Source: a virus
Length of the DNA: 64,000 bases
Strand: one strand, 5' to 3'
Virus record (IMG/VR): IMGVR_UViG_3300013014_000020
Location: 1 to 64,000 of that record
Numbering within the stretch: position 1 is the first letter of the stretch; every line of letters starts with the position of its first letter. Made by a program: the position numbers and the translations under genes. The notes under the pieces are model-generated. The model was given only the letters and a program-made list of their open reading frames with translations. It did not search any database and was not told the origin of the DNA. Of the stretch, positions 1 to 64,000 are shown one piece after another.

Positions 1-28
1 ATAATCTTGGTGGATTAAATAAATCCAT
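1..28 (-). CDS. 5' end of a gene running off the left edge (MDLFNPPRL...)
   Basis: ATG at 28 on the minus strand, 3 nt after the stop of the 32..310 ORF; frame open to the window edge. Confidence 0.5.
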
Positions 29-31
29 TTT

Positions 32-310
32 TTATTTTTCTAATTCTGAAATTTGGCCTTCAGCTTGTGGTTCAAACATTTGTCCATTTTGTTCCTTGAA
101 CTCAACAATAGAATTTAATTCTGCTTCATCCACAACACTAAACGGAACTTCCTGTTCGCCAACTGTAACATTCAGTTTTTCAACTTCTTGTTGTTCGGCC
201 ATTTGTTTCATTAATTTGTTTAAAGCATTTTGCATTGCGTATTTTTCGTTTGAAACTTTTTTGTTTCTTTTTTCAATTTTTGCTCTATGAGCTTTTGCTG
301 TTTTTCCCAT
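32..310 (-). CDS. hypothetical protein (basic N-terminus, acidic C-terminus)
   Basis: 92-aa ORF tightly packed in a minus-strand operon. Confidence 0.7.
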   Translation of the reverse strand: MGKTAKAHRAKIEKRNKKVSNEKYAMQNALNKLMKQMAEQQEVEKLNVTVGEQEVPFSVVDEAELNSIVEFKEQNGQMFEPQAEGQISELEK

Positions 311-321
311 TTTTATTTATA

Positions 322-732
322 TTAATCGTTTAAAATTTCTTGTTCATCATCCTGTGGAATAATATATGTTGTCTCAACTTTTTGTTTTGATAATCTATTT
401 TCTTCAAACCATTCAACTATTGCATTAATTGCCCATACTGAACCGGCGGATAACATACCATCAAAGAATACTGAAAAATATTCGTTAAGTCCAATAATAG
501 TGTGAACTGGTGAGAACATTGTTAATGATAAAAAGAATCCAACCCAGGTACTAGTACAAAGTGGGCAGACAATAAGTTCTGATAGAAAACTAAAAATTGG
601 TCTTAATAATTTAAAACCTTCTTCTGAACTTTGTTTATGAATAAAATTTCTTACACCATTAAATATGGATCCATAAACTAATATGGTTGTCATGCCGTAA
701 GCTGCTAACATAAAAATCACTAAACTTGTCAT
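322..732 (-). CDS. DUF1360-like membrane protein
   Basis: Several hydrophobic segments and a CPLCTSTWVG motif resembling the DUF1360 CPxCxxxW signature. Confidence 0.65.
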   Translation of the reverse strand: MTSLVIFMLAAYGMTTILVYGSIFNGVRNFIHKQSSEEGFKLLRPIFSFLSELIVCPLCTSTWVGFFLSLTMFSPVHTIIGLNEYFSVFFDGMLSAGSVWAINAIVEWFEENRLSKQKVETTYIIPQDDEQEILND

Positions 733-1355
733 ACTGTATCATTTAAATTTGACCCCCTCATAAAAATAGCTTTTAAAGGATTTTTCGTATTTTGGAGGTC
801 TTGGTTTATTTTTTCTAAATTTTTTATTTTTTCATTTTTTTCTGTGAGTTCTTTTCTCAACTTTTGTAGGGTCTCTTGAAGCATTTTTTCGTTTGTTTTG
901 TCTAAACTTATGTCTAAATTACGGCTAACTTCGTCTAATTCTTTATCCTTTTTAGAAATTTCATTTTCAAAGTATTTGATTTTTTCAAGTAGTTCAGTTT
1001 CACCCGTCTTGTCACTAATATATTCTACTTTTGTGACAACTTTTTCTACTGGAACTTCTTTTATAATCACCTTCTCAACAATGACTTCCTTAATAACCTC
1101 AACTGGTACTTCCACCCGTATTTCACGGATTACCTCAATTTCTACCTGTTTTTCACCAACAATACCCGTTTTTAAGTCTTTTTCACCATCATTAAGTGTT
1201 TTCCCCAAAAGACCATACTTCTCAATGTTAAACCCACTGTCAAAACATTTCTTAATGAAACCATCAACATCTTCAATGTTATTTAGGTTACAATAACTTT
1301 CAACACTTTTACTAAAAATTTTTGAGTACTTCGGTTCCATTTTCAATATCTTCAA
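729..1355 (-). CDS. coiled-coil protein with V/E/K/P-rich (VEVPVEVIKEV) repeats
   Basis: Central IEVIREIRVEVPVEVIKEVIVEKVIIKEVPVEKVVTKVE tract followed by a heptad-like helix; the true start may be the second Met. Confidence 0.7.
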   Translation of the reverse strand: MKILKMEPKYSKIFSKSVESYCNLNNIEDVDGFIKKCFDSGFNIEKYGLLGKTLNDGEKDLKTGIVGEKQVEIEVIREIRVEVPVEVIKEVIVEKVIIKEVPVEKVVTKVEYISDKTGETELLEKIKYFENEISKKDKELDEVSRNLDISLDKTNEKMLQETLQKLRKELTEKNEKIKNLEKINQDLQNTKNPLKAIFMRGSNLNDTV

Positions 1356-2091
1356 AAGATTTTATTGCGAACTTCAAAAACGGTTTTGGGTTTTCAAGGT
1401 CTGTATAGGTATATTCTTTAGTTCCGAAATCATAAGTTCCGAAACCGTGGTTTCTGATGCTCTCTCCAATGTTCTGTTGAATTGGTGATCCAATCATATA
1501 TCCTTTACCAGTTTTAAACTTAAATTCCTGTCTTTTATGGATATCTCCACATAATACAATATCAAGTCCGTTAAACTTTTCAACATCATATGCTTCTTCA
1601 CCAAAGTCAAAACCAAGATCTGTTTTCATCCCTTGGATTGGTCCGTGAAATAAACCAACTTTAATTCCGGTTGCAACATTCAAATCTGGTGGTATGTTTC
1701 CTTGGTATTGTGAGTAAACACACCAACTAACATTATCATCCTCATAAACACCACGGTCCTTGTAATAAACAATGTTTTTGTTATTTAATGAATCAATAAT
1801 CGGAGATAAAGCGTCTAACCTATCAGTATTATTCACAAGGAAATCGTGGTTACCAGGAATAATAATTGTTTTTGCAATATATGAACATTCAGTTAATAAC
1901 CATCTGACCATTTCTATCAATTCCGGTGTTAGTTGATTTTTTGAATGGACAAGGTCGCCAGTAAAAACGATTCTATCCGGTTTAATTTCTTTCCATTGGT
2001 TAATGGCATTTTCCATTATAGATCTATATAGATCGTGGTCTTTAAATAATCTGATGTGTAAATCAGAAAAGTGTACAAGTTTTTTTATCAT
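1312..2091 (-). CDS. Mre11/SbcD (T4 gp47-like) metallophosphoesterase nuclease
   Basis: Motifs SDLH, GDLVH, GNHD, FHG and GDIH in the canonical order. Confidence 0.88.
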   Translation of the reverse strand: MIKKLVHFSDLHIRLFKDHDLYRSIMENAINQWKEIKPDRIVFTGDLVHSKNQLTPELIEMVRWLLTECSYIAKTIIIPGNHDFLVNNTDRLDALSPIIDSLNNKNIVYYKDRGVYEDDNVSWCVYSQYQGNIPPDLNVATGIKVGLFHGPIQGMKTDLGFDFGEEAYDVEKFNGLDIVLCGDIHKRQEFKFKTGKGYMIGSPIQQNIGESIRNHGFGTYDFGTKEYTYTDLENPKPFLKFAIKSFEDIENGTEVLKNF

Positions 2092-2330
2092 TACATTACA
2101 ATTTTTGGGGGTGTTCCTAAATCATCATACCCATCATCTTTGAATGGGTTCGATGGTACGGGTACTGGTTCGAATCTATGTGGTACTATTGTTGATGGAT
2201 TGGGAAAAAATGGGTCAACATCTTTAACTTCATTCATTTTTTCAACAATTGGTGTTATTGGGATGTGTTTATCCTCTAACCTACCATATAGGTATCCTTC
2301 TAACCAAATATAAAATTCTTTGTGTGTCAT
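2091..2330 (-). CDS. hypothetical protein
   Basis: 79-aa ORF overlapping both neighbours at their start/stop codons. Confidence 0.7.
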   Translation of the reverse strand: MTHKEFYIWLEGYLYGRLEDKHIPITPIVEKMNEVKDVDPFFPNPSTIVPHRFEPVPVPSNPFKDDGYDDLGTPPKIVM

Positions 2331-2473
2331 ACTAATTCTCGATTATATAAATTTGCTAATATTATTCTTGCAAACTTAAATTCTTTTGCCTTATTTAATT
2401 TTAACCCATATGCGTTTGCAATAACTTTGAGGTGTGGGTAAGCCTCACTGATTGTCATTTTACCAATTTCCAT
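2327..2473 (-). CDS. small hypothetical protein, 48 aa (MEIGKMTISEAYPHLKVIANAYGLKLNKAKEFKFARIILANLYNRELV), absent from the ORF track
   Basis: Translated by hand; fills the gap exactly and ends in an ATGA overlap with the next gene. Confidence 0.7.
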   Translation of the reverse strand: MEIGKMTISEAYPHLKVIANAYGLKLNKAKEFKFARIILANLYNRELV

Positions 2474-2475
2474 AA

Positions 2476-2691
2476 TTAATCAATAAAAAGTTCAAAATCT
2501 TTATTTACGTGTCCACAATCATTACACATATAAGTTGGGAATGGTACAATTGTATCTTCAGAGCTGCCAGTCAAAAGTTTTGGAACTTTTTTAATCATTG
2601 TGACTTCTTTAAAGAATTTTGATTCACACTTTTCACATTTAACAGTTTCCTGTTGTTTTAAATCGATTCTAGGTTTAATAATGTCTTCCAT
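2476..2691 (-). CDS. zinc-ribbon protein
   Basis: CEKC and CNDC pairs in 71 aa. Confidence 0.75.
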   Translation of the reverse strand: MEDIIKPRIDLKQQETVKCEKCESKFFKEVTMIKKVPKLLTGSSEDTIVPFPTYMCNDCGHVNKDFELFID

Positions 2692-2697
2692 TTTATA

Positions 2698-3561
2698 TTA
2701 TTTTTTAAGTTTATTCAACATTGGTTTTATATTCATATCAAGTATAGTATTTATTGTGGATTTATCAACTCTGTATTCCACATATTCACGGTTTTCTGTG
2801 AGTCTTACAATGATACAACCTAACAATTTTATATCTTCGTACTTGGATCCTTCGAGCATTTTAAGAAGTAGTTTACCATATAATGGTAATTGAGTATTGT
2901 AATGGCCTAATGCGTTATTAGGTAGATATTGAAATGGGTATCTCATTGGTTTTGTATACCACTGTTTAATAAAATTTTTCTCTTGGTTACTTTTCCAATC
3001 TGTTATTAAAATACCGATTTCATTATTTTTACTTAAGACCAACCACGCTTTATCTGGTTGGCCTACATAGCCAAATTCTGGATGACCTAAAACAATCTCC
3101 GTATCAATTAAAACACATCCCCGTTCTTTTAATAATTCAATATAATTTTTACCACCTACAATCATTGAATCGCTCACAACAATTTGTTTCGCATCACATT
3201 CAAATATTGGTTTTCTAACTTCTTTATCTATATTAAATTCTTTTAAGGTGTGTTCTTCCAAATAATAATGAACTCTTGATCCCATATTTGTGGATTTTGT
3301 TCCTTTTTCAGCCCATTCCGCTAATAATCTTTCGGTTTCATCTGGATTTCCCCCAGACATTTCATACGCTTTTTTTTCTGTCGGAAATTCATCATAAAAT
3401 AATTTCATTACTTTTGATACAGATGGAAAATCTGATCTTAATGTTCCGTCTACATCCAACATTGTGTATTTATGCTCATCTTCTTCAAAGGTTAATTGAA
3501 ACTCTTTTTGTCTTTCAGATAAGATATTTCTTATTTCCTCCGCTACTTTATTTAAATCCAT
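2698..3561 (-). CDS. PD-(D/E)XK family exonuclease
   Basis: PSVS start motif, GSRVH, E..., GQPD, ITDWKS and HYNTQLPLY (QLxxY). Confidence 0.8.
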   Translation of the reverse strand: MDLNKVAEEIRNILSERQKEFQLTFEEDEHKYTMLDVDGTLRSDFPSVSKVMKLFYDEFPTEKKAYEMSGGNPDETERLLAEWAEKGTKSTNMGSRVHYYLEEHTLKEFNIDKEVRKPIFECDAKQIVVSDSMIVGGKNYIELLKERGCVLIDTEIVLGHPEFGYVGQPDKAWLVLSKNNEIGILITDWKSNQEKNFIKQWYTKPMRYPFQYLPNNALGHYNTQLPLYGKLLLKMLEGSKYEDIKLLGCIIVRLTENREYVEYRVDKSTINTILDMNIKPMLNKLKK

Positions 3562-4463
3562 TAGTCTCTTATTTCAATATAATAATCATTTATTTGTCCT
3601 TTTAAATCACAGACATCTCTATCATCCGGAAGTCTAACAATCTTAACCCTACCCCACAGTTCACCTCCATTTAATTCGTGATATAATTTAACAGCGTTAT
3701 TCCAAGCATCACCATCCAAACAAATTATAACATTTCCTTTTGCATTATTGTAGATTGTTTCAAAAAGGAGTTCCGACATATGTTTTCCAAGCATTACAAC
3801 TGGATTATCTAAAAACATTCCATCAAATGCACCCTCAACTAAGTATATATCTTTGTTCCAATCAATTAAATTTTCCCAAAATATAATTTGGTCTTTTTCT
3901 GCTTCTGGATTTCTATATTTGGCCCTACTATTAACGTCCCAACTTCTACCGACATAATAGTTTAAATCACCTTTTGCGTTGTATGATGGTATAATAATTC
4001 TACCCATATGACTTCCTTTATCGCAAAAACCAATTCCAAACCTTTCGATTATTTCATCATTTATTCCTCTGCTTTTAAGGTAATTGTAAGCTTGTTTTCT
4101 AACCGGATATACTGGGTGTGAGTCTTTGAATAATGTAAAGCTATCAGGAAGTACAACTTTTGATTTTTTTACTTTTACAACTTTTTCGGTTTCATCTGGT
4201 CTTAAAATATTATAAAGTTTTTTTAACTTTCTATTACCAAACTTATCAAAAAGTTTTCCTAAATTACCGTGAGTTCCTTCACTGTCGCCACAAGCCCAAC
4301 ATTTATAAACACCATCAAAGTAATTTACTTCAAGGTTGTGTTTGTTTCTTTCATCATCACACACTGGACAGTTAAATGAGATTTGACCACGATTAGCATA
4401 GTGTAATCCGTGGTCACCCAAAACTTCTTCTAATAATTCTACGATTGCTTCTTGTTCATCCAT
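3561..4463 (-). CDS. dnaG: DNA primase (Zn finger + TOPRIM)
   Basis: CPVC...CWAC zinc finger, YLKSRGI, RIIIP, VEGAFD and LDGD TOPRIM motifs. Confidence 0.88.
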   Translation of the reverse strand: MDEQEAIVELLEEVLGDHGLHYANRGQISFNCPVCDDERNKHNLEVNYFDGVYKCWACGDSEGTHGNLGKLFDKFGNRKLKKLYNILRPDETEKVVKVKKSKVVLPDSFTLFKDSHPVYPVRKQAYNYLKSRGINDEIIERFGIGFCDKGSHMGRIIIPSYNAKGDLNYYVGRSWDVNSRAKYRNPEAEKDQIIFWENLIDWNKDIYLVEGAFDGMFLDNPVVMLGKHMSELLFETIYNNAKGNVIICLDGDAWNNAVKLYHELNGGELWGRVKIVRLPDDRDVCDLKGQINDYYIEIRD

Positions 4464-4470
4464 TCACTAT

Positions 4471-4499
4471 AATATAAGTGAATTTTTTAACTTAATCAA
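4471..4499 (-). promoter_or_regulatory. sigma70-type promoter TTGATT-N17-TATATT upstream of primase
   Basis: Read directly; 17-nt spacer. Confidence 0.55.
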
Positions 4500-5016
4500 A
4501 TATTAATTTTTTTCCATTTCTTTTTGATTCATATAAATCAGAAACATTGATATAGTGTTTTAGAAATCTTTTTTCGTCAATTGAATTTGCATCAATTTTA
4601 ATATTTTCGTCTTTGTGCTCGCACTTTGAGACCTGGATTGTAGACCAAACCCATAAATTTTCATATAACCAGGTATTAACCATATAATCATAATCCCAAT
4701 TATTTTTTTCACACTCTTTATGGATATGTCTTCCAATTTCTACGGTACCAATTACATGATCACCAAGTTTTTCTCTTTTTTCAATTGATTTTTCAGTTCT
4801 TATCGCAAGACTTAAACCGCCTTGTGTTCCAATACCCATATAACCTAAACCACGGTATGAATCAAGTTTCAAATCAGCTTCTGGTGTATTTAAATTTATT
4901 GCATTTTTTAAATCTATTAGTTTTCTGTAGAAATACCTTTGGTACTTTTCTTTGTTTTCATTCCAATAATGGTCTCTTCTATACTCATTAAAATATTTTT
5001 TTACGTCTATGCCCAT
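4492..5016 (-). CDS. hypothetical protein (possible His-Me/HNH-like DHVIG motif)
   Basis: 174-aa ORF with its own promoter; DHVIG followed later by EH is only weakly nuclease-like. Confidence 0.6.
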   Translation of the reverse strand: MGIDVKKYFNEYRRDHYWNENKEKYQRYFYRKLIDLKNAINLNTPEADLKLDSYRGLGYMGIGTQGGLSLAIRTEKSIEKREKLGDHVIGTVEIGRHIHKECEKNNWDYDYMVNTWLYENLWVWSTIQVSKCEHKDENIKIDANSIDEKRFLKHYINVSDLYESKRNGKKLIFD

Positions 5017-5036
5017 ACTGAAATTATATTATTCTA

Positions 5037-5067
5037 CAAAGATAAGTAAAATATTTTAATTAAACAA
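5037..5067 (-). promoter_or_regulatory. Bacteroidota-type promoter TTG-N20-TATCTTTG
   Basis: Exact TAnnTTTG (-7) element with TTG 20 nt upstream. Confidence 0.6.
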
Positions 5068-5092
5068 CTTCAAAAGATTTTTTTATTTTCTA

Positions 5093-5100
5093 TATTTATA
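5093..5100 (+). promoter_or_regulatory. TATTTATA putative late promoter element
   Basis: 5 nt before the ATG at 5106; the same motif precedes many structural genes. Confidence 0.6.
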
Positions 5101-5105
5101 TCTAT

Positions 5106-5327
5106 ATGCCTATAGACATAACAATTAACGATATTTCTGGTCAAACACCATTTGATGTTTACGTATGTAACACCGGACAGACATATTGTGTTTATTCGGC
5201 GACAATAACATCTGGTAACTTACCTTACACTTTTGAAGTTCCAATTTCTTTTCTAAACTCTGAAAGTGTTAATTTAAGAATTATTGATGATAATGACTGT
5301 CAAATAAATCAAATACTCATAATATAA
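5106..5327 (+). CDS. small virion-type protein, paralog of 14703..15005
   Basis: Shared pattern I..I(S/T)G..PF..Y.C.....CVY...IT......P..F......L..ID...C. Confidence 0.75.
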   Translation: MPIDITINDISGQTPFDVYVCNTGQTYCVYSATITSGNLPYTFEVPISFLNSESVNLRIIDDNDCQINQILII

Positions 5328-6403
5328 TGGCTTGTACTGAAATAAATTTTTGTGTAGATTCTGGTGGTAACCTTTATGATGGTGAATACTCAACAGATAC
5401 CAGTACATATAATGGGTTTACTTCTTATACTGGTGATAGTGTACCATTTTTTATTTACTATTCATTAACTGAAGATAGATGGTGTTTATCTACAAGTTTG
5501 GGTGGTTCTTGTTTACAATTTGGTCCGGTTGGTATTGTTAGTGATTGTCCTGATTTTGATGAAAGTTTTTTTATAACTGGAATTTGCATTACAACCACAA
5601 CAACAACTTCTCCTTGTGATGTTTTTGATTTTGAGGCGATTTTTGATTGTTTGGTCCCAACGACTACCACAACAACCACGGTAGTTCCAACAACAACTAC
5701 AACAACTACAATCCCTTTTGATCCTTGTACTGGAGTGTCGGTAAATGCCTCAATAACTGCTTATACAACGACAACAACAACAATACCTGTTACAACCACA
5801 ACAACAACAGAAATTATAAGACCTTGTAATTTTGATGGTATTGTAACATTTAATACATTTGATGAATATATGAGATGTGGTAATAGTAAGAAATTTAGAG
5901 ATTGTTTAACGGGTCTTGAATATTTTTCAAATGAATTAGTATTTAACGAATCTGGTGATACTTTAATTCAAAATTGGGTTTATAAATCAACAATAAATGG
6001 TGTGTCGACTTGTGTTACGTTTATGGGTCTGGTTGATAACATTAGTGGTTCAGATTTGGTTGTAATAAATGAAACTTTAGGTTCCGAATTACAAGGTGCT
6101 TGCTTAGAGTGTGTTCCGGATCAAACAACTACAACAACCACAACGGTCGCACCAACAACAACCACCACAACAACTGCTGGTTGTCAAATAATTCAATATA
6201 TTGTGCAAAATAATGGAATTACTATTCAAGAGCTTAAATATTTTGATTGTGATGGTAATACAATAAATTGTATAATTGGTACTGGTATTAATTCAACTAG
6301 AAAAATATGTTCAAGTAATCTTCCGATTGTATTACCTAATTCCAATGTTTTGGTATATCCAGTTGTTCCACAAACATTTTGTAGTTCTGTAACAATTTGT
6401 TAA
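5327..6403 (+). CDS. Cys-rich virion/fibre protein with multiple poly-Thr tracts
   Basis: Seven Thr6-7 runs separating Cys-containing beta-rich modules. Confidence 0.75.
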   Translation: MACTEINFCVDSGGNLYDGEYSTDTSTYNGFTSYTGDSVPFFIYYSLTEDRWCLSTSLGGSCLQFGPVGIVSDCPDFDESFFITGICITTTTTTSPCDVFDFEAIFDCLVPTTTTTTTVVPTTTTTTTIPFDPCTGVSVNASITAYTTTTTTIPVTTTTTTEIIRPCNFDGIVTFNTFDEYMRCGNSKKFRDCLTGLEYFSNELVFNESGDTLIQNWVYKSTINGVSTCVTFMGLVDNISGSDLVVINETLGSELQGACLECVPDQTTTTTTTVAPTTTTTTTAGCQIIQYIVQNNGITIQELKYFDCDGNTINCIIGTGINSTRKICSSNLPIVLPNSNVLVYPVVPQTFCSSVTIC

Positions 6404-6431
6404 AAAAAAATATCGTCTAAAAAGACGATAT
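6402..6431. terminator. intrinsic terminator between convergent genes
   Basis: Stem ATATCGTCT/AGACGATAT, 4-nt loop, A9 run on the left (U-tract on the minus strand). Confidence 0.7.
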
Positions 6432-6486
6432 CTAATTTTATATGTGTTTTAACATATAATTTTAATTATATGTGATTTATCATATA

Positions 6487-7095
6487 TTACTTCCAAATTT
6501 CTTTTAACCTCATAAACCCTAAAACACAAGTATAGGCATCTGTTTGGTCAAAATTTTCTTTTTTAAGTGTATTGTTTTTTGTATAACCCCAAGTTATTTG
6601 TGGTTCACGTTTTGCAACCCTTTCCCAAATTAACATTTTTTTATCAATATCTTTTGGTAAACCACCAAATAAAACATATTTACCCTTATCATTTTCTTTA
6701 ACAAATTCTGGCCAAGCGTATTTTCTTGAGTTATAAGTTGATATAAATTCCGGAACAATACCTAAAATATTATATATTTCTTTACAAACAAAACTATTAA
6801 ATCTTAATAGGGTTTGGATTGTATATACATTATTTGAATTTAACAATGGTTCTTCGATAATTACCTTAACAATTCCCAAATTAACATATTGTTTTAGTTT
6901 TTCGGCAAAAATCTCCGATTTTAAAATTAATTCTTTTAATTTATCATCATCACCCTTAACAATTTTTGGTCTTGGTGAAATATGTGTTAATTCCAATAAT
7001 TCTTGGTTTTGTACGTCAAATAAAGCCCAACCAATTGTACGGGTTGAGATATCTAATCCCAATACTTTTGGTGAATTTTTAATTTGTTTTCCCAT
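6487..7095 (-). CDS. RuvC-like Holliday junction resolvase
   Basis: VLGLDISTRTIGWA, IIEEP and DQTDA acidic motifs of the RNase H fold. Confidence 0.8.
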   Translation of the reverse strand: MGKQIKNSPKVLGLDISTRTIGWALFDVQNQELLELTHISPRPKIVKGDDDKLKELILKSEIFAEKLKQYVNLGIVKVIIEEPLLNSNNVYTIQTLLRFNSFVCKEIYNILGIVPEFISTYNSRKYAWPEFVKENDKGKYVLFGGLPKDIDKKMLIWERVAKREPQITWGYTKNNTLKKENFDQTDAYTCVLGFMRLKEIWK

Positions 7096-7144
7096 AATAA
7101 TCTTTTTATTAAGATTATAACTTAAAAGGTATAAAACTAAATAA

Positions 7145-9850
7145 TTAGATATCTATCTTAACTACGTATTGTTGGATGCCTTGTCTTAATGTTGGTGATT
7201 GTAACTTTGACATTACAAGAATATCCTTATTATCATCAAGTAATGCAATTTCAGTTACATATGATTTCGTACCTGGAGTCCAAGATGGATTTGTTGATAC
7301 CTGGAACTCACTAGAACTTAAATTTATTTTATATTTCATTTCATAAATTGTTGCCATTATGTCTGTTTCAAATGAACCATAGAAATAATATTCATCACCA
7401 AAATTTAATGATTGTCCTGTATATCCAACTGGTGTTAAGTTAACATAATCATTTAAATTGTAGAATGGTGCCGAATTGTAGTTGTCTGGAGAAATAATAA
7501 ACGTTGTTCCAGTTAATGAGCTTTGGGTTATAAAACCATCTATAAAACTATTTTGAATTTGTGTTGTAAAATCTATTTTTTTCCACATTGCAGGATTTGG
7601 TCTTTGTCCTGTTGGTACTTTTTGTACTAAAATTTCAAATTCGTCACCAAAAAAACCATTTGGTGTAATACAAGGTGAACAATTTGGTAAATAATTTGTT
7701 GTTGTAGTTGTTGTTATTGGAAATATGGTTGTTGTTGTCGTAGTACATCCACTACAACCATCAACCAAATCAATAATTAAATCACCTTTTGATTGGATAC
7801 CAGAACTTGAACAGACTACAGTTCCAGTATTTCCTGGTAATGTAAGCGGTGATGTTTTTGTTTCATCACAACAAGGTGTAAATATAATATTTGTACTTCC
7901 AGTAAGTTCTGTATTTGTAATTTGATATCTACCACAGAACGGATTAGTTGTTGTTGTCGTAGTAATAGGTTGCAAACTATATGGTTGTATTAAACAATTA
8001 AAATCACCACCAAATCTTACTGCAACATTTTTTGAAACGTCTGGGCTACACTCATTATTATTACCTTTAATCGACGAATAATAATTACAATGTAATGAAT
8101 TTGTAAAACAATAAGTGTTATTAATTCTATATGTCACAAATAAAGTTTGTGAATCACCAGTTAATATACCTTGTGATGATGTTGTTGTATCGCAAGTATT
8201 TGGTGTTATTAGAGAAACTTGTGGTGCCGGTAATGTCCAGTTTCTATTTGACTTATACGACATAGCCGCAATAATTTCTTCATCATCAATAATAACTAAC
8301 TTACTATCTGGAAAAACCTTACCAATCCTATTTGGTAATCCATCTGAATTAGGGTTTGTGTCCCACAAATGATAATATCTAATACCAGGTTGATTCATTC
8401 CTTCATTTTTTGTGGATTGAATGTAATATGGTGTAAACAACTCTTTACCATCAAATCCTGGAGGATCTACCCAGAAAGTTTGACCATTACAACAATTTGG
8501 GTTTTTATGCCACATTAACCAAGGAATATGTAGCTTAAAGTTTCTTGCTTGTCCAGTTGTATCATCTGGATTGGTTGGGTCATATGGTTCTAACGCAAAT
8601 TTTTCACCATAGAAGAAATCAATTGTTTGGTTTGTATAATGAATTATTGCGATTGCTTTTTGTTCTTCTGGTTTTACTGGAACAATTTCACCAAAAGAAT
8701 TATAATAAAAAGTATAACTTGTATCTGTTTGTCCTAAACTAGAATTATACCCAAAATATTCTTTACTACCAATATAATCTATTGATCCAAATTGTGTGTA
8801 GTCTTTAAATTGACTTGGGATCAAGCCTGCTGGGTTTTCGGTCCAAGGAATATTCATATTCCATACTTTAACATCAAATTGATCTGTATCACAAATAGAT
8901 TCAAAATCAATAACTTGTTCACTCCAATGTGGCATAGGTGTTATACTATCGTATAATTGTGTCATACTAGAAGGGTATATAATTACCCTAGAATAACAAT
9001 TTACAGGATAACAAGTATAATTTGGTATATTTCTATCAACAGTTATTGTGTCCAAACAAACATCAACAATTTTATATGTTAACATAATTGTGCAGCTCTG
9101 TACTGGCATAAAACATTCCGGTGCTGGAGGTAATGGGCATTGTGGACTAGGTGTTGGTGTTAAACACGGAGTCTTTGACGGTGTTGGGGTTGGTGTTGGT
9201 GATAAACAAGGTAGAATAGTTGTTGTTGTCGTTGTAGATGTTGTTGTCGTTGTTCCAGTAGGTGTTGGGGTTGGTGTTGGTAAATTTATACACAAACAAT
9301 TACAATCCGCTTGTCCATCATAAAAAATTGTTATAATATCACCAATTTGTGGTTTTACGGTGTTTGGTGTGTTACATCCAGAATAAATAAGTGTGATTTG
9401 GTTTGACCCGTCTAATGTTGACATATCAACAACATAATTACCGGTTAAAGCATATTGATTACCCGTCAAAACTTCCCAATTTACTGTAGATGCTGTTGTG
9501 ATTCCACCAAAAAATCCTCTTAATGGGGCTCGATTAAAAACTGGATCAATAATAGAATCCATAAATGGAATACCATAAGTGTTACTTTGGTTGGTATCGG
9601 CATAATAAGGATATTTAACATATTGTCTATTTGATTGTGGAACACCAACAGTATTTTGACTATTGAATCCAGGTTCTAACACAAAACTATTAGATTGGTT
9701 GTAGGTTTGGGGTAATTTATCATATGATACTTCACTATCTCCAACTTGGAAATAAGATATTTTGAAATTACCTTGTGATAATTTTTGTCGTCCTGCGTCT
9801 GTAATTCTTGTGTTTACTAGACCTGCGGTATTTTTAATTATGTATGCCAT
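7145..9850 (-). CDS. tail fibre/baseplate protein with split DUF3751-like termini and Thr/Pro-Thr tracts
   Basis: N-terminal ITDAGRQKL...YFQVGD and C-terminal VTEIALLDDNKDILVMSKL..P; interior Cys-rich modules and T/PT repeats. Confidence 0.65.
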   Translation of the reverse strand: MAYIIKNTAGLVNTRITDAGRQKLSQGNFKISYFQVGDSEVSYDKLPQTYNQSNSFVLEPGFNSQNTVGVPQSNRQYVKYPYYADTNQSNTYGIPFMDSIIDPVFNRAPLRGFFGGITTASTVNWEVLTGNQYALTGNYVVDMSTLDGSNQITLIYSGCNTPNTVKPQIGDIITIFYDGQADCNCLCINLPTPTPTPTGTTTTTSTTTTTTILPCLSPTPTPTPSKTPCLTPTPSPQCPLPPAPECFMPVQSCTIMLTYKIVDVCLDTITVDRNIPNYTCYPVNCYSRVIIYPSSMTQLYDSITPMPHWSEQVIDFESICDTDQFDVKVWNMNIPWTENPAGLIPSQFKDYTQFGSIDYIGSKEYFGYNSSLGQTDTSYTFYYNSFGEIVPVKPEEQKAIAIIHYTNQTIDFFYGEKFALEPYDPTNPDDTTGQARNFKLHIPWLMWHKNPNCCNGQTFWVDPPGFDGKELFTPYYIQSTKNEGMNQPGIRYYHLWDTNPNSDGLPNRIGKVFPDSKLVIIDDEEIIAAMSYKSNRNWTLPAPQVSLITPNTCDTTTSSQGILTGDSQTLFVTYRINNTYCFTNSLHCNYYSSIKGNNNECSPDVSKNVAVRFGGDFNCLIQPYSLQPITTTTTTNPFCGRYQITNTELTGSTNIIFTPCCDETKTSPLTLPGNTGTVVCSSSGIQSKGDLIIDLVDGCSGCTTTTTTIFPITTTTTTNYLPNCSPCITPNGFFGDEFEILVQKVPTGQRPNPAMWKKIDFTTQIQNSFIDGFITQSSLTGTTFIISPDNYNSAPFYNLNDYVNLTPVGYTGQSLNFGDEYYFYGSFETDIMATIYEMKYKINLSSSEFQVSTNPSWTPGTKSYVTEIALLDDNKDILVMSKLQSPTLRQGIQQYVVKIDI

Positions 9851-9868
9851 TATCCAATAAATATGCTT

Positions 9869-11947
9869 TTATATTTTTTGTGCTGCAATTTCAGCAGGTG
9901 GGTTTACAACTTGTACATCACAACATATACAATTATTGACTGTTGGGTTTCCAACAAGATATAAACTAAATGTTCTATTTGCGCCACGACATAAACCTAG
10001 TGGTAAATTATTTATAATATCAGTATACGAACCGGTTATTGTTTGTCCACCACTTATTGTTAATTGTTTTGTATAATTCTTTATTTGTTGATTCTGCGTT
10101 ATTGGAAGAACAGAGCAATTAAGACTCAAAACACTTTGACTATTATTTATAGACGGAATACCCATATCACCTAAACCACCGTCAAATGTAACAACATTAT
10201 CTAATGTTGGGGCTGGTGTAATGCTTGCTGGATAGTAATTAAGTTGAGAATATTGTTCGATAGAAAAAGTAATTGTCTGATTTGGTGTAAGATTATTAGA
10301 TGGTTGTATCTGGAATGTATTTAAATTATCGTCAATTGTTAATGTTAAAACAAAAGTTTGTGGATTTGTTTGTGTTAATGTAACAAAATTAGGTGTTGAT
10401 TGATTACCTAAACTATCTTTTACTACAACAATGTAGTTTCCAGCGTTTAAATTAGAGAATGTTGATAATGTACTAAAAGTTGTTCCGTTGTTTATTGAAT
10501 ATTGATACGGCGGAACGCCTCCATACCCCTGTATTGTTATACTACCTTTTGTTTCACAAATTAAATCGTTTTGTGTTATGTTTGCAGTAACTTCTTTATA
10601 ACTTACACAAGTGCCTGTTGTTACGGTAATGTCTATAATATTAGGGTTACCAAGTCCTTGCCAACCAATTAAAGGTGGTGTTGCTGGATTGTTATTTATA
10701 ATACTACCAAAAATTGAGCTTCCAGATACAACCCACTGATTTGTCGTTCCGGTATTAAAATACATAAACGATATGTTATCATCTGATAACCAACTTTGAT
10801 TACCGTTAGTTATACCATAGGGTTCAAACTGAATTTGATCTAAAATTACATATTCTACTCTTGTTCCACTTCTTCTTCTAATTGTCATACACAAATCACC
10901 ATATACTGGTAGTGGTTTTATTGTTGTGGTTGTTGTGGTTGTTGGTGTTTCAGCGGTTAAAACACAAGTTGTGTTGGTGGTAAAATCACCATAGAAATCA
11001 ATAACAGTTGCATTGTAATTTCCAGCGTTAAGATTATAAATTAATGGTGTAATACTTCCGGTACTCCAAATTATTGTATAGGGTGATGTTCCACCAGTTA
11101 TTATTAATGTTGCTGCACCATCAAATGAATTATAAGTTGATGGATGTGTTACTAAACACTCAACTTCCATCGGGAATATTGTTAAGACATCACATTCATT
11201 TCTTGGTTGTATTGTAATTGGTACAGAACAAGAACATCCTTCTTCTTGGTTAATTTCAAATCCATAAGTTTCAACACAGCTTTGTACTCCAATGTATTTT
11301 ACTTCGTAACATTTTTCTGGTATTGGTATAGGGTCTGTTATAGTGATTAATAATGAATTATTTACATATCCAGAAAAAATTGGATTTGCACTAGTGAATG
11401 TTGGCACAGTTCCATCACAAGAAGATATTTCATAACAATCTGTATCGCAAGGGTGGTTTTCAACGCAGCTTGGGCAACCTAAGTCACCAAAAACTTCTGG
11501 GTTTTTAAATATTGGATAATAATTTGGTTGTAAACCAAATTTTATTGTTTTTTTATCGTAAACATAAAAACATCCATCATATGTTTCACCGCTAGGTGAT
11601 GAAGGAACATAATTATCGCAGTACACAGAATCGTCAAGATTCAAATAATCATCATTTGCAAGAATTGTTATATATTGATTATCAATACAACAAGAACTTA
11701 AAAAATAAATTGAATTTGGTGTTACAAATGGGTCACGTTCAAAATTACTTGTGTTACCGGTTATTGGGAATAAAGAACAAAAATTTATTATAGCACTTTC
11801 TTGTGGTTCAAAACTATCAGAAACTGTATTTCCAGAACAATCAATAAACGTTAATGTTTCAGTTGTTGTTCCGGTATTAACAATACTAGTGACTTTACAA
11901 GTTGTAAAACAATTTAGAACTAATGGTGGGAATTGGATTTTAGCCAT
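9869..11947 (-). CDS. SprB-repeat-containing virion protein
   Basis: GGTSPYTIIWSTG...NLNAGNYNATVID and GGVPPYQYSING...NLNAGNYIVVVKDSLG repeats; Thr7 tract. Confidence 0.75.
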   Translation of the reverse strand: MAKIQFPPLVLNCFTTCKVTSIVNTGTTTETLTFIDCSGNTVSDSFEPQESAIINFCSLFPITGNTSNFERDPFVTPNSIYFLSSCCIDNQYITILANDDYLNLDDSVYCDNYVPSSPSGETYDGCFYVYDKKTIKFGLQPNYYPIFKNPEVFGDLGCPSCVENHPCDTDCYEISSCDGTVPTFTSANPIFSGYVNNSLLITITDPIPIPEKCYEVKYIGVQSCVETYGFEINQEEGCSCSVPITIQPRNECDVLTIFPMEVECLVTHPSTYNSFDGAATLIITGGTSPYTIIWSTGSITPLIYNLNAGNYNATVIDFYGDFTTNTTCVLTAETPTTTTTTTIKPLPVYGDLCMTIRRRSGTRVEYVILDQIQFEPYGITNGNQSWLSDDNISFMYFNTGTTNQWVVSGSSIFGSIINNNPATPPLIGWQGLGNPNIIDITVTTGTCVSYKEVTANITQNDLICETKGSITIQGYGGVPPYQYSINNGTTFSTLSTFSNLNAGNYIVVVKDSLGNQSTPNFVTLTQTNPQTFVLTLTIDDNLNTFQIQPSNNLTPNQTITFSIEQYSQLNYYPASITPAPTLDNVVTFDGGLGDMGIPSINNSQSVLSLNCSVLPITQNQQIKNYTKQLTISGGQTITGSYTDIINNLPLGLCRGANRTFSLYLVGNPTVNNCICCDVQVVNPPAEIAAQKI

Positions 11948-11959
11948 ACTAATAAATAA

Positions 11960-12940
11960 TTAGTTTTTTGTTTTTTCAATATAAGATTTCATAACCTCAA
12001 TATATTTTATTGTTGTGCTATTAGAATCTATATAATCGAAATGATTTTCATTTTCACGAAGTTTTTCTATTGGGTCAACATTTATGTAATCACCTTTATA
12101 AAATTTTGTAGATTTAAGGGTGTCGGTTACACCTGCCATATGAAGAATAGGCATTTTTTCATATTTTTCTACGTTATCTGTGGCCCAAGAAAAATCAAGT
12201 TCATTTGTAATTTCAGTTTTATAGTCAGATAACCATAAATTCCAAAGTAATGACCACATTTCTGCGGTCCAAAATTGTATTTGACCAGGATTGATTGGGA
12301 ATCTTCTTTGGTAGTCTAACATTTGATTATATAATGGTGTGCAGTCATCATAAACTTTTTTCCAAAACTCTGAATTTGTATTTTTTATAAGATATTGACC
12401 ACCACCAGAATTTTTTTGATTTTCTTTTATTATTTCCACATCAATACCAACAACACTTACCATTTCTTTTATTAATTGCCCTTTTTCTGAATTTGGGTGT
12501 CTAGTTTCGTAGTTATTACAACAATACATAATATAATCATAACCAATATATCCAATTGTGTCGGACAAGTAATTAATACCACCTTTAGCTAGTTTTTTGA
12601 AATCCGGTAGTGTTCTAAAAATTATATCTGCATCGTGTAGAAATATTTTTTTACCTAATTTTGGAAATTCCTTTAAAAATTGTGAAACAAGATATGGTTT
12701 TATGCTAGGGATATAGGATTTTACATCTCTATTATCTTCATAAAAATGAATATTTACACCTAGTTCTTTTAACTCTAAAGCACCTTTACTCGGTTCTTTA
12801 ATTCCGTGAACTAACGCTAATATTACGTGAATTTGATTTGGGTCAATTCCTTTTTCTATAAAATTGTGAACATAAAGTTTAATTTGCCAATGAAAATATG
12901 GAACATCAGGTTGTGCTGTAACAAATACAATATCTTTCAT
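11960..12940 (-). CDS. GT-A fold glycosyltransferase resembling peptidyl-Ser/Hyp O-glycosyltransferases (GT96/GT95-like)
   Basis: YFHWQ, YIPSIKP, LHDADIIFR (DxD), GGGQY, WTAEMW and ILHMAG motifs in order. Confidence 0.72.
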   Translation of the reverse strand: MKDIVFVTAQPDVPYFHWQIKLYVHNFIEKGIDPNQIHVILALVHGIKEPSKGALELKELGVNIHFYEDNRDVKSYIPSIKPYLVSQFLKEFPKLGKKIFLHDADIIFRTLPDFKKLAKGGINYLSDTIGYIGYDYIMYCCNNYETRHPNSEKGQLIKEMVSVVGIDVEIIKENQKNSGGGQYLIKNTNSEFWKKVYDDCTPLYNQMLDYQRRFPINPGQIQFWTAEMWSLLWNLWLSDYKTEITNELDFSWATDNVEKYEKMPILHMAGVTDTLKSTKFYKGDYINVDPIEKLRENENHFDYIDSNSTTIKYIEVMKSYIEKTKN

Positions 12941-12974
12941 ATTGAAAATATATTGTTAAATTTTTTAAAGTGAA

Positions 12975-14669
12975 CTAATTTACTTGGTTGATAGTAACAA
13001 TAAGAGATGGGATTGCGGGTACACTTCCAGTGGCTGGTTGGTGTTTTAATAACAATTGGTTATCTACATTACTATTTATTTCCCATTTTAATTCAACATA
13101 TTCATTTGGTGTTGTAGTACTAAAAAAGAAATTCCAAGCAGGAACAATATATATACTATTTGAAGGAAATCCAATCTGACTAGCACTATATAATACATCA
13201 AGACCGTTTTGATAAAGCCATATGTGTGCGTGTGTAGAACTATTACCACCAGTTTTTACCATTTGAGCACTAAATGCTAAATTATAAACACCAGGATTTT
13301 GTATTACAAATATTGTATTTGCACTTAAAATAATTCCAGTATTCCAAGAATCTGATGTGTTTGCCGACATAGTTAATACTGTATTAGCAAGACCTGTTTG
13401 GTCTCCAGTGTCATAAAAAGATGCGTAATTTTTATTTAAAGTACTTGTAATATCTCTTTGTTTAATAACACCAGTTGATACGTCTCTCACTAACATATTA
13501 TCATTTGTACTATCTGTCTCTGGTACATTTTGTAATGCCAAATAATTTACGTGGAAAGTACAAGCTGATACTGATATTACATCTTTACCATATGTTGCCG
13601 ACATTTCGTGATTAACGGTGTTTCCAGATCCACCTAAAATTGTTCCGTAATTAGAAATTGATGTATTATTTATACCACCTAATATTGATGAGATGTCTCC
13701 ACAAGCAGCATTAAATCTACCTCCACCAATGACAGATGTTGCACATATTGCCTTATTACCCCATCCACCACCTATTATACTATATGTTGAGCTTGTTGTG
13801 TTTGATCTACCTCCCGCAATTGTTGTTCTGAAACCTAATGCTGTGTTTTGACCACCACCACCAACAAAACTACAAAAAGATGTTGCTTTATTTTGTTCTC
13901 CACCCACAACAACAGAGTGTATTCCAGATGCTGTATTACACTGGCCACCACCAACAAAAGAATATAAATTAGACGCTGTATTTCCAGAACCGCCAATTAC
14001 CGTTGAGTAATTACAAATTGATTTGTTTATAGAGCCACCACCAACAAATGAATAATTACAACTTGCAGTATTTTGTAGTCCGCCGTTTACTGTTGATGAA
14101 CATCCGATTGACCTATTTTGACCACCACCAACTACTGTTGAATAGCTATTTGAGGCTGTATTACAAAAACCACCACCAACAAATGAATAATTTCCAGACG
14201 ATGTGTTTCCGGTTCCACCACCAACAAGTGAATAATCACCACTTGCATCAGCACTAACACCAATTCTTTGTGTTGAACCAACCCCAGAACCAACTTCATA
14301 TAATTGTGTAGAACCAGTCGTAAATCCAGTTATTGTTACTGAACCATTTTGTCTATCTAACACTAGTGTGCCACCAGAATATGTTCCTCCGGTAACATAA
14401 TAATCTGTAGAACCAGTCGTAAATCCAGTTATTGTTACTGAACCATTTTGTCTATCTAACACTAGTGTGCCACCAGAATATGTTCCTCCGGTAACATAAT
14501 AATCTGTAGAACCGGTAAATCCGAATAATATTGCATCAGATACTTGCTGTATTGTTGTTTTATATGATGAACCGGCTGGATTTTGTGATGTATCACCAGT
14601 TATTACAATATGAATTAAATCTTGTAATGTTACTCCGGTTGCTAATGTTCTGTCGGTAAGAAATGCCAT
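12975..14669 (-). CDS. tail fibre/adhesin with YadA-head-like 14-aa repeats and a C1q/BclA-like C-terminal domain
   Basis: About 16 repeats of S.(V/I)GGG..N.A; C-terminus with PGVYNLAFSAQ...IWLYQNG...YVEL.W. Confidence 0.75.
   Translation of the reverse strand: MAFLTDRTLATGVTLQDLIHIVITGDTSQNPAGSSYKTTIQQVSDAILFGFTGSTDYYVTGGTYSGGTLVLDRQNGSVTITGFTTGSTDYYVTGGTYSGGTLVLDRQNGSVTITGFTTGSTQLYEVGSGVGSTQRIGVSADASGDYSLVGGGTGNTSSGNYSFVGGGFCNTASNSYSTVVGGGQNRSIGCSSTVNGGLQNTASCNYSFVGGGSINKSICNYSTVIGGSGNTASNLYSFVGGGQCNTASGIHSVVVGGEQNKATSFCSFVGGGGQNTALGFRTTIAGGRSNTTSSTYSIIGGGWGNKAICATSVIGGGRFNAACGDISSILGGINNTSISNYGTILGGSGNTVNHEMSATYGKDVISVSACTFHVNYLALQNVPETDSTNDNMLVRDVSTGVIKQRDITSTLNKNYASFYDTGDQTGLANTVLTMSANTSDSWNTGIILSANTIFVIQNPGVYNLAFSAQMVKTGGNSSTHAHIWLYQNGLDVLYSASQIGFPSNSIYIVPAWNFFFSTTTPNEYVELKWEINSNVDNQLLLKHQPATGSVPAIPSLIVTINQVN
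14307..14513. repeat. perfect 99-bp in-frame tandem duplication (2 copies + 9 nt)
   Basis: Units at 14307 and 14406 are identical and encode TGSTDYYVTGGTYSGGTLVLDRQNGSVTITGFT. Confidence 0.95.
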
Positions 14670-14682
14670 CTATAGTTTTATT

Positions 14683-14690
14683 TATAAATA
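14683..14690 (-). promoter_or_regulatory. TATTTATA putative late promoter element
   Basis: Upstream of the fibre gene start at 14669. Confidence 0.55.
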
Positions 14691-14702
14691 CATTAAGTTT
14701 TA

Positions 14703-15005
14703 TTATTGGAACTGATAAATTTGATAATCCATAAAGAAGAAGTCGTCACCATCTTGATATTGTTTTTCAACTGGTTCCGTTTCAATACAAATAAGTGTTA
14801 TTAATCTTTCACAATTAGTAGAATCAATTAGTTTTAACCCAATTGCTGGTGCTGTATTAAATTGTGGTGGTAATGTTATTGTAACTGGTGTTGTTGTTAT
14901 TTCACCAATATAAACACATTGATTTCCATAAACATCACAAGCATAACCACTAAATGGTGGTAATAAACCAGTTATTGAATTTATTATTAAATTTGTCATA
15001 ATCAA
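14703..15005 (-). CDS. small virion-type protein, paralog of 5106..5327
   Basis: Same Cys and PF spacing as 5106..5327. Confidence 0.75.
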   Translation of the reverse strand: MIMTNLIINSITGLLPPFSGYACDVYGNQCVYIGEITTTPVTITLPPQFNTAPAIGLKLIDSTNCERLITLICIETEPVEKQYQDGDDFFFMDYQIYQFQ

Positions 15006-17200
15006 TCACAAGAAACACAAGATATATTATATTCTATTACCAAATTTGAAATTATTTTTGTATCATTTAATAAATTATACGTTTCCTTTCTACAATTTTT
15101 TTCAATTTCACTACAATCATTTGTTATAGTAATTTTATTATTTGTATAATCTATTATCACTTCACCAATACCAACAAATGTTTCTAAAATGTTTTTTAAT
15201 GCAAGTCCCCAGTCTTGGTCGTTTGGAAAATCATTAAGTCCACTTGAAATATAAAATATGTCTTGTTTTGTTTCTGTACCAACTGTAACCTGGACACTAA
15301 ATTTTGCGTCATTTACAATACAATTTGTATCGCCAGAAGTTAAATCATAGAACCCCTCGTTAAACATTTGTTTGATTCCTCTTTTTCCAATTATCTCAGA
15401 ATTTTGAAAATTACCTTCACAGATTTCAAAAGTTGTATATGTTCCTAAAATTTCAGTACCTTTTAATTTTGTAGTTCTTGTAAATGAACATCCGTTAAAA
15501 TCAATTACGGTACAAGAATAAACCCCAGATGTTAGACCAGTAATAGTAAGACCAGTTTGTGGTCCAACATTTCCAACCCAATTAAATGTAAATGGTGGTG
15601 TTCCACTTGTAATTAAAACATCAATTTCACCATCATTTCCAAATACCGGATTAAATGTAACAAAATCAAAATAAACACTACTTGATGGTGTAATAAATAT
15701 TGGTTTGTTTTGAACACATCCAGTATTATCTGTAACAGATAATGTATAGTTTCCAGATGGAAGGCCATTGAAATTACCGTTAAATTGAAAAGGTATATTT
15801 GTAGGTCCAGATAATGAATAAACTATTGGGAATGTGGCGCCACTAGAAACAGAGACACTAAACCCACCATTTGAAAGTCCGCAAGTAGTTCCAGTTGTTG
15901 TTGCGGAAATTACAAATTTATCAACAGATGAAATACTTGTTGTTCCGGTATAAACACAACCTAAATTATTATCAATAAATAATGTATATGAACCATTACC
16001 TAAAGATGCAAATTGTTTGTAAACACCCCCAACTATGTTTGATATATATGTTCCATTTGCACCAGATAATGTGAATGTATAGTTTCCACTTCCAAAACCA
16101 TTATTAATATAAACATCTAAAATACCATTATTTGCGTTACAATTTGAGTTTGTTGTTATTAAATCAACTGAAGCAAATGAGTTTGGTGGTGAAAGTGTGT
16201 ACTGACCAGTTACGGTACATAATGCTGAATCTGTAACGGAGAATGAAAATTGACCAGAAGATAAACCAGTAAATGTGTAATTTGTATCAAAAGTTACTGA
16301 AACATCGTTGTTTGATCCACTATAATAATATGGTGCCGTTCCACCATCTATTACAACACTTAATTCACCATCTGGTTGTAAACAAGTTGGTTGTTGTGTT
16401 ATAACACTTATAATTTGAATTGGTTGTACCTCATCTATTTGTATATACTCAACATTTGTACATCCTTCAGAATTTGTAATTTCAACAGGGTACAGACCTT
16501 GAGTTAAACCAGTTACGGTAGTACCGGTTTGTCCATTAACATTAGCCAACCAGTTTATTGTGTAAGCACTTGTTGGGTTTGTAAGACCAGTAATGTATAT
16601 TTTTCCATTATTAATTCCTGGTACACACCCAGCAGAATTTACCTTATAATACCCAAATGTAAAATTTGTAGAAGGTTTTATTACACAGGATTCTGAAGTA
16701 CCAGAACAACCACCATAATCAAAAGCGTCAACGTAATATGAATCTGGTGAAAGGTTACTAAAAACAACATAATTTTGTAATGTCGATGTAGTACCACTAT
16801 CAATGTAATTATTTAAAATATCATATAAGTATATCTCGGTTCCATTAACATATGTTTCAGTGGTTGCAGTTATAGAACCATTATTAAGATTACAAGTTGT
16901 TCCTTCACAATTAACAGAAACTGTAACACCAGATGAAATTGTAAATGATAGGTATTGACTTGTTGGTGGTAAATCCGAGTCTTGAATTGTTAAGTTATAA
17001 TTACCAACTGGTAAGTTGTCAACATAATAAAAAGGATCAGAAGAAGTGACTGCAGAAGTTGGTAAGAGACCGCTAATACTAGGCCCTTCGTAGACAATCC
17101 AATCAGGACTACCTCCAACTATTTCAAATTGTAAAATACCAGAAGAAGTGTTGGTACAATCACCAGTAATTAATATTGATGGAAATGTTATAAAACTCAT
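15002..17200 (-). CDS. SprB-repeat virion protein
   Basis: Several repeats of the type TC...NG.I.V....GT.PY.Y......GL..G.Y...VTD...C. Confidence 0.8.
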   Translation of the reverse strand: MSFITFPSILITGDCTNTSSGILQFEIVGGSPDWIVYEGPSISGLLPTSAVTSSDPFYYVDNLPVGNYNLTIQDSDLPPTSQYLSFTISSGVTVSVNCEGTTCNLNNGSITATTETYVNGTEIYLYDILNNYIDSGTTSTLQNYVVFSNLSPDSYYVDAFDYGGCSGTSESCVIKPSTNFTFGYYKVNSAGCVPGINNGKIYITGLTNPTSAYTINWLANVNGQTGTTVTGLTQGLYPVEITNSEGCTNVEYIQIDEVQPIQIISVITQQPTCLQPDGELSVVIDGGTAPYYYSGSNNDVSVTFDTNYTFTGLSSGQFSFSVTDSALCTVTGQYTLSPPNSFASVDLITTNSNCNANNGILDVYINNGFGSGNYTFTLSGANGTYISNIVGGVYKQFASLGNGSYTLFIDNNLGCVYTGTTSISSVDKFVISATTTGTTCGLSNGGFSVSVSSGATFPIVYSLSGPTNIPFQFNGNFNGLPSGNYTLSVTDNTGCVQNKPIFITPSSSVYFDFVTFNPVFGNDGEIDVLITSGTPPFTFNWVGNVGPQTGLTITGLTSGVYSCTVIDFNGCSFTRTTKLKGTEILGTYTTFEICEGNFQNSEIIGKRGIKQMFNEGFYDLTSGDTNCIVNDAKFSVQVTVGTETKQDIFYISSGLNDFPNDQDWGLALKNILETFVGIGEVIIDYTNNKITITNDCSEIEKNCRKETYNLLNDTKIISNLVIEYNISCVSCD

Positions 17201-20200
17201 TGTTCAGTACAAAGTATAGTAAAGTTTATACCTAGCTCAAGGGTAAATATGTCTTCATCGTCAAAAGGTGTGCAATTAACATTATAAATAGTTAACAACT
17301 CTTTATCCGTATTAATATCGTATGTGTACCCATCGTTTTCAAGTTCTGACAACATTGTCTCAACACCATTAACCCATTCTGTGTTAGTAGGGTAATTTTG
17401 ATACCCATATGTCTCACTAAATAAATCGCTTGATAATGTTACACCATTTAATTTTGATATTGCGTACCATTGAACATATAAAGTATCAAGTTGGCACTGA
17501 TCTAAATTAGATAGTCCTTGACTTATTAAGTAGGTATTTAAAGCTGTGGTTAATAAAACACCAAACCTACCACCGATTGGGTTGTATGTCCAAGGATATA
17601 GACCACATCTAAGGAATTGTATTGGACAATCGTATGCAAATAATTGTGTTACTAACGAACAAGGCTTACAAGGAATTGGTACAATCCTACAACCAAATTG
17701 TCTTCTCCATACAAATTTTTGTCTATGGAATATTGAATTTTCTAATCTAACTCCTGTATTCCAAATTGTTGTTGCTGGAACCATTTGTTCTACTAATCTA
17801 ATCCAGTAATCACCAATACCATTAATATAGTCCAACATTGTTTGATAATTAAAATTATCATTTTTTATTCCAGCTAATTGTTGTGATTCTAAATACTTCC
17901 AATATATTGACGATAGTGTTGGGTATCCACCAGTCTTACCGTCTGTAATAAATTGTCTATTTCTAACGTTAATCATATTTCGCCAGAAGGTTTGTGCGAA
18001 CTCAAAGAAAGTTTTTTCTTTTGGTTTTGGTATAATTTCAGTCCAGTCTATACCACCTCTTTTTGGGTAAGGTGTATTTGGGTTTGGATTACAATAAGTT
18101 GGTTGTACGTAATTTAATCCTTGATTTGGAATTGGGAAATTATATTGTCTTGACATACTCCAAACATCGTATACTAAACCAAAACTTGGGTTCAACATAA
18201 CGTCAACATTTTTAACATTCAAAACAAGACAATCATCGGAAGCGTAATAGTATGAATTAAAATTGCCGTCAGAACTTTTTCTTAAATCACTTTCATTATC
18301 ATACCAACTTTTTTTATTATCAATAACTCTTCTAAGTCTAAACCCTAAATCCATATATGGAAACTTCCTATACCTTTGTAGGTATTCTTCACCATAATTA
18401 AATGGTAACAGTTGGGTTTGGTAACTAGGATTTGAACCAGTAAAAACAGATGTTGTTAAGTCTATTTTTTCTGGCATTCTGTGTTGTGGTGTTGATTCAA
18501 ACCAACCACCACCTATTTGGAAATAATAATTTTCACTATCTACTGGTGTGCTTGGACAACCAAAACTATCTATTGGGTAATCTTCTCTAGTTAAAGAAAT
18601 GTCGATTATTTTACTTGATGTTGTAACTCCTGTATATTGCACCCCCATAATAGAATAAACATCTGTTAGGTCTAAAACTGGTATTGATTCAACATATGTT
18701 CCTGTTGCAACAATACTAAACTTAGAATCAAATTCATTTATATTAATTCTTTGATCCGCGATATAAATATATTCATTAAAGTCAACCAAAAAATCTGGTG
18801 CACCAACCAACCTTAAAAGTATTTCTATTGATTTTCTAGTTCCTTTTGATTTGAATAGGAACGCGGAATTTAATATTAAATTTCTAAAGTATTGGTAATT
18901 TATTTCATCTGGTGTTTTACCTACTGGCACGCCACTAAAATTACTTTCACTTGTACTAAAAACAGAATTTAAGAAATTCTCTTCAGTGATTGGTGACATA
19001 TTTATTTTCCAACCCAATGTTTCTGCTAAATTCTTAAGTAATTGTGATGGTATATCATTTTTAACGTTATACCTAACTGAGTTCATTGTTGATAAAGCGT
19101 CAATAAATGTTTTAGTTTCGTCAAAACTTCTTCCGTAAATTTGTAATACTTTTTCAACTTTCTTATCAACAGTGTCAAATTCTTTTATCGATGCCGTTGT
19201 TAAAAATCTAGAAATTAAATTTGTTTTATATAAATCAAGATTTGTTGCAAAACTGTTAAGTTCGGACAAATAATTATCAAATGACCTAGTTTGTAAATCT
19301 AAATTCCAAGGACCGTTTTTTGGAAATCTTAATGCTTTATAACTGAACGTAAAAGTACCATCCTCATTTTCAATTGGAACTGAAAAATAGGACGTATAAA
19401 TTGGTGTGTTATTTCTATTTAATAAGAAGTTTTCTACCTCATCAAAATCTTCGTTAAAAACTTTATTAACATAAAAGTCACTAGGTCTAATTATTATATT
19501 GTCGTAACTCACAGAATTACCAGAAAATGCGTTTCCTTCAATATAAATTGTTAAGACTTGATCTGTATTTGTTACTGGTATTATTTCATTTATTGGGTAA
19601 TGTTTGTCATTTACAATAACCACGTATTTTGAATAATTAGTTTTTAAATTCCTTAAGTTTGAAACAGATAATTCGGTTGCTTGGAAATTTTTTTCAGCAT
19701 TAGTCGTAAAATCAATACCAAATGGATTATTAATGTTTTCTAACTCTAATTCAAGTTTTGTTTCATTTTCAACAGTATTGTAAACAATATTTATTGCTGT
19801 TGTTCCTGTTAGATAGTTTATTCTTGGATTTGTAACCTCAAGGGCTGCTGGAAAAAAATTAATTATTTTTTTAATCGAGGTCGAAATCCTTAATACCAAA
19901 GAACCATATAGTGTAAAGTTTGTAACTTGAGATAAATCGTAATTTGGGTATACCTGGAAATTATTTGCGATAATCATTTTTGACTCTTCGACATTAGAAA
20001 TATTCATAGTGTCGAGTGAGATTGGGTCTGAAAACGAACCAATTTCAAAATTCCTATCTTGTTTTTCTGTAATATTAGTTGTAAAGGCAAAATTTGCTTG
20101 GGTAAGTCCACCACCATCAACTAATTGTAAACCAACTAGATTGTCAGAAAAAGATCCTTGACCGGATGCTTGTGGTGGGCATGTAAACTTATTTATTGCC

Positions 20201-20202
20201 AT
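17197..20202 (-). CDS. baseplate wedge protein (P2 gpI / T4 gp7-like)
   Basis: IPSQLLKNLAETLGW...LFKSKGTRKSIEILLRLVG matches the gpI-type KGT motif; located in the baseplate cluster. Confidence 0.65.
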   Translation of the reverse strand: MAINKFTCPPQASGQGSFSDNLVGLQLVDGGGLTQANFAFTTNITEKQDRNFEIGSFSDPISLDTMNISNVEESKMIIANNFQVYPNYDLSQVTNFTLYGSLVLRISTSIKKIINFFPAALEVTNPRINYLTGTTAINIVYNTVENETKLELELENINNPFGIDFTTNAEKNFQATELSVSNLRNLKTNYSKYVVIVNDKHYPINEIIPVTNTDQVLTIYIEGNAFSGNSVSYDNIIIRPSDFYVNKVFNEDFDEVENFLLNRNNTPIYTSYFSVPIENEDGTFTFSYKALRFPKNGPWNLDLQTRSFDNYLSELNSFATNLDLYKTNLISRFLTTASIKEFDTVDKKVEKVLQIYGRSFDETKTFIDALSTMNSVRYNVKNDIPSQLLKNLAETLGWKINMSPITEENFLNSVFSTSESNFSGVPVGKTPDEINYQYFRNLILNSAFLFKSKGTRKSIEILLRLVGAPDFLVDFNEYIYIADQRININEFDSKFSIVATGTYVESIPVLDLTDVYSIMGVQYTGVTTSSKIIDISLTREDYPIDSFGCPSTPVDSENYYFQIGGGWFESTPQHRMPEKIDLTTSVFTGSNPSYQTQLLPFNYGEEYLQRYRKFPYMDLGFRLRRVIDNKKSWYDNESDLRKSSDGNFNSYYYASDDCLVLNVKNVDVMLNPSFGLVYDVWSMSRQYNFPIPNQGLNYVQPTYCNPNPNTPYPKRGGIDWTEIIPKPKEKTFFEFAQTFWRNMINVRNRQFITDGKTGGYPTLSSIYWKYLESQQLAGIKNDNFNYQTMLDYINGIGDYWIRLVEQMVPATTIWNTGVRLENSIFHRQKFVWRRQFGCRIVPIPCKPCSLVTQLFAYDCPIQFLRCGLYPWTYNPIGGRFGVLLTTALNTYLISQGLSNLDQCQLDTLYVQWYAISKLNGVTLSSDLFSETYGYQNYPTNTEWVNGVETMLSELENDGYTYDINTDKELLTIYNVNCTPFDDEDIFTLELGINFTILCTEQ

Positions 20203-21110
20203 TATCCAGTTATGTTATTGAATGCTTTACTAAAGTCTATATTCGTTCCTCTATCTTGTCTTACCTCAAATAATAATTCATTAAATTGATCACGAATTTC
20301 ATATAGATTGTATTGTTTATAAATGTTATTTTGACTATCGTAAATCGTATAAACACCATCGTCAATGGATTTGGTTTGATTACCATAAAGAGCAATTGCA
20401 AGTGTTGAAATGTCGTGTTCAACAATTTCAATTTCAGTTGTTATTGGATTAAAAAATGTATTTGTTATTAATATATTTTGATTTGGTTGACCAATAAACG
20501 GAATAGCGTTTGGTTTGTTTGTTGGTGAAGATGATGGTGAAAGAGTACAAAAAAGTAAATTTGTAACACCCTCAACGTATCTATATCTTACAGCTTTTTG
20601 TGATGTGTTTGTTAAATTAACATAAACTGGTTCACAATAAAACGAAGATGTTATAAGTCTAAAAAAGTTAGGAATTTTAGTTCCGTTATCATTCAAATAT
20701 TCAACTCTAAAACCAATTAAACCTTGATTAACAAATTTATTTCTAAAAGTACTTGATACGTTATTAATGTCAATTACAATTCCCTGAACATTCGGTAGCG
20801 ATGATAATACACCACAATCTGTTATTTTTGTTCTAATTTCTGCTGGTCTAATATAAAGAGTATATATACCCAATTTATTAAATTGGTCAGCAGGTAATTT
20901 AAGATTGTAAAGTCCACCTAAAATTTCTACATTAGCGTTTCCACCAGTATTAATATTATGAAAATATGGTTTTAGAACAGCCCTAGCGTCTAATTTTGTA
21001 AGTAAAAAATTATCCGTGTCGTCTCTTGACGGTGTGTAATTTAATATAATTTCGACATCTTCTGGACTAACATCTGCTGGTCTTATGGTTCCGTAATTTC
21101 CTGTTGCCAC
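20202..21110 (-). CDS. putative baseplate/virion protein
   Basis: 302-aa ORF with GTG start, preceded by TATTTAT, in the structural cluster. Confidence 0.6.
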   Translation of the reverse strand: MATGNYGTIRPADVSPEDVEIILNYTPSRDDTDNFLLTKLDARAVLKPYFHNINTGGNANVEILGGLYNLKLPADQFNKLGIYTLYIRPAEIRTKITDCGVLSSLPNVQGIVIDINNVSSTFRNKFVNQGLIGFRVEYLNDNGTKIPNFFRLITSSFYCEPVYVNLTNTSQKAVRYRYVEGVTNLLFCTLSPSSSPTNKPNAIPFIGQPNQNILITNTFFNPITTEIEIVEHDISTLAIALYGNQTKSIDDGVYTIYDSQNNIYKQYNLYEIRDQFNELLFEVRQDRGTNIDFSKAFNNITG

Positions 21111-21153
21111 TTTTAATTATTTATAATGTTTATCTTTTAATAAATACGACCTT

Positions 21154-22326
21154 TTAGAATTTTTTGACTCTAAAAAATCCATAACCATACTTAGTTATGT
21201 CTCCCAAGTTATCTATTTCACCAAGTCTCTGCATTGTTTCTAACCCCGAAACCTTACCACGTTCTATAAATAACTCCGATTCAATCGCTGGTTCATCAAT
21301 AACATTGAGCAATGCCTCGTTTTTTGTTATTGCCGATAGTGTGAATAAATCTACATCTATACCATAAGAAGAAATAAAATAAATTGTAGTACCGTCGGAC
21401 AAATCCCAATATAAAATATTGTCTATTGTATATGCGGTATAACTATTTGTTGGGTCTGGACCTAAATAAACACCCTGTGTTCCAGAGTTTCCAGTTATTG
21501 GTATATTAAGTTTAAACTTTCCACCAAATAAATTAAATTTTGGTCCGTAAACAACAAGATCATTCACACTACTTTGTGTAAATCCCGTGATTAAAAAAGG
21601 AACCGTAGTGTAATTACTACTGTCATAGTCAAGAATATTTGTGTTTGAGTCACCGGTAAATATATAATCGTAACTAACTGGTGTTCCAGTCCAGGTACAA
21701 CCTGCTGGTGTAAAATATGCTGTGCCTTGTGGATTATCAATTGTTAAACCAGTATATGGTAATTTAATTGGTTTTTCTACGTTAGATATACCCCAAGGTG
21801 ATTCAGACTTCAATTTAATAACATAATCTTGTGGTGAATTAACATAAGTATGTGTTATTGGTGAACTACTTGTTAAAATCGTTAAAGGTGAGTTATCACC
21901 CCAATCTAATGTGTACTTACTTAGTGCTAAGAATTTTTTAAGTTCTTTTTCTGAAGTATTAAAAAAAGTTACAGTATAAGGCGAACTTGTATCTGCAGAC
22001 CATAAAAAATTAACAATAACATCTTTTTGTAATACGGCACCGTCGAATGGTGTATAATACCCAATATCTATTGCTGTTTGTGTAAAAAGAAGTGGTACTG
22101 TTAAACAAGTAAGTAGTGATTGACCATTTGTTCCGCCAGATAATAAATAATTCATTGGTAAATAATAACCAGTTGTTCCGGTTAGGGTATTTACTGTTGT
22201 TGATGTTATAGGACAACAAGGATCAACTGAAACCGTAATGTCAGTTTCACCAGTGTAGGGTACTTGTACGATATCACCCAATATGTTTTCCCTAGAGATT
22301 TTAAAATAATACTTTTGTTCTTCCAT
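21154..22326 (-). CDS. virion protein with PKD-like domain
   Basis: YTLDWGDNSP...ITHTY...YVIKL PKD-type signature. Confidence 0.65.
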   Translation of the reverse strand: MEEQKYYFKISRENILGDIVQVPYTGETDITVSVDPCCPITSTTVNTLTGTTGYYLPMNYLLSGGTNGQSLLTCLTVPLLFTQTAIDIGYYTPFDGAVLQKDVIVNFLWSADTSSPYTVTFFNTSEKELKKFLALSKYTLDWGDNSPLTILTSSSPITHTYVNSPQDYVIKLKSESPWGISNVEKPIKLPYTGLTIDNPQGTAYFTPAGCTWTGTPVSYDYIFTGDSNTNILDYDSSNYTTVPFLITGFTQSSVNDLVVYGPKFNLFGGKFKLNIPITGNSGTQGVYLGPDPTNSYTAYTIDNILYWDLSDGTTIYFISSYGIDVDLFTLSAITKNEALLNVIDEPAIESELFIERGKVSGLETMQRLGEIDNLGDITKYGYGFFRVKKF

Positions 22327-22327
22327 A

Positions 22328-23146
22328 TTATGGGTTTAAATATTCATACCAGTTTATCGATGAAACATCGGTTCCAACTCTAAGTCCAGTTATTGTATCA
22401 TAAACCTCATATGTTTTTGATGGGTAATTTAAACTAACTTTATAGTAAAAGTAATTTGCTTTATTAAATGTATAGTAATTACCTGATGCCGAAAATATTG
22501 ATTGTGGTCTATTCATCATATTAACAAAAATTCCTCGTCTTGCATTAAAAAATTTAGCGGACATATAAAATTCATTTATGTTTATATAAAAATTCTCACG
22601 TAACCAATAAATGAAAAATCCTTCTTTATCACCAACAAAATCTAATCCCATTTTTGGTTTTCTAATTTGTACGTTCTGTAAAAAAGTTGAAATTGTTACT
22701 GTTTCAAAATCTCCTTGTTGTACCGGTAGTATTATAGAAAAATAATTTTTTTGGTTGGCTTCGTTTGGTGTATCATAAAAATCTAATTTGAAGAATGACT
22801 TTGTAAAAGGTTTTGAAAAATAATAAACGTCTTGTTTTGTAAAATCTTCATACAAATAACTATTGTACCAGGATGTTGAGTTACTTATCGTGTCCCCAGT
22901 ATCAAAAAAATAAAATTCATAGTTTATCTTAGTTAGTATGTCTACATTATTTGTTGCAACATACTGACTATGTGAAAATCTTGAAAGTTCAAAGTCATTT
23001 GGTAATCCAATAAGTTCATCAAGTACTTCACCTTGGTAAGTATCAATAGCTTGATCTCTTTCTGAAAAATCCCATTTCATTTCAATTGGTAAATCGATTT
23101 GTTTACCAATTACTGATTTTACTATTTTATATTTATTCACACTCAT
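22328..23146 (-). CDS. putative virion structural protein
   Basis: 272-aa aromatic-rich ORF in the structural operon. Confidence 0.6.
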   Translation of the reverse strand: MSVNKYKIVKSVIGKQIDLPIEMKWDFSERDQAIDTYQGEVLDELIGLPNDFELSRFSHSQYVATNNVDILTKINYEFYFFDTGDTISNSTSWYNSYLYEDFTKQDVYYFSKPFTKSFFKLDFYDTPNEANQKNYFSIILPVQQGDFETVTISTFLQNVQIRKPKMGLDFVGDKEGFFIYWLRENFYININEFYMSAKFFNARRGIFVNMMNRPQSIFSASGNYYTFNKANYFYYKVSLNYPSKTYEVYDTITGLRVGTDVSSINWYEYLNP

Positions 23147-24881
23147 CTTCTGTTGGTTGTTGTATTTGTGTTATATCCGGTTGATTTATACCCTCATAGA
23201 ATAACCTAAAAATTGTTGTATTAAAAGGATAGTGTTTTCCGTTTGTAAATGGATAATCAACACCTAATCCAGAAGAATCTACATAACCATAAGGATATAT
23301 ATCTCTCCATCTAAAACCATTTGAACTATTTGAATAAAATGCCCAATTTGGTATTCCTGTAACAACATTCGCGTCGCCTTCTTCAACGTATTCAGAAAAA
23401 ACTCTAATTGTTACTGGATTGTGTGGGTAATAGTAATAACCAAGTTGATTAGTTAATGAAAATAAATCATACTGTGTAAACCAATTTTGGTTAAATGTAA
23501 ATTTGTGAACTTTACGTGAGACAATCCTTTCTTCTTGTGTAAAGTCATTCCACTCGCAAAAATCCCCATATAATAAATCATTTTTTTGTAAATCACTATT
23601 GTAATAAAAAAGACCAGAACCTAAATTTGATGTGTAAGAAATATTTGCTATGTTTGTATCTGATAGACCATTATTTAAATCCCAATAAATAGATGGGGTG
23701 TTATTCTGTAAAGGCATATTAAATTCATAACCTTCTCTTAATTTATTTGTCCAACCCCAATATCCTTTCCAAACACTTGTAAAGTATAACTCACTTATTG
23801 GTCTATTTTGATTATCCTTTAATGTTGCAATATTGATATCTCGATTAAATGATAACGTATAACATTGTGAACCTTCAACTATTGATGTTCTTGGGCAAGT
23901 TGGTGGTGTTAGGATTTGAAGTGGCGTTCCTCCGGACAAAACTTTTTCAAATTGCGTTTTTAAGTTAAATATATTTTCTTCAAAACCAGATTTTGTTAAA
24001 ATAGCATCGCTAACTTCTGTTAAAATTTTGTTAACTTTAACATAATATTTTGACATTGTTTCAGCTGAATTTACCGGGTCTAAAACTTTCTTTAAATTAC
24101 CAGTATTTCCTGGATTAAAATTTGTTGTTAAATAACCAATGTCAAATACGTTAAATATATATTCTCCACTACCAGAACCACCATCACCAAGGGAGTCAAC
24201 CTCAAATAAATCTGTGCCATTATACGTGAATGGTAACTGGACGTATTGACCAGAACTTAATCCGTGTTTCATTGGACATCTAAATGTAATTAAATTATTA
24301 ACTCTTGATGTGATTAAATATGGTATTCCGTCTTGGGCTTGAAAAGTCCAAGTTGCAATTGTTTGTGGGTCATGAACATATAATGTTTTTGTGTAGTCGT
24401 TTGAATATGGATATGACATATAATGCGTCCAATTGTATGTTGATGCGCTTTTGTTTATAAAAATTTGATGGTTATTAACACCAGAAGTGTAACCAACTTG
24501 GTTATTATCAGTTCTTATAAAATCAAATTCAGAATATTGTGGAAAACCATACCATTCAATAGGTGTAAACCCACAAGCAATTTTTTCAGTTGTTTGAGTA
24601 ATATTTGTATATGCTAGGTAATCAACATATGGTTGATAAGTGGTACTTCCAGAATATTTGTTTTTTATTATTAGATTATATTTTGTACTTGGTCTAAAAA
24701 TATTAGACGATTCTCTTTCATTAACAAAAGTTTCTTCGAGATTAACATCTATATATCTTTCATACTCAACTTGTTCGTGTGATGTTTGTTCAAGAACAAT
24801 TTTTTGTTGACCATCAAGTACTGGTGCACCCTGATATCTTTTGTTACTTTGTACTATTAAAGTTGGATTATCTATTGGCAT
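23133..24881 (-). CDS. putative virion structural protein
   Basis: 582-aa ORF overlapping its neighbours; contains an HGL..G..V small beta-module of the kind seen in tail proteins. Confidence 0.6.
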   Translation of the reverse strand: MPIDNPTLIVQSNKRYQGAPVLDGQQKIVLEQTSHEQVEYERYIDVNLEETFVNERESSNIFRPSTKYNLIIKNKYSGSTTYQPYVDYLAYTNITQTTEKIACGFTPIEWYGFPQYSEFDFIRTDNNQVGYTSGVNNHQIFINKSASTYNWTHYMSYPYSNDYTKTLYVHDPQTIATWTFQAQDGIPYLITSRVNNLITFRCPMKHGLSSGQYVQLPFTYNGTDLFEVDSLGDGGSGSGEYIFNVFDIGYLTTNFNPGNTGNLKKVLDPVNSAETMSKYYVKVNKILTEVSDAILTKSGFEENIFNLKTQFEKVLSGGTPLQILTPPTCPRTSIVEGSQCYTLSFNRDINIATLKDNQNRPISELYFTSVWKGYWGWTNKLREGYEFNMPLQNNTPSIYWDLNNGLSDTNIANISYTSNLGSGLFYYNSDLQKNDLLYGDFCEWNDFTQEERIVSRKVHKFTFNQNWFTQYDLFSLTNQLGYYYYPHNPVTIRVFSEYVEEGDANVVTGIPNWAFYSNSSNGFRWRDIYPYGYVDSSGLGVDYPFTNGKHYPFNTTIFRLFYEGINQPDITQIQQPTEDECE

Positions 24882-27800
24882 TATCCTTCGGTGTTAATGT
24901 AAACTTTTATAAACTTATCAATAGCCGTATTTCCATTTGAAAGTCCGAAATAGAAATGGTATGGTGCTCCAACTAAAACACTTTGGTTTGGTAATCCGTT
25001 TACAACACCGTTAGGTAGTATTTCTGGATTGTCAGTAGAATCAAAGTTTGTTATGAATCCAAAATTTTCAAGGTTATTTGATTTTCTAAAATATGGATCT
25101 GTGTTAAAATCTAAATCTTGATAGTTTTTACTAAAAAATCCACCGTTTGATAAAACTTGAGTGTCCCAGTTGTTGTCTTCGGTACCAAAAATACTATTTG
25201 TTGGTCCTGTAATTCTCCACAAATAATGTGGTACATTCTGGTCAGATGGATAGCCATAATAACTAAATACACCACCACACTTATAACTTAAAGCTTCAAT
25301 ACCCGGTGATAATTTTCTTCTATAACTATAGTCTTCGGTAGATGATGAAAAGAAAATACCAAATACAGGTTTTGCGTCTGGTGTTGCATCTGAACCAATG
25401 TATAAGAAATTATTAGGGTAATTTTCTTCAATATATGGACTAACTCTCCATTCAGAATTTATCGATAACGCTTGTGCGATATCACCATCAATTCTTTCAG
25501 CTTTTCTTGAGCTATTAAAAAATTGTACAATTCCTTTACCTTCTGATGAACCACCACTTGGGCTTCCAATTGGTATGATTTGATCCCAAACTGACGCGTT
25601 AAGTAGTCTTGAAATAAAACTCATTTGTAGTAAATCTGAATTATCTTGGTAGGATGTTGACTTTATTTGGTCAACAAGATATCCATTAAAATCTGGGTCA
25701 TTACATATTTGACTAATAAACTTATCTCTAGGTCCCATATCCATTACTGTTGTTGGGAATTGGATTCGTTTTGTGTTATACCCTAAACCAGGAAAATCAT
25801 TTATTAAGTCTGATGGCCAAGACTGACTTGGTGTTGGTGATTCAACACCAATAAAACTATTGCCATTCCAGGGTGAAGACCTATAATAAAAACCATTAGT
25901 TAATTCGTTATAAACTATAGTGTCTTGACAGTACTTATATTGTGGTTCGTCTGGTTGTGCTAAATTAAATTTGGTTGTTTTATTAAATGTAAACATATAT
26001 AAAACGCCATTAATCCAGTTGTTTTGGAATGTTTGAGAAAACACACCTCTACAGGCTGCGAAATTTAATGTAAATCTTGTTTTCCATTCAAGAAGTAATC
26101 TGCCATCGGCTGGAAACTGAAGTAAAAAAGTTTTATTTAATAAACAATAACAACCTCTAACCATTCTATCATCTGGTATATCGCAATTAGGATTTATGCT
26201 AATATTTGTACCACTACCTTGGTAACATTCAAGTGGTCTCATATTTTCACAACTTAATGTTGATGTTAGACCTTGTACCAAGTCTGACTCATCATAAACC
26301 GTTTGACCGGCTGAAGGATCTGGAGCAAAAGATATTGTTGGTGAAGATTGTCCTTGTGCTCCAAAATATTGGAAATTACTATTTTGATGTAACGCATAAC
26401 TTGTTTCTCCGTAATTTTCTTCAGTTCTTGTTGATGTTGGTAATCTATCGCTTCTCATAACAAGATATTGTGGTTGTCCAGGTGTTTGATCAACTGTAAA
26501 CACTATCGGTGTTGGGTTGTACTTGTAATAAGCCGGAGAATAAACAGCGTATTTAGTAAGTCCTACAGAATATTGGTCATTATTATTACCAAAAACTTGA
26601 GTCATAGTTTGAGGATTATATAGTTGTCCTGCTGGTGAATTTGATGCGGTAAATGAACCTCCAGCAAAATAATAATTTAAAGTAGATTGTGATAAAGTTA
26701 CGTGATATGGTGTATTTGTTGCGTCAAATATTGTTGGTAAAACTGATGCTCTTCCGTTTGAATTACTTAGTATTATATCTTGGTTTGGACTTAACAAAGA
26801 TATTGTTTGGAAAGTCAGTAGTGGTGATGGTTTGTATCCACTTGCAATTGATTCATCTGGACATAAATAATAAAAAGGTAATGTTGATGTGAAACCAGTA
26901 AATTCGTTACAAGTGACACCACTTACTGTGTATGTTTCACCAATTCTAAAATTATATGGTTCAAAAAATAAATCTGGCGCTGAATCGTTTTGTGAAATAA
27001 TATGTGTTGTTGGTTTTACACCTGTTGCTTGTATTGGTATATTCAAATAATATTCACCCTCAACAATTGGTCCTTGACCAAAAGACTTACCAAAAATTCT
27101 AGATAAATCGTATTTATTTTTTTGTTTTGGTGAATGTGGGTCAACACCTCTAGTAATGATTAAAACTTCTAAATTACCAAATTGGGAAATATCTTCAACA
27201 ATGTTGTTAAATGTTGAATACTGGTAATTATTTGCTGGTGGTGGTCCTTGTGTTAAATTACAATCACCATCTTGATAAACAAAAACAGCATCGTGTTTTA
27301 GATATTTGTAAGGAAAATAATTTACGTTTGTAAAACTTGCAAGACCATTAAATTGATTGTATGTATATCCGGAAATTAATTGGAAGTATTCTAAATCTAT
27401 ATTGTACTGTAAATAATTTTCACTTTCACCAGAATAGAATAGTTCATATTGTACTGATTGGGAGTTGGTTGGTGTTGTTGCATAACTTAAATTTGTAATA
27501 CTAATACCTGTTGTTGTTAAACCGGTAACGGCATTATTCCCAAATTGATTTTCACCAAAATTATTACCATCGTGAAAAGTTGCACCACTTAAATTTGGGT
27601 TACATAATGAAATTACCCCGTCTTGGAATGTAAATAATTTACCACTACCGATTTGACTTGCGGTTCCAGCTTTTGCTAATATTACTAATACTTGGTCATT
27701 ATGTTTTGTATTTTGATTATTTGTACTTGTCGTGTTAAAAGTAGCTTCAATTTGATTCACACCATCAAAATATTTTTGTCTTAAATTAAATTCGTTTAAT

Positions 27801-30502
27801 TTTTGTGAATATGTTTCTGTATATGGTTTTGCAAAAAATCTCCAGGCTTGACCACTATATTCTTGTGCTGATAATAAGAAATGATTTGGTGCGTGTAGGA
27901 ATGTTTTATCTGGAACACCATAATAATCATTTCCAACATCAAGTGATTCACTACCACTTAATAGTCTTTGATACCCAAGAGTTGCGGCAATAATAACATT
28001 TGTGTCTATCCATTGTTCTCCGATTGAATAACTTAAGGATTTATGTCCACAGTAAGGTATATTCCAAACTAACGATGAATTACAATTAAATGGTGGGACT
28101 GTACAACTAAGTCCATTATAATAATAAAACCCACCAGTTGGTTCGTTTTGTGGGCTATTTTGACTAACATTTGGATGTGATAGTGTTGGGTATGAAGATG
28201 GTAGATTAATTGGGGCGATAAAAGAATTATCCGTTATTGCTGTTGTTGGTATACCTTGTGGTAAATTAGCACCATTAACTTGTGATTGGGCGTCTGATAT
28301 TCCTTGATTAACACTTGATTCTGTTATATTATTTGCCTCTGAAAAATCAGCATTACCACATTCACAATCACACGCAGTACAATCAGGGTATGATAACATT
28401 GGTAACCCAAGTCTTGGGAAGTTATCGATATTTATTAAATATTTCAATGTAAAAGCGGTAAAAGCAATACCTGCTCCAACCATAAATAACACTTTTGCAC
28501 CTTGTTTTATAATTTGTAAAATTGTTGCAACAGAAATTACTGGGCCACCTAAGTTTGCATCACCAATTGATGCTATGTAGTAATATAAATCAATACCGGC
28601 ATCAACACCAAGATATGTTATGTAAAAGCCTAAAAAGATCAACAAGTATTTAAGTACTGGCCAAATAAATGCAATTAAATGTGCAACAAATAATAAAGGA
28701 ATAAAAACAAGAGGTGCAAGTATTGATAAAAATAAATTAAAAACAAAAAATAAAAAATCAAAATTTCTTACAACATCATTTACTGGAAATGTATTTGTCT
28801 CCGATTTACAAGTTCTATTATCAATTTCTTTTATACCTAAATGTTTTCCTCTCCCAAGACCTTTTTTATAACGGTCAAGGAACATTGCTGTTGTATATAC
28901 TTTATTGTAATGAAATTCATAAAAACTATCTTCACAATTTATTGCAGCTTGAGGGTCAGTATAATCGTCCCAATCTAAACTAAATGAATATGATTTTAAT
29001 AAATCAAAATAGTCTTGATTAAAGAACTTATAAACAATGTCTGATGGTTGGTTTGGGTCTTCTGGAACCAAAGTTACATTTATAAAATCATTTGGTGTTT
29101 GTGTTGAAATTACTTGGGGATCACCATAATATGGTGTCCAGGGTCCTCCAACACTTGGTCCTACCTCAACAGAATAACTTGATACGTTTACAATTTCTTT
29201 AAAAACTAAACCACTATTTCCAAGTGGACCAAATATAACACTTGTACCTTGTCCAGGTTGTATTGTCCCAGTAAGTAGTTGTACTGTACCAGTTTTAAGT
29301 GGATCATTACTATATGTTGATGTTGTCCATCCGTGTTCTTTTATATTTGGAACAAAGAAATTTGCCCTTTGAAATTCATTTTGTAATCCACCTTCGTTTT
29401 CCCACTTAAATTTAAATCTATATCTTGCCTTTGTTGGAATACCAATTTTTGGGTCGTTTGAAATTGCTTGTTCACCAAATTCATTCGTGTAAACGTATTC
29501 TAGGTTCATTGGTAGATTAACCAAATACGAACCATCTGCATCTATTACTTTTCCATCATTTGGTAGTTTAAACTCTTCAAGTATTGGTAGACCTAAAGCA
29601 TCAACATTAATTGTTTGTCTAATAGATAGTATTTGTCCTGGACCCGCAATTAACTCACAAAGATTTCCAGTATTGTTTTTTGGTTTACAACTTACTCTTA
29701 ACGCATCGTCATCAGTTGTTGATATTATAGAACCAAGAAATACTGATTTTGGTTCAATACTTATATTCGCTTCACTTAAATCAAAATCAACCCTTGTAAT
29801 TCCTAATTGACAAACATCTGTATCACCCCATAATGGTGAGATATCAATAATTTTATTTAATGTTTTTATCTGTGGAAGTTCATTTAGGTTTGTCGATGAC
29901 TTAAAAGTATTTCCATCAACTTGATTTTCTGTTGCAATTCCATTCTGAATTAAATCTTGTGGTGTTAATGAAAAACAACCAATATCCGACAAATCAACAT
30001 CCAAGAACACAGTCTGGGTTCCTAAAGGAATCCCAAAAATCATATAATCACCACTTTCATTTGTTTTGGTTGTAAACTTATAGTATTTGTCATATACTTC
30101 AATATAGGATTGATCTAATAAAACTTCTTCTTTTGTTGGAAAAGTACCTGTTGCTGCGTGACCTACATATGATGGTAGTTTAGGTAACAGATTATATCTA
30201 TAACCATCTTCACTTACATCAGATAAACTTTGATAAGGATATAATTCAGTTATTACTGGGTTATTTTCATCTTCTGGTTGTAACGGTATGAAAATAGAAA
30301 CCCTTGCGTTTGGTAATCCAAAACCACCATTAACAAATACACGACCAACAATAACGCCATAGTCAGAACACTGTCTACTGTAAACCTCACTCTGTAATAT
30401 TTTAAGAGAAAGTATGTTGATTTGGTCAAAATCTTGATCCAGATTAATTTTAATTGATTTGTCAACCCCAACCTGGGTTCTTATTCTATGTGACTTAGGC
30501 AT
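24881..30502 (-). CDS. giant virion protein (1873 aa) with N-terminal prealbumin-like fold and internal hydrophobic helices
   Basis: VIVGRVFVNGGFGLPNARVSIF...TTKTNESGDYMI; long hydrophobic stretch at about aa 580-690. Confidence 0.65.
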   Translation of the reverse strand: MPKSHRIRTQVGVDKSIKINLDQDFDQINILSLKILQSEVYSRQCSDYGVIVGRVFVNGGFGLPNARVSIFIPLQPEDENNPVITELYPYQSLSDVSEDGYRYNLLPKLPSYVGHAATGTFPTKEEVLLDQSYIEVYDKYYKFTTKTNESGDYMIFGIPLGTQTVFLDVDLSDIGCFSLTPQDLIQNGIATENQVDGNTFKSSTNLNELPQIKTLNKIIDISPLWGDTDVCQLGITRVDFDLSEANISIEPKSVFLGSIISTTDDDALRVSCKPKNNTGNLCELIAGPGQILSIRQTINVDALGLPILEEFKLPNDGKVIDADGSYLVNLPMNLEYVYTNEFGEQAISNDPKIGIPTKARYRFKFKWENEGGLQNEFQRANFFVPNIKEHGWTTSTYSNDPLKTGTVQLLTGTIQPGQGTSVIFGPLGNSGLVFKEIVNVSSYSVEVGPSVGGPWTPYYGDPQVISTQTPNDFINVTLVPEDPNQPSDIVYKFFNQDYFDLLKSYSFSLDWDDYTDPQAAINCEDSFYEFHYNKVYTTAMFLDRYKKGLGRGKHLGIKEIDNRTCKSETNTFPVNDVVRNFDFLFFVFNLFLSILAPLVFIPLLFVAHLIAFIWPVLKYLLIFLGFYITYLGVDAGIDLYYYIASIGDANLGGPVISVATILQIIKQGAKVLFMVGAGIAFTAFTLKYLINIDNFPRLGLPMLSYPDCTACDCECGNADFSEANNITESSVNQGISDAQSQVNGANLPQGIPTTAITDNSFIAPINLPSSYPTLSHPNVSQNSPQNEPTGGFYYYNGLSCTVPPFNCNSSLVWNIPYCGHKSLSYSIGEQWIDTNVIIAATLGYQRLLSGSESLDVGNDYYGVPDKTFLHAPNHFLLSAQEYSGQAWRFFAKPYTETYSQKLNEFNLRQKYFDGVNQIEATFNTTSTNNQNTKHNDQVLVILAKAGTASQIGSGKLFTFQDGVISLCNPNLSGATFHDGNNFGENQFGNNAVTGLTTTGISITNLSYATTPTNSQSVQYELFYSGESENYLQYNIDLEYFQLISGYTYNQFNGLASFTNVNYFPYKYLKHDAVFVYQDGDCNLTQGPPPANNYQYSTFNNIVEDISQFGNLEVLIITRGVDPHSPKQKNKYDLSRIFGKSFGQGPIVEGEYYLNIPIQATGVKPTTHIISQNDSAPDLFFEPYNFRIGETYTVSGVTCNEFTGFTSTLPFYYLCPDESIASGYKPSPLLTFQTISLLSPNQDIILSNSNGRASVLPTIFDATNTPYHVTLSQSTLNYYFAGGSFTASNSPAGQLYNPQTMTQVFGNNNDQYSVGLTKYAVYSPAYYKYNPTPIVFTVDQTPGQPQYLVMRSDRLPTSTRTEENYGETSYALHQNSNFQYFGAQGQSSPTISFAPDPSAGQTVYDESDLVQGLTSTLSCENMRPLECYQGSGTNISINPNCDIPDDRMVRGCYCLLNKTFLLQFPADGRLLLEWKTRFTLNFAACRGVFSQTFQNNWINGVLYMFTFNKTTKFNLAQPDEPQYKYCQDTIVYNELTNGFYYRSSPWNGNSFIGVESPTPSQSWPSDLINDFPGLGYNTKRIQFPTTVMDMGPRDKFISQICNDPDFNGYLVDQIKSTSYQDNSDLLQMSFISRLLNASVWDQIIPIGSPSGGSSEGKGIVQFFNSSRKAERIDGDIAQALSINSEWRVSPYIEENYPNNFLYIGSDATPDAKPVFGIFFSSSTEDYSYRRKLSPGIEALSYKCGGVFSYYGYPSDQNVPHYLWRITGPTNSIFGTEDNNWDTQVLSNGGFFSKNYQDLDFNTDPYFRKSNNLENFGFITNFDSTDNPEILPNGVVNGLPNQSVLVGAPYHFYFGLSNGNTAIDKFIKVYINTEG

Positions 30503-30640
30503 TAAATTGTCGTTTTTTCATAAATAGTTTATTTCCTATTTTAGAAAAATAATCTTAATTATAAAAAAGTAAAAGAAACAAAAATTCTTCTTCAGATGTT
30601 AGTTTACCATTAAGTGTTTTAAGATAATCAATTAATCTAT

Positions 30641-30880
30641 TTATCGGTCTTCTTTTTCTTTTGACCATCTTTTTGAAACGTCGTTTCTTAATTTCATACC
30701 ACTTTCTAATTCGTCAGCAATTTGTCTTAACATAAAAACTTTAGATTCTTGTGATTCATATGAATCCCGTAAAAGGTCTTTTATATTGTTATAAAGTAGA
30801 TTTTTATCTTTGTCTTCTTTTAATGTTTTTCTAACAATTCTTAACAAATCTGATTCACTAAGTCTTATAACCTTTTTCAT
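30641..30880 (-). CDS. small protein with N-terminal IRLSESDLLRIV motif
   Basis: 79-aa ORF preceded by TATTTATA at 30891-30898. Confidence 0.7.
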   Translation of the reverse strand: MKKVIRLSESDLLRIVRKTLKEDKDKNLLYNNIKDLLRDSYESQESKVFMLRQIADELESGMKLRNDVSKRWSKEKEDR

Positions 30881-30906
30881 ATTTTTTTATTATAAATACT
30901 TTGTTA

Positions 30907-32745
30907 TTAAGAAAAGTTAATTCCTTTAAAGTTTAAAACTCTAACATTAATATCTTTATTTGGAAATCTAATTTGATACATTTGAGTTGGTTCTGCAAAT
31001 ATTGTATCAGCAATTAATTCTATTTGTCTTGTTGATGGGTCAATATATCTTTGTGATGTTTGTGATGACGAGTACTGACCACCAACTTTATTAAAGAATT
31101 GTACGTCAGATATACTTATAACACCATCTAAATTTTGAATCCGTTTTCTAATTTCAGAAATATATATATTTTCACCCATTTGTCTATTAGCTGGTGAAAA
31201 ATATTGGGTTATTATATCTATAATTTGTGTAACAATTGTTCCTTGATTTTGACTTGCATCTAAAACAACATCAACATTTGTACTTAAATCAATAACATTA
31301 GCACTTTCAACAGAAATATAATCGTTAATCATTCTGTAATTTGATAGGTAATTAGCAATATTCTGTTTTAGTGTATTGGATGTTATTTCTGTCAGTTTTC
31401 CATCACTATCATAAGATAATAATTTAATCTTAATTTTATTATTTTCTTCTGTGATTGTAACTTTAGCTGGTGCACCAAATTGTGAAGGCATTGTTCTAAT
31501 AATTGATTCATAATCATTAATTGTAACGGCTCTATTTTGTGCTGAAAAGTTAAACGATACCATTTGTCTTACTTCTTCAGTCGATGGATTGTTTGCACCA
31601 CCAATTGCCGCTGTAACGTTATTACATCTTAAAGAATTGATAACACTTCTATTAACGTTATCTGAAGGGCCATTAACCGCAAAATTAACAGTTCCAATTT
31701 GACTAATCACATTTATACCTAAATTTGTATTACTACCCCCTCCAACCCTATATTGTATAAACATTGTTGTGTTAGGTTTTAAAGCACTACCTAATGTTAG
31801 ATTATTTGTGTATTTTGATAAATCAAATGAAAGACCGTCTCTTGCAAATTCTCTTAATTGATCCTCAGCTGAAGTATTACCACCACCAAATGTCATTTTA
31901 AAGAATCCTTCTGGTGTATATTCGGTTATAAATTTATCTGTTGTTGTAACATATTTTCCAACCTTAATGCCTGGGCTATCAGATGTTTTTGTTGGGTCTT
32001 CGATAAAAACTCTATCCTCCATTAAAGCTTGAACTTCATACCACCTATTATTTTGTCCAAGAAATTCTTGAGTTGGTGGTATTGTTACATATTGTGTTCC
32101 TTCTTTTATTAGTACACTTGTTATACCTAATACATTTTTTTCCGGTAAAAATAATTCATAAAAAGGTCTAACGTCATTAGGTGTTACAACTTTTTTAAAT
32201 ACCTTTGTTACACCATTAACAACAACTTCACGTTTAATAATTGTGTAGTTTATTATTTTTCCGTTTGAATCAAAATTAGGTATTTTTAATCGATTTGGTG
32301 AGCCCTCGGCATTTACAGCGGATGAAAAATCAATATCATAAACAGTTTCAAATGGTTGTCCGGCGCCAAGAACTTGCGCTCCTCTTCTTAATACACCACA
32401 GTAACTTAAATTTTCTTTATCACCAAAGGCTGGTACTGTGATTGAAAAATCAACAAGTGCGACGGAAGGTCTTTGTCCCGGAATTTTTAAACCGTAAGTC
32501 CTTGCGATATTAAAAACTGAAGATCTTTGTTGTGCATACTGAAGGACAGTCTCTTGGATACTTCTATCAATGTGAAATTGTAGGTTGTCTGTAACGGCGG
32601 CGTTTAAGTCTAAAAACACCGAAAAAATACCGGCGTCGTTAAAGTTTTGTACAAGGTCTGGATAATACTGTCTTGTAAAATTAATAAGTTCGGTTCTTAT
32701 TCCTTGAAAGTCCCTTGTTGTGTACGATATTTTCTTTTCTGCCAT
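30907..32745 (-). CDS. baseplate wedge subunit (T4 gp6 / baseplate J-like)
   Basis: YTTRDFQGIRTEL N-terminus, YRVGGG and QNRAVTINDY motifs; adjacent to gp25-like gene. Confidence 0.88.
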   Translation of the reverse strand: MAEKKISYTTRDFQGIRTELINFTRQYYPDLVQNFNDAGIFSVFLDLNAAVTDNLQFHIDRSIQETVLQYAQQRSSVFNIARTYGLKIPGQRPSVALVDFSITVPAFGDKENLSYCGVLRRGAQVLGAGQPFETVYDIDFSSAVNAEGSPNRLKIPNFDSNGKIINYTIIKREVVVNGVTKVFKKVVTPNDVRPFYELFLPEKNVLGITSVLIKEGTQYVTIPPTQEFLGQNNRWYEVQALMEDRVFIEDPTKTSDSPGIKVGKYVTTTDKFITEYTPEGFFKMTFGGGNTSAEDQLREFARDGLSFDLSKYTNNLTLGSALKPNTTMFIQYRVGGGSNTNLGINVISQIGTVNFAVNGPSDNVNRSVINSLRCNNVTAAIGGANNPSTEEVRQMVSFNFSAQNRAVTINDYESIIRTMPSQFGAPAKVTITEENNKIKIKLLSYDSDGKLTEITSNTLKQNIANYLSNYRMINDYISVESANVIDLSTNVDVVLDASQNQGTIVTQIIDIITQYFSPANRQMGENIYISEIRKRIQNLDGVISISDVQFFNKVGGQYSSSQTSQRYIDPSTRQIELIADTIFAEPTQMYQIRFPNKDINVRVLNFKGINFS

Positions 32746-32749
32746 TTTT

Positions 32750-33211
32750 TTAAATATTAAGTATTACAAAATCACTTGATTCAAAGGCACTATTTGTAAC
32801 CTTATAATCAATTTTTACTCTTGCTGTATATTCTTTTTGTGATAACCCAGGTACACGAAACTCTCTTTGACCTTCTGAATTAATATATGTTGCTCCTGGG
32901 TCTTCTAAATCAGCAGTAGCTTCTTTTATTTCAACATTTGTTACTAAAACACCGGGCATATATCTTCCAACACTATCTCTAATTTCAGATTCAACATCAG
33001 AAAATGTTGGTCCATCTAATGGTTCAAAAATAAATTCATATAATCTTGTTCCAAAATCTGGTAAAAAATACCTAGTTCCTTTCCTTGTTAAAAGTAAGTG
33101 TATTAAATTACTTCTAATTTCATCATCAGCAGTTGGTGTAACACCAAGATACTTACCAAGTGATGATTGTTCAAAGGGAAATGCTAAACCATATGTTGTA
33201 CCGTATGCCAT
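32750..33211 (-). CDS. baseplate wedge protein gp25/GPW family
   Basis: IRSNLIHLLLTRKGTRYFLPDFGTRLYEFIFEP. Confidence 0.92.
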   Translation of the reverse strand: MAYGTTYGLAFPFEQSSLGKYLGVTPTADDEIRSNLIHLLLTRKGTRYFLPDFGTRLYEFIFEPLDGPTFSDVESEIRDSVGRYMPGVLVTNVEIKEATADLEDPGATYINSEGQREFRVPGLSQKEYTARVKIDYKVTNSAFESSDFVILNI

Positions 33212-33261
33212 ATAACATAAATATACATTATAGTGATTTTGAATAAATAATTAAAATCTAT

Positions 33262-34029
33262 TTATAATTGTCTGGCAACTTGATCAATCGCACACCAATG
33301 TGGTTTGTCACACCCTGTTTTTTTTGTACTTGTTGGATTGCTTACAATCCCCAATCCTGCCGCCGCATATGAACCAACCCATACATTACTTTCTGGTAAA
33401 CCTAGTTTTACTGCGGAAGTAACACTTTGTTTTGCTGAAGAATGTGGTTCAATAACATATAAATTATTTAGACTTTTATTAAGTAATTTTAACTTTCTTG
33501 CAAATTTTTCAGAATATGCACAACCAGCACTAAAAAGTAAAACATAACTATTTGGTTCTGACTCTAAAGCTCTTAATGCGTTTTCATTATCTGTATGTGA
33601 ATATCCTTCAACATCAGCATTAATTTTTAAATTGTCACTAACTCTTTTTGTTTGTTTTTTTACTGGTTCGTCACTACTTCTATTATGTAATCCAGAAACA
33701 AATATTACGTTTTTTATTTTACCGTCTTTTTTTTCTTCAGTATCTTTTTCTTCTTTATCTTTAGTGATTTTTACGTCTTTTTTAATATCTTCAATTTTAT
33801 TTTTAATTTCTTTATTTGTTGGTACTTCATCAATTTTAATATCGTCTTTCTTGTCGAAATCAATCCCGGTCAAACCTTTAAACACCTCTTTAGTTTTGTC
33901 TTTAGCTGTTTTATATGAAGACTTTACAAAATCTAAAGCATCATCATACCAAGCTTCGTTTAACACATCATTTTCTGTATATTTTTCAATAATTCTTTTT
34001 AATTGACTTTCTGTGATTTTTATTTTCAT
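33262..34029 (-). CDS. protein with N-terminal ITESQL motif and C-terminal alpha/beta-hydrolase-like domain
   Basis: VIFVSGL, LLFSAGC (nucleophile-elbow-like), VIEP and a C-terminal His. Confidence 0.55.
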   Translation of the reverse strand: MKIKITESQLKRIIEKYTENDVLNEAWYDDALDFVKSSYKTAKDKTKEVFKGLTGIDFDKKDDIKIDEVPTNKEIKNKIEDIKKDVKITKDKEEKDTEEKKDGKIKNVIFVSGLHNRSSDEPVKKQTKRVSDNLKINADVEGYSHTDNENALRALESEPNSYVLLFSAGCAYSEKFARKLKLLNKSLNNLYVIEPHSSAKQSVTSAVKLGLPESNVWVGSYAAAGLGIVSNPTSTKKTGCDKPHWCAIDQVARQL

Positions 34030-34057
34030 AACACTTTTATTTAATAAATATAGTGAT

Positions 34058-34086
34058 AAAAAAAAATCCCTACTTTCGTAAGGATT
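34058..34086 (-). terminator. intrinsic terminator with GAAA tetraloop
   Basis: Minus strand AATCCTTAC-GAAA-GTAGGGATT followed by a T run; overlaps the DUF5522 stop codon. Confidence 0.75.
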
Positions 34087-34297
34087 CTTTTAAATTTGTA
34101 TTACCCCTTTCATATAAGGGTTCGTAGGGACAATGTCTACAATTATTTCCACAGCATTTGCCTCGTTTCATATGAAAAGATTCTGTCATAACAATATTTC
34201 CAGAATCATCTTTATAAAAGTCTTGTTCTGGAGTTTTTTTTGTTGTCTCTTGAACGTATAACTGTTGTACCCAGTCTTTTGATGCGTTTACTGTCAT
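34070..34297 (-). CDS. DUF5522 family Cys-rich small protein
   Basis: FHMKRGKCCGNNCRHCPY. Confidence 0.8.
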   Translation of the reverse strand: MTVNASKDWVQQLYVQETTKKTPEQDFYKDDSGNIVMTESFHMKRGKCCGNNCRHCPYEPLYERGNTNLKESLRK

Positions 34298-34298
34298 T

Positions 34299-34379
34299 TT
34301 AGTTTTGTTTTCTTTGGTTATAGAACGCTAACAATACTTGATATGTTAGCGTTACATTGTTTCCCCAGGTTATTTTCAT
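34299..34379 (-). CDS. possible 26-aa peptide MKITWGNNVTLTYQVLLAFYNQRKQN
   Basis: Translated by hand; fills the gap between the HNH and DUF5522 genes and contains a 10-bp hairpin. Confidence 0.45.
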   Translation of the reverse strand: MKITWGNNVTLTYQVLLAFYNQRKQN

Positions 34380-34383
34380 AATA

Positions 34384-34944
34384 TTAAATATTTTCTTTTT
34401 TATTTTCAACAACTAATTTACATACATTATAAAATTCTTCGTAAGATAAGTCTCTCTTCATAATGTTAACGTTTTTATGAACCCAAACAACATTAGATTT
34501 TTCATAACCAATTTTACTGTCTATTCTTTCTAAAGATGCTGTTTTATCTTTAAATGTTATTGGTAATCCGGTGTAAAAACATTTACCATTTTGTCTATTG
34601 TAAAGTTCGGATATAAACTCAATTGTGAGATTAAAATTTATGTTTCTTAATCTAGCCCCTCTTTCAATTTTTGAAAGTTTCTCTCCTGGAACTTTACCAT
34701 ATCCTTTCCAAGCAGGGTTTTTTTCTTCTTTCAAAGAATTACCACAAACAGAACATTTTTTTGAAGTGCCACTAATCAAATTGTATGCTGGAACATATTT
34801 TTCGGTTTTATCGCACTCTAAACAACGACACAAAACTTTGGCTTCTCTGTCTATTTGTAGTTTTTCCCCAATAACCAACCATTTTCCATATTTTTGTCCT
34901 AACTGAAAAAAATTGTCATATTTACTAATACCTTTACGTCCCAT
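34384..34944 (-). CDS. free-standing HNH (homing) endonuclease
   Basis: N-terminal CLEC/CSVC; CFYTG...ASLERIDSKIGY...NVVWVHKNVNIMK. Confidence 0.82.
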   Translation of the reverse strand: MGRKGISKYDNFFQLGQKYGKWLVIGEKLQIDREAKVLCRCLECDKTEKYVPAYNLISGTSKKCSVCGNSLKEEKNPAWKGYGKVPGEKLSKIERGARLRNINFNLTIEFISELYNRQNGKCFYTGLPITFKDKTASLERIDSKIGYEKSNVVWVHKNVNIMKRDLSYEEFYNVCKLVVENKKENI

Positions 34945-34949
34945 ATATA

Positions 34950-34999
34950 ATAAATATTAGAATGGTGAGTAAAGTTTAATTTATCACCATTCTAATATT
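34950..34999 (-). promoter_or_regulatory. 16-bp hairpin overlapping the TATTTAT motif upstream of the HNH gene
   Basis: Perfect arms 34953-34968 and 34984-34999. Confidence 0.7.
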
Positions 35000-35008
35000 A
35001 AAATTTAA

Positions 35009-36868
35009 TTATATAATCTCACATCCTGACGCTCCACAAGCGATTTCACCGCTTAGGTTGGTATTATCCTGTAATTCAATTACTTTAGTTAAGTCAATAT
35101 TGGTTAATGATCTAACTAATTTTTCATACTCTTCTTTAGAACAATCGGTAAAAGGTGCCTGTTTGTAAGTATGGTTTGAATAGGGTAATACTGATAAGCC
35201 GTTGTAAAATTTTCTTGATTTCCACATCCAGTCTCCAACTAAATCCCATTCGTCTTCTTTAATTGAGATTGTCGCTGATACATTGTGTGTGTTTTGTCCT
35301 GTTCTATGTCCATTTCTAATCCACTCTTGAGATACTTTTTTCACTCTTTCTAGTATTTGAAATACTGATTCATATCTCAAAATTGATCCTTCCGGTGACA
35401 TCTGTGGTATTGTAATTACCGCGGTATCGTGTGGTCTAAAAAACTCATCTTCCACAAGTTCTGGGTGATTTATTGCAAGATATGTATAAATTGCCTCATT
35501 TTTTCCAACACGGATTCTTCTTAAATAATAATCATTATGCCAAGCGTGAATACCAGATGCCGTACCTAAAACCAATGATGATGTGCCAGATGGTTTTACA
35601 GTCGTTGTACGGGCAGCTTTGTTAATGCCAATTAAATTTGCAACTCTTTCGTTTTCTTCTTTAACGGCTTGAGCTGCTGCTTTCATATCATAACCCAACA
35701 CAACACCTGATCCAATTCCAGTCATTCCAATACCAATAAGTGCATCTTTTTCTGTTGTTCTTTTCCAAACATCTCTCAAGTAATGGAAGTCTGTATAACC
35801 CGCTTGTAGTGTTCCGATGAATGCCGCACCTTTAACTCTATTTTCAAAATCTTCTTGAGATTCCAAATCTGAAGCGTTCACTTCACATAGATTACAGAAT
35901 TGGTATGGACGTAAACCGATTTCACAACAAGGATTTGTTCCCCAATCTTTATCGTTTGATAAATAAATCCCTGGTTCACCAGCACCTGATAATTCAATTC
36001 TTTTCCAAAGACCCATAAAGTATTCTTGTGTTACTTTATGTCTTAATAGAACAGCAGAATTGTTTGCTCTACCTCTTTGTGGGTTTGATTCCCACCAATT
36101 TCCAGATTTACAAGAAATCATTTCATCATCATCAGCTGAAAATAATGAGATAAGTGCTGCACGTCTGATTCCTCCTGCTAATACCGCATCAGCAATATGA
36201 CATACGATGTCGTGAGTTTCAATTGGTGTTAATTTATCACCATCGTTTTTGTTTTCCAGCACCTTTGTAATGTGGTGGATACAATCTTTTAATGGTTGAG
36301 GTCCCGGCGCTTTTCCTCCTGATGTTACAAGCATAGCTCCCTTTTGTCTAATATCTGAAAAGTCAAATATTGGTGTTGATGCTTTGTATCCGAAATAAGA
36401 CTCCATTAATACTTTAATAGCATCTGCCCATCCTTCAATAGAATCTCCAATTAAGTATCTTCTTGTTCTTGTTGAGTTTGGTTTTTTAATTTCAGGTAGT
36501 TTATCAACGTGATGTTTTTGAACTGAAAACCCTACTCCTGTTCCACCTAGTAACAAAAACATTGTTTCTGAAAATGCGTCAGTGTGGTCTATCGGCAAAT
36601 AAGCACAGTTATAAACTCTGTTTGGTGAGATTTCAATTGGCTTACCACCAAATTGTAATGATCTCATTGATGGTAAGATTTTCTTATCATATACCATTTT
36701 ATAGACGTTTTCAATTTCGTCTTTAATTTTTGGGTATTTTTTTTGGTGCATTTCCTTATTTCTTGTCACCAATTCTTCCCATGTCTCCCTTCTATTTAAT
36801 TCAGGGACAAATTTAGCGTATTTCATATACACCGTAATATCGCTCAATATTTTTTGTGAAATATCCAT
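35009..36868 (-). CDS. nrdJ: class II (adenosylcobalamin-dependent) ribonucleotide reductase
   Basis: PSMRSLQ, YNCAY, TNPCCEI, TTVKPSGT and C-terminal redox pair ACGASGCEI; no beta subunit nearby. Confidence 0.92.
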   Translation of the reverse strand: MDISQKILSDITVYMKYAKFVPELNRRETWEELVTRNKEMHQKKYPKIKDEIENVYKMVYDKKILPSMRSLQFGGKPIEISPNRVYNCAYLPIDHTDAFSETMFLLLGGTGVGFSVQKHHVDKLPEIKKPNSTRTRRYLIGDSIEGWADAIKVLMESYFGYKASTPIFDFSDIRQKGAMLVTSGGKAPGPQPLKDCIHHITKVLENKNDGDKLTPIETHDIVCHIADAVLAGGIRRAALISLFSADDDEMISCKSGNWWESNPQRGRANNSAVLLRHKVTQEYFMGLWKRIELSGAGEPGIYLSNDKDWGTNPCCEIGLRPYQFCNLCEVNASDLESQEDFENRVKGAAFIGTLQAGYTDFHYLRDVWKRTTEKDALIGIGMTGIGSGVVLGYDMKAAAQAVKEENERVANLIGINKAARTTTVKPSGTSSLVLGTASGIHAWHNDYYLRRIRVGKNEAIYTYLAINHPELVEDEFFRPHDTAVITIPQMSPEGSILRYESVFQILERVKKVSQEWIRNGHRTGQNTHNVSATISIKEDEWDLVGDWMWKSRKFYNGLSVLPYSNHTYKQAPFTDCSKEEYEKLVRSLTNIDLTKVIELQDNTNLSGEIACGASGCEII

Positions 36869-36892
36869 TTTTTACAAATTTAATTATTTTAT

Positions 36893-38281
36893 TTAAGATT
36901 TTTGTTTTTCTTGTTCTCTTTGTTGTCTTTTTTCCAACAATTCTTTAACTCTTTGTCTTTGTCGTTCTTCTTTTTGTTCTTCTAAACCTAAGAATGTAGT
37001 TGTTGATTCAGTATCAATTTCAATCATCGCATTATCAAATTTACAATTTTCAAACACCACACCGTCATCTCCAATACGAGATTTGGTAATTGCTATTGTG
37101 GCTAATTTCATTTCTTTTTGTTGTAATGTCTTTGCTACTGAAATAATAACGTGTCCAACTTGTGCTTTCTTGATAGAACCACCCATTTGGTCTGTTGTAA
37201 CAACTTCTGACGAAATAGAAGCTCTATTTCCCTGTGTTGCCGTCCAACCAACAAGGTTTAATTCGTGACACATAGCTTCAAAACCTCTCATTACAGATCC
37301 TTCACTTTTCCACTCATCACCTAGGTTTTTATCTGGAACAACACAATCAATGTAGTCTAAAACAACCATATCTATTTTAACACCGTCTGCAATCATTTTT
37401 CTTATTTCATTTTTAATTTGCAACATAGTTTTTGTATCAGATGGTAGTTTCTTTAAGATTAACTCATTTGGCATCGTCTCCTTGATTTCGTTTACTTTTT
37501 TCATCACCTCTTCCTTTTTTTCTGACAATTCGTCAGGGTGAATCTTTGTCCAGAGAATAAAATGTTTTCTCTGTATCACTTTTGGGTTGTCTTCAAAAAA
37601 TACTTGAAGAACGTTAAATCCTAGGTTAAATGCGTGGTTTGAAATCTTTGTAAGAATGGTTGATTTACCTACACCGGTAGGTGCTAATATTACACCAATT
37701 TCCCCTTTTGCTAGTCCTCCTTTCAACAATCTATCAATACCTGGTATTCCCATTGGTATTGGGTGTCTATAGTCTTCGTCTAGTACTTGATCTAGGTTTG
37801 AAAAAACATCTAACATTGATGTGTCTTTTGACCCAACAAGTAATGCATCTCTTACTAATTCTTCTAGTGTGTCGTAGTTTTCAAACTCACCTCCGTCTAT
37901 AATCTTTTGAGCCTTTTTCATTACTTTCTGTAACTCTTGTTGTTTACAGAATTTAAGTGCCTTTTCTTGTACGAAATCCACTCCGTCGATAGGTGCAGAC
38001 TTGATTTTCTTAACTGTATCAAGTACAACCTTAACAGCGGTTTCTTGTTGTAATTCGGATTTTGCGACTTGTTCTAAAGTATCAAATGATGGTGTGTGAT
38101 CATACTTTTTATAGTATTCTTTTATCATTTGAATAATAATTTTGAAATACTTGTTTTCAAAATAATTGTTTTCAATTACGTCAATAATCGAATGTGAAAA
38201 GTCTTTGTCTACAATGATTTGATTAAGTAATTGTATTTGAAAATTGTTGCCAAGATATTCAAAGTTTTTGTTTGTCGCCAT
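36893..38281 (-). CDS. dnaB: replicative DnaB/T4 gp41-like helicase
   Basis: Walker A APTGVGKS, VVLDYID, WTATQGNR and ITKSRIG. Confidence 0.9.
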   Translation of the reverse strand: MATNKNFEYLGNNFQIQLLNQIIVDKDFSHSIIDVIENNYFENKYFKIIIQMIKEYYKKYDHTPSFDTLEQVAKSELQQETAVKVVLDTVKKIKSAPIDGVDFVQEKALKFCKQQELQKVMKKAQKIIDGGEFENYDTLEELVRDALLVGSKDTSMLDVFSNLDQVLDEDYRHPIPMGIPGIDRLLKGGLAKGEIGVILAPTGVGKSTILTKISNHAFNLGFNVLQVFFEDNPKVIQRKHFILWTKIHPDELSEKKEEVMKKVNEIKETMPNELILKKLPSDTKTMLQIKNEIRKMIADGVKIDMVVLDYIDCVVPDKNLGDEWKSEGSVMRGFEAMCHELNLVGWTATQGNRASISSEVVTTDQMGGSIKKAQVGHVIISVAKTLQQKEMKLATIAITKSRIGDDGVVFENCKFDNAMIEIDTESTTTFLGLEEQKEERQRQRVKELLEKRQQREQEKQKS

Positions 38282-38314
38282 AATTTTTCCTTTTATCAGT
38301 AAAGATAAATACTA

Positions 38315-38764
38315 TTAGTTTTGAATAAATTGTGGATAAAAATAATTAAATTTTCTACCTGAAAAAATGTCAGTAAGTTCAGATAATATACTTTTCAGCT
38401 TTGGGCGTAGGTCTACGGTATATCTGACCTTTGGGGGGTATACTTTTGCGTCAAATGTTCTCTGACAAATTGTCATATTTTCAACCTTAATGTAAAGGTT
38501 AAAATTTTCTTGTCCTTCTGTAATTGAAGTGTTTAATACGTCAGGATTTTCCATAATCTCATACTGGTTTTCCATCATATAAACAACTGACCTCATTTTT
38601 AAATCATACTGAAGTTCATTACAAAATGTTCTAATGTAATCATAGAATTGTTCTGACTTGTGTGCATTTTTGTTAAATCCTTTTACATTAAAGAATCTTT
38701 GTACCACAATGTTGTCGTTACACATCAGAATAAACTCTACTTTTGTTACGTCTTGTTCTTTCAT
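38315..38764 (-). CDS. hypothetical protein in the replication operon
   Basis: 149-aa ORF between exonuclease and helicase. Confidence 0.7.
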   Translation of the reverse strand: MKEQDVTKVEFILMCNDNIVVQRFFNVKGFNKNAHKSEQFYDYIRTFCNELQYDLKMRSVVYMMENQYEIMENPDVLNTSITEGQENFNLYIKVENMTICQRTFDAKVYPPKVRYTVDLRPKLKSILSELTDIFSGRKFNYFYPQFIQN

Positions 38765-38768
38765 TTTT

Positions 38769-39785
38769 TTACTTTTTTGTTTTGTTTCTAAAATTTGTTT
38801 TTTCTTTTCTTGATAGTTTTAAAAATGGTTTTAAAAAATTTACCCAAGCGTCATCACCTTTTGGGAGAAATTTGAAGAATCCGTCGTCCATCATCATTCT
38901 AATTAGATTTCTATGTCCTCGTCCGTCAGGATCCAATGACTCTGAATAGTATAGTCTAACCAGTTCTTTTCCATCATCTGATATTAATGGATTAGCTAAA
39001 TCCACTAATTTTTCATTGATTGTGAAAAACTCCTCTCCAAATATTCCCTCTTTGGTTTTTCCGCTTAGGAGATTTTGTAAGGCAACATTTCCTTTTTGTT
39101 CTGAAAGTAAACTTTCTGCCTTTGTTAAAATATCGGTATATTTTAATTCAGTATCAAGTATTTCAGGAAACAATTTAAGAAATGTTTTTTCACCCAAATA
39201 AAAAATTCCGTCAATATTATCCGAACTATCACCGGTTAATATTTTGTAAGTCATAACATTATAATGTGGTATTTCTGACGCATCCATTTTAATACCATCA
39301 CCATTCTTATAATATCGTTTTTGTTGGGGTGAATATATAGTTACCTTCTCGGAAATTAATTGTGTTAAATCTCTATCAGAAGAAAAAATGGTCTTATCTT
39401 CATCCTGGGATATTTGACAATAGTAAGCTATCAAGTCGTCGGCCTCCGACTGTTCAACTTCTAATTGTCTAACAAACATTTCTTCTAGGTATTGTTTTAC
39501 TCTATTCTTTTGAGTAATAAAAGATTGTTCTTTAAAATCTTCGTCGTTTTTTTGTTTTCGATTAAGCTTGTACTTGGGGTAGATAAGTCTTCTTTGTGAA
39601 GATCCAGTTTCACTATCCCAAAATACAACAACTTTATTATAATTACTTTCCTCTAAAAATCGTCTTAAAGTATTTAAAAAATGCCAAGTACCACCAACGT
39701 GTTCTCCTTTGTTAAAAAAGTCTCTAACACCGTGAAATCCAATTTTTAATAGATTATTTCCGTCAACTAATAAAGTTTTAGTCAT
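38769..39785 (-). CDS. 5'-3' exonuclease / T4 RNase H-like flap endonuclease
   Basis: LLVDGNN, YKLNR, EADDLIA, SSDRDLTQL and LTGDSSDNIDG. Confidence 0.92.
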   Translation of the reverse strand: MTKTLLVDGNNLLKIGFHGVRDFFNKGEHVGGTWHFLNTLRRFLEESNYNKVVVFWDSETGSSQRRLIYPKYKLNRKQKNDEDFKEQSFITQKNRVKQYLEEMFVRQLEVEQSEADDLIAYYCQISQDEDKTIFSSDRDLTQLISEKVTIYSPQQKRYYKNGDGIKMDASEIPHYNVMTYKILTGDSSDNIDGIFYLGEKTFLKLFPEILDTELKYTDILTKAESLLSEQKGNVALQNLLSGKTKEGIFGEEFFTINEKLVDLANPLISDDGKELVRLYYSESLDPDGRGHRNLIRMMMDDGFFKFLPKGDDAWVNFLKPFLKLSRKEKTNFRNKTKK

Positions 39786-40800
39786 TAGTTGTTTCGTTTA
39801 TTGGGTTTGACAACACCGATTCTTTTTCTACAATGTAATCACCAAGAAATTCACTAAAGATAGCTTCCATTACAGGCACACAAATTGAGTTACCAGCTAA
39901 AGATACGTGTCCCTTTGTTGATAACGATGTTGTAAGTAACAAATCTATGTCTTCATCACGAACACCCATAAATCTATAACCCTCTCTTGCTGTGATATTT
40001 CTTACTCTACCGTCTTCAGTCATAATTTGTGGTGACCCACTTGTTGTAAGACAAGGTGAACAACCGTCAACAGAGTAAATTCTTCTTGCCTGATCATAAC
40101 TTACATCATCTCTTCTTGCAATTAATCGACAAACAGAGTTACCTTTTGGTTGATGGTTGGTATATTGACAATCAATAAATAATTCTGGGTCCTGTGTGTC
40201 TTCAATAAAAGGTCTCATCGGAACTCTTGTTTTTTTGTGATTGTCAACATTTTCCATTCTTTGTTTTACATCTTCTTTTTCACCATCTAAAACTGAAATC
40301 ATAAACACCCTTTCTCTATTTTGTGGACAACCAAAGTCGGCTCCATTTAAGATTTTCCAATACGATGTATAACCTAGTCCACGAAGAAAATAAATGTGTT
40401 TTTTAAAATTTTCATAGTGATTTTTAGATACAAGATTTTTAACATTTTCCATTAACAAATACTTTGGTCTATTTGTTGATAAAATTCTTTCAACATCAAA
40501 TAATAATCCACTTCTTGTTCCTTCTTTAATCCCTCTTTGAACGCCTGAAATTGAAATGTCTTGACAAGGAAAAGAATATGTTAATAGATCACACTGTGGA
40601 AAATTATTGTGGTTGATTTTTGTAATATCACCTAAATTACCCATTTGTGTCTCGTGTAATACATCATAGCACTCATTCGCTTGTTTGAAATTGTCACAGT
40701 TTGCAACATTCTCATAATTAACTCCAATGTATTTAAGTGCTAATTCTTGTGTTCCGTATCCAGAGAACAAAGAAATTAATTTTAATTTATTCTTGCTCAT
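39778..40800 (-). CDS. DNA (cytosine-5)-methyltransferase, orphan
   Basis: Motif I LFSGYG, IV SFPCQ, VI ENV, VIII PQNRER and X AGNSI. Confidence 0.92.
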   Translation of the reverse strand: MSKNKLKLISLFSGYGTQELALKYIGVNYENVANCDNFKQANECYDVLHETQMGNLGDITKINHNNFPQCDLLTYSFPCQDISISGVQRGIKEGTRSGLLFDVERILSTNRPKYLLMENVKNLVSKNHYENFKKHIYFLRGLGYTSYWKILNGADFGCPQNRERVFMISVLDGEKEDVKQRMENVDNHKKTRVPMRPFIEDTQDPELFIDCQYTNHQPKGNSVCRLIARRDDVSYDQARRIYSVDGCSPCLTTSGSPQIMTEDGRVRNITAREGYRFMGVRDEDIDLLLTTSLSTKGHVSLAGNSICVPVMEAIFSEFLGDYIVEKESVLSNPINETTND

Positions 40801-41797
40801 ATACTTTTTCTTCTTTTAAATCAAATTCACCATCTACACCTATAATTGTTTTCCAATATTCGGCATATTCACTTTTGTAAGTTTCAATAGACTTCTTTTC
40901 TTCTGTTGCGTCTTTTCCAGGTAAAAACCCGTGAGGCGTTACAATAATTTTACCATCTTCAAATCCAAGTCCGTTAATATGGTTTTTCATAACCGATACT
41001 TTTGTTCTTGATGCAAATTTAACAGTTCTTTTATCTTTGGTTGCCGTAATTTTTGTTGTTCCAGCACCTTTTTGATTTCCATATAAAAATACCAAAGATG
41101 AGTTTAACCAAATTGCTTCACCGCCTTTTGCTTTGATTTTTGGTTGTCCAAATGGATTATCTGGTAATTCAACCCAAGGTTGGTTTACGATAATTAAAGT
41201 GTTTTCAAATTTTGAATCCGCTTTTCTTGATCCAGAAATACGTTGGTTAATTCCCATACCAATCTTATCCGCTAAAACACTTGCGTTGTGTTGTTTGCCA
41301 CCCTTTCCTTCGTATGTCATTTTACAAGGAACAGATCCAACTGAATCCCACATAATACATAAAGAATAGTCTAACTCACCTTTTTCTTGAGCATCTAATA
41401 ATTCATTAATGTATTCTGTGATTTGTTCAATATAACTAAAATTGTTGTTAAACAAGAAGAAACCATCCCAAGTTAGTTCACCAGTTTCCTCATCAACAAC
41501 TTCTTCACACTCAAAACCCATAAGTCTGGAGTGTTCAAAAGACCATTTTTGTTCTGTAATAATAAAAACAGGTAGTATTTCTTTTTTCTGTGCATCAACT
41601 GCGGTTTTAACAAGTGCTGTTGTTTTACCGGTATCTGAATGTCCCAAAAACATATTAATATGTCCCATAGCTGGACCTGGAAGTCCTACCGCATCCAAAA
41701 ATGCCGGTCCTAAATCAAAGTATCTTTGTGGTTTGTATTTTGCGTCCGACGAGAATTTTTTCTTAATCGAACTAAAGTCATTTTTCTTGATTGCCAT
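40787..41797 (-). CDS. recA: RecA/UvsX-like recombinase
   Basis: Walker A GHSDTGKT, WDSVG, IIVNQ, KGGEA and KNH. Confidence 0.88.
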   Translation of the reverse strand: MAIKKNDFSSIKKKFSSDAKYKPQRYFDLGPAFLDAVGLPGPAMGHINMFLGHSDTGKTTALVKTAVDAQKKEILPVFIITEQKWSFEHSRLMGFECEEVVDEETGELTWDGFFLFNNNFSYIEQITEYINELLDAQEKGELDYSLCIMWDSVGSVPCKMTYEGKGGKQHNASVLADKIGMGINQRISGSRKADSKFENTLIIVNQPWVELPDNPFGQPKIKAKGGEAIWLNSSLVFLYGNQKGAGTTKITATKDKRTVKFASRTKVSVMKNHINGLGFEDGKIIVTPHGFLPGKDATEEKKSIETYKSEYAEYWKTIIGVDGEFDLKEEKVYEQE

Positions 41798-41822
41798 ATA
41801 ATTTTCTTTTTAAAAAGATAAG

Positions 41823-41860
41823 AAAAAATGGGTATATAGTCCACCTATATACCCATTTTT
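41823..41860. terminator. intrinsic terminator after the SSB gene
   Basis: Perfect 16-bp stem AAAAATGGGTATATAG / CTATATACCCATTTTT with a 5-nt loop. Confidence 0.8.
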
Positions 41861-41874
41861 ATTTAGAATTTTTT

Positions 41875-42741
41875 TTAGAATGGTAACTCTTCATCAACAT
41901 CGTCACCGGTTTGTGGATCCTCAACCTTTGTTTCAGTTTTTGTTTTTCCACCACCCATTGAAATTTCTTCTTCAGAAGTATTGCTGTAGATGTATTTTCC
42001 AGCATCGGAGTCCCAACGTGGTGTTTCTCCTCGTGCGATTGCTTCAAGGTATTCAGTTGCTTTTTTAGAATAAACATCTTCCCAAGTAAGTTCATCTTCA
42101 ATCCAAGAAGTCATTGTTTCTTCATTTTCGTGAACAGATCCCGCGTCTTCGTACATAACAGTTTGGATAACTGTGTAGAATGCACCTTTTGGTGTTTTTG
42201 CTTTGGTTAATTCAAGGATAATGTCACGACCCGTTGTCGCATCTGTAATATCACCTTTAGCTCTCCAAATAGGAATAATTTTGTCAAGGATTCCTTCGTT
42301 TTTGTAATTGTGTTTAAAACGCCAGAATTTAACTCCGTCCGACTCATTATCACGGTCAATTACTTTAACAATATAAAACTTACGTGGTTTGTATTGTTTA
42401 GCAAGTTCCTTGTCAGAATCTCTACCCGTAGACATAAGAACATCATAAACTTCACTTAAAGGTGAACGCTCATTGTCATTTTTTCCTGGATCATAAAATT
42501 TCTGCCATTTTCCATCTACTTGAATCTCGTGAAACCATACTTCTTTAAAAGGTGAAGAACCATCAGGTGTTGGTAAGATTCTTAATCTTTTTTGACCTTG
42601 TTTTTCGTTATCCTTAAGTATTGCAGCAAAATACTTTTTCATTCTTTCTTCTTGTGTGAATTTTGCAGTGGAAGAAGAGCCACCTTGTTTTGCATTCTCA
42701 TACTGAGCCAAAACCGCATCTAAAACATTGTTTGTCGCCAT
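41875..42741 (-). CDS. single-stranded DNA-binding protein (T4 gp32-like)
   Basis: RLRILP...PFKEVWFH, FYIVKVIDR, GRDIIL and acidic tail ending DEELPF. Confidence 0.85.
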   Translation of the reverse strand: MATNNVLDAVLAQYENAKQGGSSSTAKFTQEERMKKYFAAILKDNEKQGQKRLRILPTPDGSSPFKEVWFHEIQVDGKWQKFYDPGKNDNERSPLSEVYDVLMSTGRDSDKELAKQYKPRKFYIVKVIDRDNESDGVKFWRFKHNYKNEGILDKIIPIWRAKGDITDATTGRDIILELTKAKTPKGAFYTVIQTVMYEDAGSVHENEETMTSWIEDELTWEDVYSKKATEYLEAIARGETPRWDSDAGKYIYSNTSEEEISMGGGKTKTETKVEDPQTGDDVDEELPF

Positions 42742-42772
42742 ATATATTATTTATTAAAAGTTTACAATAGAA

Positions 42773-42801
42773 AGTATAGTTAAATTTTGTGTCGCAGTCA
42801 A
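42773..42801 (-). promoter_or_regulatory. near-consensus sigma70-type promoter TTGACT-N17-TATACT
   Basis: Read directly upstream of the SSB gene, just after a terminator. Confidence 0.7.
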
Positions 42802-42809
42802 CAAGAAAT

Positions 42810-42837
42810 TTTAAAGTCGTCTTGTACGACCTTAAAA
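42810..42837 (-). terminator. intrinsic terminator
   Basis: Minus strand TTTAAGGTCGT-ACAAG-ACGACTTTAAA immediately after the stop at 42838. Confidence 0.6.
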
Positions 42838-43512
42838 TTATCTCATCATATTGTTTTCGTCTTCGTCTTCATAATCATTAAAAGAAGTTTTTACTTCTTC
42901 TGGTGAGTATTCTTCCACATCATCAGATGTTAAAACATATTCATTTTTACCTGATTGTCTCATTTCTTCTTGTTTGTCAACAAAGAAATCTGATAACTTT
43001 TGTTTAAATGGTCCCGAATCTAAACTTCTTAATTCAAGTTTTTCTTCTGGTGTTTTTGGTCTAAACTGATCAAATTTAGTTTCAAGACTATTAATCTTTT
43101 GTACCAATTGATCCATTTCACCTAATTTTGATTCTAAATTTGATAATTGTGTAAATAAATTATTAAAATATTCTTCTTGTTTATCTGACATAGTTTTTTG
43201 TGTGTCGACAAGGTCTGTAATATCAATTTCTTCTTCGCCACCTTCTTCGTCGGCACCAATTTCTTCCACATCAGCGTCAGCTTCAACATCGATTGGTTCA
43301 CCTTCTGTTGGTGGTGCTGGTGTCGCGGGTGCACCTGCTGCCGGTGCCCCTGCTGCTGGTGGTGGGACTTCACCACCTATTGGTGCTTCACCTCCTGGGG
43401 GTGGTGGTGCTCCTAATTCGTCTCCTGGGGGAGGGGGAACTTGTTCCATAATGTATTTGTTAATACTATTGTATCTTGCAATTTCTTCTAAAATTTTTTG
43501 ATCTACACTCAT
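42838..43512 (-). CDS. acidic Pro-rich coiled-coil protein (scaffold/internal-head-like)
   Basis: PPPPG/PAAGA linker, D/E-rich tract and a predicted coiled coil. Confidence 0.6.
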   Translation of the reverse strand: MSVDQKILEEIARYNSINKYIMEQVPPPPGDELGAPPPPGGEAPIGGEVPPPAAGAPAAGAPATPAPPTEGEPIDVEADADVEEIGADEEGGEEEIDITDLVDTQKTMSDKQEEYFNNLFTQLSNLESKLGEMDQLVQKINSLETKFDQFRPKTPEEKLELRSLDSGPFKQKLSDFFVDKQEEMRQSGKNEYVLTSDDVEEYSPEEVKTSFNDYEDEDENNMMR

Positions 43513-43513
43513 C

Positions 43514-43738
43514 TTATCCGTTCAATAATGTTTTTATTCCAGATTTTGTTTCAACCTGAATTTTTTTAAATTGTTTCATTGTATTATCAACTCTTTCAAT
43601 TAGACCATCTTTCATTCTAACTGTGTAGCAATCACCAGTATCTAAATCACATACTTCTTTAAATCCATTACCAGCGTCTTTTTCTGACATTCTTGTGTTC
43701 TTACCTAAGTAATTGTCCAATATTAGTTTTGTGTTCAT
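43514..43738 (-). CDS. hypothetical protein
   Basis: 74-aa ORF preceded by TATTTATA (43754-43761). Confidence 0.7.
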   Translation of the reverse strand: MNTKLILDNYLGKNTRMSEKDAGNGFKEVCDLDTGDCYTVRMKDGLIERVDNTMKQFKKIQVETKSGIKTLLNG

Positions 43739-43785
43739 ATTTTTTTATTTATTTATAAATATCTATTAAAGATAAAAAATTTACT

Positions 43786-46700
43786 TTATATTAAAATTGG
43801 GGTACCACTTTGGTTATATTCAAAATTTAAGTTAAATATTCTATAATAATCAGTTCTTGTTGGGTCTGGACTACCGTCACTTTTAATTGGGGTTGATTTC
43901 ACATCAAATTTTAAATAATACTTACCAACTTGATCATTAATTGGTTCTCCAAGACATGTTAATTGATCAAAAATTTCATTAAAAGTCATATTAAATGTTT
44001 GTCCATCACTTGATACATATTGTGTTCCAAGAGGAATAATTCCACTTCCAGCACAAATAGATGTTGATGCGTTCAAAATAAGTATATCAACATAAAATAT
44101 TTTTCTTTTGTCTGCTTTAGGGTTTAAACTAATTATTAAACCGTTTACAATGTTTCCAACACTAGCTGAAAGTAATTTTGGTTCAAATAAGAATATCGGA
44201 ATTTCTGGTTCTTGTGGTGGTTGTACAACTGGTTTTGGTTGATTACTCAAAACAAAACTAACAGCTTCTGAAACTTTTTGGATGTATTCTTTCTTAACTT
44301 GTTCAGTTAATGATACCCAAACATTTTTTTCAAACGGAAAATTATTAACAATAAATTCGGAAATAGCAACAATATATGATTGTATATTTGTTACAGAATC
44401 TGTTGGTATATTCACAATTTGTGAAACTAAAATTTTTTCTTTATACTTTTCACCCAAAAATCTTATATGTGAGTCAAAATCAGTAAACACAGCATGTGGT
44501 TTTTGACCGCTAGAATAATTTACACAAACATAACTATTATTGAAATAACTTTTTGATATTTCACCATAATTAAAATTCAAAGGTACTGAAGCAAAATTAT
44601 TATTGTAGCTTGATAAACTTTCACCATTTTTACTATTAAGATAAACTAATGAAAATAATGTATTAATAAACGCACTTATTTGTTGTGGTGGTGTTCCTTG
44701 TATTGCTGTTTGATTAATAATTTGTGTAATTTTATTATAAGCATCACCAATAGTTATTACTGTTTGAGTTGGTGTCGTTGCCGTATAACTTGTATAAGAA
44801 GGATTTAAACCAGTCGAGCAGTTTTGTACTTCACTTGCTTTTGGTTTACTATCTTCCTGTACTTTATTAGTTGCCGCAGAAGTTTCTTTTATTACGTTAT
44901 TTGTTTCTGTTGTTTTTTTAACTTCTTCTTCTTCTTTAATCCTCTCTTTAATTGTTGTAAGGATATTTGTACTTAATGATTGTAATAGTGAATCAATTGC
45001 TGGAATACTATAAAATGGTTGTCTTTGACCTTCTATTGAAGTATCGAAACCATTTTCACTAATTCTATGACTTACATTTGTAATCATATAAGGACCGCTA
45101 AACATTGGAATATTTCTAAGGTTAAAATACATTGTTGGTTGTATTAGGGCGCAACCCAACATATCAATAGAACATTTATAACTTCTATTTCTATATATGT
45201 TGTATAGCGAAACACTTTGTGAGGCACTTGTTCTATTTCTTGATTGGTTCGCCATTTGGTTTAACATCTCAAGAGATTCTGCTGTTGGTTTTCCGACATC
45301 TTGACCGATATCCAATTGTTTAAATATTTGTTGGTTTTGTGGTCCAAAGTCTACATTGAAACCAACTACTTTATTTGATTTATCCCAATTGGTTTTACCT
45401 TCTTGGTTTTCAATCAACGGATTGTCACTTGCTCTTCTCATGTCAAAAGCATCGTCTCTAAATCTATAATCAGCATTTTCATTCATTGCTAAATGTTGAC
45501 TAGTAGCATGCGCATACATTGCAACTATTTTTGATCCAGTTTCACGATAGTCAACAGTTGTGTGTGTCCCAAATAAAGTTTTGGCAAATTCTAAAGTGCC
45601 TTCCGGTCTTGGGTTTGGGTTTTTAGACACGTCTTGTACATTGTAGAAATTAGCATAAGCCGGTAAAATCCAATACGTAAATCTATTATCAGAAAAAATA
45701 GTATTAACAATCCCCAACATATTATTTGTGTGCTGCCATTGACTTATCCTATCTTTTAATAAAAATATATCAACAAATATTTTCTGTCCAACATCTCTAC
45801 TTGCTCTATCAACAATTAAAACATCTTCAAATAATGTTTTACTTCGTAGGTCCGCTCCGGCAATCCAAGAATCGTTCATACCTTTAAAGGCGTCCCACAT
45901 TTCATATCTTGATATTTCACCAAGATATTCTTTAAATTTAACCCCAGTTTGGTTTTGTTTAATGGATATGCTACCTAGTTTGTTTCTAACTGATGTTAAA
46001 GTATTATCTAAAATTAAATTCAAATATGTTTCACCATCCCTTATGTAACTATTCATAAGACCAAAAAACTTATTCATTGTTAAAGTTGGGTCTTTTAATT
46101 TTTGTGTTGCATACAATTTAATCATTGGAGCATAAAATTTCACATTATTTTCTGTGAACTCCATATCCATATCAATAAAGAAATCTGTAATATATGAACC
46201 ATTATTTGTATATTCTAATTCTGGTATTTCAGAAAAACCAACATAGGTTTCTAATGCTTTCCAAGTTTCTGGACTTTGTGTTTTAGATTGTGCTAATGTA
46301 ATTGTGCCTCCTTGTGTTGGTAATAAACCAGGTGAATTTTGTACATAACCGGCCCAGGTGTAAGGATCTTGTATAAAATCTGTTGAAAACGTGTAAAACA
46401 TTTTTTTATCAAAATTAGATGGATTACCGTATTTGAATACAACTTGGTAGTCCATAAATGTTTCAATTGTTTTTTGAAAAGACTTTTTTTGGTTTTCTGT
46501 TATTTCATTTATTAATGCACTTCCGGTTAAACCTTCTGGATTAATCGTCTTAAACATTGTTTTCATCAAGCCTTGGAAATTTTCATATGTTTCTTCAACA
46601 GTGATTTCATCTTCCCTTGGTTGTAAATTACTCTCAAAGTCATAAACAGACGTACTAAACAATAAAAATTGTTTTTCAAATTGATCTAATATTTCTGGTG

Positions 46701-49700
46701 TAAATGTTGTAAATAATTCACTTATTTTTGAATATTTTGTTGGGTCTCCGAAAATTCCAAAGTTTTGTTGCTCTTCTTCGTTTGTAAAAATTTCTCTTAT
46801 GTATTCGTCTGGTTGTGGTTTTGCTAATTTTGAATTATCAAAATAACCGTAGTTTGGCGCTTTCCAGAATAATCTTACAGCTCCATTGTGGAGTGCAGGA
46901 TTATTACTTATATTAATTTTCATACTACCATTATTATTAAAACATTCTTGTTTTGCTTGGTTAACATTTGAACCAAAAGATGGTAGAGCGTAAATGGATT
47001 TTTTATCTGGTGTAAGGGTATAACAACTCCAAGGAAGACAAATTAATGAACTGTTAGGTGAAAGAATCCCAGGTCCTTCATTAATTAAGGCACTAGTTGT
47101 TGGGATCATTCTAAAGTTTTCACTTAATGCGTTTTGTATACTTGAATTTTGGTAGCCGGGTATTGGTTTATTTGTAACAATAAATGGTTGTGCCACGGTT
47201 GGTGGTGAAACAACAACACCTTGTACTGGACTTATTATGTATGTTCCGGTACTTCCGGTTGCGCCAGCTAATTGTTGTATTATTGTTGTTCCTGGAGCTA
47301 AAGTTGACCCAGACAAAACTAATCCAGGTTCTAAAGCGATAAAGTTTAACGAAACAACCTCCAAAGTATTACCTGTAACATAATACGTTCCTTCAATGTT
47401 TGTGGTTTGACTAAATAATTTTGTCCCTTTAAAGAAGACGTGAAAATCATCAAGTAATTTAGGATAAAATCCAGTATTAATAATTGTTTTTTGATTTAAT
47501 CCTAATGTGTTAACACCATCTAATACGATATCATAATTGGTGCCATCAACTTGTAAATTATATTGTGTTGTTGTCGATGAAAATGCCGGATCATAATTAC
47601 CAATATAATCTGTGTTATCCCAAATTCCGTCTAAAATATCAACACCATCCAGTTTGAATTTCTTATATCTATGCCAAATTCCACCATACTTTAAAACCCA
47701 AGCATATGGTACTTCGTGAATTGCTCCGAATTTTTTTAATGAAGGAAGTATATAACTATTTGTTATTACAGAACCATCTGAATTATATGTCTTATATTTA
47801 TCTCTTAATGTTGCCAGCGGTAAACTATTTAAAAATAAATAAGCCGCTGCCTTATACGGTGATTTTTCAATTAAACTATATCTAAATTCATATAAACCTT
47901 TTTGGATTGCGTTTGTAAAATATGGTGTATTAAATAATGATGTTGTTTGTCTTGCAACAAGTTTACCGTCATAATTTTCATAAACAACATCTCCTTCGGT
48001 TGTATATTGTTCTTTAATTTTTCTTTCTTTGTAGAAAGTTTCTAAATTTTGTAAATTAAGTGTTTGATCAAAAACACTAGTTTTATAGTTAAAGTTAACA
48101 ATAGGTAAAAGGTTGTCTTTGTTTTTTACAAGTTTAATAGATTTGTTATACTCTAACGTATCGCTTGTTTTAAACACATCTACCTTTGATTGGATTGCTT
48201 TGCCATTTGCTAAGTGGTCTTTACACCAATCTAAATCAGTTAGTGGGTATAAATCAGTAAAATCATAATCATCATTTATAACAGACCCACCAAAATAATT
48301 TATTACTGGTTGTTCATTTGTTAAACCAACATTTGGTAGTGCTTTGTCTTCATCTAATATTGATCCTTTATACATAAAAAATGAAACGTCCGTATCGTTT
48401 TTCAAATATGGTGTATTAATAATTCCACGAATAAAGTTTTGCCAACTTTGTCCCTCACCTTGATTTGATATATGTCTTAAAAATCCAGGATAAATTGATG
48501 CGTTTATATTATATTGTTTTAATTTTTGAGTTATAAATGGATTGTCATCACTTATTGCTTTAAGTATGTCTGTTGTTTCTGACTCACCAACATATTGTTG
48601 TACATTATTATCCTTAATACTTTTTCGATTAAATTTGGAATAAAATGAATTTACAAACATTCTTTCATAAATTTCATAGAAGAATTTTACCTCTTCGGTA
48701 TTTTGATAAACGTCATTTCCAATTGTAAATTCGGTAGCATTAAAACTAAACCTATTTGGTCTTTCTAAAAAATTACCAGTTGGTCCATTATCAAATTTTG
48801 GTGGGCTAACTTGTGTATAACCTCTTAAAAATTCTTCAACAAATTGTACTTCTGGCCAAATTTCTGGATTATACGCGTTAAACTGTAACGCTAAGTCATC
48901 ATCACCGGGATATGCTAATTCGTATTTTTCTTTACCTTCTTCAAGTGAAGACTTTATAATTTGTGGCCAAGGATAAATCGGTGAATCTAATTCGGCATTT
49001 TTATAATCAACACTTTGTACTGTAAGACTTGTGTTAAAAACTGCCTTTTTTCTGTTTGCGTCGTCTCTTAAATCCCAAGCTTTTGTGTGAACATCATCCA
49101 TCATTCTTAAAAAAGCTTCACCTTGCGCAAAAAATACCGCTAAAACATTTCTAATTGTTGGTTGAAAACCTAATCCATTTGTTGGACTGGAAAACTCGGC
49201 TTGAATTTCTTTAGTTATATTTTCTTCAATTTCTTTTTTCTTTATTTCATATTTTTCTTGGATTTTTTTAATCAAATCTTTATATGATTTTGGTCCTTCA
49301 AAATATGTTAAACCAGGATATTCCCCAACATTTGAGTAATCGGTAATTTCTTTGTTTAGATCATTTCTATATTTAATATATTCTTCACTGGTACTTAAAC
49401 CAGAAAATGTTTGTCCAATTCTTTTTTTGTATGTTTCAGATATATTAATATCACCAATATTTACGTTTTGGAAAAACGTACCTATAGTAATTGGTATTGG
49501 TATGTCTTTACCGATAGCAGAATTTGATAATAATATATTATTATATTTTTTTATAATTCCATCTAAATCTGTGATTGCTTTTGATTTTTGTTGAGCATCA
49601 TTAAATTCTGGTTTGTATTTATAAAGAACTGTTTTTTCTTTGTTGTTTTTTATAAAAACATTTTCATCGTCAAACCATCTTCCTTTCCAAGAATTAACAC

Positions 49701-50766
49701 CAGAATACAAATATATTTCACTGGTGTATTCACCTAGCTTAATCAAATAATCCTCAAGTTTATTTAAAACATCTAAATTTTTTTTCTTAAACTTTTCTTC
49801 AATTGCTGTTATTAATTTTTCTAATTTTTCCTTTAATTGTAATATTGTTATTTCTGGAAAATTATCATCGATTAACCCTTTTGATTTATATTCAGAATAA
49901 AGTTCTTTCATTTTCTGAAGACCTAAACTACTTGTAACTGTTTCAGTTTTTGAGTTGCCTCCACTTGAATTTGTTGTTACTGTTGTTGGTTTTGTTATTG
50001 AAAGTTGGTACATAGAAGGAACAGCATACATTGCGGCCCAACTTACCTGACTCATAATTGTATATTTGTAAGTATAAAACTGACAGTTGATTCTAAAGTT
50101 ATGTGATGAAGGATCAAAAGAGCTTGTAAACGAATGTAACATCAATGGAAGTCTTATTGCTTTACCTAAATAACCTTTTATTGTTAAATAGAAAACAGGA
50201 TAAGGTAACTGAAAAAATGCGGCATAAGGTGAATTGTTTCCGGCTTCAAATAATGCTCTACCTTTAATGTCTTCAAATGTTATACTAATTACTGGTAAAA
50301 AATCTAAACCATAGTCAATATTTATTTGAGTTATACCAAGTAGTCCATTATCGATAGCACCTTCAACGCCGTTTGAATATAAACTTTGATTAATATAATA
50401 ATCATCAGATAAGTTTGGGTTTTGAGTTACCGTAATTTTTGGTTGGTTCACACCCTTACCTTCTATTGTTCCTTTACCGGTTAATTCGTCAGACCAATTA
50501 GTATCTAAAAATTGTTTAAATCCTGGGTTCAAAAAATTAATCTTTCCAACAGATACTGTTTTTACAGCTTCATTTGCTGGAACACCAACGGCTAATTTAG
50601 TTCTTGGTATTACCGAACATTCAAGGTTGGCATACATTACCAAATCTTCCTGTCTAATTAACCTATCTTTAACATTCCCATCGTTATCTATTACTTTGTT
50701 TGGGTCTATTACTGATATATTTTGGTAATCAAATTCAACTAATATGTTTTCTGAGTTATCTTCCAT
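43786..50766 (-). CDS. giant baseplate hub protein (gp27/gpD-like core with large insertions)
   Basis: LGITQINI...ITFEDIKG near the N-terminus; YKCSIDMLGCALIQP...FSGPYMITNVSHRISENGFDTSIEG hub-type motif; follows the LysM gene. Confidence 0.7.
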   Translation of the reverse strand: MEDNSENILVEFDYQNISVIDPNKVIDNDGNVKDRLIRQEDLVMYANLECSVIPRTKLAVGVPANEAVKTVSVGKINFLNPGFKQFLDTNWSDELTGKGTIEGKGVNQPKITVTQNPNLSDDYYINQSLYSNGVEGAIDNGLLGITQINIDYGLDFLPVISITFEDIKGRALFEAGNNSPYAAFFQLPYPVFYLTIKGYLGKAIRLPLMLHSFTSSFDPSSHNFRINCQFYTYKYTIMSQVSWAAMYAVPSMYQLSITKPTTVTTNSSGGNSKTETVTSSLGLQKMKELYSEYKSKGLIDDNFPEITILQLKEKLEKLITAIEEKFKKKNLDVLNKLEDYLIKLGEYTSEIYLYSGVNSWKGRWFDDENVFIKNNKEKTVLYKYKPEFNDAQQKSKAITDLDGIIKKYNNILLSNSAIGKDIPIPITIGTFFQNVNIGDINISETYKKRIGQTFSGLSTSEEYIKYRNDLNKEITDYSNVGEYPGLTYFEGPKSYKDLIKKIQEKYEIKKKEIEENITKEIQAEFSSPTNGLGFQPTIRNVLAVFFAQGEAFLRMMDDVHTKAWDLRDDANRKKAVFNTSLTVQSVDYKNAELDSPIYPWPQIIKSSLEEGKEKYELAYPGDDDLALQFNAYNPEIWPEVQFVEEFLRGYTQVSPPKFDNGPTGNFLERPNRFSFNATEFTIGNDVYQNTEEVKFFYEIYERMFVNSFYSKFNRKSIKDNNVQQYVGESETTDILKAISDDNPFITQKLKQYNINASIYPGFLRHISNQGEGQSWQNFIRGIINTPYLKNDTDVSFFMYKGSILDEDKALPNVGLTNEQPVINYFGGSVINDDYDFTDLYPLTDLDWCKDHLANGKAIQSKVDVFKTSDTLEYNKSIKLVKNKDNLLPIVNFNYKTSVFDQTLNLQNLETFYKERKIKEQYTTEGDVVYENYDGKLVARQTTSLFNTPYFTNAIQKGLYEFRYSLIEKSPYKAAAYLFLNSLPLATLRDKYKTYNSDGSVITNSYILPSLKKFGAIHEVPYAWVLKYGGIWHRYKKFKLDGVDILDGIWDNTDYIGNYDPAFSSTTTQYNLQVDGTNYDIVLDGVNTLGLNQKTIINTGFYPKLLDDFHVFFKGTKLFSQTTNIEGTYYVTGNTLEVVSLNFIALEPGLVLSGSTLAPGTTIIQQLAGATGSTGTYIISPVQGVVVSPPTVAQPFIVTNKPIPGYQNSSIQNALSENFRMIPTTSALINEGPGILSPNSSLICLPWSCYTLTPDKKSIYALPSFGSNVNQAKQECFNNNGSMKINISNNPALHNGAVRLFWKAPNYGYFDNSKLAKPQPDEYIREIFTNEEEQQNFGIFGDPTKYSKISELFTTFTPEILDQFEKQFLLFSTSVYDFESNLQPREDEITVEETYENFQGLMKTMFKTINPEGLTGSALINEITENQKKSFQKTIETFMDYQVVFKYGNPSNFDKKMFYTFSTDFIQDPYTWAGYVQNSPGLLPTQGGTITLAQSKTQSPETWKALETYVGFSEIPELEYTNNGSYITDFFIDMDMEFTENNVKFYAPMIKLYATQKLKDPTLTMNKFFGLMNSYIRDGETYLNLILDNTLTSVRNKLGSISIKQNQTGVKFKEYLGEISRYEMWDAFKGMNDSWIAGADLRSKTLFEDVLIVDRASRDVGQKIFVDIFLLKDRISQWQHTNNMLGIVNTIFSDNRFTYWILPAYANFYNVQDVSKNPNPRPEGTLEFAKTLFGTHTTVDYRETGSKIVAMYAHATSQHLAMNENADYRFRDDAFDMRRASDNPLIENQEGKTNWDKSNKVVGFNVDFGPQNQQIFKQLDIGQDVGKPTAESLEMLNQMANQSRNRTSASQSVSLYNIYRNRSYKCSIDMLGCALIQPTMYFNLRNIPMFSGPYMITNVSHRISENGFDTSIEGQRQPFYSIPAIDSLLQSLSTNILTTIKERIKEEEEVKKTTETNNVIKETSAATNKVQEDSKPKASEVQNCSTGLNPSYTSYTATTPTQTVITIGDAYNKITQIINQTAIQGTPPQQISAFINTLFSLVYLNSKNGESLSSYNNNFASVPLNFNYGEISKSYFNNSYVCVNYSSGQKPHAVFTDFDSHIRFLGEKYKEKILVSQIVNIPTDSVTNIQSYIVAISEFIVNNFPFEKNVWVSLTEQVKKEYIQKVSEAVSFVLSNQPKPVVQPPQEPEIPIFLFEPKLLSASVGNIVNGLIISLNPKADKRKIFYVDILILNASTSICAGSGIIPLGTQYVSSDGQTFNMTFNEIFDQLTCLGEPINDQVGKYYLKFDVKSTPIKSDGSPDPTRTDYYRIFNLNFEYNQSGTPILI

Positions 50767-51079
50767 AGTATAGGAAATGGTTATCTATTGCACTTTTATA
50801 TTCCTGTACAGAAGTTAGTAGCGGATATGGAATTGTCAATACAGCACCATCTGGTATATTAGTTTCCATACCGGTATATCTTGGGTTTGCTTGCATAATT
50901 AACCAACCAAATAGCGGACTATTATAATATTGTTGTGAAATTTTATCTAATCTTGATTGGCCAAATCTATATATATGTTTCTTATCAGATGATTTACTGG
51001 CCACATTTACGTATGGTACAACAGTCTGTTGACCATTTTGCAAAAACATTGCATACCTATTATAATATTGTTGTGTCAT
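50756..51079 (-). CDS. LysM/tail X (gp53-like) baseplate protein
   Basis: RLDKISQQYYNSPLFGWLIMQANP...IPDGAVLTIP. Confidence 0.85.
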   Translation of the reverse strand: MTQQYYNRYAMFLQNGQQTVVPYVNVASKSSDKKHIYRFGQSRLDKISQQYYNSPLFGWLIMQANPRYTGMETNIPDGAVLTIPYPLLTSVQEYKSAIDNHFLYYGR

Positions 51080-51080
51080 A

Positions 51081-54000
51081 TTAATTAAATGTTATTTTAT
51101 CATTAAAGTTATTATCATTATTTATATTATTATCAGAATATGTTTTTTTCAATAATTTTTCATTATCTTTATAGTTATTATCTTTTTCAGTTGAGTATTT
51201 CATTTTAGTTTCAAATGGTTCAATTTTGTAATTTTTAAAAGTTTGATATGTCGGACTAGTTTCAAAATCGGTTAAAATTTTTGTTTCAGCATTTTTTTCT
51301 TTAATAAAAAGAGTTTTAAGTTCTTCACAAACATTACGAATATCTTCTTCCATTAATGTGTTTTTCTTAACAAGTTCTGTCATTAAACTTTCAACAAATG
51401 GTTGGTATTTTGCATCATCAGTGAAAATATTTGACATACATAGATAGAATCTTTCGTCTTCTACGGTGTCAAATTCTAGTCTTAATATTGGTACAAAACT
51501 ATAATCTTCTGTTACTACCTCTTCATCTAAAACCTTATTTAATGTAAGTCCACTAAGATATTCATCTAATCTATAACCTATATTAGTTTGATAGTTTTCT
51601 GCAACTAACTCAAATGGTGTTGGATTTGGTGATGGTGTTGGTGGTTGTAAATTATAAACAACATATTTACCGGTATCTAACTTAAAACCATCAACTTTAT
51701 GATTAACTAAATCTAATTTTCTAAAGGTTTGTACATAATTTTCTTGGTATTTTGTAATTTCATTTTGTGGTCCTATAAGTGCCTCATTTAATTCATCTAA
51801 TCTTTCTGTTATTATATCAATTAATTTATTTTTAAGTTGTCTAATTGCTGAATCTGGATATCCATTTGTACTCTTTTTAACTTTTAAAATAATTGGGTTT
51901 TTATCGTCTTTTACATCATTTCTAGCTTGTCTAATAATGTTTTCAACGTCATCTTCAACTTTTGTTGGTTTTCCAAAAATTTCAGTTAATACTTTATCAG
52001 GATCATATTGTGCTAAAGTTCCTGAAAAATATTTTACATTTTTATATAGGTATTGTATAAAGCCATAGTTTGTAACATTGTTTACAGTTTTTAACTGATC
52101 AAAAATTGTTATAAAATAATTTTTAGTGTTATCTGATAATTCTTTAAAGATGTCGGTGTATTCTATTTCACCTTCCTCATACTCACCATTATCAAATGAT
52201 ATTGTACTCAAAATTTTACCAATAGTTGAACCGCCATTGTTATTAATAATGTCTGGTACATCAGCACTAGTTGTTTGAATTGGTGGTGGTGGTGTTTCCT
52301 TAACCGAAAGTAGTTTCTTTGCAAAGTCTTCGTCGTTCTTTTTTCCACTTTGATCTGTCGCAACAGCTCTATCATCATATATTTCAGTATTAGCATAAAA
52401 ATTAAATGATAATGCATTTTGTAATTGTGCGACAGGTTCCGCTAACCCGTGTCCACCAATAAAATCAAAACTCAATGAAACTTTAGCAATCATTGGTTGC
52501 ACCCCAATTCCTTCTGGGTTAATATCATATATTAATGGGTCATAAGTTATTTGTAGTTGTGTTGGTACTATTTTAGTGTGATAAAAATCACCAACTCTCA
52601 ATACTAATATTGGTGGTGTTCCAAATGATGTATTCCTTGCGTCGTTATATTTTGGTTTACCGTCTGGACCAATTACCGGTATTGTTTCACCCGGTCTAAC
52701 ACATTGATTAAGAAATGTTAATCTAGAATTTAAACCTTCTGGTGTTGTTGAGTGGAACGCCGGATGGAAATACTTTATCTTGTCTTGGATGCTTGCAAGA
52801 ACCATTGGTTGATCTTCTTTTATTAAATCAAAATAATCGCATTCAGAAAATAAAAATCTTAATACTTTTTTAGAAATACCTTCTTTTAATTTTTTTGCAG
52901 GATCAATTGGTCTTGTCGTCACGGGTGTTACAACAACATCTTCGATTGGTGGGTCACCACAATTATTTTCACAATCCGTTAAGCCGCTAAACGGTGCTGT
53001 TGGGTCATCAGTTTCAATACAAATACCATTTACACACTTATATCTTTTATTTACCTGTGGTGTTATTGGTATCGGTGACGGTGACGGTGTTGGGGGTATC
53101 GGTGAAGGTGCTGGTGTTGGGGGTGGTTTTGGTTTTGTAACCGAAATTTTATTAATACCGACTCTACGACAAACCATAGCTGGAACACTATACCATTGAG
53201 AATTGTTTGTAACAGCATTTAAATTAACATCTTTAATATTGTTAGTACAATTAACACCTTTTCCGGCACCATTATTTGTTTGTGGTATTATATACTGTTC
53301 ACCACTTGCAGTATATTTAAATTTAACTTTACCTTGACTTTGTAATGTAGCCATTGTGTCATTACCAAGTTTTTGTTTTAAAAACCATTTTTTTACAGAA
53401 TCATTTCTTCTTTGTGATAAATTATTATTATACCCAACTGAAGCTGGGGCTGACGCTGATCCTTGTAATTCTAAAACTACGGTACCACCTTGATCTATAA
53501 TTATTTCTTTAAGTTTTGGTAAAAGTTCATCTTTAATTTTTTTAAAGTTGCCAATAATTACTTGGTCAAAAAATGGTATTACTTCTGCTCTTGTGAATAC
53601 ATCACCACCACTACTTACTTTTAAAGGTGCTGAACTTGTATTATAGACAGTTTTTCTTCCTAAATAAACATCGTACCAATATTGATAATCTTGACTATTA
53701 GGTACTGTTGTTTCCCAGCTTCCAGATCCAAATGGATAATCATTGTCAAAATAAAAGGCATATCCTTCCCATTCTGTTAATTCGGTATTGGTGATTTCTT
53801 GTTCTTTATTCGGTACAGCATTTGTGTTTGATGTGCTATTACTATTGTTTTCTGAAACGTTAACAGCATTACCTGTATTGGCAATAATAGGATTGTCACC
53901 ACCACCAGAAGACGCATCAATTTGTGGTTCTGGATTTACTGGTATTTCATCTAACACACCATATTTTTCTTCGTCTGTAAGTCTTGGGTCTGCTAATAAT

Positions 54001-56294
54001 TTTTGATATTCATAAAGTTGATTAACAGGAATTGTATTAAATTTAGCGGCTAAATCATATAAATCATATTTCACACAACCAGCAAAAAATGAATCCATAA
54101 TAGAGTCAACTTGTTCTGGTGAAAACTTATCTAATTGTTTTCTAATAATTGTGTTCATCATAGACGGATGATCAACAACAATTTTCCAAGCTATTGAACC
54201 GGTTCTTGTCGTGTTTTTATATGTATGTATTGGTTCTGGTCTACCAAGGAACGATGTTGGGTTCCAGTTAGCTGTTGATGAATCACTAAAAGTTAAATCG
54301 TATGGTGGGAACCACATAATTCTTCCTCCGTTTGGTCCTCTTTCACACACTGGTAAATCATCATATGTAAAACCTGGTTGACTTGATGTCCTCCAAGCAA
54401 GATTTTCCAAAGAAAACATATATTTTTTAACTTTTTGATCAAATATATTTGTTGATCCAGGATTTCTTAATGGCGCAATGTTTAAATTATATGTGTTATC
54501 TAACACTGAATAGTCAAATTTTCTACCGGCAATTGTAATACCATCTGTTTTTTGTAAATCACCATAAGTAAAATACGGTGTATCCTTTTGGAAAACTCTA
54601 CAATATTCTCTTCCAACTTCCGAACCTTCAATTCCTATTGTTTCTGAATCGGTTACACTATCATAATAAGCAATTACTTGTGAACCTTTCGTCATTTCTT
54701 TGTATCCATCATTAAAGACTTTGGATACTTGATTAATTGCATTTCCTACGTGTTGTAATCTTTTTGCACCAGTAACATTATCGGCAGCATTAATTAATCT
54801 TTGTGTATTATCTAAAATGGAACCACCTTTAAATTCAAAACCGGTTGATTCTGTATCTGCGTTAAATTCTCCTTTAACTGCGTCAAATTGTTTATCTTGT
54901 GGTTGTACTGGGTCACCGCCAGGTGCAACCTTGAATCCTAAGTTATCTTTATATTTTGGTGAAACCCAAGTAAATTGTCCTGTTATTCCACCTTGGTTTG
55001 AATATGATTTTCCGGCTAAACCAAATTTAATTTTATCTTCATTTCCTTCGTAAAGTTTACCTAAACTATCAGGACCATAAACTAGACTTGGTTGTTGATT
55101 TCCAAATCTATCAGTAGGAATTTCATTTGCGGGTGAATTTATTGTTGATGGATCGGCTTGACTACTACCAACGTAATACCCACTACCACCGTCCTCTGTG
55201 TTTCCACCTAAAAGATTATTAATAGCATCTGTAACGCCAAGTATTAATCCTTTATCATAATTTGGTCTATAGATGTTATACTGAATACTTCTAAATAATA
55301 CAGATTTTTGTCCGTAACCGGTATTCTCTAAAAATAAAACCGAAGGGTTTTTGTAATTTGGTAATAACGAACCTAATGCACCACCAGTTAAATTATTTAC
55401 AACGTTAAGAGCTCCTTGTGTTTGATCATTTTGACCTTGTAATGGTTTTGTAAAATAATCACCAGGAATCAATGATACTGGAAAATAAGTACCGCTTAGT
55501 CTGTTTGCAAAAGAAACGGCGGCTAATAACGGATTTTGCGGAATTGTAATTTTCCAATTTTTATTAATTAGTGGTTGTTGACCGCTTGCAACAAGTGACG
55601 CTTCAAATGGATCTTGTAATGAATCTAAATTTACAATACTATTAATTGTATTGTTAACCTCATCTGCAATTCTTTTTTCAAAAGCTTCTTTTAATTTTTT
55701 CGCACCAATTTGTGCTAGTAATGAATCTTGTGATAGTGGTCCTGGTGTTCCCGTTGGATTTGAAGATGATAATATTTCAAAAGGACTATATATTGAATAT
55801 AAAAAATTAATTGGTACTGATTGAAATACACTACCATTAGATGTTGCATATGGTGAAAAGTATTGTAAGTTATTAAAATTATCAGTAATAATTACTAAAT
55901 CTTTATAACCACTTTCTGGTCCATAAACATTTTTTATGTATGCCGAATCAATATAAAATTCATTAACTAAATCTATTTCTGCGTTGTCTTGTCCGTATTC
56001 ACCTTGATTTGGTGTTACTGGTAATGGCTCACCATCAGTTGATATAATATTGTTATAACCACCTTCTGGTCCATATTCATTTAATGTATAAAGTTGGTTT
56101 GCTTGTACTGTAGTCCCAATTAAATCATTCGGCGAATTAATGACTGAACTATCATTCATTGGTGATACTTCGTAATTTACATTTCCAGATGGTGGGCTAT
56201 AAGCCCCTGGGACATTATAGGGTGTTAAATTCCTGCCCATTAGGATATTCCTAAATGTAGCTGTTGAATTAAACGATAATGAACTTTCAGACAT
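51081..56294 (-). CDS. tail tube initiator-like (gp48/gp54-type) protein with an inserted OmpA-like domain
   Basis: FSDSSTANWNPTSFLGRPEPIHTYKNTTRTGSI and PPILVLRVGDFY tube-fold motifs; FYFDND...GSAS...YNNNLSQRR...RRV OmpA-like; between tape measure and LysM genes. Confidence 0.68.
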   Translation of the reverse strand: MSESSLSFNSTATFRNILMGRNLTPYNVPGAYSPPSGNVNYEVSPMNDSSVINSPNDLIGTTVQANQLYTLNEYGPEGGYNNIISTDGEPLPVTPNQGEYGQDNAEIDLVNEFYIDSAYIKNVYGPESGYKDLVIITDNFNNLQYFSPYATSNGSVFQSVPINFLYSIYSPFEILSSSNPTGTPGPLSQDSLLAQIGAKKLKEAFEKRIADEVNNTINSIVNLDSLQDPFEASLVASGQQPLINKNWKITIPQNPLLAAVSFANRLSGTYFPVSLIPGDYFTKPLQGQNDQTQGALNVVNNLTGGALGSLLPNYKNPSVLFLENTGYGQKSVLFRSIQYNIYRPNYDKGLILGVTDAINNLLGGNTEDGGSGYYVGSSQADPSTINSPANEIPTDRFGNQQPSLVYGPDSLGKLYEGNEDKIKFGLAGKSYSNQGGITGQFTWVSPKYKDNLGFKVAPGGDPVQPQDKQFDAVKGEFNADTESTGFEFKGGSILDNTQRLINAADNVTGAKRLQHVGNAINQVSKVFNDGYKEMTKGSQVIAYYDSVTDSETIGIEGSEVGREYCRVFQKDTPYFTYGDLQKTDGITIAGRKFDYSVLDNTYNLNIAPLRNPGSTNIFDQKVKKYMFSLENLAWRTSSQPGFTYDDLPVCERGPNGGRIMWFPPYDLTFSDSSTANWNPTSFLGRPEPIHTYKNTTRTGSIAWKIVVDHPSMMNTIIRKQLDKFSPEQVDSIMDSFFAGCVKYDLYDLAAKFNTIPVNQLYEYQKLLADPRLTDEEKYGVLDEIPVNPEPQIDASSGGGDNPIIANTGNAVNVSENNSNSTSNTNAVPNKEQEITNTELTEWEGYAFYFDNDYPFGSGSWETTVPNSQDYQYWYDVYLGRKTVYNTSSAPLKVSSGGDVFTRAEVIPFFDQVIIGNFKKIKDELLPKLKEIIIDQGGTVVLELQGSASAPASVGYNNNLSQRRNDSVKKWFLKQKLGNDTMATLQSQGKVKFKYTASGEQYIIPQTNNGAGKGVNCTNNIKDVNLNAVTNNSQWYSVPAMVCRRVGINKISVTKPKPPPTPAPSPIPPTPSPSPIPITPQVNKRYKCVNGICIETDDPTAPFSGLTDCENNCGDPPIEDVVVTPVTTRPIDPAKKLKEGISKKVLRFLFSECDYFDLIKEDQPMVLASIQDKIKYFHPAFHSTTPEGLNSRLTFLNQCVRPGETIPVIGPDGKPKYNDARNTSFGTPPILVLRVGDFYHTKIVPTQLQITYDPLIYDINPEGIGVQPMIAKVSLSFDFIGGHGLAEPVAQLQNALSFNFYANTEIYDDRAVATDQSGKKNDEDFAKKLLSVKETPPPPIQTTSADVPDIINNNGGSTIGKILSTISFDNGEYEEGEIEYTDIFKELSDNTKNYFITIFDQLKTVNNVTNYGFIQYLYKNVKYFSGTLAQYDPDKVLTEIFGKPTKVEDDVENIIRQARNDVKDDKNPIILKVKKSTNGYPDSAIRQLKNKLIDIITERLDELNEALIGPQNEITKYQENYVQTFRKLDLVNHKVDGFKLDTGKYVVYNLQPPTPSPNPTPFELVAENYQTNIGYRLDEYLSGLTLNKVLDEEVVTEDYSFVPILRLEFDTVEDERFYLCMSNIFTDDAKYQPFVESLMTELVKKNTLMEEDIRNVCEELKTLFIKEKNAETKILTDFETSPTYQTFKNYKIEPFETKMKYSTEKDNNYKDNEKLLKKTYSDNNINNDNNFNDKITFN

Positions 56295-56310
56295 TAATTT
56301 TAATTTTATT

Positions 56311-56329
56311 TATAAATAGATTATAAATA
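56311..56329 (-). promoter_or_regulatory. tandem TATTTATA putative late promoter elements
   Basis: Two copies at 56311-56318 and 56322-56329. Confidence 0.6.
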
Positions 56330-56354
56330 ATTTTTTTGAAATGTAATTAAGAGT

Positions 56355-58385
56355 TTATTGTGGTTTGTACCAGGCTGGTATTAAATTATTATTGGTTTGG
56401 ATGTCATTAATCTTTTTAATAAACTCAGCCATTTTACTTGGGTCTTTGTAATATTCAGTGATAGCATTACTCATTAAAGTTGTTAATGCGTCATTTCTTA
56501 TTGCAGGATCCATTGTAACATTAATATCAATCTTATTTGTTAAATCAATTTTAGACTCTGCTGGTTTGTTTTGAGTGCTTGATGGTGTTGTGTTGTTCAC
56601 AACGCTATTTGAACTAACCGCATTATTCGAATTGTTTATTGCGGTATTGCTTACACTACTTGTAGATTTTGTATTTTCTTTTCTGAATAATGTTTCTAAT
56701 TCTGGTGAATTAGTTTTAAAATCTGTACCCATTTGTTCAAAAAATTGGTCACTTGTAATTGTACTATAAGCTTTACCTAATGTTTCAAGTGTTGATGATG
56801 CCAAATCTTTTAAGTCTTCGACACTACTCACATTTTTTATTTTCTTATACAGAGTTTCAACTTCAGTTGTTACTCCAGCAACTCTATCACCAATAACACC
56901 TAATCCAACTCTTATGTTTTCAGATTCCCTATATTCATCTTTTACGATTCCTTTTGGTGATTCTGGAGCTTCAAATCCAGCTTTTCTAACACCAGTTGTT
57001 ATTGCCTCATATCCAGTTTGCATTAATGAAGTTGTTGCAGCTCCAAAACCCATAGCAGTCAATGTTGCTGATATTTTAGCGTCAATTGATTGTAAAGAAG
57101 AAAGTTGGTCAATTGCAAGTTCCTCCATAGATTTTCCTTGTAATTCTTGAGATTCTTTTAAAGATTGTATTTCGTTAACTTGTAAATCTGTAACTTCTTT
57201 CATTACATATTCTCCAGTCCATTTATCTTTTTTACCAGTTTTTTCGTCTACCACAAATTGTTTAACCTTAACTTCAGCAATACCTTGTTTATTAATTTGA
57301 GCCATAGTTGCAATCATTTCCCTATCTTCTTTTGATGTTCCAGGTGAAAATTTGATTTGTTTCATTTTATAATCTAAATTTGCGGCATTTAAAGACATTT
57401 TTGCTAGTTCACCACTCGTCATACCTAAAGCTTCTGCAACTTCTCTTAATCTTCTTTTTTCTCCGGGCATAATTTGAAACTCACCCAGATTTTTATTAAA
57501 ACTTACAAAATCTTTTGACATTTTTACAATTTGATTTTGTAGTTCAGTTGGGTCATTTGCCGATAAATCCATTAACTTTAGTGGGTCTGTTAAAGCACTT
57601 GTTTGAACACCTAATCTTTGTAGAGAGGCTGCCATTTCTATTGCACTTTCTGGGTTAAAGGCTTTTTCTGTAATTTCAAACATTTTACCCATATCTATTC
57701 CGAGTTTAGATGCTTGAACTGACATTTTAGCAAGTCCTTTAACACCACCATCAAAATTATATAAATTCATTACGCCGATATTTTTTGTTACTTTGTCGGC
57801 AACATCCCTCACAATAGCACCAGATTCTTTTGCTACTTTTGTTACATCCATCATTTTGTCGGCAACACCACTTAAATTAACACCAACACCTCTAAATGAT
57901 GATGCTAAGTCTTTCGCACTAACACCGGTTACTTTAGCGGTTGCTGCTAGTTCTGCCATTCGTTCGTCACTAATTGATATGTTAGTACCAAACACAGAAG
58001 ATAAATCAATATATTGTTTTTGAACTTCACCAATTGATAAACCTAGTTCAGCAAACTTTGGGGCACTGTCTGCAATTAATTTTCTAAACTCATCTGCTTT
58101 TTTTGAACCGGTACCTAAGGCTTCATTAATTTTTGCACTTTCTTGATCCAAAAATTTTAATCTAGCTAGATTGCCTTCTAATGATAATAAATCAGTAATA
58201 CTACCCTTAATTGTTTGCATTACGGAACCTACTGTATCTGCAACACCTAAAACACCATTTTTAGCGGCTGTTGTTAATAAGTCTGAATATTTGGTAGCAT
58301 TTTGTAAAGTTGCGGTATTGTTAGCTTCGACTTGGGCTAATTCCAAATCGGCTTTACTTGTTTTGGCGCTTTCATCAAACATCAT
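56355..58385 (-). CDS. tape measure protein
   Basis: Ala/Lys/Met-rich helical protein downstream of the tube and chaperone genes. Confidence 0.75.
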   Translation of the reverse strand: MMFDESAKTSKADLELAQVEANNTATLQNATKYSDLLTTAAKNGVLGVADTVGSVMQTIKGSITDLLSLEGNLARLKFLDQESAKINEALGTGSKKADEFRKLIADSAPKFAELGLSIGEVQKQYIDLSSVFGTNISISDERMAELAATAKVTGVSAKDLASSFRGVGVNLSGVADKMMDVTKVAKESGAIVRDVADKVTKNIGVMNLYNFDGGVKGLAKMSVQASKLGIDMGKMFEITEKAFNPESAIEMAASLQRLGVQTSALTDPLKLMDLSANDPTELQNQIVKMSKDFVSFNKNLGEFQIMPGEKRRLREVAEALGMTSGELAKMSLNAANLDYKMKQIKFSPGTSKEDREMIATMAQINKQGIAEVKVKQFVVDEKTGKKDKWTGEYVMKEVTDLQVNEIQSLKESQELQGKSMEELAIDQLSSLQSIDAKISATLTAMGFGAATTSLMQTGYEAITTGVRKAGFEAPESPKGIVKDEYRESENIRVGLGVIGDRVAGVTTEVETLYKKIKNVSSVEDLKDLASSTLETLGKAYSTITSDQFFEQMGTDFKTNSPELETLFRKENTKSTSSVSNTAINNSNNAVSSNSVVNNTTPSSTQNKPAESKIDLTNKIDINVTMDPAIRNDALTTLMSNAITEYYKDPSKMAEFIKKINDIQTNNNLIPAWYKPQ

Positions 58386-58411
58386 TGGATTCTAGTTTAT
58401 TGATAAATACT

Positions 58412-58561
58412 TTATTGTTGATTTTGTTCTGAAATTTTATCAATAACATACCTTCTGAAATATGTTGGCATAATCAGATAGTCACTATAAGAAAGTTTTA
58501 ACATTCTAGCTAAATAAATGTATTCGTCAATAAGTCTTAACTTATATTGAGAAGAAAGGCC
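58412..58561 (-). CDS. +1-frame extension of the tail assembly chaperone (GT-like; GLSSQYKLRLIDEYIYLARMLKLSYSDYLIMPTYFRRYVIDKISEQNQQ)
   Basis: Open +1 frame starting at TTT TTT CGG at the chaperone 3' end and ending just before the tape measure; MPTYFRRY resembles gpT/gp51-type C-termini. Confidence 0.65.
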   Translation of the reverse strand, partial: GLSSQYKLRLIDEYIYLARMLKLSYSDYLIMPTYFRRYVIDKISEQNQQ

Positions 58562-59312
58562 GAAAAAACTCCACCCCAAAAGCAATAGATACTACTGCTC
58601 TTTCTCCAGACGGGGCTATAACTTCTTTTGATAGATCAAGTCTAGGTTCGTTTTCAAACATAAAGTTTCTAATATACTTGGAATCAGAAATAGGCATTGA
58701 TTCAACAAATTTTGCAATATCACCTTTGTTTGCTTTTCCGTCCAATTCAACAATAAGTTTATTAAGTCTTAATGTAACTGTTGGTTGGATTCTTCCTTGT
58801 GGGTATGACTCTAATGTTCTTTCTATTTCTAGATAATCCCTCATATTTAAAGGTTTTAATTTGACCGTTGATTTACTCCTTGGTAAGGTAACAGTAAATG
58901 TACCGTCACTATCTGGGTTTACTGGATTTTTTTTAATATTTAATTCATCAAGAACAATTGTAGCATCAAATAATTTTCCGGTTTGTGGATCTGGAACTGA
59001 AACGACATATTCTGGTCCAAAAGATGTATTTCTTAAAAAAAGTAATATTGCCTCCAAATCACCGTCTAATAATTCTTCTGGTCTTAAATCTGGTTCATAT
59101 AATTTATTTCTTAATAAAGGTAATATTAATGTTTCTTTAATGGATTTATTGCCGTCCATATTAACCAATATGTTTTCATCAGCAGCCGTTAGATATCCAA
59201 CCTTAACACTTTTCTTTTTATTTGGATAGAAGATTCCTCCAGACGGTAGCGGTACTACATCGTGTGGTAAATTAAAATTCATTTGTCCATAATCATTAAC
59301 ATTAGTTTCCAT
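58542..59312 (-). CDS. tail assembly chaperone / T4 gp26-like baseplate hub assembly protein
   Basis: VPLPSGGIFY...YLTAADENIL...DLEAILLFLRNTSFG...LPRSK; located between tube and tape measure. Confidence 0.8.
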   Translation of the reverse strand: METNVNDYGQMNFNLPHDVVPLPSGGIFYPNKKKSVKVGYLTAADENILVNMDGNKSIKETLILPLLRNKLYEPDLRPEELLDGDLEAILLFLRNTSFGPEYVVSVPDPQTGKLFDATIVLDELNIKKNPVNPDSDGTFTVTLPRSKSTVKLKPLNMRDYLEIERTLESYPQGRIQPTVTLRLNKLIVELDGKANKGDIAKFVESMPISDSKYIRNFMFENEPRLDLSKEVIAPSGERAVVSIAFGVEFFRPFFSI

Positions 59313-59357
59313 ATTCTTTTTTATTATAAAAATATCTTACTTATGTTTTTTGTAAAT

Positions 59358-59392
59358 AAAAAACCCACATAACAAAAAATTATGCGGGTTTT
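59358..59392 (-). terminator. intrinsic terminator after the tail tube gene
   Basis: Minus strand AAAACCCGCATAA-loop-TTATGTGGGTTTT(TT) with one G.U pair. Confidence 0.75.
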
Positions 59393-59411
59393 AAATATCA
59401 TTTGGAGTAAA

Positions 59412-59900
59412 TTAGTATACTAAAATACAACGGTCCATACGAAGTGTTGCCGAAATATCAGCAATTGCATCCTGTGAATAAGATAAAGAACCAAAGTTCA
59501 AGTCTGTCATAAATGTACCTTCTAAAATCCATTTTTCAACAACTACCCCAGTTGGGTCTAACATTTCTAAATCAACATTCTTTTTGTATCCAGCGGCATA
59601 ACCCATACGACCGGTAACTGATTCAGCACATAGACGCATCCATTCCATTAATGCTTGTGATGCAGACGGTCCGATTGGGTCTCTAAATTTAACAGTAATT
59701 GGATCCCAGTTAAATCTACCAGCAACATAAGTTGATGTGTTTAAAAATTGAATTTCAGTTGAACCTACTTTAATTGATGGTCTTGATGCGCTTTCAACGA
59801 ACCACTCGTTAATTCCTAAACTTGAAGGAAACCTAACGATAAACCTGTTCTGCCTTTTTGGTTCATACGGAACTGGCATTTTCATTAATAAATCAGCCAT
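59412..59900 (-). CDS. tail tube protein (T4 gp19-like)
   Basis: EPKRQNRF, RPSI, GRFNWDPITVKFRDPI, YKKNVDLEMLDPTGVVVEKWILEG. Confidence 0.9.
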   Translation of the reverse strand: MADLLMKMPVPYEPKRQNRFIVRFPSSLGINEWFVESASRPSIKVGSTEIQFLNTSTYVAGRFNWDPITVKFRDPIGPSASQALMEWMRLCAESVTGRMGYAAGYKKNVDLEMLDPTGVVVEKWILEGTFMTDLNFGSLSYSQDAIADISATLRMDRCILVY

Positions 59901-60041
59901 AATTATTTAATTTTTTTTAATTGTTTATTTTCTTTATTTGATAAATATATCTTTATGAAAAATTTTTCTATTTACTTTGACTTTTTTTCAAATTATATAT
60001 TCTATTATAAATACTACTTTAATAATTAATATATTAGTTTA

Positions 60042-60875
60042 TTAATATTCTTTCTTTTCTCCTCCTGCTGTTAAATAAGTCTTTAATATATTATCTTTTT
60101 TTTTATCAAAATGTTTTTTCATAGATTCTACATTTCTTACATCATCATCTGAAAATCCAATAAATGGTGTGAAGTAATTACTAATCTTATTTTTCATCAT
60201 AGCTTTTGTTTGCAAATTCCTTGAAGTTAGTTTTACATAATCAACAAACTCTTCCATAGCATTTATTTTTGCTTGCTCAGGATTAGTTGCCGAACCTTCA
60301 CCAAATGAAACTGGGTAAAATCTACACATATCAAGATAAGACTTTATTAATTGATCTTTTGTTAATTTATCTTCATCCGCCAAATTTCTATATTTTAAGA
60401 GGTTTTTTGCTAATAGATTAGAATTAAGACCATGCATATTTTTCTTTATTAAATTATATACCCCTTGTTTTAATATACTTGGTGTATGACCTCTTGCTGT
60501 TACAATTGAAAATATTGAACCGTTATTAACTGCTTCTATAAAATCAGACCAAGCGGGCCCAGTAGGTGCTTTCATTGCGTCTTCCAAGAATTTTTTGTCC
60601 CCAGTAACTCTAAAATCTCTAAAAGGGTCTTCATCAAAGCCCACAATAGTATGTCCCTCATATCCAAAATCTTCATTTCCAATTAAAGTTCTATATTCAG
60701 CAAAATCTTCGGTCGACATACCAACAGATTTGTTGTTATTATCTTTCAAATAAATTTTTGTTGGCATATACATTAGGTTATCATCCCAGTCAAAAGCATA
60801 GTATTTCATAACTGGTGTATGAGCATCATCAATAATTTCATTGATTATTTGTCTAACTAAATTTTTGTAATTCAT
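60042..60875 (-). CDS. HAD-superfamily phosphatase-like protein (start reassigned to MNYKN at 60875)
   Basis: Motif I FDWDDNL, motif II VTARGH, K and motif IV FSDDD; TATTTAT at 60880-60886 and a terminator upstream support this start. Confidence 0.75.
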   Translation of the reverse strand: MNYKNLVRQIINEIIDDAHTPVMKYYAFDWDDNLMYMPTKIYLKDNNNKSVGMSTEDFAEYRTLIGNEDFGYEGHTIVGFDEDPFRDFRVTGDKKFLEDAMKAPTGPAWSDFIEAVNNGSIFSIVTARGHTPSILKQGVYNLIKKNMHGLNSNLLAKNLLKYRNLADEDKLTKDQLIKSYLDMCRFYPVSFGEGSATNPEQAKINAMEEFVDYVKLTSRNLQTKAMMKNKISNYFTPFIGFSDDDVRNVESMKKHFDKKKDNILKTYLTAGGEKKEY

Positions 60876-60897
60876 ATTAATAAATATTACATAAAAT

Positions 60898-60926
60898 AAA
60901 AAATGGGGATCAATGACCCCCACTTT
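60898..60926 (-). terminator. intrinsic terminator after the tail sheath gene
   Basis: Minus strand TGGGGGTC-ATT-GATCCCCA followed by T6. Confidence 0.7.
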
Positions 60927-60944
60927 ATAATAATCTTTAATTGA

Positions 60945-63900
60945 TTATACATCATCAAACGACGCACCAGTTGGTGTAATGTAGAATGTAATATCAATAA
61001 ATTCTAAAGATTTTGTAGGTTTAATATAGATTTTACCAACCATTTGGTTTTTATCTAAGTCTTCGGTATCATTTGATACTGTTACTCGGAAATCATATAA
61101 ACCTCTATCTCTTCTTATTGAATCTAAAATTGGGTTAACCGCATTCAAGAAGTCTTGTCTTACTTGTTGGTCATTTTGGTCAAACAACAATCTTACAGAA
61201 ACAGCAGAAATTAATTTTCTTGCTTGTAATAACAATCTTCTTACGTTGATTCTATCAAGGGCTGATTCTCTTACTTGAAGTGTTTTATTACCCCAAATTA
61301 CAGTACCTACGTCAGCAAATGTTGCGATTGGGTTAATTCTACCAAGATAAAGAACGTCTCTATCTTCTTGTGTTAACTTCTTACGAGCTTTAATTGAATT
61401 TACAATACCACGAGTATAACCCGCTGCCGCAAACCAAGGGAATGCAATATTATCAGTAAGTGCCAAGTTTCTTGTAACTTCAGCAGTTGCTGGAATATAG
61501 ATTTGTGTATTGTTTACACTATCTCTTGTTAACACCCAAGGATAATATGTTGCAGTATAGTTAGAGTCAATACCTGTTTCTTCTAACAAATCAACAGCTT
61601 CTTGTGGGTAGATAAAGTTATCACCTTCAGTTGTTGTTGCAACAAACATATTGTAATCCGGCATTGTTGTAATATAAAGTGAATCCGCTCTTTCATTTTC
61701 AACCATATCGATTGTTGTTTCAACAAGATTACTATTGTTATACAAATCAATACCTGGTGTTGTTAATATATTGATATTTACAGCTTCTGGGTTGGCAAAT
61801 GTTCTAATACCTAATAAGTAAGCGTAGTAATCTGTATTACCATATTCAACACTTCCATCACCGATTGCAATTTGTTTAAACAATCCATTTCCTTTACCTT
61901 TAGGGTATCTTAAAGATGAACAAGCACCATTTAAGAATCCTGTTCTACCTAAAGTATATTTATCAGCATTTGTTCTGTATTCTCTATAGATATCCCAACC
62001 ATCAAATCCACCATAAACCATTACTGTGAATTTTCTAGCGTTTAATCTGTAGTAAGGATCAGTTGGGTCCGTAGGTTCCGAAGAAAACGTAGCGTCACCA
62101 ACTTCAAAAGCTGAAGTACCACTTGAAGCAAAAGCTCCGGAAATTGTAATACCACTTGCAAGTTCGTCCATATGGAAACCTTTAGTTTTGAAATCCCACT
62201 CAAATGGTTCACCAGAACATAAGTTAAATGGTTTTCTTTTTCCTTTATATTGGAAGAAATCTGTATCGACACCCCAGTAAGAACCTAAACCTAAGTATGT
62301 TCTTCTAACGTTGTCTCCACCACTTGTGAACGCATCATCACCACCATTGGATAAACCAAAAGGAGGGTTAAATACTAATTCACCTGGTAAGAAATATTTA
62401 GTTTTATAAACTGGGAATGGTGATCTTCCACCTGGATATTCTCTGAATGTATAACCTTCAAAACCACAAGGGATTGAATCTATTGGTGCGTCTTCATTAA
62501 TTTCAACAAGGACGTATCTAGACTTTAATTCATATTCACCATCTAATGTACCAATTTTTTTAGCAATAAAGTTATTTTCTTGTGGGTTCATTGAACAGTT
62601 AGTGAATTTTTCCAATACAACTGGGTTAGAATCACTATCAAAATAATCTCTAATTAAAACTGTAAACGTTTCATTGTTAAATGATAAGTCAGCTAATGAA
62701 ATTTTCACTTCGGTGTTTGCACTATTACCGTCCGAAATTGTATAGAATTTAAATAAGTTATAAACCTTTGTACCTCTTAATTCTGATACAACCCAAGGTG
62801 TGCTTGGTGATTGGAATTTTTCTAAAAAGTAACCAATACTATTTAAGTCATTACTTTGAGCACCTTCACTAGTAACTAATTCAGCACTTAAACCTCTTAT
62901 ATAACCTTTGCTCCACGCATAATTAAGTAAATTTAAATACGATTCTTCGACCATTAATGGAACTTGAGTTCTTGGTTTTTCAAAATTACCACGACCAAAT
63001 ACTTTATTAATGTTTTTAGCATCACTATTAGATAATGAAACTTCAAAATCAAATTCTTTACCGTCGTAGTTAGTAATACCAACACTAAATGGTAAAAATG
63101 GATTTTTAAGTACACCACTATACTGACCAGTCATATCTATTGTAACATCTGTAATACCAGTAACTTCATAGATTGGATTTGTTCCATCTGAATAAGGTGA
63201 ATTACCTCTTGATCTCAATGTTGTTACAACTAAATCATCGTATTCAGTAAATGAACTTCCAGTGTAATAATAAATCACACCCACAACAGAACCTGTAAAA
63301 CACACATTTGGTATTGGTGGTACTGTTGTTGTAGTTGTTACTGGTAAAATTGGGTCGCAAATAAATTGTATAGTAATTGTAACATCATTAGGATCTAATT
63401 CGATAGGATCACTAGATACTAAATTACTTACTGAACCAGTACCAGCTAATCTTTGATAATCGTCGTTAGGGAAACTAACAATAGTACAACCACTAACCTC
63501 ACCGGCTTCAATTGTTACAGAATCACTAATTAATATTGGTAACCCACTTGTAACGTTTATTGTTGTATCAAATGATAATGTTACATCATTTGTAACTGGT
63601 AGTGTTGAAGATAAACAAAATTGAACGACAATTGAACCTGGTGCAACACTTACAACTAAATTATAAGGACCAAAATTTCCAGTCGTTGTTGTCGTTGTTA
63701 TCATATACGGAATGAATGGATTTTGTAAACTTGTATATGTGTTTGTTTGAACAAGGTTATCAACCGATGAAAAGAATGAAAACCCTGAATATAAACTATT
63801 TCCAGCATTTTGAAACAATGCATAATACCAAGAATCGTTTTGTGGTGAAGTTGGGTCTGAATTTTCAAAAACAACATTATCAACCGCAAATACATTTGTT

Positions 63901-64000
63901 TCCGCAGTGTAACCACCACCATATAAAGTATTATAATCTGCTTGTGGTATTGAACCAAAATATCTTATAAAATTATTTTGTGCGGCAGTTGGATTACTAC
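60945..64000 (-). CDS. contractile tail sheath protein (5' part outside the window)
   Basis: YYPWV, PWFAAAGYTRG, LYLGRINPI, VIWGNKTL, RINVRRLL and IKPTKSLEFIDITF; the frame stays open from 63818 to the window end. Confidence 0.93.
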   Translation of the reverse strand, partial: SNPTAAQNNFIRYFGSIPQADYNTLYGGGYTAETNVFAVDNVVFENSDPTSPQNDSWYYALFQNAGNSLYSGFSFFSSVDNLVQTNTYTSLQNPFIPYMITTTTTTGNFGPYNLVVSVAPGSIVVQFCLSSTLPVTNDVTLSFDTTINVTSGLPILISDSVTIEAGEVSGCTIVSFPNDDYQRLAGTGSVSNLVSSDPIELDPNDVTITIQFICDPILPVTTTTTVPPIPNVCFTGSVVGVIYYYTGSSFTEYDDLVVTTLRSRGNSPYSDGTNPIYEVTGITDVTIDMTGQYSGVLKNPFLPFSVGITNYDGKEFDFEVSLSNSDAKNINKVFGRGNFEKPRTQVPLMVEESYLNLLNYAWSKGYIRGLSAELVTSEGAQSNDLNSIGYFLEKFQSPSTPWVVSELRGTKVYNLFKFYTISDGNSANTEVKISLADLSFNNETFTVLIRDYFDSDSNPVVLEKFTNCSMNPQENNFIAKKIGTLDGEYELKSRYVLVEINEDAPIDSIPCGFEGYTFREYPGGRSPFPVYKTKYFLPGELVFNPPFGLSNGGDDAFTSGGDNVRRTYLGLGSYWGVDTDFFQYKGKRKPFNLCSGEPFEWDFKTKGFHMDELASGITISGAFASSGTSAFEVGDATFSSEPTDPTDPYYRLNARKFTVMVYGGFDGWDIYREYRTNADKYTLGRTGFLNGACSSLRYPKGKGNGLFKQIAIGDGSVEYGNTDYYAYLLGIRTFANPEAVNINILTTPGIDLYNNSNLVETTIDMVENERADSLYITTMPDYNMFVATTTEGDNFIYPQEAVDLLEETGIDSNYTATYYPWVLTRDSVNNTQIYIPATAEVTRNLALTDNIAFPWFAAAGYTRGIVNSIKARKKLTQEDRDVLYLGRINPIATFADVGTVIWGNKTLQVRESALDRINVRRLLLQARKLISAVSVRLLFDQNDQQVRQDFLNAVNPILDSIRRDRGLYDFRVTVSNDTEDLDKNQMVGKIYIKPTKSLEFIDITFYITPTGASFDDV

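Follow-up and report, generated by a model that had tools for sequence, protein, structure and literature searches.

A 326-residue protein encoded by an uncultured jumbo phage is predicted here to be a soluble glycosyltransferase. We consider it likely, in the absence of any biochemistry, that this enzyme works in the cytoplasm and initiates the O-glycosylation of virion proteins at their poly-Thr tracts. As we envisage it, the enzyme would take a host nucleotide-sugar and place the first sugar on the threonine hydroxyls of these tracts before or during assembly, and the outcome would be a mucin-like O-glycan coat on the virion. In the jumbo phage, the acceptors would be internal Thr linkers in two fiber-like proteins encoded downstream of the transferase, in a Cys-rich protein encoded on the opposite strand, and in an extension of the tail sheath; in small siphophages of Firmicutes, they would be the poly-Thr tails at the C termini of the major capsid and major tail proteins. 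Since the gene appears with Thr runs on head, tail, and fiber proteins in many unrelated phages, the phages that carry it probably sugar-coat their own particles, which no experiment has shown. We also favor, with somewhat less assurance, a broader reading in which a Thr tag and a dedicated transferase of the hydroxyproline O-arabinosyltransferase (HPAT) superfamily form a widespread, portable module that makes mucin-like O-glycan brushes on capsids, tails, and fibers. In that reading, the module would extend to phages whose hosts are Bacillota, Bacteroidota, or members of other phyla, among them cultured phages of Enterococcus, Lacticaseibacillus, Lactobacillus, Staphylococcus, and Chryseobacterium.

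The phage and the neighborhood of the transferase gene

The source record, IMGVR_UViG_3300013014_000020, is a 115-kb sequence from an uncultured phage with a CheckV completeness of 39%. The window, by which we mean the whole 64,000-nt stretch that was analyzed, has a G+C content of 31%. Close relatives of the phage reach 290 to 318 kb, which identifies it as a jumbo phage, and it may fall within the recently named moraphages (PMC12619734). These relatives and the SprB-type repeats suggest a Bacteroidota host. A near-identity DNA search of the neighborhood against cultured phages returned no match.

The genes around the transferase gene all lie on the minus strand, in a tail and fiber block that starts at a gene for a baseplate wedge subunit (Table 1). 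Between these two genes, large proteins are encoded; SprB repeats occur in two of them, and one has a PHROG virion structural match. Because the 732-residue SprB-repeat protein has such a match, we place the transferase gene within a virion gene block, although most of its neighbors had no match in PHROG or Pfam. The initial annotation described the gene as lying between a YadA-like fiber protein and SprB/poly-Thr proteins; the SprB/poly-Thr side of this description stands, but the 564-residue upstream protein that was called YadA-like had no Pfam or PHROG match. Just downstream of the fiber block are genes for a primase-like protein and a phosphoesterase, with no further sugar enzymes.

TABLE 1 Positions of the transferase gene, candidate acceptors, and other features in the 64,000-nt window
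Feature	Position	Strand	Remarks
Cys-rich protein, 358 aa, candidate acceptor	5327-6403	+	Eight T6-T7 tracts as linkers between Cys-containing modules
901-aa protein, candidate acceptor	7145-9850	-	Five T5-T6 runs and PT/PS repeats between Cys-containing modules
Fiber-like protein, 692 aa, candidate acceptor	9869-11947	-	Directly downstream of the transferase gene; SprB-type repeat; TPTTTTTTT at residues 334-342
Predicted GT-A glycosyltransferase, 326 aa, soluble	11960-12940	-	PHROG 4417; HPAT/GT8-like superfamily; D103-x-D105 and H267 metal-site motifs; no membrane helix
SprB-repeat protein, 732 aa	15002-17200	-	Matches PHROG "virion structural protein"; no T5 or longer run
Baseplate wedge subunit	30907-32745	-	phrog_219, E = 1e-24; start of the tail/fiber block containing the transferase gene
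Replication block	35009-42741	-	Between baseplate/fiber genes and sheath; ribonucleotide reductase, DnaB-like helicase, exonuclease, DNA methyltransferase, UvsX-like recombinase, and SSB; flanked by unannotated giant ORFs (1873, 2326, and 1737 aa)
Tail sheath, 957 aa	60945-63818	-	Pfam Phage_sheath_1C and PHROG tail sheath; sheath domains at residues 659-948

Among the candidate acceptors, the 692-residue fiber-like protein has an SprB repeat that Pfam detects at an E value of 1e-5, below the curated cutoff, and (ACN)6 matches in its gene lie at positions 10923 to 10942. The 901-residue protein is kept two genes downstream of the transferase gene across the lineage, and Thr runs are always present there; an AlphaFold model of this protein, built from a 21-sequence alignment, reached a pLDDT of only 39. 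The 358-residue Cys-rich protein, which was absent from the acceptors listed initially, has no Pfam match, and 63 related jumbo-phage loci keep it in the same place, with 37 to 89% identity. The tail sheath bears T6 (residue 41) and T5 (residue 161) runs in its long N-terminal extension. The baseplate protein had been named as a target as well, and nothing was found that links it to Thr runs.

A predicted GT-A glycosyltransferase of PHROG 4417

The transferase frame is open over all 326 codons on the minus strand, and the plus strand of the same interval is full of stops. The six collinear motifs reported in the initial annotation are all present (YFHWQ at residue 15, YIPSIKP at 76, LHDADIIFR at 101, GGG at 179, WTAEMW at 224, and ILHM at 265), and they coincide with invariant or near-invariant columns of a 54-sequence family alignment (Y15, W18, Q19, Y76, D103, D105, G179, G180, W224, M228, W229, and H267). 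In this alignment, D103 is nearly invariant, D105, H267, and G270 are invariant, and K282 is conserved. The D-x-D, H267-x-x-G270, and K282 elements fit the metal and diphosphate site of retaining GT-A enzymes, with the caveat that this was judged without a residue-level superposition of active sites. The protein contains no hydrophobic stretch able to span a membrane.

Annotation by profile was of limited help. The protein belongs to phrog_4417 (E = 8e-70), a group of unknown function, and its sole Pfam match, to PF03407 (Nucleotid_trans), was below threshold (E = 0.019). It did not match PF01501 (Glyco_transf_8); a Pfam scan of the 54 family members brought up nothing above noise except a weak HPAT match in one of them, and searches of PDB chains with the protein sequence and with the family profile produced nothing significant. 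The family comprises more than 1100 close relatives from the jumbo-phage lineage and 848 clusters at 50% identity. It occurs in 77 cultured phage records, mostly from phages of Enterococcus, Lactobacillus, Staphylococcus, Lactococcus, and Clostridium, with one Chryseobacterium phage.

An AlphaFold2 model made from the alignment (pLDDT of 97.4, pTM of 0.94) is a single-domain GT-A structure. Foldseek and an exhaustive VIA search agree on this fold, with the retaining GT8/GT24/GT6 group nearest, and more than 100 GT-A structures matched with a Z score of at least 8. The top matches were glycogenin (Z = 15.2), Skp1 alpha-galactosyltransferase (GlaT1; Z = 14.8), UGGT (Z = 14.0), LgtC (Z = 13.8), WbbM (Z = 13.7), and GlyE (Z = 13.5). 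Given that these superpositions, with Z scores of 13.5 to 15.2 across about 210 to 245 residues, have only ~10% identity and a TM-score of ~0.45, they establish a shared fold class and not family membership. Structural comparison of this kind had been proposed as a check on the initial annotation, and it bore the annotation out in that the best matches are not DNA glycosyltransferases, with the lipopolysaccharide (LPS) and O-antigen enzymes LgtC and WbbM among the neighbors. Judged from the model, the protein is a metal-dependent GT-A glycosyltransferase of the uncharacterized phage family PHROG 4417. An alpha linkage is inferred from the retaining-type fold, and the sugar that is transferred is likewise a matter of inference.

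Relation to the HPAT family

The initial annotation likened the protein to plant SERGT1 and HPAT enzymes. These enzymes put the first sugar on hydroxyl side chains in low-complexity, Pro/Ser-rich peptides, and they are Golgi type II membrane proteins. Pfam family PF23452 (HPAT) is that of the plant hydroxyproline O-arabinosyltransferases of CAZy family GT95, to which SERGT1 (GT96) is related. The PF23452 HMM did not match the window protein even at E values up to 10, and it matched only 1 of the 54 family members (E = 0.09). A search for longer homologs found fusions but no plant homolog.

Evidence for a relationship comes instead from bacterial proteins. Of the 30 nearest named clusters in the ESM Atlas, 18 carry PF23452, which is the commonest Pfam label there. 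A true HPAT member (30.6 bits, above the cutoff) occurs in a Microthrix genome that also bears a fused homolog of the phage family. We gathered 129 relatives starting from this Microthrix protein, most with a precomputed PF23452 assignment, and aligned 38 of them for a profile. In hhalign, the phage family profile matched these 38 bacterial PF23452 proteins with 96.0% probability (E = 4.3e-9) over 262 columns, compared to 64% (E = 6.5e-5) against a single PF23452 member. The WQ, Y, DxD-xxFR, W-x-x-x-M, H, and K-x-x-Y elements were all in register, and so was each motif named in the initial annotation. On the strength of the ESM-Atlas labels, the Microthrix member, and the hhalign result, we regard the phage family as a sister of HPAT within one superfamily, though not as an HPAT member by the Pfam threshold. 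The plant-like resemblance is therefore real as far as sequence comparison can establish it, but it holds at the superfamily level only and rests on bacterial members of the family.

Approximately 20 bacterial PF23452 proteins (P0388 to P0411; relatives of L304:1333-2298) are fused to a PqqD domain (PF05402), a peptide-recognition element of RiPP systems. These fusions suggest peptide glycosylation in the HPAT sister family.

Thr runs and the transferase gene in jumbo and Firmicute phages

Thr runs in the jumbo-phage record are far beyond chance, with 18 (ACN)6 matches in 115 kb against 4 in the reversed control. All but one of these matches (17 of 18) lie 1 to 6.4 kb downstream of the transferase gene. 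Jumbo phages that bear the gene have 18, 10, and 12 Thr6 matches, whereas two relatives in which the transferase family is absent have 1 such match in 241 kb and none in 158 kb. Pro-Thr repeats persist in relatives that lack the gene, and the portion of the earlier proposal that made Pro-Thr tracts a target of the enzyme is therefore unsupported.

A contig of 5.3 kb that was assigned to a Woesearchaeota MAG (L224; CAYGYN010000024.1) encodes a transferase 67% identical to that of the window beside a Thr-run protein. It is probably a misbinned jumbo-phage fragment.

In Firmicute phages, the transferase gene lies between the gene for the major tail protein and those for the tail chaperones (phiFL1A), between the capsid gene and the head-tail connector (iLp84), after the capsid genes (Enterococcus phage VPE25), or near replication genes (herellevirus Bacchae), in the last case with a 168-residue protein ending in a Thr run encoded two genes upstream. 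Capsid and tail proteins of the carrier Firmicute phages end in poly-Thr tails, and T6 runs in the whole genomes of phiFL1A and iLp84 are confined to capsid, decoration, and tail proteins. We compared 27 phiFL-like IMG/VR loci from Enterococcus prophages, chosen for orthologous tail proteins (65 to 100% identity). T6 to T7 tails were found on both the major tail protein and the major capsid protein in all 12 loci with the transferase gene, while a run of T5 or longer was found in none of the 15 without it. The tagged capsid gene in these loci is four genes away from the transferase gene. Similarly, iLp84-type capsids of Lacticaseibacillus phages had a Thr tail in 36 of 36 cases with the transferase and in 0 of 32 without it, leaving no discordant capsid.

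The phylogenetic independence of these observations is thin. On a tree of the capsid core, the trait needs four changes, only two of which fall on well-supported branches, so that a sign test cannot reach significance; there are only two to four independent gain or loss events within one capsid family. Furthermore, since the phiFL-like transferase gene adjoins the gene for the tagged tail protein, part of the link could be due to coinheritance.

Two kinds of exception were observed. Two mosaic Lacticaseibacillus prophages from IMG/VR (L158 and L161) have a T7 run on the major tail protein, which ends in ETTTTTTTSK, together with a capsid that has no Thr tail and no transferase in the locus; the tail tag looks like an orphan left by recombination. 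Conversely, two VPE25-like phages carry the transferase but have only TTT-sized runs. In VPE25 (LT615366.1; L002:7710-7868), a start-less open frame of 52 codons overlaps the stop of a capsid-like gene in the -1 frame and encodes four T7 to T8 runs just upstream of the transferase. This arrangement looks like a programmed frameshift that would add a Thr tail to a fraction of the capsid subunits.

The pairing of the transferase with poly-Thr virion proteins, as put forward in the initial annotation, is thus upheld as covariation in two groups of Firmicute phages and in the jumbo lineage, and the gene is present in relatives with Thr tracts, the two mosaic loci excepted. The co-occurrence is demonstrated, whereas threonine as the acceptor is inferred from it.

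Homologs in bacterial genomes

We examined 80 bacterial loci, 35 with stand-alone forms of the transferase and 45 with fused forms. A Thr run occurred no more than 3 kb from the gene in 25 of the 35 stand-alone loci, compared to 1 of the 45 fused ones; of the 10 stand-alone loci without a nearby run, five are on short contigs. Across the bacterial loci, Thr-run density was 1.96 per 10 kb within 3 kb of the gene and 0.10 per 10 kb beyond, an enrichment of ~19-fold, and this clustering is local and found across many bacterial phyla. Since 44 of the 45 fused homologs have no nearby Thr run, the family as a whole is not tied to poly-Thr. Fusion partners are PF11397, O-FucT, Glyco_transf_7C, GT1, GT2, GT6, GT32, methyltransferase, and F5/8 type C domains. 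Given a second glycosyltransferase domain and the absence of Thr runs, the fused bacterial homologs probably build other glycans.

Chromosomes of Bacteroidota (Chitinophaga, Mucilaginibacter, Pedobacter, and Sphingobacterium; L233, L236 to L240, and others) carry one to three two-domain copies of 500 to 620 residues, in which the transferase is joined to a Glyco_transf_7C-type domain; no Thr run lies within 8 kb of them. They could be polysaccharide enzymes with two activities, in the manner of WbbM or LARGE. Other homologs, of about 660 residues, are fused to radical SAM and SPASM domains (P0272 to P0274 and P0277), some on contigs of up to 299 kb.

Alternative acceptors

It is possible, though in our view unlikely, that the enzyme modifies a non-protein host glycan such as teichoic acid, capsule, LPS, or a lipid-linked precursor, perhaps as a barrier to readsorption or superinfection, and that the poly-Thr runs are flexible linkers that have nothing to do with the enzyme and accompany its gene through linkage. 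Alteration of host surface glycans by prophage glycosyltransferases is well known, the structural neighbors include builders of lipooligosaccharide and O-antigen (LgtC and WbbM), and the Bacteroidota two-domain homologs without nearby Thr runs look like polysaccharide enzymes. Linkage could also operate in phiFL-like phages, where the transferase gene abuts the tagged tail gene. However, the capsid tag tracks the transferase perfectly from four genes away, Thr runs are lost genome-wide in the jumbo relatives that lack the gene, and the same pairing turns up in capsid and tail families that are unrelated to one another, and in several phyla. The position of the gene, inside late head and tail operons rather than at moron or lysogeny positions, also argues against a role in modifying the host surface.

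A protein acceptor other than the Thr runs seems to us quite improbable. The enzyme might glycosylate itself, as does the self-glucosylating glycogenin that is its top structural match, or it might act on other Ser, Thr, or Tyr sites, or only extend a sugar started by the host. Fusion of many homologs to glycosyltransferase domains (PF11397, O-FucT, GT6, GT2, and GT1) is in keeping with multistep glycan assembly. Against this, the covariation is specifically with Thr runs. In addition, no other glycosyltransferase is annotated in the stretches of phiFL1A and iLp84 that were read, so that, as far as annotation goes, nothing else encoded by the phage is there to start a chain. A role confined to chain extension is therefore unlikely, and initiation is the inference that we prefer.

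Glycosylation of phage DNA on hydroxymethyl-pyrimidine bases to escape restriction, which is the classic job of phage glycosyltransferases and might be hinted at by the thymidylate synthase-family protein encoded in complete jumbo relatives and VPE25, can be largely set aside because the fold is GT-A and not the GT-B of the T4 and RB69 DNA glycosyltransferases and because phiFL1A and iLp84 carry the gene with no thymidylate synthase or hydroxymethylase homolog, while the jumbo-phage thymidylate synthase matches score like ordinary ThyA (E = 1e-90) and the tie to Thr runs would be left unexplained.

Implications and comparison with known systems

We found no description in the literature of this enzyme family, of the Thr tags, or of their pairing, and no glycan has been observed on these phages. 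In one glycostain study, ten other phages tested negative; none of the carrier phages identified here was among them. The roles first suggested for a glycan coat (stiffening, shielding, and adhesion) remain speculation. If initiation of O-glycosylation on poly-Thr tracts is correct, self-glycosylation would be common in phages of gut, dairy, and aquatic bacteria, including Enterococcus and Staphylococcus phages used or proposed for therapy, and glycan coats could alter antibody recognition, mucus binding, stability, and host range. PHROG 4417 would gain a function, and the superfamily of a plant cell wall enzyme would be linked to bacterial viruses. A Thr tag and one soluble enzyme would also offer an easy means of O-glycosylating recombinant proteins in the cytoplasm. 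The idea is directly testable, as several of the carrier phages have been cultured.

The best structural matches, the GT8 enzymes glycogenin, LgtC, GlaT1, and GlyE and the GT24 enzyme UGGT, share with the phage protein the arrangement of a DxD motif and a downstream His. Several of these GT8 and GT24 enzymes use proteins, or glycans attached to proteins, as acceptors in the cytoplasm, and GlyE decorates a serine-rich repeat adhesin. The phage protein differs from GT8 in having no Glyco_transf_8 match, and likeness of fold says nothing about the acceptor. Unlike plant HPAT, it has no membrane anchor, and its presumed acceptors are Thr runs rather than hydroxyproline or Ser.

To our knowledge, actinophages are the only phages in which phage-encoded enzymes have so far been shown to glycosylate virions. 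The alpha- and beta-glucosyltransferases of T4 and the arabinosyltransferase of RB69 are likewise phage-encoded, cytoplasmic, and dependent on host nucleotide-sugars. However, these are GT-B enzymes (PMC6024577) that act on hydroxymethylcytosine DNA, whereas the present family is predicted to be GT-A and is found in phages without a hydroxymethylase. In the mycobacteriophages Che8, Corndog, and Myrna, phage glycosyltransferases are reported to decorate the C termini of capsid and tail-tube subunits (Freeman et al. 2023, Cell Host Microbe, cited in PMC12619734 and PMC12894461). The phages described here differ in that their hosts are Bacillota and Bacteroidota, their tags are homopolymeric Thr, with internal linker tracts in the jumbo phage, and experimental proof is lacking. 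Although glycans have not been observed on them, the Firmicute phages have a layout like that of the mycobacteriophages, with C-terminal tags on the same two proteins and the enzyme encoded in or beside the structural operon.
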